Made by a program: the position numbers and the translations under genes. Below, in pieces: positions 1 through 64,000 of a stretch of DNA of 64,000 nt. This DNA is from a virus. The stretch covers positions 45,578 through 109,577 of the IMG/VR virus record IMGVR_UViG_3300032304_003098; one strand, given 5' to 3'. The notes below the pieces were generated by a model, which had not been told where the DNA came from, searched no databases, and saw only the letters and a list, made by a program, of their open reading frames with translations. Position 1 is the first letter of the stretch. Every line of letters starts with the position of its first letter.

Positions 1-99
1 TTAGGGGATAGAATTAGAAGAATTCGAAAAGGACAGGCTGGGTTTGAAGCGGCAGTCAAATTCGCAAAAGATATTAAAGATAGAATTTCATACAAATAA
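1..99 (+). CDS. 3' end of an upstream gene (partial, ...LGDRIRRIRKGQAGFEAAVKFAKDIKDRISYK*)
   Basis: Frame 1 is open from base 1 to TAA at 97-99; product unknown. Confidence 0.6.
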   Translation, partial: LGDRIRRIRKGQAGFEAAVKFAKDIKDRISYK

Positions 100-141
100 T
101 TTAGAAGTTTTAAAAAGATTAAAATTTTGTAAAGTCATTTA

Positions 142-149
142 GATATATA
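142..149 (+). promoter_or_regulatory. putative phage late promoter GATATATA
   Basis: Recurrent RATATATA motif, 21 nt before the protease ATG; analogous to the T4 late TATAAATA box. Confidence 0.65.
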
Positions 150-170
150 AAAGATAAAAAAAAGATCAGT

Positions 171-2198
171 ATGGAAGATCTACCATTTATGAACGAGAAC
201 TGGGTGTTTATTTTGGAGAAGCAAGGTCATCACGTAGAGGCTTCTAAAACCTCAGATGGCTACACTCTACAGGGTATAGCAGCACAGTTTGGCAAAGAAA
301 ATAACAACAACAGGATCTACGAGGAAAGCGAGTATCTGCCACATCTGGATTATCTGAAAGAAAAAATCAAACAAAAAAGATTGGTTGGTGAATTAGACCA
401 TCCTGAAAAATTTGATGTTTCTCTGAAAAACATTTCTCATATTATAGAAGATTTACAGTACGACAAAAGTGCTCGGGTATTGAAGATCAAGGTCAAATTG
501 CTTGATACTCCAGCTGGTCAAATTGCCAAAAAATTGGTTGAAGCTGGAATTCCTCTTTCCATTTCTTCTCGTGCCGCTGGTAATGTGGGTCCTAACAAAA
601 AAGTTCAAATTAAAAAAATCTTCACTTATGATTTGGTAGCTGATCCTGGATTTCAGGATGCACAACTAGAAAGAGTGTACGAAAGTGCTGGTTTTTCATT
701 CTCTGAATTTTCAGATAGACACAAAAATTCCGTTGTTAACGATTTAAAATGTTTGAATGAGTCCTTAGGAATCAAAAATGATTCGGGAGTGATGATATAT
801 AAGGTTGATGATAACGAAGAATTCAAAAAAATATTCAAAACAGAAAAAAATAAAATTGACATCATGGAGTCCAGAAAAGAATATGTAACGAGTGAAGAAC
901 TCAACAATTATTCCATTTTCTTAAAGAAAAAAATGGATGAGCTCGAGTCTCAAATTAAAGAAGCTAAGTCTACCCAGAATTTGGTAGAAAGCTCGGATTC
1001 ATACACACAAAAACTTGAAGAAAGAGTAGACCGTCTTGAAAAGTACTGTGAGTACTTGGCCGAGAATTTGGAAAATTCCATTAAGTATGGTGAATATGTA
1101 GCCGAGAATTTGGACAATTCCATCACTTACAGTAAATATCTAGCCGAGAATTTGGACAAGAACATTTCTTACTCTAAGTATCTGGCTGAAAACGTAGATA
1201 AGTCAATTCTCTATTCAGAGTACGTGGCAGAAAATGTCGACAAAGGAATTAACTACTCTAAATATCTTGCCGAGAAATTAGATGACAGCATTCAATATGC
1301 AGAATACCTGGCTGAAAATGTGGATCATACAATTTCCTATTCCGAATACCTGGCCGAAAATGTGGACAGAAATATTTCTTATTCTGAGTATTTGGCAGAG
1401 AAGTTGGACAGAAACATTTCTTATGCCGAATACCTGGCCGAGAATTTGGACAAAGGCATAGCCTACTCAGAGTATCTAGGCGAAAATCTCGATAAAGGGA
1501 TTGCTTACTCTGAATATCTGGGTGAAAAACTAGAACAAGGAATTTCTTATTCGGAATATCTAGCGGAAAATGTGAATAGAACCATCTCCTATTCCGAGTA
1601 CATCGCAGAAAAATTAAATGGCACGATTTCGTTCACCGAGTCTGTATCCGAAAGCGTTGGTTATCAACCCCTAGTTGAAAAAGACGCACGGAGACAGGCA
1701 GAAGTCGCCTCAAGAACTGAATTAGCGGAGTCTGGCTTTGCCGGAGATTATACCAATCTCGGCAAACAAATTGATTTTCTAATTGAGTCGGTCCAAACCC
1801 AAAAGACCGAAACAAACCAAAAACAGGCTGCAAGCAAATGGCAGCCGACTGCTGACACACAAAAAGCAGATCAAGTTCTCAATGAGAACGATGAAGCCAA
1901 ATTTAAAACTGGCCACAAGTTCATTGATGAGATGCCAACGGATTACGTTCCGATTTGGGAGTCGTTAAGTGAAGGACACCAGCAATCTATTATTGCCCAG
2001 GCTGCTCTTCGTAATCTTAACACCCCTTATCAGATTAGAAATTTCTGGTCAACTCGTCAGTTTGGACCTAAGCCTTTGGCTTTGCAAAAATTGCAAGAGA
2101 ATGAAAATTTCTCAGAGGCCTCTAACCCTCGGACCCCAACTCCTTACAACAACGATTACCTAAGTTGGGTGGCTAAGTCGCTAGAAGGCAAATTCTAA
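171..2198 (+). CDS. gp21: prohead core protease (T4 gp21-like) fused to a C-terminal scaffold (gp22-like) region
   Basis: N-terminal motifs NNNNRIY, GELDHP, ISSRAAG, YDLVADP typical of T4-type prohead proteases; long coiled-coil repeat C-terminus; lies directly upstream of the capsid gene. Confidence 0.92.
   Translation: MEDLPFMNENWVFILEKQGHHVEASKTSDGYTLQGIAAQFGKENNNNRIYEESEYLPHLDYLKEKIKQKRLVGELDHPEKFDVSLKNISHIIEDLQYDKSARVLKIKVKLLDTPAGQIAKKLVEAGIPLSISSRAAGNVGPNKKVQIKKIFTYDLVADPGFQDAQLERVYESAGFSFSEFSDRHKNSVVNDLKCLNESLGIKNDSGVMIYKVDDNEEFKKIFKTEKNKIDIMESRKEYVTSEELNNYSIFLKKKMDELESQIKEAKSTQNLVESSDSYTQKLEERVDRLEKYCEYLAENLENSIKYGEYVAENLDNSITYSKYLAENLDKNISYSKYLAENVDKSILYSEYVAENVDKGINYSKYLAEKLDDSIQYAEYLAENVDHTISYSEYLAENVDRNISYSEYLAEKLDRNISYAEYLAENLDKGIAYSEYLGENLDKGIAYSEYLGEKLEQGISYSEYLAENVNRTISYSEYIAEKLNGTISFTESVSESVGYQPLVEKDARRQAEVASRTELAESGFAGDYTNLGKQIDFLIESVQTQKTETNQKQAASKWQPTADTQKADQVLNENDEAKFKTGHKFIDEMPTDYVPIWESLSEGHQQSIIAQAALRNLNTPYQIRNFWSTRQFGPKPLALQKLQENENFSEASNPRTPTPYNNDYLSWVAKSLEGKF
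794..801 (+). promoter_or_regulatory. putative internal late promoter GATATATA inside the protease gene
   Basis: Exact motif copy at the protease/scaffold boundary, followed by an A-rich tract and an in-frame ATG at 864. Confidence 0.45.
1044..1631 (+). repeat. 14 x 42-bp coding tandem repeat (14-aa unit, consensus YSEYLAENLDKxIS)
   Basis: Counted directly in the translation, from YCEYLAENLENSIK to YSEYIAEKLNGTIS. Confidence 0.95.
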
Positions 2199-2223
2199 AA
2201 AAACCAAAAAAAATACTAAAAAA

Positions 2224-3942
2224 ATGAAACTAATTAATGAAGCTGAGATCTTCGATACCTGGTCGCCTATCATCGAGCAGAAAGCCGGTATCACTGATCC
2301 ATCCAAAAAAGCGTGGTTGTCTATATACTGCCACTATCACTCCCTCAACGAGTCTGCTGGTGCATACCAGTCTTTGAACGTCGTCAACGGTATGGGAGCC
2401 GTTGCACCTCCTGTTTTCCCAGCCTCAACTCAAGCTGGCTCTGTTGGTGGTTACGGGCCAAACCAAGGATTCTACAGCCAATCTTGGCAAGGATCTGGCG
2501 ATAAGTTTCCTTCGCTTTTGCCTTTGGCTATTCAGGTAGCTGCAAAAACCGTAGGTTTCGATATTGTTCCAGTTATTCCAATGTCTGGTCCTTCCGGTGT
2601 TCTATCCTATCTGGACTATGTGTATGCTGGCGGTAAGCTCAGCCCACAATCTACAGGTACCACTGCAGCCGATGCCTTGGCCGCAGCTCCTGCTATGATT
2701 AAGCTGCAAATTACTTCCTATGCTGGAGGATATCCTGGTAGTTTCGTAGTAGGTACAACTTATTTCATCACCAATGCTTCTTCAGCAGCTGAATATATCA
2801 CCACTAAGTTTGTTGGTCTTTCAAGAATCGATGGTTTCCCAATCTTCGAAATTACTGCAATCACTGCAGGGGAATCTGTTGCATCTGTTATCAATGGAGG
2901 TGCTACCAAAGTCGGTACTGGAGTAGATGGAAGCCAAGCAGGAACCACTACTGCTTCGGCTTCTTTGGTTAAGGCACTTGAAGATCACATCCAAGGTTTC
3001 TCTGGAGCTGGTTTCTACGACAACCAAGACTGGCAGGGTCCTTACGTTGATGGTACCAAGACGTACAACCCAATGCTTAGAAGCGTAGGTGAAGAAAACT
3101 ACTACAACTTGATGGGTCTTTCGACTTTCACAAAGTTTGTAGAAGCCGACACTTTCCAAGTAGCTGCTTCCGTCACCACGGAGCAAATCCAAGACCTTAA
3201 TAAGCAGTTCGGTATCGATGTCATTTCGATGATTGAGAACGCACTGGTCAATGAGGTTTCTCAGGCTATTAACAAGCACATTCTTGCCAGAGCTTTTGCT
3301 TTAGGCTGGTCTAACTGTGATAACTTCAACACAGTAGAAGGTCAAAATTTGAACTTGAATCTGGTCATCGGTGGAACCGCTGGTTCTTACACCATTCCTT
3401 CTTATGTTGGAAAAACAGACCAGGCTTTGACCATGACTGGTACTGCAGGTCCTGCTTCTGGAACTTATGAGAACTTGTCAACTCTACAAAGAAGACTTTT
3501 CTCTCGTATCCTGGCAGCCGCTAACGTAGTAGCTAACAGAGGTAGAAGAGGTCCTGCTAACTTCATTGTCACCAACGCAAACTTGGCTTCGGCAATGCAG
3601 GATATCAGCCAATTCACCTTTGCTCCTTTCACTAATACCTTGACTCAGAACAACGGTACTTTGTACCCAGTTGGTTCTTTGGCCGGTATGACAGTGTATG
3701 TGGACCAAAACATGAGGTACAACGATACCAGAATCCTCGTTGGAAGAAAAGGTGGTGATGATGAGCCAGGTCTCAAATTCATGCCTTACATGATGGCAGA
3801 ATCAATTCAGACAATCTCTGAAGGTACAATGTCTCCTAAAATCGCAGTTAAGTCTCGTTACGCTCTTGTAGAGGCTGGTTTCCACCCCGAAACCATGTAT
3901 CTTTGCTTTAATGTTAACTTGCCTGCTGGCGGTCTGGTTTAA
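2224..3942 (+). CDS. gp23: major capsid protein (T4 gp23-like)
   Basis: VPVIPMSGPSG, TTEQIQDL...FGID, RGRRGPANFIV, GLKFMPY, IAVKSRYAL motifs; follows the protease/scaffold; terminator downstream. Confidence 0.95.
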   Translation: MKLINEAEIFDTWSPIIEQKAGITDPSKKAWLSIYCHYHSLNESAGAYQSLNVVNGMGAVAPPVFPASTQAGSVGGYGPNQGFYSQSWQGSGDKFPSLLPLAIQVAAKTVGFDIVPVIPMSGPSGVLSYLDYVYAGGKLSPQSTGTTAADALAAAPAMIKLQITSYAGGYPGSFVVGTTYFITNASSAAEYITTKFVGLSRIDGFPIFEITAITAGESVASVINGGATKVGTGVDGSQAGTTTASASLVKALEDHIQGFSGAGFYDNQDWQGPYVDGTKTYNPMLRSVGEENYYNLMGLSTFTKFVEADTFQVAASVTTEQIQDLNKQFGIDVISMIENALVNEVSQAINKHILARAFALGWSNCDNFNTVEGQNLNLNLVIGGTAGSYTIPSYVGKTDQALTMTGTAGPASGTYENLSTLQRRLFSRILAAANVVANRGRRGPANFIVTNANLASAMQDISQFTFAPFTNTLTQNNGTLYPVGSLAGMTVYVDQNMRYNDTRILVGRKGGDDEPGLKFMPYMMAESIQTISEGTMSPKIAVKSRYALVEAGFHPETMYLCFNVNLPAGGLV

Positions 3943-3960
3943 TTTTAACCAGCTAACACC

Positions 3961-3991
3961 AAAAACCCCGGGTTTCGACCTGGGGTTTTTT
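3961..3991 (+). terminator. intrinsic terminator, probably bidirectional
   Basis: AAAAACCCCGGGT-TTCG-ACCTGGGGTTTTTT: GC stem, UUCG loop, flanking A and T runs, just after the capsid gene. Confidence 0.9.
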
Positions 3992-4005
3992 GTTGTAATA
4001 GAAAA

Positions 4006-4013
4006 GATATATA
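4006..4013 (+). promoter_or_regulatory. putative late promoter GATATATA
   Basis: Immediately after the terminator, 21 nt before ATG 4035. Confidence 0.65.
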
Positions 4014-4034
4014 GATAAAAATACACCCCAGATC

Positions 4035-4625
4035 ATGTCGAAAGTACAGGATTTCAATCATTTCGTCGATTCGCATTTCAAATCAAAATCGGGCAATTCA
4101 CATCTTCAAGAAGGATTTATGGATTCTTTGGCAAATGCAATCGATAGCCTTATGCCATTTTCAAAAACAAAAACAATCAATTCAGTCATTGATAATATGT
4201 TAGAGTATGAAAAGGACTTATTGAAGGCAAAATATGAACTTAAAAAAACTTTGAAATCCATGGAGTTAAAACTTCGAGAAATCAGAGGTAGAACCCCGGT
4301 TAATACAGAAGCAGTTGAATCTATTAAAGAAGAAATTGAAGCCAAGACGAATGAATATAGAGCTATGGTTAAATCCAAAACCGTAGCTTTAGAAAAAGCC
4401 AAAGATTTGCTAAGAAGGGAAGGAGCTAAATCCCCTCGCTTAAAGGAAGTCATGAAAGCAAAAATGGCTGAATTGGAGATTGAATTAGCGGAATTTGAAT
4501 ATGAACAAGCTAAAAAGATTTCAGCAGAAGCTGGAGAAATACAAAATTTGAAAGATGCTCTAGAACAAGCTAAAAAAGAAGCTCAAGAAATGCTGAATAA
4601 GCTGAGCAATGCTCCAACCCCTTAA
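4035..4625 (+). CDS. coiled-coil protein, probable internal head protein
   Basis: N-terminal KVQDFNHF...LQE leader resembling T4 capsid-targeting/cleavage sequences; K/E-rich helices; paralogous to the next gene. Confidence 0.6.
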   Translation: MSKVQDFNHFVDSHFKSKSGNSHLQEGFMDSLANAIDSLMPFSKTKTINSVIDNMLEYEKDLLKAKYELKKTLKSMELKLREIRGRTPVNTEAVESIKEEIEAKTNEYRAMVKSKTVALEKAKDLLRREGAKSPRLKEVMKAKMAELEIELAEFEYEQAKKISAEAGEIQNLKDALEQAKKEAQEMLNKLSNAPTP

Positions 4626-4638
4626 AATAATCCAAGCG

Positions 4639-5550
4639 ATGCTTTATAATTTTAAACAGTGGGACCATTACAATTCTCTGAATGAGGGTAAATCAATGAA
4701 AGATATTTTGAATTGGTTTGGTTCTTTTTTCGGAGGATCCCTGTCCAAGATAGATTCTTATTTGGAAGATATAGTTCAGATTGAAGAAGATTACATCAAA
4801 GAATGGGATAAAGTTGTCACAGAAATTGATTCTTTACAGGTTCAAAAAGCCCAGATATCTAACGACCCAGCCGAATCTAGAAAATTGGACAGAATGATTG
4901 AAAGGAATGAAAGACTTCTCAATTCCATGCTCAGTAAAAAGAACTCTTCCGTGATGGAGCTAGAAGAAAAGGTGAAAAAAATTGTGGACAAAGATTCCAA
5001 ATTGGTGTCCTATTGGAATTTGAAAAAAACTGAGGCGGAAAAAGAAATTGCTGAGAGATTATATGATGTTGCTAAGAAACTCACAGATCCTGATTTGGGT
5101 GAAGAATTGTATGATAAATATAAACAGGCAGCTTTAATAGCAAAACAAAAAGATGAAGATTTCAGAAAGAAATATGGCGACATGAAATTGCCTTCTTCGT
5201 CTCTTGTTTCATCCTCTACTACCAAAAAATCTCCGAAATACTATGGACAGTCAAAATTATCTAAGGATTCTCTAAATAAAATCATGTCCTATTCTGGCTC
5301 TGAATTTGAAAAATATGCAGAGAAATTGAGTAAAGAAGATGCAAAGGATTTGATTCGGGAATTAACTAGGGTTAAAAATGAGATGTGTGCACTCAGAGAT
5401 TTAGATTTGGAAAAATTCGAGGATGAAGCTAAAAGAAAAGGCATGAGTGAAGTCCAAATGAAAAAAGAAATCAGGGACCTTAGAAATTACCACACCAACA
5501 AAATAGGAGATCTTAGAACGAAAATAACGTTAGCAAGAAGATATGACTAA
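4639..5550 (+). CDS. coiled-coil protein, probable internal head protein (paralogue of 4035..4625)
   Basis: Start moved from 4609 to ATG 4639 to remove overlap; MLYNFKQW...SLNE leader; aligns by eye with the preceding ORF. Confidence 0.6.
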   Translation: MLYNFKQWDHYNSLNEGKSMKDILNWFGSFFGGSLSKIDSYLEDIVQIEEDYIKEWDKVVTEIDSLQVQKAQISNDPAESRKLDRMIERNERLLNSMLSKKNSSVMELEEKVKKIVDKDSKLVSYWNLKKTEAEKEIAERLYDVAKKLTDPDLGEELYDKYKQAALIAKQKDEDFRKKYGDMKLPSSSLVSSSTTKKSPKYYGQSKLSKDSLNKIMSYSGSEFEKYAEKLSKEDAKDLIRELTRVKNEMCALRDLDLEKFEDEAKRKGMSEVQMKKEIRDLRNYHTNKIGDLRTKITLARRYD

Positions 5551-5812
5551 AATTCTTTTGGATTTAAACGATTTTCAACTCAACGAGGATGTAAATTCCG
5601 ATCTGGTTAATGCAAAAAAAGCGGTCAATGACCAATTACAAGCAATTAGAGATGAGATCCAAAATGAAAAAAAACAAACAGAAGTAGCACAAAAATCTGC
5701 CAGTTTAAAAAAACAGGCAACTTTATACTCTGCTTTACCCGCCATGTTGAACAAACTGGCTACGGCGATGGAAGCAAAAGATAAATCTGGGGATAAAACA
5801 AACATATACTAG
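5543..5812 (+). CDS. small coiled-coil protein, probable internal head protein
   Basis: MTKILLDLNDFQLNE leader; start overlaps the upstream stop. Confidence 0.6.
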   Translation: MTKILLDLNDFQLNEDVNSDLVNAKKAVNDQLQAIRDEIQNEKKQTEVAQKSASLKKQATLYSALPAMLNKLATAMEAKDKSGDKTNIY

Positions 5813-5814
5813 AA

Positions 5815-8277
5815 ATGCATAATTATTTCACACACAATCCAGCTGCTAAAGCTATCATCACAAATTTTATGAATTTGAATGAAAACGCTTCGGTGGACAA
5901 TCTTCTCAAACGGGCCACCGAAATTAGTCTTGATACTTTCAAGAAAATTGTTTTTGATCTGGCTTCTCATGATAACCGTAACCCTGATGTTTTAAGAGCT
6001 ATGTTGTTGGACGTTGCCTCTGCTAAAACTGTCAAAAGTCTGGTGGCCAAATTTAAAGACTATGCCGGTGAAGCGGAACTAGGTGATGCTAGATTCTCCA
6101 AAGTTAAAAATATGTACATTAACGCCTTAAATTCTTTGGGTGATGCACTTAAAAGACTTGTTGAGGTCGATTCCAAGTTGGAAGATGGAATTATTAATAC
6201 CTTCAAAATTTCGGCCAATAGATTGATTTCATCTTTAGATTCTATTGCTGTTAATTATTCTAAGAAACAAACCGCCAATGAAAATTTGAGTTTAGGTTTT
6301 GGTCTTGAAGAGATCAACGAATCTTTGTTCATTGGATTTAAAGGTAGAATCGAAAAACTAAGAAAGAAGCTGGTAAATCTAATTTCCGATTCTAAAGGTA
6401 AAGATGCCAAAAACGGTTATGGTAGAGATTGGCAAAGACTTTTCACTACTTTAGAACAAAAACTAGAAGCGATTGAAAATTCTAAAGATTTAACCGGAGA
6501 AAGAGACAGAAAAACTTTAGGCGAGTTGGAAAAACAGGCGGATTCTTTATCTGAAGAATATTACAATTATAAGATTAAAGCTGCGGAGATGAGCATGAAA
6601 AAAATCATCGAAGACGATGAGCTTATTACCAAGTATTCTGATGTGACTGAGATTATTACTGCTGCTTTGGATATGATAGCTAAAGCAAATGTGCAAGAAT
6701 TGTTAATTGATAAAACTTTGCGGGAGGAGATGGATGAGATGGAACAAAAAGTTATTCAAAAGGTTTTCCCCATTAAGATAGGGGCGAAGGATACAGATTT
6801 AAAATTTAAGAAGTCTGGTATCACAGCTGCAGTGCAAAAATCTTTGATGGCAGCTTTCCCTCCATTCAAAACTTTTTTGCAAAAACACGGGGGAGCAGAC
6901 GGTAAATATGGACCTGCAACCTCAGCCTGTATTAAATCTATCCAGTCTCTACTGGGCAACAAAAACGCCAATGGTGAATTAGACAAACCTTTGTTTGATT
7001 CATTTTTAAAAATGGAACAAATTTCATCCGAAAACAAAAAAGCATTGACTAAGGCTTTGGATGTTTTGAAAAAAACATACGCTATGTCTGAATCAGAAGT
7101 TGTTGGAATAAATCAATTTTCAAAGATGTTTGAGGCCATTTTTATCGATGACGATGATTTGGAAAGAGAACTTGAAAAAAACACGGCAGAATTAGCCAAA
7201 ATGCCAGATTCCGGGACAAGAGCAGAAAAAGAAGAAAAAACCACTGCTGATTCTAAATTGGCCAAAAATTTGGCCAAAAATTTAAGAAAGGGTTACAATA
7301 GAAATGCGGAGGAAGAGGATTTCTTAAAAGAGGATGGAACCTTGAAAAGTTCTTATCCAACCGAATTTGTCGAGGCCTGGTTGAAAACTTTAGAAGAAAA
7401 TTCACGGGAATCGGACAAACCAGCCTTTTTTTGGATGCAGGGTTCTGACGAGAAAACGGGAGCTCTCTACTCGACCAAAAGATTGGCTGGAAATTACAAA
7501 AAACCTTATAATTGGTCCAAGTGGAAAGAATTTTCTGGTGGTGACACCCCACAAGACAGAGATTCTTTTGCCAAATGGTATACTGGATATTTCTCTAAGT
7601 TTGGTGGAATTCAGGACGACCAAAGAGAAAAAGTAATTAGTGAAATTTTAAACTTTTACTCCAATCCCAAAAACTCCTCCGGGGTTAATCCCAAATTAGC
7701 GGAATCTTTTAACTCTTGTGCTAGCTTTTATGATGATATCAAAGATGCATTGAAGAGTGGAAAATCCTCCCCTGATGCGGAAACCTATGAATATTTTAAA
7801 CAGGGTTATTTAACTACTGAAGCTCTGCAAAAAATTGTAGCTGCTGCATCGAGAGCTGCACAAATTGACGATGAAGAACCGGACTTAGATTTTTATGATT
7901 TTCTGATGTTAGCAGTTTGTGTTTTTTTATGTGGTTCCACTTTAGCGTGGAATTCAGAAAAGAAAAAGTGGGATTCTTCCCTTTCCATTCTGAAAGATAA
8001 AGTTTTGAAGGAAGGGGTTCTCAACAGAATCATGGAAAATAAGGTGGTTGAAAATGATCCTAAGGCTTTAATTCCATCTCTAAATAAAGAGGGGGTTGAA
8101 ATTTTGAACAAAGGCTATGAAGGTAATTCCAAAAGAATTTTCAAAGAAAATTTAGAAAGAGCTTCATCTGTACTGGAACCTTTAATTCAGAGACATGCAG
8201 ACAGAATCAATTACAAAACAAAGGAAGACATTAAGACTTTCGATTCGAAAAATGTTTTTGTTGTTAATTTAGATTGA
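5815..8277 (+). CDS. large helical protein with a central peptidoglycan-binding (PG_binding_1-like) domain, probable head/ejection protein
   Basis: ADGKYGPATSACIKSIQ...NGELD matches the DGxxGxxTxxA/CxxxxQ pattern; LNE/ANE/INE/MSE/MFE candidate cleavage sites. Confidence 0.65.
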   Translation: MHNYFTHNPAAKAIITNFMNLNENASVDNLLKRATEISLDTFKKIVFDLASHDNRNPDVLRAMLLDVASAKTVKSLVAKFKDYAGEAELGDARFSKVKNMYINALNSLGDALKRLVEVDSKLEDGIINTFKISANRLISSLDSIAVNYSKKQTANENLSLGFGLEEINESLFIGFKGRIEKLRKKLVNLISDSKGKDAKNGYGRDWQRLFTTLEQKLEAIENSKDLTGERDRKTLGELEKQADSLSEEYYNYKIKAAEMSMKKIIEDDELITKYSDVTEIITAALDMIAKANVQELLIDKTLREEMDEMEQKVIQKVFPIKIGAKDTDLKFKKSGITAAVQKSLMAAFPPFKTFLQKHGGADGKYGPATSACIKSIQSLLGNKNANGELDKPLFDSFLKMEQISSENKKALTKALDVLKKTYAMSESEVVGINQFSKMFEAIFIDDDDLERELEKNTAELAKMPDSGTRAEKEEKTTADSKLAKNLAKNLRKGYNRNAEEEDFLKEDGTLKSSYPTEFVEAWLKTLEENSRESDKPAFFWMQGSDEKTGALYSTKRLAGNYKKPYNWSKWKEFSGGDTPQDRDSFAKWYTGYFSKFGGIQDDQREKVISEILNFYSNPKNSSGVNPKLAESFNSCASFYDDIKDALKSGKSSPDAETYEYFKQGYLTTEALQKIVAAASRAAQIDDEEPDLDFYDFLMLAVCVFLCGSTLAWNSEKKKWDSSLSILKDKVLKEGVLNRIMENKVVENDPKALIPSLNKEGVEILNKGYEGNSKRIFKENLERASSVLEPLIQRHADRINYKTKEDIKTFDSKNVFVVNLD

Positions 8278-8302
8278 GTGTTATAGAATGTTATTTTTTT
8301 CT

Positions 8303-8310
8303 TAAATTTG
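8303..8310 (+). promoter_or_regulatory. possible Bacteroidota sigma70 -7 box (TAnnTTTG)
   Basis: TAAATTTG 18 nt before ATG 8329; no well-spaced -33 TTTG, so weak. Confidence 0.25.
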
Positions 8311-8328
8311 GACATTAAATCAAATGTC

Positions 8329-8688
8329 ATGAACAAATTAATTTTGTTTTGGTGTACGATTCTGCTTCTTTCGTGTCAGAATAAACAAACCATTAGTCCA
8401 ATCGATCCCGGATTTACTAAATCTGAAATTAACGAGCAGATCATAAAACCAGCTTTACAACAAGGTAATCTTTTAAAAGATAAACCCCTCTCCCTCAAAA
8501 TCAATAAGACTTTAGCAAAATTTAGAGCCCAATACCCGACAGAATATATGAAATTTGGTCAGGTGGATGGTGATATTGAAAGAGCAAATTTTCTAAAGGG
8601 TAACAGAAAATTCAAAAAAATTTGGAAAAAATTGGGTTATTCCAAAAAGGAACTTATGCAGATTATTCACCTAAGAAGATGTGAATAA
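8329..8688 (+). CDS. putative lipoprotein
   Basis: MNKLILFWCTILLLS-CQNKQ: short basic N-terminus, hydrophobic core, lipobox Cys; start moved from TTG 8308 to ATG 8329. Confidence 0.7.
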   Translation: MNKLILFWCTILLLSCQNKQTISPIDPGFTKSEINEQIIKPALQQGNLLKDKPLSLKINKTLAKFRAQYPTEYMKFGQVDGDIERANFLKGNRKFKKIWKKLGYSKKELMQIIHLRRCE

Positions 8689-8696
8689 ATTGATAA

Positions 8697-9560
8697 ATGT
8701 TCAAACAATCTATTTATTTGTTGTTGTTTCACACGGAGGGGTTTCCACACGACGAAGGGTTTGATATTTCTAAATCTGCCCAAGACGTGGAAAAAGCTTT
8801 AAGTGGAGTTTTTACCGATATTCTAATTTATACACCACGTAAGTTGAAACAACTTCCTGGATCAGAAAATTTTTGTAATTTTCACGAAGGTGAATTTTCT
8901 TTGAATCCTGGGTTAAATCAAATAGGGTGTGGGGATTTTAAATCGTTTTTAATTGAACATACACTGAATGAAATCCCACCAAACTCTTTATTGATTTATC
9001 ACGACTGTAACTTTGAAAAATATGTCCAGTATTGGCAAACTGATTGGTCAGATTTGGAAAATATTTGTGATTATTTTTTGGATCAAAACTTTTCTGATTT
9101 TTTTATCCCTTTTGAGGAAAGAGATCATGCAGGAAATTATCCTAAGGTTAAACATTTTGGAAAAAGATACACAACTCAGTATTTTTTTACAGATCAGGAA
9201 TTGGTTAGAATTTTAGAAGAATCCCCTATGCTGGGATCTTCTAGAATGATTATTAGAAACACTCCTGCCTCAAGAGAGTTTTTCTCTGATTTTAGAAAAT
9301 TCAACGAGAAAAAGGACCTTTTAACTAAATGGCCAAATGCAGATCCGCATCCAGAATTCATTCATTCGTGTCCAGAACAACACATATTAAATTTGTTGGT
9401 GTTTAAATACATCACAGAAGGTAAACTTCATCCGTACTTTCCAAGATTTAGATTTTGCCATAGAAGGATGAGAATCGATGAATATTTAGAATCCTATAAA
9501 AATGAAAATCTATTTAATTATCTAAAAAAAATTCAAACTATCCATGATTACAATTTTTGA
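8697..9560 (+). CDS. putative glycosyltransferase (GT-A-like)
   Basis: LLIYHDCN (DxD-like position) and C-terminal HSCPEQHILNLL resembling the H-x-x-DQ-x-I-L motif of nucleotide-diphospho-sugar transferases. Confidence 0.55.
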   Translation: MFKQSIYLLLFHTEGFPHDEGFDISKSAQDVEKALSGVFTDILIYTPRKLKQLPGSENFCNFHEGEFSLNPGLNQIGCGDFKSFLIEHTLNEIPPNSLLIYHDCNFEKYVQYWQTDWSDLENICDYFLDQNFSDFFIPFEERDHAGNYPKVKHFGKRYTTQYFFTDQELVRILEESPMLGSSRMIIRNTPASREFFSDFRKFNEKKDLLTKWPNADPHPEFIHSCPEQHILNLLVFKYITEGKLHPYFPRFRFCHRRMRIDEYLESYKNENLFNYLKKIQTIHDYNF

Positions 9561-10086
9561 AGGTGCCAGGAACTCGGGAAAAACCTTTCTTGCCAACTCT
9601 TATGCCAAACAAACTAACCTCCCTATTTACAAATTTGAATTTTCAGGTTGGTTTTCTGAATTAATGATTCCAGATGATGATCCTGTAACTCACTATTTTG
9701 CTTTGGGCAAAGAGGCCATGCTACTACAACTAAACAGAGATGGATTTTTATCTGATTTTATTTTGGATCGGGGATTTCTCACAGTTTTAACTTGGGGAAT
9801 TATTAGTGACCGGATTACTCATCAACTGGCTTTACAACAGCTCAATCTCTTCAGAGATAAAGGTTTATTGGGCAATTTGAAAATTATTTTAGTCGAAGGT
9901 ACAAATCCTTCATCTGAAGCCCGAAATAAAGATTTGTGGGATTTTAGAGAAAATACCTCGCAGGAAAAAGAAACTTTACTTAATTTGGTTTCAACACTTC
10001 AATTAATTGAACCAGATATACAAATTGTGAAACTTACCAATGATTTTACAGATAAGACATCAAGTAATTTAACCGAATTAATTTGA
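9544..10086 (+). CDS. P-loop nucleotide kinase (thymidylate/dNMP kinase-like)
   Basis: ITIFEGARNSGKT Walker A and ILDRG motif. Confidence 0.75.
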   Translation: MITIFEGARNSGKTFLANSYAKQTNLPIYKFEFSGWFSELMIPDDDPVTHYFALGKEAMLLQLNRDGFLSDFILDRGFLTVLTWGIISDRITHQLALQQLNLFRDKGLLGNLKIILVEGTNPSSEARNKDLWDFRENTSQEKETLLNLVSTLQLIEPDIQIVKLTNDFTDKTSSNLTELI

Positions 10087-10087
10087 T

Positions 10088-11497
10088 ATGTGTGGAATCT
10101 TCATAAACATAGACGGAGAAAAAGAAAGATTAAATTCTTTGTCCCACAGAGGCATCGAATCTAATACTATCGAAAGAGAGGGAATCTATTTATGTCATAC
10201 TAGACTTCCCATCCAAACAGAAGAGGGTGACGGATGGAAGCAACCAATTGAGATTTCACCTGGAATTTTTCTTTTGTACAACGGGGAAATCTTCAATTAT
10301 GACACTTCTGTGTTTGGGTCTGATATCGAATATTTATGTCACATTTTCTCTTCTTGGAAAGGAGGTTCTTTCGAAATGTTTTGTTCAATGTTTATGCCTA
10401 GGGTCCAAACATGGGATGGTTTTTGGGCTTTAGCTATCTATGATGCTAAAAATAAAGATGTTATCTGTTTCACGGATCCTTTGGGAAAAAAATGTCTTTA
10501 TGTAAATGAAGATGGAGAATTAGCCTCGGAAATTAAATCCGTTAAACATTGGTTTAGCCCTAAAGATTCTCATTTTATTTCTACTGTTAGAAAATTTGGC
10601 TATGTGACCGACGATTCCACTTCATATTTGGATGTGAAAAGAATTTTACCAAACACAATCTACCATTATAATCTGAATTCTCCAAGTTTTAAAACCACTT
10701 ATGCTAATTATTATCAGGGTTTCAATTTCCCCATCGAAAATTTAGCTTCTGGAGATTATGAAGCCCATATGGAGTGGCTGTGGGCAAAACTTTTTGAATC
10801 TGTCCGAAACAGATTAATTTCTAAAAACTACCCTATTTCCCTTTTGGTATCTGGAGGTTTAGATTCCTCAATTATTGCTGGAATTTTGAAAGAGCTAGCA
10901 CCAGAGGTAAAATGGTTTTCTATTGAAAATGGAGAATCTGAATATGTTAATATTTTATCCAGATTTCATCAAAAGACGGTGAATTTTCTAGATTACAAAA
11001 TGGATGAATTGCAAATTAAAAAAATCTATCAAGATTGGAATGAAAGTCCTATTGATTTAGGATCTGTAGTTCCTCAATACTTCCTTTTTGAATCTGTTAA
11101 AAAATATGGTGAATCTAGAATTGTTTTGAGTGGGGATGGAGCTGATGAGCTTTTTGGGGGTTACTCTAGAATTCATGAATATGATTCCCAATTTTCGGAT
11201 GTTTTCGATGAGTTGAGATTTTATCATTTACCTAGATTAGATAAGCTTTCTATGGCACACACCTTAGAACTTAGAAATCCTTTCCTCAATTTGGATTTAG
11301 TACGGTTTGCCCTTCATCTTCCTAGAGAATGGAGAACCGATAAAAAAATTCTAAAAGACACATTTGGTCCCTTACTGCCTGTAGAAATTGTAAATAGACC
11401 GAAGGAGGCACTGAAGAACCCCAAAATCAAAGAAAACAAATTAAAATACCGTCAGCATGCGGTAGATCTTTTTTTAGATCCCGAATCAAACCAATGA
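10088..11497 (+). CDS. asnB: asparagine synthetase B-like glutamine-dependent amidotransferase
   Basis: MCGI Ntn cysteine, HTRLPI, YNGEIFN, SGGLDSS PP-loop, LSGDGADELFGGY, ELRNPFL. Confidence 0.93.
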   Translation: MCGIFINIDGEKERLNSLSHRGIESNTIEREGIYLCHTRLPIQTEEGDGWKQPIEISPGIFLLYNGEIFNYDTSVFGSDIEYLCHIFSSWKGGSFEMFCSMFMPRVQTWDGFWALAIYDAKNKDVICFTDPLGKKCLYVNEDGELASEIKSVKHWFSPKDSHFISTVRKFGYVTDDSTSYLDVKRILPNTIYHYNLNSPSFKTTYANYYQGFNFPIENLASGDYEAHMEWLWAKLFESVRNRLISKNYPISLLVSGGLDSSIIAGILKELAPEVKWFSIENGESEYVNILSRFHQKTVNFLDYKMDELQIKKIYQDWNESPIDLGSVVPQYFLFESVKKYGESRIVLSGDGADELFGGYSRIHEYDSQFSDVFDELRFYHLPRLDKLSMAHTLELRNPFLNLDLVRFALHLPREWRTDKKILKDTFGPLLPVEIVNRPKEALKNPKIKENKLKYRQHAVDLFLDPESNQ

Positions 11498-11514
11498 TTT
11501 CAAAAAGGAAAGTA

Positions 11515-11522
11515 GATATATA
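11515..11522 (+). promoter_or_regulatory. putative late promoter GATATATA
   Basis: 16 nt before ATG 11539. Confidence 0.65.
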
Positions 11523-11538
11523 GAAAAAAGTCTACTCG

Positions 11539-12261
11539 ATGAAAATCCAGAAAGTCCAAAATTTTGACCAGTTTACATCCCAAAAAATTGAAGAAGCTAA
11601 TGATTCGTTTTTCTCTTTTGATTTTTTAGGTAATCTTTTTAACAAAGGGTTTGATGCTTTCACTGACGTTTTAAAGAACAAAGTTATAGCCCATCTTCTG
11701 GAATATTTAGGCATAGGCGAAGGCACAATTTTAAGTAAACTTGTTCAAAACTTCGTTGAACAAATTGAGGTTAAAGATTATTACGCTATTCTATTTAAAT
11801 CGAAGATGAATGCTCGATATCTTGCCCCAAAAGCTGCTAATGCTACCATGGAGTTTTTAGTTGAAAATGGATTTAATGATGTAGCCAAAGCCTTGGGTGT
11901 AACTGATACTAATGGTTATATTTACAGAACAATACAAGAAGGATTGGTAAATGAGGTTACACGAAAAGATTTTGCTAAAAGATTGGAGTCTTTTTATCTG
12001 ATGTTATTTGGCGGAGTTCCTGAACAATCTGTAGAGATCTTTCAAAAATCTCTTAAGCCTGAAGAAAAAGCAAAATTACAAAACGACCTGGTCACAAAAG
12101 CAAAATCTGCGGGGATCAAAGCAGAAAAACCAGAAGAAAAAAATGCTATGCTGACCAACTTTTTTGCAAATATAGGATCTCTAAATCAAGCCAATCCAAC
12201 CCAGATCGCAACTACCGCTGGAGAAGATTTATTCACGAGCTTAATCCAGCCTACAAAATAA
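11539..12261 (+). CDS. hypothetical protein, probable internal head protein
   Basis: KVQNFDQF...KIEE leader; preceded by the late motif. Confidence 0.55.
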   Translation: MKIQKVQNFDQFTSQKIEEANDSFFSFDFLGNLFNKGFDAFTDVLKNKVIAHLLEYLGIGEGTILSKLVQNFVEQIEVKDYYAILFKSKMNARYLAPKAANATMEFLVENGFNDVAKALGVTDTNGYIYRTIQEGLVNEVTRKDFAKRLESFYLMLFGGVPEQSVEIFQKSLKPEEKAKLQNDLVTKAKSAGIKAEKPEEKNAMLTNFFANIGSLNQANPTQIATTAGEDLFTSLIQPTK

Positions 12262-12269
12262 AATTCAAG

Positions 12270-12614
12270 ATGAATATAAACGATGTATCCAAAAGGGAAA
12301 TTTTAGATTTCAAAGATTTTTTGGGCAAGGTTATGGATAATACCTTTAAACCTTTAGCTGCTGAAAATCAAAAAGACAGCTATGATCGCACAGGATTTCA
12401 TAAAATTAAAAGAGAGCCTGCCTATGATTTTGTAGGTTATGCTGATGCAGTCTTTTCACCGGAAAGGGCAGGAATCGGCCTGCCTGGTTACAATGCAGGA
12501 GGCAACAGACAATATATTAATGCTATCGGTGGTCCAGGATTAGTCCAAACCTCTGCTACCAATGAATCTGAAAGTGTGGACCAAACTAAAATTAAAAGAT
12601 TGTCAGATTTTTAA
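12270..12614 (+). CDS. hypothetical protein, probable head-associated protein
   Basis: ILDFKDF near the N-terminus and TNES...IKRLSDF at the C-terminus resemble the capsid-targeting motif. Confidence 0.55.
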   Translation: MNINDVSKREILDFKDFLGKVMDNTFKPLAAENQKDSYDRTGFHKIKREPAYDFVGYADAVFSPERAGIGLPGYNAGGNRQYINAIGGPGLVQTSATNESESVDQTKIKRLSDF

Positions 12615-12632
12615 AATTCTGATTTGTAAAAT

Positions 12633-12666
12633 AAAAGGGACGGGATCGAAACTCGTCCTTTTTTTT
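12633..12666 (+). terminator. intrinsic terminator
   Basis: AAAAGGGACGGG-ATCGAAA-CTCGTCCTTTTTTTT hairpin with T-run. Confidence 0.85.
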
Positions 12667-12690
12667 GTGTATAACTTTTAAATTATTTGT

Positions 12691-13362
12691 ATGTCGAAAA
12701 TTCGTTTAGTCCACATTTTAACAGAAATAGACACACCCAGAGAAAAAGCATCTATCAATTCTTTGTCCCCCCTTGGTGAACTTGGGCTTGAATACGTCCA
12801 ACAAGTAAATCAGAGATACAAAGGGGAAGAGTGGAAATTAACAAAAGCTTTAACCCAAAGCGAGCACACAAATCACGGACCTGGACACTACGGTGCTTTT
12901 CATTCTTTCAAAAAAGCAATCGAAGAAAATTTTACGCCCGATCTGGATGCTTTAGTTCTTTGTGAGTGTGATTGTGTGTTGGAAGTTCCCCATCATAACT
13001 TTATGCAAACCCTCGATAGGGGCATCCAATTTTGCTCCAAACATGATATTCGTTATCTTTCCTTAGGATCCAGGTTTGTAAACGGCTTTCTTCAGAGCCC
13101 AGTCTCCGAAACAGATCCAGATTTTGGGGACTTTTATATCACAACAAAAATTATTTTGGCCCACTGTGTTGTTTTACACAAGAGCTCAAGAGAATTTTAT
13201 CTAGAGGCTTTGAAAAATCACTCTTGGGATAGTCCAGATATTTGGTTTAACGAAGTAAATTGGCTTCATAATAATTACAGGTTTGCTATTCCTTGGGAGA
13301 GATCTGCCTATCAACACGAAGGACATTCTTTAATAGACGATTGTTGGAAAAATTCACAATAG
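12691..13362 (+). CDS. glycosyltransferase family 25-like protein
   Basis: GHYGAFHSF, LVLCECD (equivalent of LILEDD), LAHCVVL, SPDIWF, YQHEGHSLID follow the GT25 motif order. Confidence 0.7.
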   Translation: MSKIRLVHILTEIDTPREKASINSLSPLGELGLEYVQQVNQRYKGEEWKLTKALTQSEHTNHGPGHYGAFHSFKKAIEENFTPDLDALVLCECDCVLEVPHHNFMQTLDRGIQFCSKHDIRYLSLGSRFVNGFLQSPVSETDPDFGDFYITTKIILAHCVVLHKSSREFYLEALKNHSWDSPDIWFNEVNWLHNNYRFAIPWERSAYQHEGHSLIDDCWKNSQ

Positions 13363-14064
13363 TTCCAGCTTTCTTTCCGTATCACGGACGAACAATTCTT
13401 TAGCTATTTTTAAGATATTTGAATCTGAATTGAAATCTTCGTGAATCTCCATCGCTGTTATGCTTAGGGAATCGGATTTAACCCCGATAGCCACGATGAT
13501 TTCATTGATTAGATGATCGTAATTTATGGAAAAAAAATTATTTGTGATTTTAACTTTTTTCATCAAAATTCCAAAAGATGAAGAATTGGAATATCTTGAC
13601 CACCAAAAAGGATGAATTTCGTCGGTTGCCATATTTCTAACTAAAAGAATGCCGCATTCTGAGTTTTTAACTTCTGGGTTTAAATTATACACCGAAATTC
13701 TATCCTCCAATTTTTTCCAAATGGAAGTAATTATCTCAGCATAACGATACAAACAATCTAAAGAAATTTCAATTATACTAGACAATTCCTCTCTTTCTGC
13801 TGTAGTGAGTTTGAGGGCTTCAAATTCTTGTGCGATCTCTTTTTCTTTGGCCTGTAAATCATGGAGTGGAAAAATTTGTCCTCCTATAATTTTATCCATT
13901 AACTTCAAATCTTTGATTATCGCAAAAACTTTTCTAATTGGTTGATAAATGTTGTCTTTACGAATTTCTTTATTTACCCCCTGTAAAAAATTTAATAAAA
14001 TGTATTGTTTATGTTCGGCATCTATTGGGGACTTTAGAAACCAGGTAGTATCTATATTTTCCAT
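13354..14064 (-). CDS. hypothetical protein
   Basis: 236-aa ORF filling the gap on the minus strand, preceded by a minus-strand GAATATATA. Confidence 0.8.
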   Translation of the reverse strand: MENIDTTWFLKSPIDAEHKQYILLNFLQGVNKEIRKDNIYQPIRKVFAIIKDLKLMDKIIGGQIFPLHDLQAKEKEIAQEFEALKLTTAEREELSSIIEISLDCLYRYAEIITSIWKKLEDRISVYNLNPEVKNSECGILLVRNMATDEIHPFWWSRYSNSSSFGILMKKVKITNNFFSINYDHLINEIIVAIGVKSDSLSITAMEIHEDFNSDSNILKIAKELFVRDTERKLELL

Positions 14065-14093
14065 GACCTTGGTTTAAATTTTTAAATTCTGTT

Positions 14094-14101
14094 TATATAT
14101 T
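14094..14101 (-). promoter_or_regulatory. putative late promoter AATATATA (minus strand)
   Basis: 29 nt before the minus-strand ATG at 14064. Confidence 0.55.
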
Positions 14102-14136
14102 CTTGTGGACTATCAGAAAAGAAAAAAAGGATTGAC

Positions 14137-14144
14137 GATATATA
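14137..14144 (+). promoter_or_regulatory. putative late promoter GATATATA
   Basis: 19 nt before ATG 14164, divergent from the 14094 copy. Confidence 0.65.
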
Positions 14145-14163
14145 GACAAACAAATTTCAAGGC

Positions 14164-14598
14164 ATGAGAATTCAAGATTTTGGTTCATATTCTGTACAGA
14201 AGAAAAAAAATTTCACTTCAGAGTATACATTTACCTGCCCCTTGGATTATTTGGACGTCAAGCTAACAAACAGACCTCCTGAATTGTCAGATGTGGATGA
14301 TTTGAAGTGCGAAATAGAATACGAAATTTCAATAGAAAGAAAAAAAGAAGGAGTTCAAGATATTTCATTTAAGATAAATCAAATTGAGTTGGAGTTAAAA
14401 GTAGACGACCATCCAGACGATCCCAAAGAATTCGAATTTGAAATTGTACCTGGTGAAAATATAGATCCAAATTTGGTTGTGGTTAGAAAGGGAGAATCTT
14501 TAATCCCTACAAGTCCTACTTTTTTACATATAGACATGAAGAAGTCTGCTAAAGTTGCCGACTTCAAGATTACAGTTTTATTTGGTAAGAATGAATAA
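14164..14598 (+). CDS. hypothetical beta-rich acidic protein
   Basis: ORF after the late motif; MRIQDFGSY leader. Confidence 0.75.
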   Translation: MRIQDFGSYSVQKKKNFTSEYTFTCPLDYLDVKLTNRPPELSDVDDLKCEIEYEISIERKKEGVQDISFKINQIELELKVDDHPDDPKEFEFEIVPGENIDPNLVVVRKGESLIPTSPTFLHIDMKKSAKVADFKITVLFGKNE

Positions 14599-15481
14599 GA
14601 ATACAATTCCTAGTTTTTCAGATTTTACAAATCTAAACGAATCAGAATCAACATCCAAGAAAAACCTGGGTATTATAGGTCCTTTGGCAAACTGGTCTCT
14701 TAAACTTCAGGTTTATCCAGAGCCCAATCGGGGCATGATTGGGTATGCTATAGATGAAAATTGGGTTGAAATATTTCATGAAAATAAAAAAGTCAGATTT
14801 CCAAAATCTTGCTGTGAAATGAAATCTAATCCGAACTCTGCAGTTATCCACATTAAACCCCATACTAAGTGGTTTTCGAAATTGAAAAATAGAGAAGAAA
14901 TGGAAGAATTCGTTGATAATTTCATAGAATCCCATGCCATAAAAAAAGAAAAAGATTCAGAAAGAATTGCAGAAAGCACTCAAATACTGTTGGATTTGTT
15001 TGGAATACATTCGGATGTTCAAAATACCAAAACTAGGTTTCCCGGCCTTTACGAGTTAACATTGGATAATGGGATGCAAATCGAAATGCAAAAAACAGAA
15101 GAATCTGAACTTTTTTCTGACTTCAAAATTTACAAATCATCAGATGCTAAATTTCCGGATGTTAGAATTAAAAGAAAAAATGACAAGTACCAGATGGAAT
15201 TCAGAGGTCCCGCCGGGAAATTTTATGAATCTGAAGAATCTTTAACCGACCTGTTAGAAAACAGGGTTTGTACTTATCTGACCAAATGCGTTTTGGAAAT
15301 GGATTGTCTAACAGAAGAATCTTATTTAATTGAACAATTGAAAAAGACATTATCAGAGAAAATAGATCCGAAAAATGTCGAAAAACTAGAAAAAAGAAAA
15401 AGCGATATTCAAAATTTGAGAGGAATTCTAACCAATTCAATCGAAAACTCAAAGTTGGAAGAAATTCTCCAAAGCGAATAA
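14591..15481 (+). CDS. hypothetical protein, probable internal head protein
   Basis: Start moved to ATG 14591; MNKNTIPSFSDFTNLNES is a close match to the capsid-targeting-like leader. Confidence 0.6.
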   Translation: MNKNTIPSFSDFTNLNESESTSKKNLGIIGPLANWSLKLQVYPEPNRGMIGYAIDENWVEIFHENKKVRFPKSCCEMKSNPNSAVIHIKPHTKWFSKLKNREEMEEFVDNFIESHAIKKEKDSERIAESTQILLDLFGIHSDVQNTKTRFPGLYELTLDNGMQIEMQKTEESELFSDFKIYKSSDAKFPDVRIKRKNDKYQMEFRGPAGKFYESEESLTDLLENRVCTYLTKCVLEMDCLTEESYLIEQLKKTLSEKIDPKNVEKLEKRKSDIQNLRGILTNSIENSKLEEILQSE

Positions 15482-15513
15482 GTTCTACGAAAGGAACTTT
15501 CTTTTCATTTTTC
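15480..15513 (+). terminator. possible intrinsic terminator
   Basis: AAGTTCT-ACGAAA-GGAACTT hairpin followed by a T-rich tract; weak AT-rich stem. Confidence 0.45.
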
Positions 15514-15586
15514 ATATAAAATCCAATCAAGTTGTGAATCCTTTTGTGTTGTATATTTTTAAAGTCAAAGTTTTGAATTTTTAAAC

Positions 15587-16225
15587 ATGAAATGGCTAAA
15601 GCAGTTTTTTAATAAATCGAAAAAAATGAATTGGAAAGAAAAAAGCTTAGAGGAGATCCAGGAATTCTTTCAAACTAAAGATTTTCAATGGTTGAAAGGT
15701 GACCAGATGGGAAACATAGAAAAATTTAAAGCAATTGAAAAAGATGAATCTACTGGATTTACTTTCATTTGTTTCCGTTCTGGAGGAAGAATGAACGTAG
15801 ATTTAGTACAAGAATATATGGATGTTTTTCCCTCCCAAAACATTGACTTTGCTTCATTGGCCTCTGCTTCTCCGCCCCAGCAACCCACTGGAGAAAAATC
15901 AACGGCAGTTAAAAGTAAAACCAATACAGTTTCTTCGATACAACTTTCAGAGTCTCCGATATATAGTTTGTTGAAGAAACAAAAAAACAATTGGGTTAAC
16001 GTGAATATTACCTTGAAATTGAATCTTCCTTCGAAGAATTTGTATGGTGTGCTTACTTCTTCTTTCGAAGATGCCGACACTGAAATCATCAATTTTGTGA
16101 CTGAAGGCGTAGATATTGATGACATCAAAGCTGCTTTAGGTGAATCAATACTGTCGTACTATGACAAGAAAAAAAACCTAGTTTCTTCTGATAAATTTTT
16201 AGACCAAATTGAAGATGGAAAGTAA
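15587..16225 (+). CDS. hypothetical protein
   Basis: Two-domain ORF with an S/P-rich linker; true start may be the Met at 15626. Confidence 0.8.
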   Translation: MKWLKQFFNKSKKMNWKEKSLEEIQEFFQTKDFQWLKGDQMGNIEKFKAIEKDESTGFTFICFRSGGRMNVDLVQEYMDVFPSQNIDFASLASASPPQQPTGEKSTAVKSKTNTVSSIQLSESPIYSLLKKQKNNWVNVNITLKLNLPSKNLYGVLTSSFEDADTEIINFVTEGVDIDDIKAALGESILSYYDKKKNLVSSDKFLDQIEDGK

Positions 16226-16790
16226 TTTACTTTTTGAAAACAAACTCTTCCGCGTGGAAGAAAGAAACGGTTTTACTGGGATGGTACCTCTTTTCACTAA
16301 TGTTATGATTATGCCATTTATTTCAGATGAACAAGGTTTACCCCTTTCCATTGGCGTTCTAAAAGAACCAAATCCTTTTAGAGATGGTGGCATGTCTATT
16401 TCTTTAATTACTGGCACTACCGAAGAAGAAGATCCAGATCTACTTTCGACCGCCAAGAGAGAACTCAAAGAAGAAAGTGGCTATGATGTACAAGACAATA
16501 AAAGGTGGTTTTATTTAGGATCTGTTACTGCTTCCAAATTTGTCGACCATGAACAGCCTTGTTTTGCAGTAGACGTTACAGATGTTGTAAAGGGAGAGCC
16601 AAATCCAGATAACAACGAGAAGGAAAACTCGATGGAATTCAAATTTATTTCCGCAAACGATGTTGTCAAACATAAAGATATTTTTATACCTGGACTTTTT
16701 CTGAAGTTGTTTAAATTCGTCTTGGGATTCGATGTGCAAAACAAACAAGAGGGTTTGGAAAAAAGCAAAGGTTTTAAATTTTCAATTTAA
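16215..16790 (+). CDS. Nudix hydrolase (ADP-ribose pyrophosphatase-like)
   Basis: Nudix box GTTEEEDPDLLSTAKRELKEESGY; start moved to ATG 16215. Confidence 0.88.
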   Translation: MESNLLFENKLFRVEERNGFTGMVPLFTNVMIMPFISDEQGLPLSIGVLKEPNPFRDGGMSISLITGTTEEEDPDLLSTAKRELKEESGYDVQDNKRWFYLGSVTASKFVDHEQPCFAVDVTDVVKGEPNPDNNEKENSMEFKFISANDVVKHKDIFIPGLFLKLFKFVLGFDVQNKQEGLEKSKGFKFSI

Positions 16791-16795
16791 ATTTT

Positions 16796-17119
16796 ATGAG
16801 TCAAGCTAGAAAAGCCAGAAGGGCAATTGCAAAATCTTTAGGGTATCTTAAAAAAGATGAATCCGTGTTATCTTTTAGAGAAAGAGTCAGGAGAGCACAT
16901 CAGATGGGTAAACAATTTCACACCATCCATCTCCAAAATATTATGAATCAAGAAATTCAGGCAGGTAGAATTTTAACTAATCAAAACTTGGAAAATTTGG
17001 CAATTGAAAAAAACAATAACGAAGAGAATTTTGGAACTAATTTGAATTCGTTTAATTTTTTAAGCGAATTCAAACCCGAAGGATCACCAGAGATAGAGAT
17101 CCAGGATAACCCAAAATAG
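16796..17119 (+). CDS. hypothetical protein with basic N-terminus
   Basis: Tightly packed ORF, MSQARKARRAIAK. Confidence 0.75.
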   Translation: MSQARKARRAIAKSLGYLKKDESVLSFRERVRRAHQMGKQFHTIHLQNIMNQEIQAGRILTNQNLENLAIEKNNNEENFGTNLNSFNFLSEFKPEGSPEIEIQDNPK

Positions 17120-17120
17120 T

Positions 17121-17453
17121 ATGATTGATTGTTTGGCTGGATTTAAATTTTTTCTGACCGAATGCTCTGCCAAAGAGACCAAAAAGAAATTCTTTGGTTA
17201 TTCAGACTTCTATCTTATAGATATTGGGAAGGTTATCCGCGAACTGGGATATAATAATCAAAATTTAACCCAAGAGTCTGAATTCATCATAAATTACACT
17301 GTTCGTAGGAAAATAGACCAGGGGATATATAATACAAAGAATAACACCATTTTGATCGTCCACAAAAATATCTCTCCAGATTTTATTGAAAATCTGACTT
17401 GTTTTTTGAAAGAATACGGAGATAATTTTCAGTTTGAGATAGAAATGGTTTAA
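17121..17453 (+). CDS. hypothetical protein
   Basis: Tightly packed ORF; contains a GATATATA at 17324-17331 that could serve the downstream baseplate operon. Confidence 0.7.
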   Translation: MIDCLAGFKFFLTECSAKETKKKFFGYSDFYLIDIGKVIRELGYNNQNLTQESEFIINYTVRRKIDQGIYNTKNNTILIVHKNISPDFIENLTCFLKEYGDNFQFEIEMV

Positions 17454-17470
17454 AAATTTGTATGAGATAA

Positions 17471-19435
17471 ATGCCAAACAACAGTTCTTTTCAAGGAACA
17501 AACATTCCCACCTCAGGTAATACATTTTCTCTTGCAGATCAGAATTTAAATCCTTTGTTAAAGGATTATTGGTTTGGGTCAAGAGAAGCTTCTCAACAAG
17601 AGATTTCGAATGACATCGTTTCTAGATTTTCTAATCTAGGGTCGGTAAATCCCAACAAAGGGCCCACTGCCAGATCTCTTTTTTATAATGCTGCTAATTT
17701 ATATGGAGATGATGCCAAATTTGGACAATTTCTTTTTTATTCCTTTTCAAACAATTCAAATACTTTCCGTCAAGAATATTACCAATCTGAACAAACTCAG
17801 TTCAACGCCGCAATTTCTTCGGTAGCATCAAAAAATCCATCCGCCGGAGCTTTGGTCAGAGCCAGCAATGAAACCATGGCCTCTACCCAGCCAGGTCAGA
17901 TGGGAAACACAACCAACACCGGTAACAATACGATTGGCAATCCAGGTAAAATTATTGGTGGAGCATCTGCTCCTTATTATTGGAGAGACTTTTTGTATTG
18001 TAAATATTATGGAACAATTCCTAATAATTACATGATTACCCTGCGCAGATTCCCTGCTCCCATGAGGGATAATTTATCTCTTCCCCCCCAACTTAATCAA
18101 TCTGATGCTTTCAAAAAAGAGGGGGCTGGACGGCCGGTCGCTCAAGCAGTCACCTGGTGGGGTGGACAGACCGGAAACACTTTAAATGACATTTTGTCTT
18201 TTTCGACTGGTTTGAAATTTGACCCTAAAACTCAAGCAGAAATAGCTAAAGTTGAAGGTTTTGACCAAGGTTTTTTTAAATCAGTTTTGGGTAGAGCTTT
18301 GGGAACATCGGCTAATATTTTAGGAGGTGGTGCTTTATTTGGAGCCCTGGGCGACGTAGCTTCGGTGCTCATTTCTTCTACGGATTCTGGAAGGGGCGGA
18401 ATAACAATTCCAAAAATTAATAATGCTCTGAGGGATAAAATGCAAAATTCCAACAATGGTCCTTTATCAGATTTTATTTTTAATGCGGTAGATACGGTGG
18501 ATAAAACTTTGATGAGAGGCAGGGGTTTGACTTATGAAGCAGGACCCATTATACTCAAATTTCACTATGAGCTAACCTCCGTTGGAGAGGTAAATACCAA
18601 GGCTGCTTTGGTGGATATTATTGGAAATCTCCTAGGTCTGGGAACTAACTATGGAAATTTTTTAACTCCCGATGTTAGATATGACAACGGATTCCCTCCC
18701 ATAGGCTTTCCTGGGGGAGATAAAGGTTTGATGTCGTTTTATTCCGATCCTATCGGATGGGTCAAAACCACAATTAAATATTTGGCCGATCCCGATGGAA
18801 CCACCAATGATGATCCACAGGCTCAACAACTGAAAAAATTCACCAGCGACATTCAAAAATCTACAGCCCAAATCCAAACTATGTTAGCCCAGATTGAAGC
18901 AGGAGGAGGTGGAGCTCAGGCATTGGCGAAAGCGGTTGATGGACCTTTGGGTAACATTTTGGCCTATTCTTTGGCGGATGATCTAATTGAAAAATTCCAG
19001 GCGCCCTTATCCCTTAAAACTGGAGCACCTGTGGGGGAATGGCATCTGGTGGTGGGAAACCCCATGAATCCTATCGCAATGATTGGAAATTTGGCCTGCA
19101 CAAATTTGAACATTGATTTTGGTGAAGTGTTAGGTCCTGACGATTTTCCCACCGAAATTATAGCCACATTTACTCTGGAGCACGGCAGAGATCGTGAAAG
19201 AGGAGAAATTGAATCGATGTTTAATCGAGGTGATGGTAGATTGTACCAATCCACTTTGCCTACTTACTCTAACACACAGTCTCTATACAGCCAGGCTTTA
19301 ACGGATGGCCAATCTATCCCGGTTGATCCCAATGATTCTACTTTGGCTAATCCTTATTTATTTATCTCTAATTATGATTTCACCCCTGGAGCAATTCAAA
19401 ACAACGTGATTAGCCCCACCAATCCTACTCCATAA
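17471..19435 (+). CDS. putative baseplate/tail-tube initiator protein (T4 gp48-like)
   Basis: First gene of the hub cluster; tube-like C-terminal strands (NLACTNLNIDFG...DDFPTEIIATFTLE) and a Gly/Ala-rich helical insert; call rests mainly on synteny. Confidence 0.45.
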   Translation: MPNNSSFQGTNIPTSGNTFSLADQNLNPLLKDYWFGSREASQQEISNDIVSRFSNLGSVNPNKGPTARSLFYNAANLYGDDAKFGQFLFYSFSNNSNTFRQEYYQSEQTQFNAAISSVASKNPSAGALVRASNETMASTQPGQMGNTTNTGNNTIGNPGKIIGGASAPYYWRDFLYCKYYGTIPNNYMITLRRFPAPMRDNLSLPPQLNQSDAFKKEGAGRPVAQAVTWWGGQTGNTLNDILSFSTGLKFDPKTQAEIAKVEGFDQGFFKSVLGRALGTSANILGGGALFGALGDVASVLISSTDSGRGGITIPKINNALRDKMQNSNNGPLSDFIFNAVDTVDKTLMRGRGLTYEAGPIILKFHYELTSVGEVNTKAALVDIIGNLLGLGTNYGNFLTPDVRYDNGFPPIGFPGGDKGLMSFYSDPIGWVKTTIKYLADPDGTTNDDPQAQQLKKFTSDIQKSTAQIQTMLAQIEAGGGGAQALAKAVDGPLGNILAYSLADDLIEKFQAPLSLKTGAPVGEWHLVVGNPMNPIAMIGNLACTNLNIDFGEVLGPDDFPTEIIATFTLEHGRDRERGEIESMFNRGDGRLYQSTLPTYSNTQSLYSQALTDGQSIPVDPNDSTLANPYLFISNYDFTPGAIQNNVISPTNPTP

Positions 19436-19439
19436 ACTC

Positions 19440-20039
19440 ATGTTAAATATAGATACTTTATTTAGAAATAAAACCATCTTTAATCCTAACCGAGATTTAC
19501 AAAGTAACGGCATCGGTATTTGGGATCTAACCGCAGGTTCCATGGATTTTAGAAACATCAACCTGAAGATCAATCGTTATTTTTTGGTTCGGGAGGAATT
19601 TCAGATGAGACCAGATCAGCTGGCTTTTCAGGCCTTCGGTGACATTTCTTTAACTGGATCTCTGATGAAAATTAATGGGATCTCAAATCCTTTCGCCTTA
19701 AAGGAAGGTAATTTGATTGTGGTGGCCAAAAAAGAAAGAATAGATGCTGCCTTCACTCTTAAACAGGCAACTTTACTCCAGTCTAACACAACCCAGAATC
19801 CAAACCAACAATTCAGAAATATACAAGAACAAAAGAAATTTCAAATCTCTAACTCCAGACAGAAATTTTTAGAACAGAGGGCAAAAGCAAAAAACGCACC
19901 CGAGCAGATTTTACCACCAAACTTTACCCAGCCCGGAGAAAGACAAACTGTTAGAACTAACGTGGTTATTGGCTTGGCACCAGACGTCAGCAATGCACCA
20001 GCCAATCCGGCCGGCAATCTGAATTCTACACCGAATTAA
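19440..20039 (+). CDS. gp53: baseplate wedge protein with LysM-like domain (T4 gp53-like)
   Basis: MRPDQLAFQAFG...LMKINGISNPFALKEGNLIVV pattern. Confidence 0.75.
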   Translation: MLNIDTLFRNKTIFNPNRDLQSNGIGIWDLTAGSMDFRNINLKINRYFLVREEFQMRPDQLAFQAFGDISLTGSLMKINGISNPFALKEGNLIVVAKKERIDAAFTLKQATLLQSNTTQNPNQQFRNIQEQKKFQISNSRQKFLEQRAKAKNAPEQILPPNFTQPGERQTVRTNVVIGLAPDVSNAPANPAGNLNSTPN

Positions 20040-20041
20040 AG

Positions 20042-21544
20042 ATGGCAGCAGATCAAATCATCATCAACAATCTGGCTCGAACCAGTATTCAGTTAGATCA
20101 GCTGGTAGTTCCCAACAGAACTGGGGGAGAAAATCAGGGTTTAGATGATGCCTTGATGGATGCCGATGATAAATCTTTTGGCGGATATAGACCAGTAGTT
20201 TTCATCAACGGGTATTTTGTAGACAAATATCTTTCCCATTTGGAATTGGATATGACCGGATTTTTACCCGAAATTAGATTTCAATTCTCGATGGATAATC
20301 CCATGTTTTTAAACATAAATTATCCTAAAGATGGAGATATAGTTTCTGTTTATTTCCGAAGTTGGGTTTCTGTTTATCGTCCTCTCAGGATGGACTTTAA
20401 CATTTTAACTGTCAAATCCGGCGTTTCTGAAAACCCGGAAGGGACAAATATTACTTTCAATATTCTCGGTGAATGCCGAATCCCTGCCCTGTATAACGAG
20501 GTTTCAAAGGCTTTTAGAAATTCCACTTCTTATGATGTTCTATTTCAGGTTTCTCAGGATCTTGATTTGGGATTTTCTGCCAATGAAACAGAAGTTGTGG
20601 ATACCATGACTTGGATTTGTCCCAACATGTCTTACTATGATTTCATCAGAGAGGTTGTGTCTAGATCCTATAAAGATGACCGCAGTTTTTTCACGGCTTT
20701 TATTGATTGCTATTACAATCTAAACTTTGTCAATCTCAACAATCAAATTACCACCTCTGATGTGATTCAAGAGTGTCGAGTTGTAAGAGGTTCTGCAACA
20801 GGCACAGCGGATGATACCGCCTTTGCTAAAACGGAGTTATCTGAGCAATTAATTCCCTTGGTTTTGACCAATGAAAAAGGAAACGCAGATTTACCCACAT
20901 ATATTCAAGGTTACACTCTTATTTCAAATGCTGGCAATATCACCAACCATCAAGGCTATATCCACGAAGTTCAATTTTGGGACGAAGGTCTGATCACAGA
21001 AAATGAAATAGAAAAATACATCAGATACACAGTTGAAACCATCACAACAGAGAATATAGGAGAAAACATGATTTTACAAAGGGGAAGAGCAAAAGAAAAA
21101 ATATATCAAAGAGAATACAGGAAAAATTGGTATGGAATTCTCAATAATTTTCAAGATGGCGGGGTGCATGAAAATTTCATCCAGGCCCTAGTGCAAAATG
21201 AAATTAACAATGACGACATAAGGAAATTCACCTTGAAGGTTGAAACAGCTTCTTATTATGGGGGCATATACCGAGGAATGGCAATTCCAGTCTTCATCTA
21301 TGTGAATGATCAAGGTAAAAGAAAAGAGAACACCGGTGCGAATAACAACCAAAACCCAGAGCAAGACATAAACCCGGTTATGGATAGATTTCTGTCTGGT
21401 GTTTACATCGTCATGGGAATGAAGGTAAATTATGATTCTTTCCGGGGTATTTACATGCAGTTGGATTTGTGTAAGAGAGAATGGATTTTGAATAGTGCTG
21501 GGGAATTCCCTAAGGCATTCCCGATCAATTTAATTACAGGATAA
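20042..21544 (+). CDS. baseplate hub protein (T4 gp27 / late control D-like)
   Basis: Position between the gp53-like gene and the spike; WICPN..YDFI, FIDCYYNLNFVNL and C-terminal LSGVYIVMGMKVNY hub-type motifs. Confidence 0.6.
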   Translation: MAADQIIINNLARTSIQLDQLVVPNRTGGENQGLDDALMDADDKSFGGYRPVVFINGYFVDKYLSHLELDMTGFLPEIRFQFSMDNPMFLNINYPKDGDIVSVYFRSWVSVYRPLRMDFNILTVKSGVSENPEGTNITFNILGECRIPALYNEVSKAFRNSTSYDVLFQVSQDLDLGFSANETEVVDTMTWICPNMSYYDFIREVVSRSYKDDRSFFTAFIDCYYNLNFVNLNNQITTSDVIQECRVVRGSATGTADDTAFAKTELSEQLIPLVLTNEKGNADLPTYIQGYTLISNAGNITNHQGYIHEVQFWDEGLITENEIEKYIRYTVETITTENIGENMILQRGRAKEKIYQREYRKNWYGILNNFQDGGVHENFIQALVQNEINNDDIRKFTLKVETASYYGGIYRGMAIPVFIYVNDQGKRKENTGANNNQNPEQDINPVMDRFLSGVYIVMGMKVNYDSFRGIYMQLDLCKREWILNSAGEFPKAFPINLITG

Positions 21545-21552
21545 ATAAGAAC

Positions 21553-23913
21553 ATGGGAATTCAGGCCACAGACAGAAATAGAAATTTGTTTTTGAAAGGA
21601 TTTAGACTTTCAGATCAAGGAAAAAATGAGGATCCCACATATTTGGGTTTCAAGTTTGTCTTTGATTTTGGTACCTTACCTGTAAATCCTGAATATGGTT
21701 GGGCTCCGAGTCCATTGCTGCGAATCGCCAATTATACCGCCGGCAATGGAGCAGGGATGGCCTCAGGACTTGAAAACCCTTTTGGACAACCTGCTTACAA
21801 TTTAGGTGGACCTATTTATTATTCCACTTACAATTATTTGTTACAAAGAGAAGGAGCTTTTGGATCAGAATCCGATAGCATCAAAAGAGCCAATGCTCTG
21901 CGACAATTTCAGGTTTTATTGAACAATATCAATAATAATTCTCCTTGGTTTTTCCAATCCATTGAAGGATTAGATAAATTAGATAAAATTACCAGAACTG
22001 GTTTCCAAGATGAAGCGGGTTTTGATGGATTCAATCCTCAAAAAACAGACGGTAAAACTTTAACAATTGGTTGCTTAGAATCCTTGAATTTGAGGATTTC
22101 TGCCTTGGCCGATTTATACGAAACTGCTATGTTCGATGCCGATAACATGAGATGGCTAGTGCCCAGAAATTTGAGAAAATTCACGATGTATATTTTCGTG
22201 ACGGAAATTAGGAATTTCTTTAAAACCTCTAGACTAACTGGTGCGTCAACTGTTTTGGCTTCTTTAGATAATTTATCTAATGTTTTAACCACCAATCGCA
22301 ATCCTGGTTCTAATATTCAAAATCTGGGAATAGAGGACCCCATCGAAAATGTGTCCGGAAATCCAGGCAACTCTTTTACCAGTTTTGTGTCGAATGTGTT
22401 TGGTCAATCTGGTTTACAAAATGATGTGCAGGCTTTCCGCAACCAACAAGATCAAAGTGGCATCAAACCCGTTTTTATTTATGAGTGTCACCAGTGTGAA
22501 TTTGATTTTAGCACCAGCACTCCTCTAGCTTCGACAATTGATATGGGTAGCTCCTCGGCAGATTCACTCATGGCCAAGCAAAGTTTTAAGATTCACGTGG
22601 GCAAGGTCAGAATGAAAAATCAATATCCCAACATTCGAAACGATAAAAACCCCTTGATTCTAGCAGATGGTGCATACCAATCAAGATCCTCTGTACAAAC
22701 TGCTGCTTTAACTTTGGAAACCATCGCCAGCCAAGCTAATGAATTGATCACCAATTTTACTTCTGCTGCTGTCAACGATTTGGTTAATGAAGGGGTCAAC
22801 CAATTTGTCAATCCCGCTTTGTCTGGGTTAAACCAATCCCTCCTAGGCAACATTTATTCGTTCAATCCATCTCAAATTGGAAGAATGGTTACTCCAGGTG
22901 GATTCAACTTCAACGATGCTCAAAATTTCCTCAATGGAGCAGCGTCAACTGGGATAGATAACATTTTTAAGGGCAATTTACCCAACCCGCAAAAGGTGGG
23001 ATTGGGAGGTCCACCAGAAAGAGCCTACCCCCCAATTTCTCCTCCGGAAGACGTGTATCCCAGAGTTCCTGGTACTGATTTAGGAGCTCCAGGTAGAGTT
23101 TATCCACCCCCTACTGGAGACGTGTATGATTCTGTACCTGGCCAGGATTTAGGACCACCTGATAGAGTTTATCCCGTTCCTACAGGAGATGTTTATGATA
23201 CGGTGCCTGGACTCGATTTAGGACCACCAGATCGGGTTTATCCACGACCTGTTGGGGATGTTTACCCGGATGTACCAGGGACAGATCTGGGAGTTCCTGA
23301 TCGAGTTTATCCAAATCCAGTGGGAGATGTTTATGACCAAGTTCCTGGTTCAGATCTCGGTGTTCCTGATCGAGTGTATCCAGTTACAAGTGGGGATGTA
23401 TACGAGGATGTACCTGGGCCAGATCTAGGAGTTCCCGATCGAGTTTATCCTATTCCCGGAGGAGATGTTTATACGGATGTTTCAGGTAGAGATTTGGGTG
23501 TACCTGATAGGGTTTATCCCACTGATCCCATAGGGGACATTTATTCTGGTGTACCTGGACCGGATTTGGGAGTTCCTGATCGGGTTTATCCCATCACTCG
23601 AGGAGATGTTTATACAGAAAACAACTTTACGGACTCTTTGCCACGTGAACAAGTTTACGCTCCTAGCACTTTTGCAAATATAGCAGGAGAGCTTAGAGCC
23701 AGAGAAAATTCTTTTACTGAACCCCCTGGATCTGTGTATGAGATTCCGAGGGCAAGGCCTATTCAAGGTGGACTGGGTGATGTTTATCCTCCCACAGTAG
23801 GAGATTTTATTTTAGAGCCTCCTTTGAATTTAGGAAACATGAAACCTTCTACTAAATTCAACCCTAGTTTAGGTACTTTTAATCCCACCGAAGAAATAGA
23901 AGACGAACAGTAA
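21553..23913 (+). CDS. tail-tube-fold baseplate protein (gp54/gp19-like) with a C-terminal Pro/Asp-rich repeat
   Basis: LTIGCLESLNLRI...LRKFTMYIFVTEIR tube-like pattern; 23-aa repeats in the C-terminal third. Confidence 0.5.
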   Translation: MGIQATDRNRNLFLKGFRLSDQGKNEDPTYLGFKFVFDFGTLPVNPEYGWAPSPLLRIANYTAGNGAGMASGLENPFGQPAYNLGGPIYYSTYNYLLQREGAFGSESDSIKRANALRQFQVLLNNINNNSPWFFQSIEGLDKLDKITRTGFQDEAGFDGFNPQKTDGKTLTIGCLESLNLRISALADLYETAMFDADNMRWLVPRNLRKFTMYIFVTEIRNFFKTSRLTGASTVLASLDNLSNVLTTNRNPGSNIQNLGIEDPIENVSGNPGNSFTSFVSNVFGQSGLQNDVQAFRNQQDQSGIKPVFIYECHQCEFDFSTSTPLASTIDMGSSSADSLMAKQSFKIHVGKVRMKNQYPNIRNDKNPLILADGAYQSRSSVQTAALTLETIASQANELITNFTSAAVNDLVNEGVNQFVNPALSGLNQSLLGNIYSFNPSQIGRMVTPGGFNFNDAQNFLNGAASTGIDNIFKGNLPNPQKVGLGGPPERAYPPISPPEDVYPRVPGTDLGAPGRVYPPPTGDVYDSVPGQDLGPPDRVYPVPTGDVYDTVPGLDLGPPDRVYPRPVGDVYPDVPGTDLGVPDRVYPNPVGDVYDQVPGSDLGVPDRVYPVTSGDVYEDVPGPDLGVPDRVYPIPGGDVYTDVSGRDLGVPDRVYPTDPIGDIYSGVPGPDLGVPDRVYPITRGDVYTENNFTDSLPREQVYAPSTFANIAGELRARENSFTEPPGSVYEIPRARPIQGGLGDVYPPTVGDFILEPPLNLGNMKPSTKFNPSLGTFNPTEEIEDEQ
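23047..23601 (+). repeat. 8 x ~69-bp coding tandem repeat (23-aa unit GDVYxDVPGxDLGVPDRVYPxxx)
   Basis: Counted directly; seven 23-aa units and one 24-aa unit. Confidence 0.95.
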
Positions 23914-24581
23914 TGCCAAGCCCCCGTTTTTATTTAGGACAGGTTGTAGATATCAACGATCCCAGAAAATCTGGCCGAGCTAGAATCAGAGTTTTTGGAT
24001 TGTTTGATGGTTTGGAGGACCAGGACATTCCGTGGGCTAGTCAAATCAGCGGATTATCTTTTGGGAAAGGCGGAGCTGGTACCATCTCTATCCCTAAATT
24101 AGGAGCGGTTGTTGTTGTCCAGTTCGATGGACAGAATTATTACAAGATGAACTATTATGGAGAGAAGGACTATGCCCAGGACATGTTAGCCGAGATTGCT
24201 GACTCCTATGAAGGAGCCCAAGTTCTCGTGTATGACACAGAGGCTGAGCCTGGACCTTTAACATTATTTTACACTAAAAAAAAGGGAGCTGTTTTTTCTC
24301 TGGGAAATGCTAAAATTCAATTGGATACTCAAGATGGTGGTCAGCTGAGAATCGTAATTGAAATGGGGCAAGACCAAATTCGGATGGAAAATAACAAAGT
24401 GATTATTAACTCTAATAATATAGAACTGGGCGAAGCTGCCATCGAGGCAGTGATTAAAGGGAATACCTTTCAAACTTATTTTAATTCACACACCCATGTT
24501 GGTAATCTGGGTGCTCCCACTTCTCCTCCCGTGGTTCCTTCTACTCCTGACCATCTTTCTACGGTGAGTAAAACTAGATAA
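23913..24581 (+). CDS. gp5: baseplate central spike (gp5 N-terminal OB fold / P2 gpV-like)
   Basis: YLGQVVDINDPRKSGRARIRVFG...IPWA...IPKLGAVVVVQF OB-fold motif; C-terminal HTH (HxH) tip. Confidence 0.85.
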   Translation: MPSPRFYLGQVVDINDPRKSGRARIRVFGLFDGLEDQDIPWASQISGLSFGKGGAGTISIPKLGAVVVVQFDGQNYYKMNYYGEKDYAQDMLAEIADSYEGAQVLVYDTEAEPGPLTLFYTKKKGAVFSLGNAKIQLDTQDGGQLRIVIEMGQDQIRMENNKVIINSNNIELGEAAIEAVIKGNTFQTYFNSHTHVGNLGAPTSPPVVPSTPDHLSTVSKTR

Positions 24582-24583
24582 TT

Positions 24584-27331
24584 ATGCTAATTCCAAAATG
24601 TTTAACAGACCAGCAAATTTCCAATTTTGTAGACAGGGTCAATGAAACGGCTGATGAAATCATAGTAGACAGCAAATTCGAAATACCCAGACCCGAATTA
24701 CCTGGGCTAGGTTTATTGGTGAAGCTCCAAATTAGAATTTTTGAAAAATCAATCCTCAGCAATCTAGCCCCTATTTTAATAGGTAAACAAATTTTAGAAG
24801 AAGCTTTCAAACGATTGAATGTTCTAGGTTACATTAGAGAAAGATTAAATGAATTAAGAACCTTTTTTTCGAATCCAATCCAGTTTCTTTTGGACCAAGG
24901 AGTGAATAACCCATTAGCCGAAGATTTTCCTTTCCCTGTTGCTTTGCTCTTTGGCAACAGGTCTTCCGGAGGAAATACACAAACATTGTTAAGAGAAATT
25001 GAGACTGTCCCTACCGAAATAACTTCTTCTGATCTTCTTTTCAATTACAAAATTGAATTTAATTCCATCTTAGATCCAGAATCCGGGATCATCACAACTC
25101 CCAACGATTCTCTGGAAACTTTAAGACAAATGAAAATTAACTTCGTCAGTGAAAATGGTGAAACTGATTCTCCATTGGTTTTTCTCAAACCTGGAGATTA
25201 TTTTTCGTTAGATTTCGAAAATTTTACCAACACATTCAGAGTTTCCTCTGTTGATTTGGGAACAAACTTTGTTTCACTTTTTTTTCAATTGGAGGCAAGT
25301 TCTTCCCAAAGTCTTGGAACACAAGAAGAAAAAGTTTTTGTGCCCGGATTTTCAAATGCTTCCTTGAGACTATCAAGAAAAATAAACTTAAGACAATTTC
25401 TTACTCCCGATGGTTTTTTAAGAATCCCATTTTCTGCTTTGGGTATCAATCTCCCGTTAATAGATAGAATTTCTTTAGAACTTGGAAATTTTGATCGACT
25501 TTCGGAAAACAATCCAACTTATAAATTTATTAAAGACCTTGAGGCCAGGACCAATTTGGATTTCTCCAAAGTCTTAGGGGATATGATCGATGGAATTTTC
25601 CCGGTAATTGATTGGGAAGAAATTCAAAAAGATCCTACATTAAGAAATGCCCAAGAAGTAGCCAAATTAGAATTATTGAATTTGGCTCGTTTTCTTCAAA
25701 TTGGAACTGAAAATCCCTTTTTTCTAATTAAAATTATTTTGAATTATTTGAAATTGTTGCTGTTGCCTATTTCTGTTTTCATCTCCGTTATTCAAACAGT
25801 GGCTTCACAAATTTCCAACCCAATTTCTTTAATTAAAACTGTTTTCAAAATTATATCAAATCCAATAAGGTTTTTATGTGATATAATTTCTGATGCTTTT
25901 TTAAAATTTCTTCGTCCCTATTTAGAACCTCCGCTAATACCTTTGATCCCGTGGAATGAACTTGTACAAGATCCAAATGATCGAGGTAGAGGACTCAAGC
26001 CTTTATTTTCTGATCTTATTTGTGGGTCTTTTGATAGAAAATTAAACTCATATAAACCAGATGCAAATTTCTTTGTTCGGGAGTCATCTAAGTTACAAAC
26101 TTTACCTGGAGAAAGTCCAATCGTGCAATTGAGTTATAATTTAACCCAAAATCCTATCCCAGAGTTGGGAGAGGTTAGTTTACAATCCCAAATTCTGAAC
26201 CAAAATAGTTCTATGAGATTTAGCACAATCACAGATACGGTAGAAAATGGTTTGGCTTATTTGGCTTCTCTTAAAGTAGGGGACACGTTTTATTTGAGTT
26301 CAAATGGACAATTTCAAAATTTTAGAGTTACTGCCAAAAACTTATTGGAATTTAATCAGCAATCATATTTCGATTTCCTTGTGCAGCCTGTGGATGTGGT
26401 TGAAGTTTATGGAAATTCAGAAAATCAACAACTTCAATCTGCCTATAATGGGATAGTTTCTGACCAATTTAAAGCCTCTATTAGTGTGAATAATCCCAAT
26501 AAAACTTTTCTGTTTATTTTGGAGAGATACTTACCCCTTAAAGCTATTGCAGCCTGGGAAAGTATCAAAGGATTATTCTCGATCACTGTTGCTTTGGCTG
26601 CTCAAATTCCCCGTTTAATCCCATTGTGTTTTACCTGTATTTTCTCTCAAAATAAACCAAATCAAAATCCTATTTCTCAAACACAAGAGGCTTCCGGAGA
26701 TTTACTCCAAGGTTTGATTTCTTCGTTAGGCATTGAAACCGATCCAAATAGGAACAACTTTGGGGAATATAAATCGGGAGAGGCTAGAGAGATTTCTCAA
26801 GAATTTTTTAGAGACATTTTATTGAGAGAGATTTATCCAGGGCAGCCGGGGGGTTCCGAAAATGCACCTAATACGGAAGGAGGGATTCAAGAAGTCCTTC
26901 TGGATCTTCAAAAAATAAGACAAGAGGAGGGAAAGCCTATTTCTGTTTTCAGAAGAAATTTACCAGCGGAATTTCAATCTAACTTCCGTTGGGATTCTTT
27001 AACTTTAAATCAAATCGGGGAGAATCTGAAAGTTCTTTCCAGAGTAGCATACGAACTTTCTTTTAGAGCAACTGACAGAAGCCAAAGTGATTTGGTTGAT
27101 AAATCGATTCCTATCACAGTATGGGCTTTGAACGAAAATGGAGAAGGTGAGTTCAAGTTAATCAACAACGGTCAACTATTTCAATCTTTTCTGGATTATT
27201 CTTTTTTCAGAAATTATGATCCTGAAATACCCACAACTGAAAATAGGTTTGAAGCAAGATTTGTGAGGTATTATGTTCAATACAATTTTAGGTTCGCCAA
27301 AGATATTTTATTACCTGCTCTTCAAAATTAA
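24584..27331 (+). CDS. large structural protein adjacent to the spike
   Basis: 915-aa ORF; hydrophobic helical segments alternate with two copies of a beta-rich module. Confidence 0.6.
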   Translation: MLIPKCLTDQQISNFVDRVNETADEIIVDSKFEIPRPELPGLGLLVKLQIRIFEKSILSNLAPILIGKQILEEAFKRLNVLGYIRERLNELRTFFSNPIQFLLDQGVNNPLAEDFPFPVALLFGNRSSGGNTQTLLREIETVPTEITSSDLLFNYKIEFNSILDPESGIITTPNDSLETLRQMKINFVSENGETDSPLVFLKPGDYFSLDFENFTNTFRVSSVDLGTNFVSLFFQLEASSSQSLGTQEEKVFVPGFSNASLRLSRKINLRQFLTPDGFLRIPFSALGINLPLIDRISLELGNFDRLSENNPTYKFIKDLEARTNLDFSKVLGDMIDGIFPVIDWEEIQKDPTLRNAQEVAKLELLNLARFLQIGTENPFFLIKIILNYLKLLLLPISVFISVIQTVASQISNPISLIKTVFKIISNPIRFLCDIISDAFLKFLRPYLEPPLIPLIPWNELVQDPNDRGRGLKPLFSDLICGSFDRKLNSYKPDANFFVRESSKLQTLPGESPIVQLSYNLTQNPIPELGEVSLQSQILNQNSSMRFSTITDTVENGLAYLASLKVGDTFYLSSNGQFQNFRVTAKNLLEFNQQSYFDFLVQPVDVVEVYGNSENQQLQSAYNGIVSDQFKASISVNNPNKTFLFILERYLPLKAIAAWESIKGLFSITVALAAQIPRLIPLCFTCIFSQNKPNQNPISQTQEASGDLLQGLISSLGIETDPNRNNFGEYKSGEAREISQEFFRDILLREIYPGQPGGSENAPNTEGGIQEVLLDLQKIRQEEGKPISVFRRNLPAEFQSNFRWDSLTLNQIGENLKVLSRVAYELSFRATDRSQSDLVDKSIPITVWALNENGEGEFKLINNGQLFQSFLDYSFFRNYDPEIPTTENRFEARFVRYYVQYNFRFAKDILLPALQN

Positions 27332-27360
27332 GATTTCGTTTTTAGTTTAGGTTTTGAAAA

Positions 27361-27368
27361 GATATATA
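27361..27368 (+). promoter_or_regulatory. putative late promoter GATATATA
   Basis: 24 nt before ATG 27393. Confidence 0.65.
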
Positions 27369-27392
27369 GATTGTCTTTTTAAACCTAAAAAA

Positions 27393-28553
27393 ATGAAATC
27401 AAAAAAAATTTCTATCGAAACCACAGGTTTCAACTGGGATATTCCCAACAATTTCACGGTTAATTCTAAATTCAAAACCGCAGAAAAAACCAAAGTTTAT
27501 TGTCACGAGAGTTACGCTTTGGAATTGTACAATCTCATGGTAAGCAACATGATGGGGTTGAATGTCTCTAAAGATTTAACACCAGGTGTTTCTTACTCTT
27601 GTGTCATCTCCGCTTCGGATGCAACACACGCATTGGCACAAACTTCATCCGGCCAAACCATCTACATCGACCTTAAAAAAGAAAAAAAGGATGCTGATAG
27701 ATTAGGCCTGGGGGAGGTAATCAATTTCGAAGTCGGCAACGAGGTTTCCGCTGTTGTGAGACAAATCTCTGGTACCTATTACGGTTCGGTCGTTGAAAGT
27801 TACACTCAAAATTTGAAAACCGAATTCTTTGATCAAATCAAAAAGGAAACTCTGGCTTACGAAGCTAGAGTGGAGTCTATCAATAAAGGAGGATACATTG
27901 TGGATGTTCATGGAATCAAATGTTTCTTACCTGGATCCTTAGCTGCTGCTAATAAGATTACTGACTTTGACGCTTATATTGGCAAAAAGTTTTATGTTAT
28001 GATTGATGGTTACGTGGCAGCAAAAGACATTTTTGTTGTTTCCTACAAAAAGTATTTACAAAGAATCATGGATCATAAAATCCAAGAACTAGATTTGAGT
28101 AAAAAATACAAAGGACATGTAACAGGTACTTCTGCTTTTGGTGTTTTTGTCGAATGGGAAGAAATTTTCACTGGATTAATTCATAAAACTGAATTCGAAA
28201 ATCAAGTTATAACTGGTTTTAATCCTGGAGATGAAATTGAATTTTACATCAAAGAAATTAAAGACGACAATAGATTGACTTTGACCTTTGGAGAACCTTT
28301 AGAAAAAAATAAGTGGTTGTTCGAATTGAAGAAAAGTGTAGAAGAAGGCACAATCGAACCCATGGAAGCTATTGTTAAGCACAAAAGAAAAAATGGAGCC
28401 TTGATTGAAATTGGGGACTCTGGCCAACTAGCACTAGTTCCACAGGAAAAATTGGGCAAAAATTCAAAAAATCTTCAAGCTGGTGACACCATTAGAGTTC
28501 AGGTTTATCAGGTAGATGCCTTAGCAGGAAAAATATTCGCTCGACAAGTTTAA
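27393..28553 (+). CDS. rpsA: ribosomal protein S1-like protein (four S1/OB domains)
   Basis: VESINKGGYIVDVHGIKCFLPGSL, GHVTGTSAFGVFVEW...GLIHKTE, GDEIEFYI and GDTIRVQVYQVD are S1-domain signatures; start moved to ATG 27393. Confidence 0.88.
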   Translation: MKSKKISIETTGFNWDIPNNFTVNSKFKTAEKTKVYCHESYALELYNLMVSNMMGLNVSKDLTPGVSYSCVISASDATHALAQTSSGQTIYIDLKKEKKDADRLGLGEVINFEVGNEVSAVVRQISGTYYGSVVESYTQNLKTEFFDQIKKETLAYEARVESINKGGYIVDVHGIKCFLPGSLAAANKITDFDAYIGKKFYVMIDGYVAAKDIFVVSYKKYLQRIMDHKIQELDLSKKYKGHVTGTSAFGVFVEWEEIFTGLIHKTEFENQVITGFNPGDEIEFYIKEIKDDNRLTLTFGEPLEKNKWLFELKKSVEEGTIEPMEAIVKHKRKNGALIEIGDSGQLALVPQEKLGKNSKNLQAGDTIRVQVYQVDALAGKIFARQV

Positions 28554-29944
28554 TGAACTCACATTTTGACAAATACCAGGCTCTCTCTTCTGCCATTCTC
28601 GGATTTGAATTTGAATTCTTTTCCGAGATGGTTAGAGGCCGAATTGTCGAGTCTTTGTCTAAATTATTGAACAAAAAAGTCGTTTTATCTGACAAGTACC
28701 ACTCCAAAATTCCAGTCAGCGCCAATAGCTTCAAGTTGGAACCCGATTATTCAGGAGGCAGTAAAATGAACGAACTCGTCACAGGTCCTATGCCTTATGG
28801 GGAAGCTATGCCTGTGTTAATTAAGATTTTGAAATGGATTGAGTCCAACGGTTGGACCAACGATCATTGTGCATTTCAATTTTCAATTTCATTTGATCCC
28901 ACTAATCGGGAATTGGAAAAAATGGAAAGATTAGACCGCCTGAAGTTTATCTTGGGTATTGACGAGGGAATTGTGTATTCTTCTTTTGGAAATCGAACCA
29001 ACAATGTGTATGCTAAATCTCTAAAAAAGATTGTTCCAGCCAATAAATTTTCTATTTTAGAAAATATCACCAGCATAGATCCCAAACTTTTCAAATTGCC
29101 AGGCGAGAAATATTATGGAGCCAATTTCACCAAATTGCAAGACGGATATGTTGAAATACGCTATCTTGGAGGCAAGGATTACCAAAAGAAAATTGGACCT
29201 ATTTTAGAAGTCACAGATTACGTTACACTGTTGTTACATGACATTTTATCCGGTAAAAAAGGATATGGTCAAGGTGATGTGGAAAAGTTACAGGAGATGA
29301 TGAGACAGCACACAAAAGTGGTCAGAAGCTTCTCAAATCCAGATTCTTTCTTTGTAAATTATCCAGATTTCCACGTGTTGGTCGATTTGAAGGGTTACGA
29401 AGAAAACATCAAAACTTATTGGTCACACATCAGAGAAAAAATTTTCGACCTTATTGTGGAAGGTGGAATAAACTCTTGTTTCTTCAATTATGATACCTCG
29501 ATTGGGCGGTTCCAGATCAAGGATGCTAAAAGTAAAAATGGTCTGATTCTGAAAGACATTGATATTTTCGATAGCGTAGTAAAAAATGGAAAATTATCAA
29601 ATTGTAATTTATACGGAACTCAGGTTAAAAATTCAGAGTTGTATGATTGCAAACTTGTTTTTGGTAACAAACTTTTCGAAAGCAAATTTCAAAATTCAAT
29701 TGCAGACTATGGTAACCTATTGGAGAATTGTTATATAGATTGTCCTCAACAAATGGTAGACTGTGAAGTTAAAGGCGGAGTGTTAAGGAAAGCAGATTTG
29801 GGTAGAAATTCGCTCATTTCAGAACAAACTGAAAAGGTGAAAGATTTCAATGAAATCAGAACAAGTCGTTTTATTTCCGATTCTAGATTGAAAAATTTGA
29901 ACAACCCAATCACCAAGATTAAATTCAAAAATATCAACTACTAA
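28553..29944 (+). CDS. amidoligase (COOH-NH2 ligase)-like protein with C-terminal beta-helix
   Basis: GFEFEF, EPDYSG, ELVTGP, WTNDHC, KYYGANF, VEIRYLGG motifs; pentapeptide-like repeats in the last third. Confidence 0.75.
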   Translation: MNSHFDKYQALSSAILGFEFEFFSEMVRGRIVESLSKLLNKKVVLSDKYHSKIPVSANSFKLEPDYSGGSKMNELVTGPMPYGEAMPVLIKILKWIESNGWTNDHCAFQFSISFDPTNRELEKMERLDRLKFILGIDEGIVYSSFGNRTNNVYAKSLKKIVPANKFSILENITSIDPKLFKLPGEKYYGANFTKLQDGYVEIRYLGGKDYQKKIGPILEVTDYVTLLLHDILSGKKGYGQGDVEKLQEMMRQHTKVVRSFSNPDSFFVNYPDFHVLVDLKGYEENIKTYWSHIREKIFDLIVEGGINSCFFNYDTSIGRFQIKDAKSKNGLILKDIDIFDSVVKNGKLSNCNLYGTQVKNSELYDCKLVFGNKLFESKFQNSIADYGNLLENCYIDCPQQMVDCEVKGGVLRKADLGRNSLISEQTEKVKDFNEIRTSRFISDSRLKNLNNPITKIKFKNINY

Positions 29945-29945
29945 T

Positions 29946-30731
29946 ATGACTTTAGAAGAATTGATTCAGGAAATTAAGGATGATCTTTCAGCTAGTTGCG
30001 CTTTGCCTTATAATCTCAACGACCAAGAGATCAAAAGAATTATCAATCGTGCTAAGGCCTGGATGTATGACAACTATCAGTATGCAGTCGAAAAAAGGTA
30101 CTTTGTCCTGGGGGGTGCTTTCTTCCAAACCCCTCAATTTAGAAACACCAGACAGGTTCAACTCCCAGATAAGATTGTCACAGTTTTCGATGTGAGAGAA
30201 ACCAACGGGAATGGAATTTCTGGCAACCCAGACAAAGATTTCGGAGATTCAAAGTTGATTGGTTCCGAACTCCTGCTTTCTCCTTTTACTGGGGACAATC
30301 TGGTTTATAGAACTGTAATGTATTCTTATTTTGATTTGGCTAAGGCTTATCTTCTGCCAACTTACGCTTTCAGTTGGAATAAAAACACCAAAAAATTAAC
30401 CATTCTGGGTAGAGATCCAACTCCCCCCATTAGGTCGTCTTCTCCCCAAAGTAACGCTGGCGGTTACAATTTGACACAGTCTGTAGTTGTCAGTTGCTAC
30501 GTGGCAATCGAGGATTATGAATTATACAATGATGAACTTTTTATTCGATATTGTTTTGCTAAAGCCAAACAATCTTTAGTAAAAGTATTGAGTGCGTTCG
30601 ATTATAACCTACCCGGAGGCGTAAGAGTGAACACTTCCACTTTGTCACAAGAAGCTTCTACCGAATTACAGGAGGTGATGGCTATGATTAATGGCGAAAA
30701 CACGCCATCTTATTTTTTGCAGTGGTCGTGA
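29946..30731 (+). CDS. gp13: neck / head-completion protein (T4 gp13-like)
   Basis: FIRYCFAKAK...LPGGVRVN C-terminal signature; size and position fit. Confidence 0.8.
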   Translation: MTLEELIQEIKDDLSASCALPYNLNDQEIKRIINRAKAWMYDNYQYAVEKRYFVLGGAFFQTPQFRNTRQVQLPDKIVTVFDVRETNGNGISGNPDKDFGDSKLIGSELLLSPFTGDNLVYRTVMYSYFDLAKAYLLPTYAFSWNKNTKKLTILGRDPTPPIRSSSPQSNAGGYNLTQSVVVSCYVAIEDYELYNDELFIRYCFAKAKQSLVKVLSAFDYNLPGGVRVNTSTLSQEASTELQEVMAMINGENTPSYFLQWS

Positions 30732-30785
30732 AAAATATACATTTTTCATTCCAGATTTTCCAATTTTTCCTTCTTATTTTACCTG

Positions 30786-30793
30786 GATATATA
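30786..30793 (+). promoter_or_regulatory. putative late promoter GATATATA
   Basis: 19 nt before ATG 30813. Confidence 0.65.
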
Positions 30794-30812
30794 ATGGGAA
30801 AGCAATTTTTCC

Positions 30813-31184
30813 ATGATAGAAATTTACAATCGAGATCCAGGAGATCCTTTTTATAAATCCGATGTTTTAGAAACAACAGATCCGATCGAAATTTGCATCG
30901 GTCAACTTAAAATGTTGTTACTAACGATCAAAGGAGAGGTACTTGGAGATCCCTCTTTTGGTTTAAGTTTAGAGGAATTGGTTTTTAGCCAAGAGCTTTC
31001 ACAAAAAACACTCACTGACGAAATTGCCAGGCAAATCAAAAATTATGTGCCTATTTTCTATCAATTGAATGGCTATTTCAATGTTGAATTTTATGCTGGC
31101 ACAGAAAGAGATATTGTCTATCTAAATTTCTTTATTCCAAGCTACGGTGGCAAAAGTCCCCTGGTTTCCCTGAAAGTAACTTAA
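30813..31184 (+). CDS. gp25: baseplate wedge / sheath initiator (T4 gp25-like)
   Basis: LLLTIKGEVLGDPSFGLSLEELVF matches the gp25 T-x-x-GE...P-x-FG motif. Confidence 0.85.
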   Translation: MIEIYNRDPGDPFYKSDVLETTDPIEICIGQLKMLLLTIKGEVLGDPSFGLSLEELVFSQELSQKTLTDEIARQIKNYVPIFYQLNGYFNVEFYAGTERDIVYLNFFIPSYGGKSPLVSLKVT

Positions 31185-31188
31185 AAGT

Positions 31189-32919
31189 ATGTCAACTAAT
31201 ATTTTCCAGAAAAACAATATCCTGATTAGAGGTCTGTTAAACGACACCTACAATTTTCTTCAGAGAACTTACAATCAAACTCGAAATGTGTTTACTGTTG
31301 CCTCTGCCTGGGGTCAAATTCTTTTTGTGTTGGAAAATATTTCTCAGCTGATTTTATACTTTATCGAGGATTCAATCACAGAATTAAACATTTATCAGGC
31401 CAGCCGGGACTATTCCATCAAAAGTTTAGCCCGGATTGCTGGTTATGATCCCGCAAGAGGCATGGCTGCTCAAGGAGAAGTTGCTATCACCTGGAATTTG
31501 AGAGAATCTGATGTGGCTGGAGGAGCAGTGATTTTGTCTGGCAGACCTAAAATACAATGTGAACAAAATGGATTAATTTACACTCTGTTACTGAATGGAC
31601 CTTCGGTTAAAGTTCCTTTAAATAGAGGGGCTACCTTCAATTTTAAGATTGTACAAGGGGCTTTTCAAACATCTACTTTTACTGGAACTGGAGCAGCTTT
31701 ACAAAGTTATAATGTCATATCAAAATCTGGAACTTTAATAGACCAATTTTACGTTGATATTTCAGTCAACGATGTGCCATGGAAAAAATATTTTTCTTTG
31801 TATGATATTCCTTTGAATGCTAGAGGCTATCTGGTTAAATCCGGGATTTCTGAAGGAATTGATATTTATTTTGGGAATGGAAATTTTGGACAACCCCCAT
31901 TAAGAGGAAGTATTATCAAAGCTGAATATCTTCAAACAAGCGGATTTAGTGGCAACATTGCCTCTAGAAAAGATTTGCAATTGACCTATCGATTTATGGA
32001 TACTGGCACAGATCTATTTGGTAAAGAGGTTAATTTAAACACGTATCTTACAATTTTAGGAGTGCTGGATCCATCTTTTGGCAGTGATCCAGAACCCATT
32101 GAATTAACTCGTTTGGTCGCACCCAAAACTTCTAGAGCCTTTGTGTTTGCTAACTCGGAGAACTATGAAATTTATTTACAAAGATTTAACATTTTCTCTC
32201 AGATCCATGCATTCACCACTTATGGAGATGATTTTTTAGATGATGATAACGTTATTTATCTTTTCCTGGTACCCGATGTATCGATTAATATTTTGAGTGG
32301 TCAGGATTATTTTGACGTGCCGGCAGAAAATTTCGTTTTAACCACTGCTCAGAAGCTTTCGATTTTAAATTTATTGGAAGATTCCGGACAAATGATTGCC
32401 ACAACTGTTGTGAAAATTTTAGATCCGGAAATTCAAAACTTCGTTGGAAATCTAGTTTTGTCTATTTTCGAAGGTTATGACCCAGAAATTATCAAGGACA
32501 AAGCTCGTAGTTCTATTGCTGAGTATTTCTTAAATTTGAAAAGAAGAGATAGAATTCCAAAATCGGACATCATTGCTATTGTTGAAGCAATTGAGGGGGT
32601 TGATTCCGTTTCTTTTTATTTTGTGGGTCAGACCAACGAAGAATATCACACCGCGGTTGATAAACTACCTAATGTTAGTACGGCTCAATTAAATCGTCAA
32701 ATTGGTTTAGACGAGTTTGGCGACGTTATAATTAACACAGGAGAATTGGTTTTGATAAGAGGTGGTTGGACGGATAGGTATGGCACGTATTACGAGGTCG
32801 GCATTGTACCAGGTAAACCATCCGCTTTGAATATTGTGATTTCTTCAATCAATCCTAGAACCCTCTCAAATCAATTAAGCTTGGAGCAAAGAGCAAAAAT
32901 CATAGCTCAAAATCAGTAG
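31189..32919 (+). CDS. gp6: baseplate wedge protein (T4 gp6 / baseplate J-like)
   Basis: SIKSLARIAGYDP, IYFGNGNFG, YLQTSG..GN, GSDPE, ENYEIYL motifs. Confidence 0.88.
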   Translation: MSTNIFQKNNILIRGLLNDTYNFLQRTYNQTRNVFTVASAWGQILFVLENISQLILYFIEDSITELNIYQASRDYSIKSLARIAGYDPARGMAAQGEVAITWNLRESDVAGGAVILSGRPKIQCEQNGLIYTLLLNGPSVKVPLNRGATFNFKIVQGAFQTSTFTGTGAALQSYNVISKSGTLIDQFYVDISVNDVPWKKYFSLYDIPLNARGYLVKSGISEGIDIYFGNGNFGQPPLRGSIIKAEYLQTSGFSGNIASRKDLQLTYRFMDTGTDLFGKEVNLNTYLTILGVLDPSFGSDPEPIELTRLVAPKTSRAFVFANSENYEIYLQRFNIFSQIHAFTTYGDDFLDDDNVIYLFLVPDVSINILSGQDYFDVPAENFVLTTAQKLSILNLLEDSGQMIATTVVKILDPEIQNFVGNLVLSIFEGYDPEIIKDKARSSIAEYFLNLKRRDRIPKSDIIAIVEAIEGVDSVSFYFVGQTNEEYHTAVDKLPNVSTAQLNRQIGLDEFGDVIINTGELVLIRGGWTDRYGTYYEVGIVPGKPSALNIVISSINPRTLSNQLSLEQRAKIIAQNQ

Positions 32920-32922
32920 GCT

Positions 32923-33453
32923 ATGGCACAAGATTTTTCCCCTAATTTTCCTCAAAATACAGTTAATTCTTATACTGTAAGTGGAGTAAAGTTCAAATCC
33001 TCAACTCCTGCGTTTGAAACTAATAACGATTTATATTTAACCGTACAACAAGCTGAGCTTAGAGCATATAATTTGGGTTGCACCGGCTATAGAAGCGCTA
33101 TTACAAATTCTGTGGGTCAAATTCAATATGCACCTTGTTCTTCAATCAGCACTTATCAAATGATAATGAGTCAAATGACACCTGCCAATAGTCCCAGAAG
33201 ATGGTATACCTTTGACCCCACCGAAAATATAAATGATCTTCAGTCCTCCATCAATAATTTTGGCTACGAGGGATTTGATTATAAAAATCAAATCTTTGAA
33301 AGAACAATGTCTAATCTTTTATTTCGGGATCCCACTAAAAATCTAATTTTAGAATATTTTCAAAGAGTTGTGTTTGCTTTAATTGAAAGTGTTAAACAAA
33401 TTAAAAACTACTTCAATTACACCGTACCTTTTAATAACAGAAAAGTGTTTTAA
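32923..33453 (+). CDS. hypothetical baseplate-associated protein
   Basis: Lies between the gp6-like and gp7-like genes, in frame with both. Confidence 0.7.
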   Translation: MAQDFSPNFPQNTVNSYTVSGVKFKSSTPAFETNNDLYLTVQQAELRAYNLGCTGYRSAITNSVGQIQYAPCSSISTYQMIMSQMTPANSPRRWYTFDPTENINDLQSSINNFGYEGFDYKNQIFERTMSNLLFRDPTKNLILEYFQRVVFALIESVKQIKNYFNYTVPFNNRKVF

Positions 33454-33456
33454 TTT

Positions 33457-36400
33457 ATGACCAGTCAAGATCTTAAGTTTTTTAATAAAAGAGGAGAACC
33501 TCTAAATTTTGAGTATGTTGGTCCAACTGCGTCAGGTCCTTTGGCTGCTGTCTTTAATTTTTTATCTGACCCCACAACAAACACGCCGTCCTCAGGGTTT
33601 ATGTCCTTGCAGGATTTGAATTCCAATTTAGTTTATCTTAGTGTTACCGACCAGAGCGGATTTTCAATTATTCCCTGGTTTAATTCTATTGTTACATCTT
33701 TAAGCCAAGGCACCAGGGTGGTGTTAACCTTCACTTATTATCCTGCCCAAACCTTAATGTGTGTGATTTCGTCTGCAAGTTTAAGTGGAGGGGTTATAAC
33801 TTTGGTTATTTCTCAAGTTATTGGATCTCCTTTTATATCGGGCGGAACTCCAGTTTCTTGTGACACCAAATATGAAAATTTAGCGGGAGGTTATTTTAGA
33901 GGAACTGTTTTCTTTGATGAGGTATCTGCAGGTTTATATGAGAATGAACAACTTTTTATCGTTCAACAGTTTAAAGACACATCAACCAATCAAATTTTTA
34001 TAGGGTTCCCACACACTGGCGCGACCGGATCCGCCAATCCTCCACTTTGGAGGAGCAGATGGGAAAATTCTACTTATGGAGATGTGGATGTATCAAATAT
34101 AATTTTCACCTACCAGATTGTAGAAAATGATCCAGAATTAAACGGACTGCCTTCGATTTTAAATTTTCAAAATTTATCTTATCCGGTTATTCAAAATCCA
34201 AGCGATGTTTATGCCAATGGATATATTCAAACCCCCGAAGCTGGAACTCCCTCTAGAGCGATGCAAATTAACGTTGGGATTAATTCCAACGACGTTGCTT
34301 CTAATATTTACGAAAGAAAATTAATTTTAGAAGATATCACTTATGGATTAGAATCTCCTTATAAAATTGCGGAGATTTTATTCTATGGTCAGATCATCGG
34401 TGAAGATTCGCGGTTAGATGTTTTAACTCAAAATTTAGGACGTGCTTTTTTCGGTTCAGATTCCGTTATTTTAAAAAATCACGATCCCAACGAAATTCTA
34501 CCTAACTACGTTGAAATCAACGAAAAAAGAAAAGAACTTATGGTTGCGGGGGAGGATATTTTTCCCTATATAGGCAGCTACAAAGGATTGATCGGAGCGT
34601 TAAAATTTTTCGGGTATCAGGATCTCCGAATTAAAGAGTATTGGTTAAATTTAAATTTCGATAGGGTAAAATTACAACCTTTACAACAAAACCAAGAATT
34701 TCTGGACAATTATGGTAACACTTTATTTCCTAATCAACAATCTTTAATTGCAGATGTTTTAGACAACCCTAATTCTGGAAAATATCGATTGGTGCAAACC
34801 TATGGTCCCAACGAGGAAGGTGAATATGTGTTGGATGTTTCCGGAGAACAGACTTTAGTACCCAGTCGAACCTACAAGAAAACTGCTTTATTTGGATTGT
34901 ATTATGATATTATCAGAGCTAATGATGAGTTGGACCCCTATGGATATCCTATCACACAAGAAACTTTCGCTTTTACCCAAGAAGAAGTTCTCCTGAAACT
35001 ATTTGCTTTAAAAGAAAGACTGAAGCAATCTTATCTTCCTTTAAATGCTAGAATCGTAGACATCACTGGGGAAGGTATTTATTTTAACGTTTACAATACG
35101 AAAGAATGGACAGATTTTCTGGATCGCAGCGATATAGAATCTGGGAACAATGTTGATTTTATTTCAAATCCGGATTTTGGATTTATTGAGGATCTAAGAG
35201 CATTTGGTATTAGGCAAGATCCCTACAGTATTCAGGCTCCCATGAATTATAACGATGTTATAGAAATTGATGTGACCGTGGCAGGCCCCTCCGGCAACGT
35301 TTTTCGTTTTGCTGGAGCTTCTGGGACTCCAACTTTTTTATTTGGTGCAACTGGGGATAATCCAACTTTCAATTTAAACTTGGGTAAAACTTACAATTTT
35401 AATTTGTTAACACCGGGTTATGATTTTTACCTAACAACCCAATCAAATTTAACCCAGATAGATCCTTTGGGTGTTCAAAACAATGGTGCTTCTGGGGGTA
35501 CGGTTGTTTTAAATGTTAATCCACAAGAACAAAGTAATTTATATTATTATTCATCGGTTAACACAAATTCTTTGAATGGACAAATAACTCTCTCCCCTAG
35601 TTCTATTTCCGATTTTGGTAATTTAGTCCCACCTCTATTTAACAATCAAAAGTACACGGGAGAACAAAATTTGTCGATGCAAACCGCAATTTCAAACTTC
35701 TACTACTTCAAAGAGAATGGATTGCTTAAATTTTTAGGCGACTCAGCGCAGGATCCGATTCAATTTATAGATCCTTCAACAGGTGAGACGTATGCCAATC
35801 CAATTGGTATGCCTTTAATTTTAGAATTTTTAGTGGATCGCTGGATTTGGGATGAAATGGGCCAATCCTGGGATTCTATGTCACTGCCTACTTTTACCTC
35901 CCAACCCACCGCTTTAACTTGGGACACAATTGATTTTTCAGCTTATAATGAAATCGAGTGGATCATAGAAAAATCACAAAATCAAGTTGGATCTGGTTAC
36001 TATTATTCTTTCCGAGGGAACGTGCTAGATTATTATAAACTTGCTCATTTTTTACCATTTACTGGTCAATATAATGTTACTTGTTTAGTGTACGACTCCT
36101 TTAATTTTGTGAACCGCAAAATTAAGAAAACAGCTGTTACAGTTTCACCAAAAGAAATTACTTTGGATGCATGGACTCGTTATAGAGAAAATGAACTTTA
36201 TATCTGGGACCAAACCATTCGTAGCTGGGACGATTATCAATCGATTTGGGAATATCCTGCAGAGGGTAAAACTTTCGATGAACTTTCCAAAGAAATCCCG
36301 CCTGAAATTTTAAATTTTGCAGTTTATGGTAATAACGGTAACGAGGGACAAAATCTCCAGGTTTATGCTGAAATCCCTCCGGTAGGAGCTTCGGGAAACT

Positions 36401-37482
36401 TTATCCTCAACCAAGAAATTCTAAATGTAACCAAAGCATACTCTCTGTTCATTTCCGGTTCTCAGTTTGGATTTTTAAATATCTTTACCTCTGTTCCCCA
36501 CAATTACGCAGATGGAACCGGAATTTATTTGAGCGGTTTTATGCCTGAGATAAACTCTCAATGGAATATTTCAATTCCTCCTGGTGCTACGGGATTCTCT
36601 TTCCAAATACCGTATGTGTTAGGACCTACCGCTGGGGTGGGTTTAACCGGGGGTTCTGGCTCAATTTCCGGAGGTACTGCTTATTTTGTTGATCCTACCT
36701 ATTGGACCAACCAAAAGGTAACTAGCACGGGATCCATCACAGTTTCAATCAATAATCGAGTCGTGGGGGCAACGTCTTCCGGAGCTAATTTGCAGTCTAC
36801 GGTTAATTCCATAGTACAAGAAATAAATTCATTTGTAACCCAACCAGATTACTTTGCACAAACTTTTGCCCCTAATGCGATCCCAGCCTCTGTGAATGTG
36901 ACGACAGACACGAACACAGGCAATATCGGCAACGGAGATACTTTGAACGTAAGTGTAACCGGATCCTTACAGCTAGTATCGGCAGACCCAGCTCTTTCCG
37001 GAGGATCTACTGGCTCTGCTTCTTATGTTGCCTGGAGTCCTTTAACGGGAGGATTCCCCGTTGAAGCTTTGAAATACTATGGCACCAAAAATCTGACTTG
37101 GGATACGTTCAACGAATCTATTTGGGACGAGGCTTACGCTCATGGATGGTATGATTTTGAATACCAAAACGGATGGCTAGGAGGATTTGAGATTCATTCG
37201 GTTCAGGTTGGAGACAACATTAAAATTAGCACAGGCAATGAAACATTTCCTTTCCCGACGGGAGTCACTTTTTCGGGGGGTGGAAATCTGATCCTTTCTC
37301 AAGCAGCTAGTCAGCTAAATGATTCTTTGGATCCTAATATCACCAATTTCTATTACCGTGTGATGCCTTCTTCAGCCGGGAATGAACCCACAATCAGTGG
37401 TCCCACACAGACTCAGTTTACATCCTTTTCTGTCTACGTTGTTACCCAGCCTGCTCCACCAACTGTTTTAACCCCTTGTTAA
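33457..37482 (+). CDS. large baseplate wedge protein (T4 gp7-like) with Trp-rich repeats and Ig/PKD-like domains
   Basis: YIGSYKGLIGALKFFGY...IKEYW wedge motif; follows the gp6-like gene; WIWDE..WD repeats. Confidence 0.65.
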   Translation: MTSQDLKFFNKRGEPLNFEYVGPTASGPLAAVFNFLSDPTTNTPSSGFMSLQDLNSNLVYLSVTDQSGFSIIPWFNSIVTSLSQGTRVVLTFTYYPAQTLMCVISSASLSGGVITLVISQVIGSPFISGGTPVSCDTKYENLAGGYFRGTVFFDEVSAGLYENEQLFIVQQFKDTSTNQIFIGFPHTGATGSANPPLWRSRWENSTYGDVDVSNIIFTYQIVENDPELNGLPSILNFQNLSYPVIQNPSDVYANGYIQTPEAGTPSRAMQINVGINSNDVASNIYERKLILEDITYGLESPYKIAEILFYGQIIGEDSRLDVLTQNLGRAFFGSDSVILKNHDPNEILPNYVEINEKRKELMVAGEDIFPYIGSYKGLIGALKFFGYQDLRIKEYWLNLNFDRVKLQPLQQNQEFLDNYGNTLFPNQQSLIADVLDNPNSGKYRLVQTYGPNEEGEYVLDVSGEQTLVPSRTYKKTALFGLYYDIIRANDELDPYGYPITQETFAFTQEEVLLKLFALKERLKQSYLPLNARIVDITGEGIYFNVYNTKEWTDFLDRSDIESGNNVDFISNPDFGFIEDLRAFGIRQDPYSIQAPMNYNDVIEIDVTVAGPSGNVFRFAGASGTPTFLFGATGDNPTFNLNLGKTYNFNLLTPGYDFYLTTQSNLTQIDPLGVQNNGASGGTVVLNVNPQEQSNLYYYSSVNTNSLNGQITLSPSSISDFGNLVPPLFNNQKYTGEQNLSMQTAISNFYYFKENGLLKFLGDSAQDPIQFIDPSTGETYANPIGMPLILEFLVDRWIWDEMGQSWDSMSLPTFTSQPTALTWDTIDFSAYNEIEWIIEKSQNQVGSGYYYSFRGNVLDYYKLAHFLPFTGQYNVTCLVYDSFNFVNRKIKKTAVTVSPKEITLDAWTRYRENELYIWDQTIRSWDDYQSIWEYPAEGKTFDELSKEIPPEILNFAVYGNNGNEGQNLQVYAEIPPVGASGNFILNQEILNVTKAYSLFISGSQFGFLNIFTSVPHNYADGTGIYLSGFMPEINSQWNISIPPGATGFSFQIPYVLGPTAGVGLTGGSGSISGGTAYFVDPTYWTNQKVTSTGSITVSINNRVVGATSSGANLQSTVNSIVQEINSFVTQPDYFAQTFAPNAIPASVNVTTDTNTGNIGNGDTLNVSVTGSLQLVSADPALSGGSTGSASYVAWSPLTGGFPVEALKYYGTKNLTWDTFNESIWDEAYAHGWYDFEYQNGWLGGFEIHSVQVGDNIKISTGNETFPFPTGVTFSGGGNLILSQAASQLNDSLDPNITNFYYRVMPSSAGNEPTISGPTQTQFTSFSVYVVTQPAPPTVLTPC

Positions 37483-37515
37483 TATTAAAAAACTTTTCTG
37501 GTTCTTTTTGTTAGT

Positions 37516-37523
37516 AATATATA
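37516..37523 (+). promoter_or_regulatory. putative late promoter AATATATA
   Basis: 17 nt before ATG 37541. Confidence 0.55.
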
Positions 37524-37540
37524 TGAAAAAAATAATTTGA

Positions 37541-40500
37541 ATGGCTCCTCCGGTTTTGAATGCAGGTGTTTATACACCCAATGAATCTGTGTGGTGTGTA
37601 GGTAGAAATCTAACAGTTTTTAGTGGCGGGGTTTGGTCTGCCTATGATTGGACTAACTCTGCAGTTCCTTCCAATGATCCTTGGTATTTAGACACAAGAT
37701 CTATTTCAATAGATGCTGATGATGTTAAATGGGTAGGATGTGCAGTCTCAGCCCCCACATCTCAGGTTTTGATTTTTTCCGTGAAAGGTCCGGATGCTGC
37801 TACTGGGAATTCTTGGACTTTAAGTGAATTTGGGTTGAATTCACCGGATTGGGAAGTACCCTTAATTTATGCAAGTCCTTACGGTCAAGAAGTTTTGGCT
37901 TTTATTTCTCCTTTAAATGGTGGGGTAGGAACGGGTGCTACGTGTTCTCCTGGTGCAACCGGAGGATTTCTTTGGAATTACAATAAAATAACACAAAGTT
38001 GGCAGGAAGTTTCCCCTGGTTACACTTGGCCAGTTATACACGACATAAAAGCTAAAGGAGAGCAAGGAAAAAAATGGGATTATTATTTAGCAACAGATGA
38101 TGGGTTGCAAATTATAAATTCTGGAATTTTGATTCCTTCTGTATTACAGGACGGAACTGGGTATTTGCCAGAGTTAAGAAAATTAAATAAATTTAACTCC
38201 TCTTTAAATTCTCAAAAGATTTACTCTGTTGATTTTGATGAAAATGGGAATTATTGGTTAGGTACCGAAGACGGTTTAACATATTGGGATGGCCAAAAGT
38301 TTTACAATTGGACAGTGCCTGTTATTTTACCTGTTACTAAAGTTGTAGCTAGACCCAACGGTCATGTTTTTTTTAGATGTGGCAACCCACAATCTAATCC
38401 ACCAACTACGAATGGCTTCTATCATTTTAATGGTGTTACTTTCACCCATTTTAATTCTTCTAATTCAAATTTGCCTTCTGATGTGATCGTGGATTTCGAC
38501 CTTGCTACAACCAAGTCTATTGAGAATGGTTTAACAACTTATTCCAATGATTTTTGGATAATTTCGGGTGATAATATTGTGTTATTTGACTATGTGATTC
38601 CTCATATTTATGCATCCAGTAAACATGAAGGAACTACCGGATGGAATTTTTTGTATTATACCCCTTCAGCAACTGGCCCAACTTCAGATCAAGCCCTTTT
38701 GCCCAAGGTTCAGAAATACAATTGGATCTATCCATCTTGGCAAGGATACGACAATTCAGAATTGGCTGCTGCCCATCCTGGAATGGATCCTAGAAATCTT
38801 TTTCTATCCGCTGACTTTAAAGCCATTGCTAACGGAGCAGTTGAAAATCAAAACTATTGGAATTGGGGACAGATTCCAACTTACGAACAGCAAGTACAAG
38901 CCCAGTTGATTCCAGATCAATCGTGGATGATTGGAGTTACTTCTTCTTCCTCTCTGTTTGCAAATCCATATGTGGTTGTAACTTCTACTACACAATTTTC
39001 TGGATTTAATGTTGTTGGTGGTTATCTCAACGGTGAGTTTGTAGATTTTGGACCATCAAGTAATACAGAGGAAAATTTCATTTTTCAAAATCCGAATCCA
39101 TCAGGAGGCACTGCTGGTCAATCAGAAGTTGGATTTGTTGCATTTTACACTGATAAGGGTCAAGTTCAGGGAGTGATTCCTTTCAGAGGCGAAGCAAGCA
39201 GAGTTCTAGATATTAAACCGTCACATAATGGAAAAAGTTTAATTGTAGCGGGGAATTTCACTTCTTATCTTGAAGCTGGAAAATTTGTTTGGAATACCAG
39301 GTTTCCGAATGCAGGATCACAAACAGTCACCGGAATTACTGGACCTACTGGTGGTCCTATAGGATTTTCTAATTTGTCGACTCCAGGCATAACCGGAAGT
39401 TTTTCTTATCCTTGGATTTTGAATTCCCCTATTTCCGGAACTGGTGTTTATATTCCAGACTCTTCACTTCTATACAGCACCACCCCAGCCTATTTTGTCG
39501 CAGAGGTTGATTTTGAACTCGGGGATCAAACAAGCTATGGTGGAATAAATTTTTCTATTCAAAGCTTGGAATCGAGATTCAATTTAAAGAATTTCAGGTA
39601 CTTCCCAGCGATTAGTTCTGATTTAAACCCCAATCCTGGACCTACTGGTTTCTACCCTTCTGGAATTGGGGTAAGTGGAGGAACTCAGCTTGCTATTTCC
39701 GAAAGTTCTATTAGGTTGATGAGCAACTTTGTTGGCGGGTATTCTACTTTGAAAAACCAATACTCTTTTTCTGATGATTTACCCTCCGCACCTGAAATTT
39801 TATTTAGCCCGGTTGTTGATAATAATTATGTTTTAAGTTCTTTCATATTAGAATTGAACCCCAATTTTTCTTTGATTAATGCACAAGTAATTATAACAAC
39901 AGGAATTAATTCTTACACAAATTCTTTGGTTTCTGTACCAAATGGTCAGACCTTTCTCAGCTGTGGTACTTCTACCCAAAATTTAAATTTTGGTACTTTA
40001 GAAATTTCACACCCTATCCCCGGATTTTCTTTTCCGTGGTTCATAATTTCAGATTCTAATTTTAAGGGTATTACCGGATCCTTTATCCTAAATTATGAAC
40101 TAGATGATTATTTCATACATTCTAAATGGAATAAAACTGTCTTGGCATTCAATTCTTCAAATTCTTATTTTTTAAGTTACCTTTACCAAGGAAATTCTTC
40201 TATTCAAAATTTTAATGGTAGTTCTTATTTCGTGGAAGGAATTCCTGGAGCCTTACAACAAGGTTTAATTTCTCTTTCTCCTGGGGGAGTAGCAAATTTT
40301 GAATCATCTTTCGAAATTTTACCTGCTACTTCAACGGGTAAATACGTGACTTTTATTTCTGGTGTACAGGGTATAAGACCGGAAGGTTCTTATTATGTGT
40401 CTATCAATCGTCCATCCTATGACACAGACCCAATTGCAAACATACCTTCAATAGGAGATTTTTGGGGAGGAGGTAGAGTTTATAAGGTTGACACGGAAAC

Positions 40501-41728
40501 AAAATTGATTTATATAGCAGGTGAAATTTCAGGCGGTTTATTACAATTTAGTTCCACCAACATGCTCGTTCCTTCTACTAATTTAAGATTTAATCCAAGT
40601 TATAGCGAGGTAAATACAATAGATATTATTCAAATGGCAAATTCTTTGTCATTAACTTCCCCAGCGGCTTCGTGGTGCCAAAACTTAATTCATAATGGAT
40701 TCGATGATTGGAGTTTACCTACCAGAGATGGTTTAGAATTAATTGTTGATAATTTATATGTACCCCAAACTGGATGGTTCAATACCACCAATATTCCAAC
40801 TACAACAAGAGTTTGGAGTAGTAATTCTTCATCTAATGCTGGCGCTATAGTCGTTAGATTCAATTTAGATGGCTCTTCTGTTTTAAATGCTTTAAAAGGA
40901 TCTACCCAGTTTGTAATTCCAGTCAGAACACAGTCTTATGAATTTTCTTCAGCTAATACTATCTTCAAAAGAAAAATTAGTGGAACTCCAATTCAACAAT
41001 TAGACACATTTGTCCCTGGTACTACATCACACCAGAACTACTTCTCATTTTCCGTTGGTGAAAATTTTAATTTACTTATTTCTGCAGGGGCAAGTGGAGC
41101 AACCGGTCCTAACGTTATACCATATCCATTTTCTTCAAACCCATACAATTTTATTTGGTATGGTCAAAATTTTAATTCTCCCGTGGGAGTAGATGCGGGA
41201 AACATAGTTTCCCGGGCTGGGTCCGGAGCTTGGACTTGGGTTGATGTTCACAATTCCAATAACCAATTGTATGTTCCCATGCTTTCCACCGTGTTTTTTT
41301 CTAATTATGATTCAGAGATTTTTGGTAAAAATAACAATAGATGGGTTCTCAGTGATGCTAGAACTGGACAGGTAATTTTAGATGTTAAATTTACCCCTTA
41401 TTTCATTTACACTTTCACTGAGTCTGGCTACTACTCAATTCAAAATTCGGTGGAAGATTCAGCCGGAAATGTTTACGAAATTTCAAAACCCGCATTCATC
41501 GCAGTGGTCAATCAATCTATCCCGCAGGCAAATGATCCAAATCCTTTGTTTGTAAACTCTGCTGATTATGGTTTTATTGCACCAAATAGAGATTTTCAAT
41601 CTCAAGCCGCAGATTTAGATAGGTCTATTTTCCAGGAACAACTGGCAATCAGATCTCAAAACATGACTGATTTTGGGTCTGGTCTCAATATTAAAGATGA
41701 TGAAAATTCAACTTTTAGAGAGAGATAA
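37541..41728 (+). CDS. large virion protein: beta-propeller repeats, inserted DUF1566/Lcl-like domain, C-terminal PKD-like domain
   Basis: NSQKIYSVDFDENGNYWLGTEDGL and NSNLPSDVI propeller blades; IGDFWGGG...AASWC...GFDDWSLPTRDGL...VWSS...VIPVR; YTFTESGYYSIQNSVEDSAGN. Confidence 0.7.
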   Translation: MAPPVLNAGVYTPNESVWCVGRNLTVFSGGVWSAYDWTNSAVPSNDPWYLDTRSISIDADDVKWVGCAVSAPTSQVLIFSVKGPDAATGNSWTLSEFGLNSPDWEVPLIYASPYGQEVLAFISPLNGGVGTGATCSPGATGGFLWNYNKITQSWQEVSPGYTWPVIHDIKAKGEQGKKWDYYLATDDGLQIINSGILIPSVLQDGTGYLPELRKLNKFNSSLNSQKIYSVDFDENGNYWLGTEDGLTYWDGQKFYNWTVPVILPVTKVVARPNGHVFFRCGNPQSNPPTTNGFYHFNGVTFTHFNSSNSNLPSDVIVDFDLATTKSIENGLTTYSNDFWIISGDNIVLFDYVIPHIYASSKHEGTTGWNFLYYTPSATGPTSDQALLPKVQKYNWIYPSWQGYDNSELAAAHPGMDPRNLFLSADFKAIANGAVENQNYWNWGQIPTYEQQVQAQLIPDQSWMIGVTSSSSLFANPYVVVTSTTQFSGFNVVGGYLNGEFVDFGPSSNTEENFIFQNPNPSGGTAGQSEVGFVAFYTDKGQVQGVIPFRGEASRVLDIKPSHNGKSLIVAGNFTSYLEAGKFVWNTRFPNAGSQTVTGITGPTGGPIGFSNLSTPGITGSFSYPWILNSPISGTGVYIPDSSLLYSTTPAYFVAEVDFELGDQTSYGGINFSIQSLESRFNLKNFRYFPAISSDLNPNPGPTGFYPSGIGVSGGTQLAISESSIRLMSNFVGGYSTLKNQYSFSDDLPSAPEILFSPVVDNNYVLSSFILELNPNFSLINAQVIITTGINSYTNSLVSVPNGQTFLSCGTSTQNLNFGTLEISHPIPGFSFPWFIISDSNFKGITGSFILNYELDDYFIHSKWNKTVLAFNSSNSYFLSYLYQGNSSIQNFNGSSYFVEGIPGALQQGLISLSPGGVANFESSFEILPATSTGKYVTFISGVQGIRPEGSYYVSINRPSYDTDPIANIPSIGDFWGGGRVYKVDTETKLIYIAGEISGGLLQFSSTNMLVPSTNLRFNPSYSEVNTIDIIQMANSLSLTSPAASWCQNLIHNGFDDWSLPTRDGLELIVDNLYVPQTGWFNTTNIPTTTRVWSSNSSSNAGAIVVRFNLDGSSVLNALKGSTQFVIPVRTQSYEFSSANTIFKRKISGTPIQQLDTFVPGTTSHQNYFSFSVGENFNLLISAGASGATGPNVIPYPFSSNPYNFIWYGQNFNSPVGVDAGNIVSRAGSGAWTWVDVHNSNNQLYVPMLSTVFFSNYDSEIFGKNNNRWVLSDARTGQVILDVKFTPYFIYTFTESGYYSIQNSVEDSAGNVYEISKPAFIAVVNQSIPQANDPNPLFVNSADYGFIAPNRDFQSQAADLDRSIFQEQLAIRSQNMTDFGSGLNIKDDENSTFRER

Positions 41729-42430
41729 TTATTTAGGTCGTTGATTTCCAGTTCCTCCGACTAATTTATATTTCCATTGTTCGTATCTTCTCACGATTTC
41801 TTTGAGGATCTTGCTTCTCACAATATCTTCTTCTCCAAATCTAAATTCACCCACTCCCTCTATTCCTTGAACTAAATCTACAAAGATAGGCAAGGCTACT
41901 TTTTCGTATGAAATATCGTGTTGAGTGATGTCACCTGCCACCAATACTTTAGATCCGTCGCCAACTCTGGAAATATACAACATCAGTTGTTTCATGTCGC
42001 AATTTTGTGCCTCATCCAAGATCATCATAGCTCGATCAAAAGTTGCTCCTCTCATGTATGCCAAAGGTCTGAATTCTATAATTTTTTCGGAAATCAGCTG
42101 ACCTAATTTTTCTTTGGTGATAATCTTCTCCATGGTAATTAAAAAACTTTCCATGAAAGGAGAAATTTTTTCACTGACGTCTCCTGGTAAGCTACCTAAT
42201 TTTTCTCCGGATTCTTGAATGGGTTTAGTGAAGATTATCTTCTCGATTTCTCCTTTTTGTACCATCTTTAAAGCTGCATAGCATGCTGAAAAAGTTTTGG
42301 AGGATCCTGCTGGTCCCCAACAAAAAGTTATGGTATTTTCAGTAATACAGTCGCAATATTTTTTTTGTTTTGGGGTAAAATTGATTTGATGAAAATCTTT
42401 GGGCGTTAATCTACTTTTCGTTGGAGGCAT
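41729..42430 (-). CDS. phoH: PhoH-like ATPase
   Basis: GPAGSSKT, EKLGSLPGD, PLAYMRGATF, ILDEAQN, GDITQHD, EDIVRS. Confidence 0.96.
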   Translation of the reverse strand: MPPTKSRLTPKDFHQINFTPKQKKYCDCITENTITFCWGPAGSSKTFSACYAALKMVQKGEIEKIIFTKPIQESGEKLGSLPGDVSEKISPFMESFLITMEKIITKEKLGQLISEKIIEFRPLAYMRGATFDRAMMILDEAQNCDMKQLMLYISRVGDGSKVLVAGDITQHDISYEKVALPIFVDLVQGIEGVGEFRFGEEDIVRSKILKEIVRRYEQWKYKLVGGTGNQRPK

Positions 42431-42453
42431 ATTTTAGTGTTGTTAATTGTTTT

Positions 42454-42464
42454 GATATATATTC
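42454..42464. promoter_or_regulatory. overlapping divergent late promoters (GATATATA on +, GAATATATA on -)
   Basis: GATATATATTC lies 22 nt before ATG 42484 (+) and 25 nt before the phoH ATG (-). Confidence 0.6.
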
Positions 42465-42483
42465 CAAATTAAAATTAGAAACA

Positions 42484-43374
42484 ATGTCAACCGTAAGTAC
42501 AACATCAATTTTAGGTTCAGATTCCATTTCGGCTTCTAGAATTACAATCAACTCAAACTTTTTACTTCTTGAAAATTGGATCAATCAATACGTGAATGTA
42601 TTTGGAATTGATTCTGTCAATGGAATTTTAGACCTTTCTAATTCCTCTACTGGTAGGATTTCTGCTAAGACAGGAAAATTTGATCAAATTATTGTTCCAG
42701 TAGGGGGCACAGCTTTAGCCCAAATTAATTCAAGTGGTTCTGGGCAATTTGTAAATATTTCTACCACGACTCTAACTGCAAGTGGAGCCAGTCTTTTTTC
42801 CGGAACCCTAACTTCTAATAATGTTGTTACTTTGAATTCGACAACTAATTTATTTGCCACTAATAACAATCTTAATGGAGCGTTTACTTTGTTACTTTCT
42901 GGTCATTTCGTCAGTCAAAATTCTATTGGTGCTTCGGGAGCGACCGCTGGTCAAGCTTTTTCGGATTGTACATCTGGAGGGGGCGGAAGAGTAACTTCTG
43001 TATCTGTCCCTTATGTTTTAACTGGTCTGGAAGATGTTATTTATGCTAACTGCGCGGGTGGATGGTTTATGTCTGTTGGAACAACAGGAGCACCTGCTTC
43101 CCCGTTGGTGCAAGGTAGCCGAATCACAATTGTAAACACCGCTTGTACCGGGGGTTACATAGCTACCGGCTTACAAAACTCTAATGCTTACTATACTGGA
43201 TTTAACACGAATGCTTCTTATGGAAATTTCCCCTCTTTGGGAATTACCTGTAATCCTGGAAGACCTTATCAGTCTGCTATTACATTACAATGGGAACCTA
43301 GAATATCGCAGGGTACAGGAACTCAACAAGGATCTTGGGTGGTTCTTTCTGCCTCAAATATGTCTTGGTCTTAA
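42484..43374 (+). CDS. short fibre / baseplate accessory protein
   Basis: Start moved to ATG 42484; ILGSDSISASRITINSNF anchor motif; G/S/T-rich beta structure. Confidence 0.6.
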   Translation: MSTVSTTSILGSDSISASRITINSNFLLLENWINQYVNVFGIDSVNGILDLSNSSTGRISAKTGKFDQIIVPVGGTALAQINSSGSGQFVNISTTTLTASGASLFSGTLTSNNVVTLNSTTNLFATNNNLNGAFTLLLSGHFVSQNSIGASGATAGQAFSDCTSGGGGRVTSVSVPYVLTGLEDVIYANCAGGWFMSVGTTGAPASPLVQGSRITIVNTACTGGYIATGLQNSNAYYTGFNTNASYGNFPSLGITCNPGRPYQSAITLQWEPRISQGTGTQQGSWVVLSASNMSWS

Positions 43375-43388
43375 TAAAAATATCATCG

Positions 43389-45599
43389 ATGGCTAAAACC
43401 CCTTTTATACGTCCATTGCAGGTGCAAGGCGGTACCTTTTACGCTTTTTCTTCAGCGGCAGAAGATCTATCTTTCACTTTCAATAATTCCATCAATCGTT
43501 TTAAGTTTTCCAAGTTCGCATTATTGAATATCCCGGATATTGATTCCACGAATCCCCTGGGTAACACGCTTAAACTTAATGCTCCAGATAGTGCATTCCT
43601 AGATAAAGCAACAGGTGCGGACCAGATAATCACTTCGAATCAGAATGTAAATTTTTCTCAAAGTTTTCAAAGTTATTGCTTGAACTTAGAAACCACCATT
43701 TTGAGTGGTAACAACTACGACCAATCTTCGAAGCAAAATATTTCAGAAAGAGTTTTTTGGAAATGGTTGAAAGAATTAGGTGGGATTAGATTCCAGTCAG
43801 CTTCGTCTGCTCAAGTTGTTTCTACTTTGGACCAAAACACAGTTTTGACTATCAATGGTCTGCCAGTAACACAAAAAAGATATGTGGAGGGAGATCCTAG
43901 TGGTGCAACGGGTTCTTTTGGATTAACCGGTGCGACCTACAACAGGGTAGTTCAGTACATAGGCAATCTGGACATTGTTAATTCAGTCAAAAACAACAAC
44001 AACACATATTCCGAAGTGTATGTCTTGGTTCCTACTAAAGACGGAAATACCCCCACTGTCTTATTTAAAAACGTCGTAGACCCTAATTATCCCATGGATT
44101 TTGGTTGGACCAACAATCCCACCGATCCGTTGAATGATGAGTATTTGACGGGAAGATCTTATAATGAATTTAATCCCAGCGGTTTAACCAATTTAGCAAT
44201 TTTTGATTGCGATGTTCTAGGTTCACCTGCAGTGACTTTTGAAAATACTTCTAATGGTTTAACTGGATCTGGTAACTGGTACTCCCCACGGGCTATTGCA
44301 GACTCATATTTCACAGATGCAACTTTTACGGATCCAACTGCACAGATCTTGGAAAAATCCTACAGTGGAGCCACTGGTGGAAATGGCTACCAAAAATACG
44401 TTAGAACAAAATTGGATTCGATCGGTATTGACTTCGATCCTAGTTCTTACAAACAAATTGTGGACGACCCAGCAATTTCAACCTTAGAAGAATTCAATTC
44501 TACCTCTTTGTCTAGCGATTTTTCTTTCAATGCGGTTCTGATTTATTATGATGTGTATGATCCGGCTATTCCTGCCGATTCTGCCACCAATTTATATGGT
44601 GTTCTTTTTCTGGATGATGTTCAATCTACGGGAATAGGCACCTCCGAAATTCCCGGCTTTAAAAAGTACAAACCAAACCCAGTAACCAAGTTAAATGGCA
44701 ATTCATATGGCTTCAAATTGAATCTTAAATTTGATGTTGATATAGACCAGACTGGAGTAGAGCAGGCTATCAATGATTATTCGCCTTTTTCTCTGTCTAT
44801 GTTCATGGACGCTATGAATGTTTTACAGGATGCTTCCGGAACTTTAAATAACACGGCGGGAATTTATTCTTCTTTGGAAGATAGAGTTAATGCTTTAGAA
44901 AATTTGGTCCTATCCTCTGAAACAACTTTTACTTTCGACAGGAGGATAACTGAAATTGAAAATTCTTTGGCGGCAAATCAGGCTTTGTTTAACAACACTC
45001 AGGCCGTAATGGGATTAATTAATCAAAATTATGAATTAATTAGAGCTATTATCAATAATGAAACTTCGGTAGAGATTTCGTACAACTTGAATCTGATTAA
45101 ACAAGGTCAGGGTATAATTGTGGACAGATCAATTCCTAATGAACTCACGATTTCTAACAACAACCAAGACTATCATGTCGGTGCTAGGAAGGGAACTGTT
45201 ACTTTACAAAACTCCTCCCCCAACACAATCCCCCTTTTGACCTTTGGTAATTATTATAAGCACGTCAATAACGGCGTGCCCATCACTCTGACTTCCGATT
45301 TAGTTATACGGTTGGATGATTCCGTGGTCAACTGGAAATTGGGACAAGTCATGAGATTCTCTTTTGGGGACCAAATTATTCCCGGTAATTTCAATGTTAA
45401 CTTCCTGACTAATGCCCAAGGAAGGTATCCTCTTGCAAATCCAACTCAAGTACCATATTCCACTTTAATTCTTTCTTTGACCAACAACGAATTTGTTTCC
45501 TATGATTACAAACCGGTGATAGATATCGTTTGCGTAGATCCTGAAAATTTGATATTTCAGGTGGACCAAATTGGAAAAAGTCTTACTAACAACACGTAA
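43389..45599 (+). CDS. structural (baseplate/tail) protein
   Basis: Start moved to ATG 43389 (MAKTPFIRPL); beta-rich with a coiled-coil segment; structural-module context. Confidence 0.65.
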   Translation: MAKTPFIRPLQVQGGTFYAFSSAAEDLSFTFNNSINRFKFSKFALLNIPDIDSTNPLGNTLKLNAPDSAFLDKATGADQIITSNQNVNFSQSFQSYCLNLETTILSGNNYDQSSKQNISERVFWKWLKELGGIRFQSASSAQVVSTLDQNTVLTINGLPVTQKRYVEGDPSGATGSFGLTGATYNRVVQYIGNLDIVNSVKNNNNTYSEVYVLVPTKDGNTPTVLFKNVVDPNYPMDFGWTNNPTDPLNDEYLTGRSYNEFNPSGLTNLAIFDCDVLGSPAVTFENTSNGLTGSGNWYSPRAIADSYFTDATFTDPTAQILEKSYSGATGGNGYQKYVRTKLDSIGIDFDPSSYKQIVDDPAISTLEEFNSTSLSSDFSFNAVLIYYDVYDPAIPADSATNLYGVLFLDDVQSTGIGTSEIPGFKKYKPNPVTKLNGNSYGFKLNLKFDVDIDQTGVEQAINDYSPFSLSMFMDAMNVLQDASGTLNNTAGIYSSLEDRVNALENLVLSSETTFTFDRRITEIENSLAANQALFNNTQAVMGLINQNYELIRAIINNETSVEISYNLNLIKQGQGIIVDRSIPNELTISNNNQDYHVGARKGTVTLQNSSPNTIPLLTFGNYYKHVNNGVPITLTSDLVIRLDDSVVNWKLGQVMRFSFGDQIIPGNFNVNFLTNAQGRYPLANPTQVPYSTLILSLTNNEFVSYDYKPVIDIVCVDPENLIFQVDQIGKSLTNNT

Positions 45600-45617
45600 A
45601 ATCTGAAATTTAAAATT

Positions 45618-48600
45618 ATGTCAGGCACACAAAACAGTATTAGTTCTTTAGTAGCTCAATTTCTGAGATTACAGAAAAACGCATTGGAAATTATTAATGG
45701 TCTGAATGAGGTAGCAACCTCAACTAACCAAAACGTACAAATTGAAATGTTGGATGAAGCTGGTATGCCCACAAACGTGAGTATTCCAGCATATGGTTAC
45801 CTAAGTTCACAAATTCAAAGACTAGATTCAAACATTCAGGCTTTAGCTGGCTTGGGAGATAATTTTTCCACTGTTAGAAATCCAGATGGAACTTATTCCC
45901 AAATTTACAAGTCTGAGCCTCTGAGAGATCCTCAACCTTTTATTAATCTGCAGGTCCCCAGTACATTTTCAGCTCGTGACAATTGGTTTTTTGAAAGTTT
46001 TTTGTCTCCTCTTCTATACATCAGCATTGATGTAACCGGTCAGCTTCCAGACGACGCAGACAGAATTTTGGTGAAGAGAATTATTGCCAACACAGAAACT
46101 GACGAACAAAAAGCTTATTTTGACTCAAATTTAAGCGGAAGAAATAACATCGGAGAACAAGAATTCATAAATGCTTTGACTGACAATGGAATTTTTTATT
46201 TTGTAGACGAAGAGATTATTCCTTTACCTCTAAGAACGATCAGAAATAAAGGAAATTTTAGTGTTCTCTCTTTTTACGATGACACTGTAAGCACGACAGA
46301 TGCAAATGGGCAAACTGTCCAAGAAACTCGTAGAAATTACAAATTAAATTCTGTTCAATATACAGACACAAGCACAGGAGTAACAAACGGCAGAACCTTG
46401 GATGTGGGGAACGTTCTATTAACTGCCGATGGCAGCAGATACGAAATTATATCCATCAACATCAATGAAACATCCGTCCAATTAAAAAGAACTTCTGGAT
46501 ATCAACCTGTTATGATAGGTACCAACAGTTTGACCCTTTTATCTACTCAATTTAATCCCAGATTTGTAGACGTCAATGTTGGTTATAACGAAAGACAAGG
46601 AGTTTTTTTTAAAAAAATAGATGATAATTACAACATCGTGGCCTCTTCCTGGTCTCCTGGTGTTGTTTTTTGGAGTAATCAACTGAGAATAAATACGACT
46701 TCGGGAGTTCAAACACTTGAACAATTTTACCTTAATTCTGTTGCAGATTTGGGCCAGCAACTTTTGGCGATGGCCAAGGAGAAAAAAATAGCAGCTATCT
46801 CGGGATTAACCCCGGAAGCTCCTTCTATCGTTCCCACTAATTTCAGAGTTGTTCAGATTAACACCCAGTTAACACAATCCACTGACGTGCAAACCTTGAA
46901 CGAAAAAGTGGCTTTGAAGGCAACTCTGCAAAGTGAGATTTCTCAATTAGATACGTCAATCAACACTAGCCGGGCTCAAATCAATTCTGTCAGTAACACA
47001 TCAGTCCTTCCTCAGTCTAGAGTTGGTTTAGATAATGCTTTGTCTTCAATATCGACAAGTCTCTCAAGTTCAACTCAAAACACTCAGGCGCTTCAGGCAA
47101 ATTTGAATTCTTTAACGCAGCAAAGAGTTCAAAAACAACAATTGCTGGCCTCTGTGGTAAGCGATGTTTCTACAATTTCTGCTTCTACACCTCAGCTCTT
47201 AGCGGAACCAAAATATAGAGTTAGAGGATTTTGGCCTATTCCTCCTCCCAAAATAAATCCAACTACGGGCAAACAGGAAGTAATCCAATTTATCATAGAA
47301 TATAGATATTTGAGCGATTCTGGAGTTGCACCTCCGGTCCAACAAATTAATTTCCGGGACAACAACGGACAGGAAAAAACCGGTGCTTTTAGCAACTGGA
47401 CACGTGAAATAACGAATATCAGATCCAAAATTTATGATGTTAATACTGGAACTTACGTCTGGACGCCAGAAATAACAGACGATGCTGATGCCAACAACAT
47501 TAATCAATTAGATATTCCAATTACAAGCGGGGAGCAAGTAGAAATTAGAGTTAAATCTGTTTCTGAAGCAGGCTGGCCGGATAATCCTGTAACCTCAGAT
47601 TGGTCTGAATCTGTGACTATTTCTTTCCCCCCTGATGCAACAACCGAAAGTGCTGTTGTTTCTTTGACTAGCAATTTAAAAGATGAAGCTTTGCTTGCTA
47701 TTCAACAAGACTTATCTTCCCGCGGGGTAGATGCTTTGTTGAATAGACAATTTACTGCGGGAAATAAAACTTTTTTGGTTGATGCTCCTGTTATTTCCAG
47801 CGGATTTACAGATGCAAGTGGAAATCCAATGGATCTTTTTCAGAAGCTAACAGATATGCAAAATGAAATTGCTTCTTTAAGATCAATCATAGAAAAATCT
47901 GTAGGTGTGTTGGAAGTACAACTTGTGGACGAAGCAGGCAACACTCAAATTATTTCTAACGGACAGACGATAAAAGTTAACGCTGGTTATTACAATCAAA
48001 TTTTCTCCAATCCCACCACCAGCGATGCGGGTAAAATTGCCTCTAGAATTTACCAACTAAAGTTAGTTAATACTGCTGCTGGTTTATTGGAACTTGCTTC
48101 TTCTTTACCTGGTGGATTGGATACTTTGGCGGGAACATCTTCTACATATTCTTTGCCGACTGGATATGCCCAAAATTTGAGATATGGGGAAATTGGTATT
48201 TCTATAACCTCTCTGACAGCTGCAGATATCATTCCTCCCGGTTCCACTGGGGCAGCAAACAATGAATCTTTTCAACAGCTGAGACAAGCTTCTCCTTATT
48301 CTTCTGGTAATGCTAATAGTCAGTTCATTTATCCTAGATGGAAAAGTGTAGGGTTGGATCAAGATTTATATTTTATCTCCCAACCCTATGCTTCTGGTTA
48401 TGATTATGAAGGTAATTCTAACGGTCAACCTCAAAATGGTTCTTCTTTGATTCCTTTTAACCCCACAATTTCTACCGTGCCCACTGCATCGGGACAAAAT
48501 GGATCCGTGTGGAATGGGGGATACACTGGTTCTGCCGTACCCTATACTGGTTTGGGAAATGGTTATCTAAGTGAATTCTGTGTACATAAAAACCACCCCG

Positions 48601-49196
48601 CTTTATCTACTGGTTTATCTTTTACCAATCTAGTTACGCCTGATTATTCTTCGGCGGGTACTGTTGTCTATCCTTATTTCAGACAGTCTGATTATTTCTA
48701 CTATGATAATTCTTTAACCAATTATTGGATGCAACTTGGTTATACCACAGTGACTGATAATTTTGTTACGGGTGCAACTGCAACCAGGCAGGATGCTATG
48801 TATCCTTTGAAATTAGGATTTGAAAGTAACGATGAATGGTTGATTGGTAGATATTCCTGTGGATCTTATCTCTTTTTGGGACCATCTACTTCTTCTTTGG
48901 TTCAGGTTCAAGGTTCAACCTCACTAGCCAGTCAATTTGTTCAGCAAGGTACCAACAATGCGATTATTATCCCTTTAATTTTTCAATTTAGAGCAACGGA
49001 TAAGTTGGGTTACATCGGAGGTTTTAAGGCTAGTGGGAATCCAACCAATATTACATATACAAAAAAATTAGGATTGGACATTCAGGTAAGAAATCAAAGT
49101 CCTTTCTCTTTTGACCTGGAAGTGACAGGAAAATATAAGAATGATACACTTTCTTCTCCTAATTTTTCTTCTCAAGGAGGGACAAACCTAGGATAA
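45618..49196 (+). CDS. large structural protein with coiled coils and an FN3-like segment
   Basis: 1192 aa; VEIRVKSVSEAGW...SDWSE FN3-like ending; context. Confidence 0.65.
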   Translation: MSGTQNSISSLVAQFLRLQKNALEIINGLNEVATSTNQNVQIEMLDEAGMPTNVSIPAYGYLSSQIQRLDSNIQALAGLGDNFSTVRNPDGTYSQIYKSEPLRDPQPFINLQVPSTFSARDNWFFESFLSPLLYISIDVTGQLPDDADRILVKRIIANTETDEQKAYFDSNLSGRNNIGEQEFINALTDNGIFYFVDEEIIPLPLRTIRNKGNFSVLSFYDDTVSTTDANGQTVQETRRNYKLNSVQYTDTSTGVTNGRTLDVGNVLLTADGSRYEIISININETSVQLKRTSGYQPVMIGTNSLTLLSTQFNPRFVDVNVGYNERQGVFFKKIDDNYNIVASSWSPGVVFWSNQLRINTTSGVQTLEQFYLNSVADLGQQLLAMAKEKKIAAISGLTPEAPSIVPTNFRVVQINTQLTQSTDVQTLNEKVALKATLQSEISQLDTSINTSRAQINSVSNTSVLPQSRVGLDNALSSISTSLSSSTQNTQALQANLNSLTQQRVQKQQLLASVVSDVSTISASTPQLLAEPKYRVRGFWPIPPPKINPTTGKQEVIQFIIEYRYLSDSGVAPPVQQINFRDNNGQEKTGAFSNWTREITNIRSKIYDVNTGTYVWTPEITDDADANNINQLDIPITSGEQVEIRVKSVSEAGWPDNPVTSDWSESVTISFPPDATTESAVVSLTSNLKDEALLAIQQDLSSRGVDALLNRQFTAGNKTFLVDAPVISSGFTDASGNPMDLFQKLTDMQNEIASLRSIIEKSVGVLEVQLVDEAGNTQIISNGQTIKVNAGYYNQIFSNPTTSDAGKIASRIYQLKLVNTAAGLLELASSLPGGLDTLAGTSSTYSLPTGYAQNLRYGEIGISITSLTAADIIPPGSTGAANNESFQQLRQASPYSSGNANSQFIYPRWKSVGLDQDLYFISQPYASGYDYEGNSNGQPQNGSSLIPFNPTISTVPTASGQNGSVWNGGYTGSAVPYTGLGNGYLSEFCVHKNHPALSTGLSFTNLVTPDYSSAGTVVYPYFRQSDYFYYDNSLTNYWMQLGYTTVTDNFVTGATATRQDAMYPLKLGFESNDEWLIGRYSCGSYLFLGPSTSSLVQVQGSTSLASQFVQQGTNNAIIIPLIFQFRATDKLGYIGGFKASGNPTNITYTKKLGLDIQVRNQSPFSFDLEVTGKYKNDTLSSPNFSSQGGTNLG

Positions 49197-49197
49197 A

Positions 49198-52100
49198 ATG
49201 AGTAACGAAAATACATTCCAAAATATTTGTGGGAATTCGCCCTCCAAATTATTTGATTCTAATTCTTCTTTCGGTGTTTTAAGAGCCAATCCCAAAATAT
49301 CAGGGAATGTTAAAATTTCTTTGGATTCTGATGGAGGCGTTTGGCTGAATTCCATGGACGCAAATCCAATTTTAAGTGACCAAAGATTCAAGAAGTATCG
49401 GGTTACAGGTCAAAATACTTATGGAAAAGATTTACAAAGATTTTTTTCGATAGGTAAAAATTTGCAAAGCTCTTTAAATCCTGATGTTATTTTTGGAGTT
49501 GGGAAATTTACGGATGGAGAAAATAAGCCGGTAGAAAATTTTTCTTCTCAATATGATTTTTTTTATGGTTCTGGAGCTTCAACTTTAATAGACAGGAACT
49601 ACACTGAAAATTTTCGTTATTTTCAACCCCTTTGGTTGCGTGACGAGTTGCCTGAATTTTTTGTTGTATTTAAAGTTCCAGAGCCTTTAAGTTATCCTTA
49701 CTCTACTAATCAAGTCCAAATTAATAATGGATCACAATACAAAGTAATTCAAGATGTATCTTCTGCAGAAGTTTTCCAAATATCATATGGTAAAGATTCT
49801 CTGGGTAACGATTTAATTTATTCTGCTGGGCAATTTTTCACTGGCAATTCCGTATATTCTACGTATACTGTTTTAAATGGAACAGGAAAGGTTGTTCTTA
49901 TGGATGAACTTCTTTATCAACCTGAAGTAGATAATGTTGAAAGTTTCTTCAATTCGAAAATCTTACCTTATGCTTCAGTTATCTCAACCTTTGATTTAAG
50001 AGAGAACACAACAATCGGAAAATACATTAGATCTATCACTAACGATCCATCATTCAGCCAAGCACCAATTCAATTTTCATATGAGATAAATTCTTACACA
50101 TACTTTAATGGAATAGACATCCAAACCGGAGCTACGACCAAAAAAGGGGAACTGCTTTATGATTTTTTAATTTCTAACGAATCAACCCCCCAGATTGATT
50201 TTGAAAATTATATTACAAATGGGTTTGCAAGGAATAATATTATTGCTCCTAATATCTTGAATTTAGAATTTTTGTTCAATGATCCTGATTCTGATTTGTA
50301 CACCATTAACAGATATTTTGGTTGTTACGTTTCAAAAAATTGTTTAGGCAGTTTTAAACTGAATGGAAATTTCTTTTTTCGATTTAGTGAATCTGGAGGT
50401 AATAACAATTTACCTAAACCTTCGTTAAATAACGTCGGGTTTTACAATTCCACCGCTAACAATTTTCAAAGTTCTACAACAGGAGTGCGTTTATATTACG
50501 AGGATGCACAGGGATGGATTCCTGGTTCATATGATGTAAATGTGGCTGATCCACAGAAACTCTTTTACATAACTGACAAATTCGATAGATTTTATAGTTT
50601 GAAAAGGGATGAAAATTATAATTCTATTACTGAAACTTGGCAAGACAATACCCCTATCGAATCTCAATTCGGACCTTATGTAAACGGTACATTTGCAACT
50701 GGTGGCATTACTGGACCGAGTCCTTATTCTGGTAATTTGGTTATACCAAATCGTTCTATTAATTTGTTAAATTTCACTGGCCCGGGGGAAAAAATAGGGG
50801 GATTTTCGGGAATTTTGCCAGACACAAAAGGACACGCAAACATTAACATTGAATTTTTAAGTTCATATGATTCTAGTCTTCCTGTAACCTTTAAGATTTT
50901 CTGGCCGGGTGGAACCCGGGGTAATTTACAACAAAAATTCGATTTAATTCAGTCTGCCAAATTAGGTGGTACAATTTTAGGGTGGAAACCAGGGTCTGCT
51001 TACAACACGGGAAATGTACATTATTTTAATTTATCTGAAGGACAAACAAGTCAAATTGCCTCTGCATTTTCGGTGTGTGTAAAAAGTGTGAGCTCGGTGG
51101 TTTGGGATTCTGCAAATTCCCAGAATTCTTCTATTATACGGTCCAAAAAAGCTGGACCCAATTCTAACACCGAATTTAAAATAGCGGTTTTTTCTGACTA
51201 TGAATCTTTTTCAACAAACTACCAAGGGATTTGGTCCAATACTGCTGCTTATGTAACAGGCCAAATTGTTACCTTTTCCGACACTTATTTTGTTGCTTTA
51301 AATTCAATCCCAGCACCAAGCCCAGGAAATTTAAATCCAAATCCCGAAACGGATTCCAATTGGTCTAGATATCAAACATTTTCCCAAGCCGGAATTTTAA
51401 AAATAGGGGATTTGGATGCTTCTTCTCTAACCGGAAATTTAAATTTTAGAGGAGGATCTGATTATTTAAAATCTAGAGTTATCTTTTCAATTGAGGAAAA
51501 AGATAAAATTGTGCCGGGTACATGGATAGAGGTAGAGAGTGGAAAGGGTGTAACCGGATCGGTCTCGATGATTACTGAGGTCACACGATATGTAGATGAT
51601 CCCGTCCTAAACAGCGCGAATCAAATCTCATCAGAAGTAACAGGTTTCAGAGGGTTTAACGAATTTTTGGTTGCCCATTTACAAGACAAAAATGCAATCA
51701 TTAGTTTGGGTTCTAATGGTAACTTCAATCTGTTCGAGATTGTTAATTTGAAAAGTGGAGTTTTTTCATTTTTTGATTTGAAAGATTTTGATTTTGATTT
51801 TCTTGCTTCTTCTTACGGGCTAACTCCTACTCCGGAGTTTCATCGTTATTTTCAATTAATTCCAAATCAAGCAGGCCAAATCAAAACAAATGTTAAATAT
51901 TTGGTTAGACAGGGTCAAGTTACATATAACTCTACCGTCTATCAAGCTAACCAATCTTTTGTGGGGGTATCATCCTCTGATATGTTTATTGACTCTGGTT
52001 CTGCCACGACCGGTGTATCAGCAATTGTGTTACCTGCCATTTTTAGCCAAGTGGGTTGGGTAGATTCAAATTACACCTATCCAATGAGCCAGATCTCAGC

Positions 52101-54783
52101 CGAGCCAAATTTGGATTCTTTCGTTGGTTTTTATGGGATACAATCTATCACAGCCGTCAATCCAACCCCAAATTCTTTAAATAAACAGGAAGTTTTTACT
52201 TACGGCAAGTTAGAAACCGAATATCAATATCTTCAAGAAAACTTCACCGTGGCAAGGGCCAACGTATCCAGAGTAGTACCTTTTATCAACAAGTGGGGTT
52301 ACTTAGGTGGAACTGATGTTAGAGGCAATGTGTACCGTTTGAATTCTTCTCCTGCCTTTGCTCCCACTAATTTTTCACCTAGTTTCCAAAATGACTCGCC
52401 AAATCCATCCTATTTCACCCATGAATGGTTTTTATTAGAAGGTGTACCCAGAGAATTCCCGGCTGATAAGATTTCAGAGCAAAGTAGTTATCTGCCAGGT
52501 AAGATTGATTTACAACAAGTGAGGGATGCCAATCCATCTTCTAGTCTTTATTCCTATTCTTTTCTTACCGTTGAACCTACAGATTATCCTGCTCCCTATG
52601 CTGACCCATCCAATGTTACTAAAGAATTTTTCACCCCCTTTTTCTACAATTCTGCTACAGGATTTTATGACACAGTTTTTAGAGGGGTAAAGATTTCCTT
52701 GAAAAGAAAAAGTAATATTCCAAATCCAACTTCAGATCTTGACAAATACATTTTAAACTATCGAGGATTTGAAGGTTACAATTTTTCTTCTATTTTAAGG
52801 GTAATTCCCGAAGACTCTAGTACCATCCAAGCTCCGGTTACTTACGAAATCATTGAAAACACACAACAGAAAATTGTCTTGTTTGTTACCACTGTGGTGA
52901 TGAAGGATTATCGGGCTTTGCCTTTAGGCAACACCGGAGGTACCGGAGATCCCTATTTAGATTATTTGTTGATGTACAGTTTGGTGGATAAAAAAGAAGA
53001 TGCAGACATTGGATTAACCGGAGCTTCTGGTCCTACCGGTTCTCTGCTATATAAAATAGCAAATACTAAATTATCTGCTGCTTTGGATTTATCCATCACT
53101 TCTAATTCATCCGTAACAACCTTGACCAATCCTGGCAGCGTTTATGTTATCCCTAATCCGAATTACGATACAGATTTAAGAGAAGAAATCAATCTTTTCT
53201 ATCCCATTGGATCTACCCCCAGTGTAGGAGGAACTGGAGCAGGAAGTTTCATTGTCCCCAGCCAAAGTTACGTTTATCCCTGGCCGGTGGGCAGATCTCA
53301 AAATTTGGTGAACTTCGAAGCCATCAATCCACCCGACTATGAGTTCACGATTCCCTTTGCCTTTTCTTCACCAGTTACAATTCCAGTAGGACCTAGACCA
53401 GCCTATGCCGGATACCCCGTATTTCAAGTGGAGGGGGGTGGAAATTATTTCGATTTTGTGATGAAGAGAATTTCCCTATCCCAGATCTTTGAAAGAGTAA
53501 ACGTTGAAAGCCCCTATATTAAATACACAACTTATGAGTGGGATCCTGTTTCGAATAGTACAGTTATAACTTCAAATGCTTTTCAAATTAGTTTGTTACA
53601 GCCTACTGCTTTATACAAGCCAACCGGAGTTTATCCCGAAACGAGTTATGCGGGACCACAAACAATAGGTAGAAGCAAACCTACAGGATTCGAAATCGTT
53701 AATGGCGGAAGCAAATATGCTTCTGATATTTTAAGATACAGTGGTCCTTATGAACCTTTATTTAGGAAGATTTTTAAATTCAAAGAAGACAAAAACGACA
53801 CCTTAACTAGAAATTCTTCTGTGGATCTAAGCTTCCGGAATTGTACTTTTGCACCAGAACAATCAGATTTTGGAAAAATTTTAAATTTGGGTTACTCCAA
53901 GGTTTCTCTGGGTGCTAATATCTTGCAGGAATCTCAAAATTTACCTCAGGGTCCTAAATATCCATATATCGGCCAAAGTCCTATTTTCTACAAGGATTTT
54001 TCAGTTTTCTTGTCCAGTTGGGATCCAGGATATTACAATCTTTTCAAGTCTGCTACGTCAGAAACCCCGGTGGCTGGAACTAGATCTATGCGGGAGCTGA
54101 AATCTTTTTTGGGTTCAAAAATAATGCAGACCCCATATACCATCACGATCTACACCTTTATAACTTTGGAAATTTCTAGGAACACTGGTACAACGATTGT
54201 TCCCAACATCAACGCAGCTGCAAATGCTGCAATTCCATTGATTCAAAATTTAAATCCATCTACTTCGAATACTGGGGTGGGACAACTTGGAACCTATCTG
54301 AGCAACGTAGACTTACAAATTCTAGATGAAAACATTTTTCCCCAGGTCGAAGTTTTCTGGCAAAATAATACAACCACAAACACAGTTTATGGCACAATTA
54401 GGTTGGACAGGATTTTAAGAAGATATCTACTGAATGCCGGAATTTCTACGGTGTTTGTCAATAACATGGTCAGCGAATTTGGAGTTGGCAATCCCAACAA
54501 TATTAACGATGATATTGACACTTACATCGAAGAAAACATCACTCCAATCTATGAAGGTATTTCTTTTGACCTATTTGTGAAAAAAACTGGCCAGGCACTA
54601 ACTTCTACTGAGATATTGGTTCGAGGGGATTTAATCAATCCCGATAGAATCAAATATGCTTATTATGCTCAGCCCAATTTTAAATTGACAAAAATTACAG
54701 ACTTGATTTACTCTTTCGAATATCCTTTGACCTCTGGTCAAAATTATTCTCTAACCTTTTCTTTCAGAATTCAAAAAATTTGA
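49198..54783 (+). CDS. very large structural protein with a small CBM5/12-like aromatic module
   Basis: 1861 aa; WSNTAAYVTGQIVTFSDTYFVAL...NW matches the W-x4-Y-x-x-G-x-x-V pattern. Confidence 0.65.
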   Translation: MSNENTFQNICGNSPSKLFDSNSSFGVLRANPKISGNVKISLDSDGGVWLNSMDANPILSDQRFKKYRVTGQNTYGKDLQRFFSIGKNLQSSLNPDVIFGVGKFTDGENKPVENFSSQYDFFYGSGASTLIDRNYTENFRYFQPLWLRDELPEFFVVFKVPEPLSYPYSTNQVQINNGSQYKVIQDVSSAEVFQISYGKDSLGNDLIYSAGQFFTGNSVYSTYTVLNGTGKVVLMDELLYQPEVDNVESFFNSKILPYASVISTFDLRENTTIGKYIRSITNDPSFSQAPIQFSYEINSYTYFNGIDIQTGATTKKGELLYDFLISNESTPQIDFENYITNGFARNNIIAPNILNLEFLFNDPDSDLYTINRYFGCYVSKNCLGSFKLNGNFFFRFSESGGNNNLPKPSLNNVGFYNSTANNFQSSTTGVRLYYEDAQGWIPGSYDVNVADPQKLFYITDKFDRFYSLKRDENYNSITETWQDNTPIESQFGPYVNGTFATGGITGPSPYSGNLVIPNRSINLLNFTGPGEKIGGFSGILPDTKGHANINIEFLSSYDSSLPVTFKIFWPGGTRGNLQQKFDLIQSAKLGGTILGWKPGSAYNTGNVHYFNLSEGQTSQIASAFSVCVKSVSSVVWDSANSQNSSIIRSKKAGPNSNTEFKIAVFSDYESFSTNYQGIWSNTAAYVTGQIVTFSDTYFVALNSIPAPSPGNLNPNPETDSNWSRYQTFSQAGILKIGDLDASSLTGNLNFRGGSDYLKSRVIFSIEEKDKIVPGTWIEVESGKGVTGSVSMITEVTRYVDDPVLNSANQISSEVTGFRGFNEFLVAHLQDKNAIISLGSNGNFNLFEIVNLKSGVFSFFDLKDFDFDFLASSYGLTPTPEFHRYFQLIPNQAGQIKTNVKYLVRQGQVTYNSTVYQANQSFVGVSSSDMFIDSGSATTGVSAIVLPAIFSQVGWVDSNYTYPMSQISAEPNLDSFVGFYGIQSITAVNPTPNSLNKQEVFTYGKLETEYQYLQENFTVARANVSRVVPFINKWGYLGGTDVRGNVYRLNSSPAFAPTNFSPSFQNDSPNPSYFTHEWFLLEGVPREFPADKISEQSSYLPGKIDLQQVRDANPSSSLYSYSFLTVEPTDYPAPYADPSNVTKEFFTPFFYNSATGFYDTVFRGVKISLKRKSNIPNPTSDLDKYILNYRGFEGYNFSSILRVIPEDSSTIQAPVTYEIIENTQQKIVLFVTTVVMKDYRALPLGNTGGTGDPYLDYLLMYSLVDKKEDADIGLTGASGPTGSLLYKIANTKLSAALDLSITSNSSVTTLTNPGSVYVIPNPNYDTDLREEINLFYPIGSTPSVGGTGAGSFIVPSQSYVYPWPVGRSQNLVNFEAINPPDYEFTIPFAFSSPVTIPVGPRPAYAGYPVFQVEGGGNYFDFVMKRISLSQIFERVNVESPYIKYTTYEWDPVSNSTVITSNAFQISLLQPTALYKPTGVYPETSYAGPQTIGRSKPTGFEIVNGGSKYASDILRYSGPYEPLFRKIFKFKEDKNDTLTRNSSVDLSFRNCTFAPEQSDFGKILNLGYSKVSLGANILQESQNLPQGPKYPYIGQSPIFYKDFSVFLSSWDPGYYNLFKSATSETPVAGTRSMRELKSFLGSKIMQTPYTITIYTFITLEISRNTGTTIVPNINAAANAAIPLIQNLNPSTSNTGVGQLGTYLSNVDLQILDENIFPQVEVFWQNNTTTNTVYGTIRLDRILRRYLLNAGISTVFVNNMVSEFGVGNPNNINDDIDTYIEENITPIYEGISFDLFVKKTGQALTSTEILVRGDLINPDRIKYAYYAQPNFKLTKITDLIYSFEYPLTSGQNYSLTFSFRIQKI

Positions 54784-54798
54784 TGATTTGAAAATCTG

Positions 54799-54806
54799 AA
54801 TATATA
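54799..54806 (+). promoter_or_regulatory. putative late promoter (G)AATATATA
   Basis: 18 nt before ATG 54825. Confidence 0.6.
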
Positions 54807-54824
54807 AAGAAAGAATTTACAGGC

Positions 54825-56300
54825 ATGCCTTCATTAAACATTCTAAATCTAAATCAAGGAGACACACAAGCTGATATTCGCAATAAAGTCAATGCGAACT
54901 TTGATTCCTTGGTAGCTAACGGTGGAGGTCCTCAGGGTGTTCAAGGTCCTCAAGGGGAAGGGGGACCGGTTGGACAAGTTGGGCCTCAAGGTGATCCAGG
55001 ACAGCAAGGAATTAGAGGGACCAAATGGTTTGTTGAGGCATCCGCTCCAACTGGGGGAACTGGAGATACGATTTTGGTGGGGGATTTTTGGATTGATACA
55101 TTCAATAACAATAACATTTATGAATATAGTAACTCTGGTTGGGTTTGGACCGGGGATTCTTTACAATCTTCCGGAGTTTTCACTCTCCTACCTGGAATTT
55201 CTGGCCCCTCGTCGGGAATGGACGCCGTCGTATTAAACACCCCATTTCCAAATTTAAACACTTTAGTTTTGTCCGATGCTGTTTCGACAACATCTACAGC
55301 CAATCCCGCAAACGCAAAATTGTTGATTTCAACTGACTCTGACAATGATTTTCCTTTGATCGAATTTGCTAAAACTAATGCCACGGGGATTGGAACGCCG
55401 GCAGATTACAATCGACATCCTCAATTTAGATGGTTAAACCCCACGCAAAATAATTATAATCTACTTTTTTCTGTTCCTCAAGATGAAATGACATTTTCTG
55501 CCGGAGGAAATTTAACCTTAGAAAGTACTAACTCAATTTTAAACCTGAATTCTTCTAGTGATTTAAGAATTGAATCTGCAGCTGGTATGACAATTAATTC
55601 TGCCGGAAACATGTATTTTAATTCTGGAACTTCTTTGATGGAATTTACTTCTTCAAATTATTCTCTTTCTTCAGGTTTACTTTCCCTAGGCGTACCTTTA
55701 AGTATTTCTAATAATACACCAGGAACAGCTTTATTCGTCCAAAATTCAAATGTCACTGGTGAAGGACTTAGTGTAACTTTATCAACCAGCAATCCAGCTT
55801 ATTCCGTAGCTAATTTTTCTTCTGGAGGAACCCCAAAATTTAACGTAAGAGCAGATGGAAAAGTAACTTTGAGGCAAAGCGGGACAGCTGTCAAATTTAT
55901 TACTTCCAGTGCCGACATAACCCCCGGTGGAACTGGATATTGGAACCTGGGACCTAATTACGTCAACTATGGAAATCTGGTTTATTTTGAGCCTCCTTCG
56001 GGATCTCCTTCCGCGAAAGGATTTTTAATTCCGGTAGGGAATTTCTCAACCAGTTGGACCAGTTTTTTGCAAAATTACGAATCAATTCAAATTAGGATCG
56101 CTATTAGTTCCGCCGGAAATAGAGTTCAATACATTTCTTTATACACTGGGTCAGGAAATCCTGGTGTAGGTGCTAATACACAAATTGATTTTGGTGCAAG
56201 TCCTCAGCAATTCTTAGAGTTCACAATTATCAGAACAACTTCATCTTCCGGATATATTGTTTATTATAATACCTGCGGAGGTCTTTGTGGTAAATTTTGA
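54825..56300 (+). CDS. tail fibre-like protein with short collagen segment
   Basis: LNQGDTQADIRNKVNANF anchor, GPQGVQGPQGEGGPVGQVGPQGDPGQQGIRG, then GDFWID. Confidence 0.75.
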   Translation: MPSLNILNLNQGDTQADIRNKVNANFDSLVANGGGPQGVQGPQGEGGPVGQVGPQGDPGQQGIRGTKWFVEASAPTGGTGDTILVGDFWIDTFNNNNIYEYSNSGWVWTGDSLQSSGVFTLLPGISGPSSGMDAVVLNTPFPNLNTLVLSDAVSTTSTANPANAKLLISTDSDNDFPLIEFAKTNATGIGTPADYNRHPQFRWLNPTQNNYNLLFSVPQDEMTFSAGGNLTLESTNSILNLNSSSDLRIESAAGMTINSAGNMYFNSGTSLMEFTSSNYSLSSGLLSLGVPLSISNNTPGTALFVQNSNVTGEGLSVTLSTSNPAYSVANFSSGGTPKFNVRADGKVTLRQSGTAVKFITSSADITPGGTGYWNLGPNYVNYGNLVYFEPPSGSPSAKGFLIPVGNFSTSWTSFLQNYESIQIRIAISSAGNRVQYISLYTGSGNPGVGANTQIDFGASPQQFLEFTIIRTTSSSGYIVYYNTCGGLCGKF

Positions 56301-56311
56301 TTTGATAAATT

Positions 56312-57892
56312 ATGAAATTTAACACAAAATATATTTTACCTGGGGACGATAAGAATGAAATTATCTCCAAAATAAATTACAATTTTCAACAGGTTTTTTT
56401 CAATGGTCTGGGAGCTAAAGGTCCGATTGGATTAGCAGGGGAAGAAGGTATTATAGGCCAGGTTGGGAATGACGGGGAACCAGGTGCAACGGGTCAACCA
56501 GCTTCAAGTTGGTTTTTTAGCCCTTCTCAAAATTTGATTCCAAATCCACAGGATGGAGATATTTGGGTGAATACGGGGCCAACTGGGGGTCAAAATGTTT
56601 ACATTTATTCTTCGGGATGGATCTATTCTGGATATTCTATTTTGGATGATTCCATTTTTTCTTTGGTGACTGAAATCAATGGACCAGGATCCACGAACGA
56701 TAAAAATGCTGTTGTCTTTGCAGGAACTGGTCCTTCTGGAAGTACTTTAGTTCTTTCTGACGTAGTCGCAACCAGTGCAGCCAATCCGAATTTCTCAAAA
56801 TTAAACATTTCAACCAATGCCGAAAATTCAATTTTGCCTTCGATTGGACTTGACAAAACATTCTATACCGGTCCTTATTTTCCCAGTTTTCAGTGGGGAT
56901 CGACAGGAAACAACTATAATTTGATTTTTTCTTCGCCTGCTGATCTTAAAATATCTGCTGGAGCAACTGCAACCTTTGGTTCAACTGGAAGTAGTGGTGC
57001 TTTTTTCTATGGCCAGACTGATGTTAGATTAACTTCGGGTCGTGAATTTTCTTTTGTAAATGCCACAGGAGCAAGTGCTGCGATGTCTTTTCAGGCACAA
57101 AATATCCTTATGAATTCTGGTAATAAGAATCTGAGTGAAAATCTACTCTCATATTCAGGTCTATCAAATCCAATAGTTTTAGATGTTATTGATTCCTGGG
57201 CAGTAACTACGGTTAATCCATCTCAGATTGGAAATGGTTTAAGAGTTGAACTCCCCGATTCTAGCAATGAAAGTGGATATGCTATTTCTACCTTTTTCAA
57301 TTCCACCACCGTCTACAAAATTTTCGAATCTAGAACTAATAATTTTAACGTTATAGGTCAAAGCGGTCCTTCCGGTAGCTCATCTGGATTTTTAACTAAA
57401 GCCGTTCAAGTTCAAAATAAAGTTAGTCCTTCTGCAACTTTTCCCAGAGGGTCATTTACAAATAACTACTTGCCACTGCCTTTGACTGGAACTTCAGCGG
57501 ATGTGATCTATATCAATGCTCTTTGGCCACCACCTTCTAATCCACAAGCAGATGGTAGAAATTATTTTGTGTATTTACAACTTTCGGATTTCAACGGCAT
57601 TTGGGAAAGTGCAGAATTGGGAGGCAGAACGTTTGATGTTTTCCTGAATGACGATGTTCTCTGTTTTGGTGGAATTAGAACGGTGTATCCTGGTCTTTCT
57701 GGAGTTACTGCTAGTACAGTTCAAATTAATTCTTTAGGGAATGGATTAACTGGTGGATGTAGACATATAAGACTTGAATTTATCACAGAACGAAATATTT
57801 ATTACAAAGCTTTTACTACTTCGGATCCAAGATGTGGATTCATTCCTTATTCTTTAACCTCTACTAGCGTAGGACCTACCCCTAATTTATAA
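56312..57892 (+). CDS. tail fibre-like protein with short collagen segment (paralogue of 54825..56300)
   Basis: ILPGDDKNEIISKINYNF, Gly-X-Y stretch, GDIWVN; TLVLSD...ANP..KL.IST shared with the neighbour. Confidence 0.75.
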   Translation: MKFNTKYILPGDDKNEIISKINYNFQQVFFNGLGAKGPIGLAGEEGIIGQVGNDGEPGATGQPASSWFFSPSQNLIPNPQDGDIWVNTGPTGGQNVYIYSSGWIYSGYSILDDSIFSLVTEINGPGSTNDKNAVVFAGTGPSGSTLVLSDVVATSAANPNFSKLNISTNAENSILPSIGLDKTFYTGPYFPSFQWGSTGNNYNLIFSSPADLKISAGATATFGSTGSSGAFFYGQTDVRLTSGREFSFVNATGASAAMSFQAQNILMNSGNKNLSENLLSYSGLSNPIVLDVIDSWAVTTVNPSQIGNGLRVELPDSSNESGYAISTFFNSTTVYKIFESRTNNFNVIGQSGPSGSSSGFLTKAVQVQNKVSPSATFPRGSFTNNYLPLPLTGTSADVIYINALWPPPSNPQADGRNYFVYLQLSDFNGIWESAELGGRTFDVFLNDDVLCFGGIRTVYPGLSGVTASTVQINSLGNGLTGGCRHIRLEFITERNIYYKAFTTSDPRCGFIPYSLTSTSVGPTPNL

Positions 57893-57898
57893 AAAATT

Positions 57899-58135
57899 AT
57901 GTTAACCGAGAAAGAAATTCAAACAGCAAAAAAATTAAAACAAGAATTTGGTCAGATCAAAGACCAAATAAATCTTGTGGAAGAACAAATGAAGTCACTC
58001 AATCAAACAACAGAATCTCTGGTTAGACATCTAGAAGATCTAAGACTTCAAGAACAAAATTTTGTGCAAAATCTTAAAAAAAAATACGGGGAGGGAAAAT
58101 TAAATCCAATCACATTTACTTATGAAAAACTTTGA
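57899..58135 (+). CDS. small coiled-coil protein (possible fibre-assembly chaperone)
   Basis: 78-aa heptad pattern ending LKKKYGEGKLNP. Confidence 0.65.
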   Translation: MLTEKEIQTAKKLKQEFGQIKDQINLVEEQMKSLNQTTESLVRHLEDLRLQEQNFVQNLKKKYGEGKLNPITFTYEKL

Positions 58136-58955
58136 TCTTAAACTTAAAATTATTATCGGCCTTGCTATTTCTGCATTTTTGTTGATTTGTGTTTCAATTT
58201 GGCAATACAACGAGTTACAAATTGTTAAAAATAATTCTGCTAGACATTTCAATAATTATTTAGCTGCCCAAGATTCAATCACTTACATTTCTGGTGAAAA
58301 TGAAACATTGATAGCCCAAAAACTATCTATGGAGTTTTTTCATAGTGAATTAAGTAACGAAAACAAAAAATTGTTGGAGAGACTACAAACTGAAAAAAAT
58401 AAAAAACCACAGGTAGTTATTCAAACAGAAATCAAATATCGGGACACCTCCATTTATATTCCAGTTACCTCCACTTTTGACAACAATTCACCATCTTTAA
58501 ATTTCAATTACAATCCAACTTTAAAAGGTAAAAACAAAATGTCTATTGTGGGGCACTTGCCCTATTCGATCTATTATGACACTTGTAATCTTAAAGTTGA
58601 TTCAGGTGGAATAAATTGGTCAATCCAACCTGGAATCGTTCCAGGTAAAGTACACCTACAGATCGAGCAAAAGATTGATCTAGTAATGGGTTTGGTCAGG
58701 GATCCAAAAACTAAGCAACTGTATGTTAGAGCTACAACTGATTTCCCCGGAGTTTCTTTTTCTGATCTGAATTCAATTTATTTGTTGGACGATGTTGAAT
58801 CTAAAAAGGCTCTAAGGAGTGCTAGAAAACCTTTTGGCTTAGGAGTAACTGTGGGGTTGGGAATTACGGCGGGATCTAATGGATATATTGTTAGAGGTCC
58901 TAACTTAGGTGTTGGCTTAACTTATACCCCGAAATTTCTCCAATTTGGCAAATAA
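58122..58955 (+). CDS. membrane-anchored coiled-coil protein with C-terminal Gly-rich beta-hairpin (possible spanin-like lysis protein)
   Basis: N-terminal TM IIIGLAISAFLLICVSIW; coiled coil; FGLGVTVGLG...PNLGVGLTY..F end. Confidence 0.55.
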   Translation: MKNFDLKLKIIIGLAISAFLLICVSIWQYNELQIVKNNSARHFNNYLAAQDSITYISGENETLIAQKLSMEFFHSELSNENKKLLERLQTEKNKKPQVVIQTEIKYRDTSIYIPVTSTFDNNSPSLNFNYNPTLKGKNKMSIVGHLPYSIYYDTCNLKVDSGGINWSIQPGIVPGKVHLQIEQKIDLVMGLVRDPKTKQLYVRATTDFPGVSFSDLNSIYLLDDVESKKALRSARKPFGLGVTVGLGITAGSNGYIVRGPNLGVGLTYTPKFLQFGK

Positions 58956-58965
58956 AAATTAAAAA

Positions 58966-61500
58966 ATGGCAACATACACCACAACTTCTAAATATGTTCA
59001 ACTCACACCCTATCTGGTGATGGAGTACATGTATGCTGCTCAACCAAATCCAGAAACTTATTTTGTTAATAACGGTGGGGGAAATCCAACAGTAGGATTT
59101 AACAAATTGATTAATGGAATTTTAGAGTACAAAGGATCTCCCACAAACGAGGTTCAAATTTTTAATTTGGATGAAAATTATGCCATCACTCAAAACACCG
59201 CTTTAAACAATGTGGTTAAAACATCCGAAAATTCTTTTATTCCTCTAAATCCGAATTTAATTGTTCCATACAACGATTTTAATCCCAAATTAACCCCCAC
59301 CTCAAATCTTGAAATTAGCTTTCCCTCAAATATCTCTGTGGTTTATGACACGGTGAGATATCATATTTTACAAGGTTATAATTTGGAAAACATAGATGGA
59401 CTTGTGTTATCTATTGCATTCTTAGACCAGGACGGTTCTTTTGTCACCTTTTCTCAAATTGAATTGAGTTCAGGAACTGCTCAGAATTACACTTTAGATC
59501 CTAATCCTTTAACAATTGGTTCTAATATTTACGACAAGTATTTTCAAATTAATGTTCCCTCTCTGGTGGACATGAACAATCAGTATGCCGCTGCCACTGC
59601 ACCAAATAAGCCCAACACATTGGCTGGAAAAACATCTCGTAGCGGCAGAGGTTATGTCACTGGGTCACCGATGAGAATTTCTGTTTGGCAAATCAACGAC
59701 ATAACACAAGTTAACGGATATGACCAATATGGGGTTACTCTTTATGCTACCTTATCCTTGGAATCAGAAGATCCTTTCTCTAATGTGGGAGCCTACATCG
59801 CTCCCGCTGAGAGCGGTGATTATTTCGAGTATTTTGCCACGGATAACGGCGGATTCATTGAAAACTTCATTCTATTTCAAAATTCCATCGGAAATCAATA
59901 TTACATCGACCACAAAGTTGAAACTGTAGAACAAATTGGAGCTGCCTTCATTGCCACCAATAATTTTTCCACGATCCAAACAACTGCTTTTGATATCCCT
60001 CTGTTATATAGGCCTATCATCAGATATCCTTCGGTTGCTGCGGGATTTACTTTGAGATACACCATGACGTTAGTAAATAGTGTGGACCAATCCCGGTTGG
60101 TGAGAAACGCTTCTTATACATCATTGGATACCGCTAAATATGGACCTTATATTGCCCCTCTACAGCTGTCGGTTTCCCCTCAGACCCAAAAAATTTACAA
60201 CAGACTAGCTAATCAGTCCAATATTTCAGTTCCTGCAAACTCAATTGCTCCAAAGGAAATTGTGAAATATCAAAATGTCTTTGTTGAAAACAACACGGTA
60301 AATTTAACAATGTCTAATTTGTCCGTGAAAGGAACAACCATTTCTCAGGCAGACTCTGGCGTTACTGAAACAATTTCATATGGATTGGGACAGGCCTACA
60401 TTCGCATTTCTCCCTTTGATAATTATTACAAGTTCACTTTTTACAAGAGAAACGCCAATGGAACTATGGATTTGTTAGATCTGACTTCCTCTGGTACTTT
60501 CAAATTAGTCTTTATAGACAACAAAAACAACAAATTATTTGCACCTTCCATTGCAGATAAAAACTTGGCTAATGCGGCACAAGGAGAACTTGCATTCAAG
60601 GTAGATCAAAGTCTGGCAAACCAAATTTTAACGTTTACCAATCGCAGATTTTATGTTTCCAATCAGCCTATCATAGCGGAAACAAATTCAGTTGCCGGTA
60701 GATTACCTTTTTCCAGACTTTCTGGGGTAAAACAAAGATTAGCCAGCAAAGCTTTATCTACAACAGATTCCATCAAAGACGTTCAACTTGCAGCTCAGGA
60801 TTTAACCACCGCAGATAATTCATTGGGGACATCCAGAATATCTGGATCTTCTTCCTCAGTTTTATATTATGGCAGATGGTTGAACGATTCAGAGCCAATA
60901 CCTTCTATTCAAATAGGAGCCGGAACATCTGGATTGGGTAGTCCAGTGAACCAATCAAACATCACCACCGCAGTTAGCGGAGAATCACGAACTTCCGGAA
61001 GCGATTTAACCTCAGTCCAAAGTTATTGGCAACGAGTCTTTCTTTCTGGTGGTACCTCAGGTACCTCTGGAGCAAATACAACAGGAGGAATAGGAATTCA
61101 AACTCAAGTTTTGAATGCTTTAGGTATTGTTGCTTTTAAAGCTGCTATTGCTTCTGACGTGCAGGGTAAAATTGCCAGTGAATGGGCTACTGAGCAGATA
61201 ATTAATTATTTTTTAAATCCCGCAGCCGCTGGATTTAAAATTTATTCTGGTATAACAAAACAAATTTTCACCGATGCCGTGACCGGAATCTTCAGCACTG
61301 AGGATCTTGCTTTGTTAAATGTATATGGAAATACTAGAGGTGGTTTGGATGATGGTGGTTCCGCAGCTTCCGGTGGAAGTACTTCGAACCAAAGTGGCTC
61401 TGATTCTGGTAGTCCACAGCCTCAATTTCCTCCAATCCCTCCAAGAAATTCTGGAGGAACAACTCGGCCACAACCAGGTAGACCCAGGGGAACGTTTTAA
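58966..61500 (+). CDS. structural protein with low-complexity G/S/P C-terminus
   Basis: 844-aa beta-rich ORF in the tail module. Confidence 0.65.
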   Translation: MATYTTTSKYVQLTPYLVMEYMYAAQPNPETYFVNNGGGNPTVGFNKLINGILEYKGSPTNEVQIFNLDENYAITQNTALNNVVKTSENSFIPLNPNLIVPYNDFNPKLTPTSNLEISFPSNISVVYDTVRYHILQGYNLENIDGLVLSIAFLDQDGSFVTFSQIELSSGTAQNYTLDPNPLTIGSNIYDKYFQINVPSLVDMNNQYAAATAPNKPNTLAGKTSRSGRGYVTGSPMRISVWQINDITQVNGYDQYGVTLYATLSLESEDPFSNVGAYIAPAESGDYFEYFATDNGGFIENFILFQNSIGNQYYIDHKVETVEQIGAAFIATNNFSTIQTTAFDIPLLYRPIIRYPSVAAGFTLRYTMTLVNSVDQSRLVRNASYTSLDTAKYGPYIAPLQLSVSPQTQKIYNRLANQSNISVPANSIAPKEIVKYQNVFVENNTVNLTMSNLSVKGTTISQADSGVTETISYGLGQAYIRISPFDNYYKFTFYKRNANGTMDLLDLTSSGTFKLVFIDNKNNKLFAPSIADKNLANAAQGELAFKVDQSLANQILTFTNRRFYVSNQPIIAETNSVAGRLPFSRLSGVKQRLASKALSTTDSIKDVQLAAQDLTTADNSLGTSRISGSSSSVLYYGRWLNDSEPIPSIQIGAGTSGLGSPVNQSNITTAVSGESRTSGSDLTSVQSYWQRVFLSGGTSGTSGANTTGGIGIQTQVLNALGIVAFKAAIASDVQGKIASEWATEQIINYFLNPAAAGFKIYSGITKQIFTDAVTGIFSTEDLALLNVYGNTRGGLDDGGSAASGGSTSNQSGSDSGSPQPQFPPIPPRNSGGTTRPQPGRPRGTF

Positions 61501-61515
61501 AAATAGAAAGTTGTT

Positions 61516-62076
61516 ATGGCAATTTTAAACGCAAGATCCAATTCCTTTTATTTCAATTTTCCGAAGGGATTTTTTCCACCAAGTGTAGAAAATAGGTGGC
61601 TTGCTTACTTAAAAAAACAACCTACTCCATATGATACAATCACTTCTTATATGAATTCAAGTATCCAATCTGTGGGATTTCCAACCCTATCTACAACCTT
61701 AGTTTCTCAAACCAAAAATTTGGGTAAGCAAATCAATTACCAGAGCTCTACCCCTGTCCAAGATTTGTTTTCTAGAGATTTTGATGTTTCTTTCAGAGTA
61801 GGAGAAGGATTTACAAATTATTTTATCATGTTAGAAACGGTGTTAGATAAGTTGGCTTTTCAAAATGATGATTTATTTACGCCGGTTCTTCCCCTGAGAA
61901 TTTTGGACAATGAAGGGGGAATTGTTGTGTCTGTTATTTTCAAGGAGGTGAATTTAACTGGAATTAATGGAATCAGTTTAAGTTACACACAAAATGCTCC
62001 TAGTGTTAACACTTTCACCGTCGGATTCAAATGTAACTTCATGGAGTTAGATATGGAAGTACAGAAAAAAAATTAG
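61516..62076 (+). CDS. tail-tube-fold protein (T4 gp3/gp19-like)
   Basis: IQSVGFPTLS...FDVSFRV...LRILDNEG...VIFKEV..TGI.GISLSY...FTVGFK pattern; 186 aa. Confidence 0.6.
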   Translation: MAILNARSNSFYFNFPKGFFPPSVENRWLAYLKKQPTPYDTITSYMNSSIQSVGFPTLSTTLVSQTKNLGKQINYQSSTPVQDLFSRDFDVSFRVGEGFTNYFIMLETVLDKLAFQNDDLFTPVLPLRILDNEGGIVVSVIFKEVNLTGINGISLSYTQNAPSVNTFTVGFKCNFMELDMEVQKKN

Positions 62077-62083
62077 ATATATA
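62076..62083 (+). promoter_or_regulatory. putative late promoter GATATATA
   Basis: Overlaps the upstream stop codon; 21 nt before ATG 62105. Confidence 0.65.
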
Positions 62084-62104
62084 AGTCAGAAATAAATCCA
62101 AATT

Positions 62105-62350
62105 ATGAGAAAATTTTCCGAACTGACAAAGATAAATGAAATGAAATACGGTCAACCCATGTATGGGGAAAGTGATTTCAAACAACACATGAAAAATTTG
62201 TTGGTTGCCGCTTCAGGTAACGACCAAAGAGTTCTGAATGACATTGTAGACTGTTTGACTGATGATCAGATGGAAAAATGTTATGAGAGGCTTCTCAAAG
62301 TATACAATTATACAGGGAAAGTGGGGCAAAACGTTCAATCCAATCTTTAA
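62105..62350 (+). CDS. small protein, probable internal head protein
   Basis: MRKFSELTKINE leader closely resembles a T4 capsid-targeting sequence. Confidence 0.6.
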   Translation: MRKFSELTKINEMKYGQPMYGESDFKQHMKNLLVAASGNDQRVLNDIVDCLTDDQMEKCYERLLKVYNYTGKVGQNVQSNL

Positions 62351-62364
62351 GGCTGTGGAAGTAA

Positions 62365-62694
62365 ATGTTAGGGCTCATAGAGATAAAATACGGTAAAGAT
62401 ACTGCAGGTAAAATACTTTCTTTATCTATCAATCCAACTTCTGTAGGATCAATAGCAATTGGAGCTACTGGTTTTTTTATTTTTTTGGATTCGGTTAATA
62501 CCACCACAAATCAACCCAATATAAATAATTTCTCGACGCGAATTGCTTTTTTTGGCAATTCAAGCGTGGATGTTGCTGCGATGCAGAACGCCTGGATTAA
62601 TGCCACTAATCAACTTTTGATAGAACCACAAATTGTTACTTTAGATTTTCAATCACAAGGTTACATTTTTTCACAAACAATAATTCAGGCATAG
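62365..62694 (+). CDS. hypothetical protein, similar to the N-terminal domain of the next gene
   Basis: IEIKY...FFIFLDSV...NQLLIEP versus IVIKY...VYLYFTTV...SSLVINP. Confidence 0.65.
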   Translation: MLGLIEIKYGKDTAGKILSLSINPTSVGSIAIGATGFFIFLDSVNTTTNQPNINNFSTRIAFFGNSSVDVAAMQNAWINATNQLLIEPQIVTLDFQSQGYIFSQTIIQA

Positions 62695-64000
62695 GTGAAA
62701 AAAATTGTAATAAAATATGTTTCTGGTATTCAAACCTTATCAACATCGTTTGAACTTGATACCTTATCTGAAATAATAACAGTTGAGGATGGGGTGTATC
62801 TTTATTTCACGACTGTTTACACTTCAACTGGCCTTACTCCTTCCCGTTATTATTATGGTACTGTTGTTTATATCTCTAAAATTGGACAAGGTTATGATCT
62901 TTATAATCAGATCATACAATCAATTTCATCCTTAGTAATAAATCCTATTTCAAATTCTGGGGATTTAGATTTCACCTGGGATTCTGGTGTAACCGTGACC
63001 TTCTCGAATATGAGTGGAGATTCTTCTGGAGGAGGTACCGGGGGGTCTTCCTCAGGAACATCAGGATCTTCAGGAACTTCTGGTATAAGCGGAACCTCTG
63101 GTACTTCAGGTAGTTCTGGTACATCTGGTTCATCTGGTTCATCGGGAACTTCTGGTTCATCGGGAACTTCTGGTTCTTCTGGAACCTCGGGGGGTCCAGG
63201 ATCTGCCGGTACATCTGGTTCTTCTGGATCATCTGGAACTTCCGGAACAGATGCTATTCCTACCACATGTTGGTCGTTTGGATCAAGTACATCACCTTCT
63301 TCTGGACAAATGTACGTTAACGGTGGAACTTTAGGTACAATGGTTTCAACCATCTATCTAAGTAACACAGATTATTATGGAAATAATATAGATAATTTTC
63401 TAGATTCCTTAAATGTTGGAAGTTTAATTCAATTCTTTTTCAACGGTGAATTTTATGTTTATTCTGTTGTTACAAATACAGGATCCGGTACATTTCACAC
63501 TTTCGGAGTAAATTTCGTTTCCCAAAGTGGGTTCGATCAATCACCTGCTCCCGGTTCTTTGGTTTGTTGTCAAATTTCTTTATCCGGAACCAGTGGAACA
63601 TCAGGTTCTTCTGGCACAACTGGAAGCTCAGGAACATCAGGCTTAAATGGAACCTCGGGTACCTCTGGTACTTCTGGGTCTACTGGAACTTCTGGTTCTT
63701 CTGGTTCTTCTGGAACCAATGGAACCTCTGGTAGTTCAGGTTCATCTGGAACATCAGGATTAGACGGTACCTCTGGTACTTCTGGTAGTTCTGGTTCTTC
63801 TGGAACCTCTGGTAGTTCAGGTTCATCAGGAACATCAGGCTTAGATGGAACCTCGGGTACTTCTGGGTCTACTGGTACTTCTGGTTCTTCTGGAACTTCT
63901 GGCATTTCAGGTTCATCGGGAACATCAGGATCAGACGGAACCTCTGGTACTTCAGGTTCTACTGGAACTTCTGGTAGTTCTGGTTCGTCCGGAACTTCTG
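62695..64000 (+). CDS. collagen-like fibre protein with Gly-Thr/Ser-Ser repeats (partial, runs off the window; absent from the ORF track)
   Basis: Frame 1 is open from GTG 62695 to the window end; two Gly-X-Y blocks separated by a globular module. Confidence 0.85.
   Translation, partial: MKKIVIKYVSGIQTLSTSFELDTLSEIITVEDGVYLYFTTVYTSTGLTPSRYYYGTVVYISKIGQGYDLYNQIIQSISSLVINPISNSGDLDFTWDSGVTVTFSNMSGDSSGGGTGGSSSGTSGSSGTSGISGTSGTSGSSGTSGSSGSSGTSGSSGTSGSSGTSGGPGSAGTSGSSGSSGTSGTDAIPTTCWSFGSSTSPSSGQMYVNGGTLGTMVSTIYLSNTDYYGNNIDNFLDSLNVGSLIQFFFNGEFYVYSVVTNTGSGTFHTFGVNFVSQSGFDQSPAPGSLVCCQISLSGTSGTSGSSGTTGSSGTSGLNGTSGTSGTSGSTGTSGSSGSSGTNGTSGSSGSSGTSGLDGTSGTSGSSGSSGTSGSSGSSGTSGLDGTSGTSGSTGTSGSSGTSGISGSSGTSGSDGTSGTSGSTGTSGSSGSSGTS
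63055..63252 (+). repeat. 22 Gly-X-Y triplets (mostly GTS/GSS)
   Basis: Direct translation; strict Gly every third residue. Confidence 0.93.
63586..64000 (+). repeat. about 46 Gly-X-Y triplets (mostly GTS/GSS), truncated by the window end
   Basis: Direct translation; degenerate 9-bp periodicity. Confidence 0.93.

Follow-up and report, generated by a model that had tools for sequence, protein, structure and literature searches.

A shortened, bS1-like protein encoded among the virion genes of a large uncultured freshwater phage

Introduction

Why would a phage keep a gene for something like ribosomal protein bS1 between the genes for its baseplate and its neck, and what might the product do during infection? 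The question is raised by a 64-kb window, by which we mean the whole stretch of DNA analyzed here. It makes up the 3' end of an IMG/VR virus record that is 109.6 kb long and has a CheckV completeness of ∼40%, and its source is a large uncultured freshwater phage. Ribosomal proteins of this kind have been described in phages before. The searched text of Al-Shayeb et al. (2020, PMC7162821) reports a "possible rpS1" encoded by huge phages, together with a correlation with missing Shine-Dalgarno (SD) sequences and a takeover hypothesis, and a bS1 has also been reported in a jumbo cyanophage (PMC13157829). A parallel case, that of phage bS21, was published in 2022 (Chen et al., PMC9723584). Thus, a phage rpS1 and the hypothesis about its role are already in the literature, and the present locus does not represent a new kind of system. 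What it adds is detail, namely, the domain make-up of the protein, an N-terminal anchor of the host type, a conserved promoter, and a fixed synteny.

Results and Discussion

The S1 gene and its reading frame

The features of the locus are collected in Table 1. The mechanical ORF list runs the frame from a TTG at 27354 to 28553, but we take the ATG at 27393 as the real start, because the relatives align from that methionine and because a start at the TTG would precede the promoter motif. The initial annotation described a gene coupled to an amidoligase gene and then to a neck gene, and the sequence agrees: the S1 stop codon TAA (28551-28553) overlaps the ATG of the amidoligase-like gene (28553) to give TAATG, and this 463-aa ORF ends 1 nt before the 261-aa adaptor ORF. 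A PHROGs search with the S1 protein returned no family, and a DNA-level search of the phage collection returned no match.

Table 1. Features of the S1 locus, in window coordinates
Feature	Position	Strand	Remarks
Baseplate hub (gp5 OB-like) gene	23913..24581	+	Phage_base_V E 4.8e-5; phrog_430 E 6.6e-16; upstream of S1
Imperfect inverted repeat (RNA hairpin)	27332..27400	+	Encloses promoter motif and S1 start codon
Late-type promoter motif GATATATA	27361-27368	+	Motif start 32 nt upstream of S1 ATG
S1 leader	27379..27392	+	TTAAAC then A-run, no SD sequence
Phage bS1-like protein CDS (P0001)	27393..28553	+	386 aa, stop included
N-terminal anchor (aa 1-61)	27393..27575	+	F13-N-W15 motif, strand K34-E39, helix 41-53
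OB1 (aa 62-132)	27576..27788	+	bS1 domain 1 equivalent by structure only
OB2 (aa 154-217)	27852..28043	+	Orthologous to bS1 domain 2, NKGGYxVxxxGIKCFLPGS
OB3 (aa 236-298)	28098..28286	+	Canonical RNA-binding S1 domain
OB4 (aa 322-386)	28356..28550	+	Non-canonical, nearest bS1 domain 6
Amidoligase-like gene, 463 aa	28553..29944	+	Amidoligase_2 E 0.003, below cut-off; TAATG overlap
Head-tail adaptor (neck) gene Ad2, 261 aa	29946..30731	+	phrog_211 E 1.7e-11

Kinship with bS1 and domain architecture

The protein is a real relative of bS1 and not a generic S1-domain protein. The Pfam S1 family (PF00575) matches it in three stretches with 64.9 bits against a cut-off of 22, passing the gathering threshold with a whole-protein E value of 8.7e-18, and Pfam S1_2 matches residues 326-373 (E 1.1e-4). 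In an AlphaFold2 model built from an alignment of 34 relatives (mean pLDDT 78), residues 1-40 are of low confidence and are followed by a helix at 41-53 and then by four OB barrels, with helices joining them, at the boundaries given in Table 1. Pfam and the model therefore agree with the initial description of four S1-type OB domains after an N-terminal segment of ∼60 residues. In a sequence search of the PDB, every significant match was a bS1. The best was 9zcd_A (591 aa, 4.8e-15), and E. coli bS1 followed with 2.4e-11, residues 111-319 of the query being collinear with E. coli 61-277, over D1-D3.

Structure comparison extends this kinship to the form that bS1 takes on the ribosome. Residues 48-223 of the model, which is a prediction and not a solved structure, superpose on residues 3-174 of E. 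coli bS1 in the 30S pre-initiation complex (Z 13.1, rmsd 4.1, 168 residues), so that the helix and the OB1-OB2 module are arranged as in bS1 on the 30S. The similarity reaches further into the protein, with model residues 49-301 aligning with E. coli bS1 2-261 at Z 13.4, and the Foldseek E values of the model matches run from 1e-21 to 1e-11. The phage protein scores 72.7 bits on TIGR00717, the NCBIfam rpsA equivalog model, over model positions 52-338 of 516; the cut-off is 577, and the phage S1 is therefore not an rpsA equivalog. The bS1 proteins of the class Bacteroidia themselves score 506-573 bits on TIGR00717, just below its cut-off.

Which domains of bS1 have been kept? We built one HMM per bS1 domain from 30 cellular bS1 sequences and scored each phage OB domain against all of them. 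OB2 gave the clearest answer, with 39.1 bits to the D2 HMM and less than 7 to the other five (D1 and D3-D6). An hhalign comparison of OB2 reached 94% probability, and both BLASTP and hhalign matched it to a Saprospirales bS1. OB2 also carries the D2 signature KGG[FY]xVxxxGxxxFLPGS, which is unique to bS1 among S1-domain proteins. In the alignment, its residues K165, Y168, and F178 correspond to K117, F120, and F130 of E. coli bS1, which contact mRNA (PMC10123108), and G166, G167, and F178 are invariant within the phage family. OB3 scored 12.8-21.5 bits to the D1, D3, D4, and D5 HMMs; it contains the best Pfam S1 stretch (238-295), and F249, F252, H264, K265, and G279 are invariant in the family. 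OB4 scored 11.2 bits to D6 and at most 6.4 to the others, and it is without the F..F..H signature. OB1 gave no sequence signal against the HMMs of any of the six bS1 domains.

The architecture is D1'-D2-Dx-D6. The RNA-binding domains D3-D6 of bS1 have not all been retained, leaving one canonical domain (OB3) and a D6-like OB4 in a total of four OB folds, and the protein resembles a bS1 that has lost internal parts more than one simply cut short at its C-terminus. Together, the sequence matches, TIGR00717, the structure superposition, and the domain HMMs bear out the earlier proposal of a shortened, bS1-derived protein. Cellular S1 proteins of three or four domains are similarly short, as in the four-domain S1 of low-GC Gram-positives and the three-domain S1 of cyanobacteria and chloroplasts, and the chlororibosome S1 homologue 9tvu_a aligns with our model at Z 12.4. 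However, the sequence scores of these short proteins to the phage S1 are much weaker than those of Gram-negative bS1, and the phage S1, unlike them, keeps the D2 signature and an anchor of the Bacteroidia type (see below).

A reduced bS1 might also act as a dominant-negative decoy, filling the uS2 site and blocking host-bS1-dependent translation as a form of host shut-off. The docking module has been kept while the RNA-binding part has been cut from four domains to one canonical and one D6-like domain, and N-terminal fragments of the E. coli protein inhibit the translation of leadered mRNAs. We nonetheless consider this very unlikely. The RNA-binding residues of OB3 and the mRNA pocket of OB2 are invariant in the family, and a pure late block would harm the phage, because its own late mRNAs have SD-less leaders of the type that depends on bS1 (PMC9976891).

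An N-terminal anchor of the Bacteroidia type

The ∼60 residues ahead of the barrels had been described as an N-terminal extension. The segment is indeed present, but it is not peculiar to the phage, and its counterpart is the anchor at the N-terminus of Bacteroidia bS1. In the 30S structure of F. johnsoniae, the bS1 segment 4-40 folds into a helix-loop-helix that sits on uS2 and uS8, and its residues 11-20, FLANFNWHNF, contact uS8 (PMC13000457). The phage protein reads G-F13-N-W15-D at this place, and both F13 and W15 are invariant in 34 relatives. Among 29 Bacteroidia bS1, taken from genomes of the class holding a Saprospirales metagenome-assembled genome (MAG), F[DN]W lies ∼40 residues ahead of domain 1 in 23. 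The motif is followed in Bacteroidia bS1 by a helix of the form Y..EE...LY..TL, which resembles VYCHE.YA.ELY in the phage. When the N-termini alone were compared by hhalign, P was 0.001 over 34 columns, and a reversed control gave 0.1. The phage anchor contains an 11-residue insertion relative to Bacteroidia bS1, and the spacer from F-N-W to the helix is longer by ∼11. Searching the PDB with just the first 66 residues returned nothing meaningful. In the model, helix 41-53 superposes on the uS2-binding N-terminal helix of E. coli bS1, which stacks on uS2 Phe32 (PMC10123108). At the level of sequence, the likeness of the anchors suggests that the gene came from Bacteroidia, that the phage infects them, and that the protein docks on the ribosome.

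The resemblance to Bacteroidia bS1, as known from F. johnsoniae (PMC13000457), goes beyond the anchor. Near the N-terminus, both have F-[ND]-W and then a helix that binds uS2 in the bacterial protein and is predicted to do so in the phage protein. They also share an OB1-OB2 pair arranged for docking, with the D2 signature KGG[FY]..V...G...FLPGS, as well as a canonical S1 domain of the RNA-binding kind and a final domain resembling D6, and both are used where mRNAs have no SD sequences. The differences are in size (386 aa and four OB domains in the phage, ∼590 aa and six in Bacteroidia), in an OB1 that has diverged past sequence recognition, in the inserted residues of the anchor, and in being phage-encoded with a late-type promoter in front. 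Identity between the phage S1 and a Saprospirales bS1 is ∼28% over D2-D3.

Predicted docking on uS2

Residues 1-152 of the phage S1, with their alignment, were folded together with F. johnsoniae uS2, which served as a stand-in for the host protein. The predicted complex scored 0.79, and the best of three controls scored 0.00. Solved complexes reached this mark in 58 of 80 cases and mismatched pairs in 2 of 110. Contacts agree to at least 87% among the runs, with a partner pLDDT of at least 77, and the complex resembles solved S1-uS2 complexes. The predicted interface covers uS2 residues 7-8, 16-20, 32-39, and 204-210; helix 41-53 is part of it, and the OB1 loop 83-89 touches the region of the Zn pocket. 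E. coli bS1 occupies the same face (Met6/Arg7, His18, Phe32, and the Zn pocket at 203-205; PMC10123108), and the score may therefore partly reflect memory of the solved complexes. Conservation, which is separate from model confidence, points the same way: residues 2-65 contain 11 positions that are conserved in half or more of 121 divergent members, and 8 of these belong to the uS2 interface (Fisher p 0.004). The multimer check against uS2 that had been proposed for this protein thus returned a predicted docking, subject to that reservation about likeness to solved structures; the prediction supports binding and does not demonstrate it.

We favor the explanation that the phage S1 is a shortened, Bacteroidia-type bS1 paralogue, made along with the virion genes from a gp55-type late promoter, and this is probably what it is. 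It is likewise probable that in late infection it adds to, or takes the place of, the host bS1 that is loosely bound to the 30S. The N-terminal anchor would dock on the host 30S at the site of the exchangeable host bS1, with the F-N-W segment, the strand-helix at 34-53, and OB1 contacting uS2 and probably uS8. Once docked, OB2 would be placed at the mRNA exit channel, and the canonical OB3 and D6-like OB4 could hold A/U-rich, SD-less leaders. The likely effect would be that initiation keeps pace with bulk structural protein synthesis, host bS1 being supplemented or replaced; an extra supply of S1 while virion proteins are made in bulk is plausible. The data establish the homology, the domain architecture, the conservation, the synteny, and the promoter motif together with its conservation. 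We infer ribosome binding from the predicted complex, and late timing and an effect on translation likewise belong to the proposed mechanism. If docking on host ribosomes proves true, a virus would here clearly be bringing its own version of the ribosomal protein that recruits mRNA. A reconstituted translation system is available for F. johnsoniae, as are ribosome structures (PMC9976891, PMC13000457), and the docking question is therefore directly testable.

The protein could instead act off the ribosome, as an RNA chaperone, by stabilizing mRNA, or by assisting a phage nuclease or polymerase as its cofactor. Precedents exist in the host S1 that serves T4 RegB and Q-beta replicase, the latter using exactly domains 1-2, and 4q7j and 4r71 are among our fold matches. 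Host bS1 also has extra-ribosomal roles in phage infections (PMC13157829), and the searched text of PMC7162821 allows for action "on or off the ribosome." However, a conserved Bacteroidia ribosome anchor and conserved positions in the predicted uS2 interface are hard to explain by such a role, which we regard as distinctly unlikely.

Family, phylogeny, and host

How widespread is this protein? At least 567 IMG/VR loci encode it. Clustering of the family at 90% identity gives 538 clusters; at 50% identity and E <1e-30 there are 117, nearly all of them 330-450 aa long. The complete relatives are 270-434 kb in size. S1 is a core gene of this huge-phage clade and is under purifying selection. By tblastn, homologues were found in huge phages, among them the Lak megaphages and LR756500-LR756504 and LR745206, at 26-36% identity (E 1e-17 to 1e-35), and the Lak megaphage homologue shares 33% identity over residues 13-298. 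The phage S1 is an ancient trait and belongs to the core of a very large phage clade, whose hosts would be Bacteroidia, bacteria that initiate without SD pairing.

In a quick maximum-likelihood tree of D2-D3, which left out rows outside 330-450 aa or without an FLPGS-type motif, 111 short S1 and 32 cellular bS1 fell on opposite sides of a single long branch (SH-aLRT 100). This indicates, at the sequence level, an old and single phage S1 lineage. The phylogeny against bS1 that had been suggested as a check therefore sets the phage S1 apart from cellular bS1; E. coli is unresolved among the cellular sequences in the same tree, so that no donor lineage can be named. As for the host, one related contig was co-binned in a Saprospirales MAG, which is a weak hint of a Saprospirales host. 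A search of that incomplete MAG for a uS2 gene did not find one.

The family is the same as the "possible rpS1" of huge phages, which is found in SD-less genomes and has the same proposed role in the searched text of PMC7162821. The protein described here is likewise a multi-S1-domain protein with huge-phage relatives and SD-less genes. That text gives presence and the SD correlation only; the parts searched do not mention the D1'-D2-Dx-D6 architecture, the Bacteroidia anchor, the core synteny, or the promoter motif.

Conserved place among the virion genes

The surroundings of the S1 gene are constant. In all 80 fetched loci, a sheath-like gene is followed by two conserved genes and the baseplate hub gene, then in most cases by a large gene that varies, and then by S1, and this continues in all 80 with the amidoligase-like gene, the adaptor, gp25, and gp6. 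The order sheath-hub-S1-amidoligase-adaptor persists at ∼30% identity in the 462-kb huge phage LR756500, and S1 is conserved to the same degree as the structural genes (55-60% identity). The amidoligase-like ORF, whose Atlas neighbors are viral amidoligase-like clusters, adjoins S1 in 80/80 loci. A functional S1-amidoligase pair was considered on the strength of this adjacency.

Given such strict synteny between the hub and neck genes in all 80 loci, the protein might be a baseplate or neck component, structural or for assembly, in which OB folds have simply been reused; such folds do occur in baseplate hubs. Several observations make this scarcely credible, namely, a D2 signature that is specific to bS1, a collinear similarity to bS1 over multiple domains, an N-terminal anchor of the Bacteroidia bS1 type, and the lack of a match to any structural family in PHROGs. 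The favored role in translation, for its part, leaves the position between baseplate hub and neck genes unexplained.

A similar placement is known for phage bS21, which is found in the structural modules of large freshwater Bacteroidetes phages, is expressed late according to metatranscriptomics, and has been proposed to substitute into host ribosomes in late replication (PMC9723584). In both cases, the gene for a host-type 30S initiation protein lies within a structural gene block. They are different ribosomal proteins, however, and metatranscriptomic late expression applies to bS21 only. We found no bS21 gene in five complete relatives of the window phage.

A putative late promoter and SD-less leaders

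Is S1 made when the virion is made? The motif GATATATA occurs in the window 11 times on the + strand and 0 times on the − strand, against 1.8 expected, and 0 of 100 shuffles reached 11. Copies stand 24-32 nt before the prohead protease/capsid operon, S1, gp25, and several head-internal-like ORFs, and close variants are found ahead of a tail fiber gene and a 1395-aa gene. The motif is upstream of S1 in 44 of 45 related loci, in spacers that have otherwise diverged. In phage T4, the late box TATAAATA is read by gp55, and the genome studied here encodes a gp55-like late sigma factor (119 aa, phrog_234, E 1e-13). T4-type late transcription uses a gp55 sigma with a single box that is A/T-rich and -10-like. 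Thus, its traits, a strand-specific, over-represented 8-bp box and a gp55-like sigma, are both present, and by analogy GATATATA would be a late promoter. The view that S1 is placed under the same motif as head, baseplate, and fiber genes is supported by these data, including the gp55-type late sigma.

The leaders of the window are A-rich and SD-less, as originally noted, with 46% A at positions -20 to -1 against 32% overall and an SD-like 4-mer in 5 of 42. The S1 leader has a further peculiarity: of 35 distinct S1 leaders from relatives, 17 have TTAAAC no more than 30 nt from the ATG, compared with 4 of 432 other ORF leaders. Promoter, leader, and S1 may, we infer, form one late-expression "circuit." It had also been proposed that the phage S1 favors phage mRNAs over host mRNAs. 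Here the comparison with the host lends the proposal no support: the leaders of Bacteroidia hosts are likewise A-rich and SD-less (PMC13000457, PMC9976891), and leader composition therefore provides no obvious basis for phage-specific selection.

A preference could still arise if the phage made specialized late-infection ribosomes. The phage S1 would then out-compete host bS1 at uS2/uS8 via its enlarged anchor and, having only one canonical RNA-binding domain, favor the very short (∼10-18 nt), A-rich leaders derived from GATATATA promoters over the longer leaders of the host. We think this reading unlikely. As an addition to this reading, the phage S1 might control its own conserved TTAAAC leader. 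In a variant of it, S1 would be packaged and active at the start of the next infection.

Packaging also leads to the possibility of a virion-delivered takeover factor, in which S1 would be made late because it is packaged, would be injected with the DNA, and would seize host ribosomes as the next infection begins; such a role agrees with ribosome binding but shifts the timing. The late-type promoter and the fixed place within the virion gene block would fit, the window has head-internal-like ORFs with shared leaders under the same promoter, and the same possibility has been raised for phage bS21 (PMC9723584). However, the S1 N-terminus is without the (V/I)Q(D/N)F..F...LNE-type leader of the putative internal proteins, and its conserved residues are already explained by the Bacteroidia bS1 anchor, so we judge this quite unlikely. 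A capsid-targeting leader on S1 was tried as a candidate and rejected, since the N-terminus does not fit the leader of the putative head-internal proteins. Supply of S1 to host ribosomes within the same infection, late and from the putative gp55-type promoter, is the reading that we prefer.

Relatives of the locus can be found in two freshwater metatranscriptome runs from one study. Their contigs are only 150-440 nt long (90-97% identical) and cover parts of S1, the amidoligase, and the adaptor, with DNA carry-over possible. None of these contigs spans a gene junction by at least 31 nt, and they demonstrate neither transcription nor a start site.

The start of the S1 gene also lies in an imperfect inverted repeat. 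We rejected the resulting hairpin as a conserved family feature (median −6.7 among 32 distinct S1 promoters against −6.2 in shuffles) and as an S1-specific feature (flanking duplex energy no better than at 39 other GATATATA promoters). It was likewise rejected as the reason for the conserved TTAAAC, the duplex energy of the family being like that of shuffles and of other GATATATA promoters. The hairpin is strong only in the window phage and its closest relatives; in the window it has a dG of −17.2 kcal/mol and a z of −5.76, and 0 of 200 shuffles were equally stable.

Leader and promoter of the S1 gene

The leader of the phage S1 gene carries TTAAAC followed by an A-run, and the arrangement recurs in related loci with an S1 gene (L005-L081). 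There, the element lies 7-10 nt 5' of the S1 ATG in 17 of 35 distinct S1 leaders, compared with 4 of 432 leaders of other ORFs. Possible roles for it are a translational signal specific to the S1 gene or an operator. By analogy with E. coli rpsA, S1 could conceivably regulate its own synthesis through this leader, though this is only a guess.

The late-type promoter motif of S1, the GATATATA box, is enclosed by a long imperfect hairpin, in which bases at the end of the preceding gene pair with the S1 start codon. An RNA whose transcription starts at the box would not include the left arm of this hairpin. The strength of the hairpin is limited to this phage and its closest relatives. Three other copies of the box lie within ORFs rather than 5' of them. 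The copy at 794 sits in the gene for a 675-aa prohead protease, directly 3' of the protease domain, and could drive a nested product from that gene.

Features of the S1 region and of the same phage genome outside the window (L092, also numbered as G000)
Feature	Position	Strand	Details
Long imperfect hairpin	window 27332-27400	+	dG -17.2, z -5.76
TTAAAC then A-run, S1 leader	window 27379-27392	+	recurs in S1 leaders of L005-L081
GATATATA copies within ORFs	window 794-801, 15958-15965, 17324-17331	+	motif search of window
915-aa ORF	window 24584-27331		between baseplate hub and S1
Amidoligase-like gene adjoining S1	window 28553-29944	+	sub-threshold Amidoligase_2 match, residues 16-118, E 0.003
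ECF-like sigma factor	L092 116-736
gp55-like late sigma gene (119 aa), then TnsA-like endonuclease ORF	L092 8055-8900 (G000 28055-28900)		endonuclease: PF08722, E 1.4e-17
Two adjoining ORFs, 548 and 533 aa	L092 9530-12780 (G000 29530-32780)		2 nt gap

Neighboring genes and cellular bS1

Within the block, no other gene varies nearly as much as the 915-aa ORF, which shows 30-40% identity or no match in related loci, compared with 55-90% for its neighbors. Pfam and PHROG searches gave no match for its product, which may be a spike tip or host-recognition protein. For the amidoligase-like product, the closest Atlas clusters are all viral.

Cellular bS1 from the class of the Saprospirales genome G001, a sample that includes 29 genomes of that class (L128-L156), scored 506-573 bits against TIGR00717 in 31 of 31 cases, slightly below the curated cut-off of 577. 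Bacteroidia bS1 would therefore go unnamed as an equivalog by this NCBIfam model.

Sigma factors and portal

Elsewhere in the phage genome, the TnsA-like endonuclease ORF lies immediately 3' of the gp55-like sigma gene and is possibly a homing-type insertion. The first ORF of the adjoining pair (548 aa) encodes a portal protein (phrog_213, E 6e-60).
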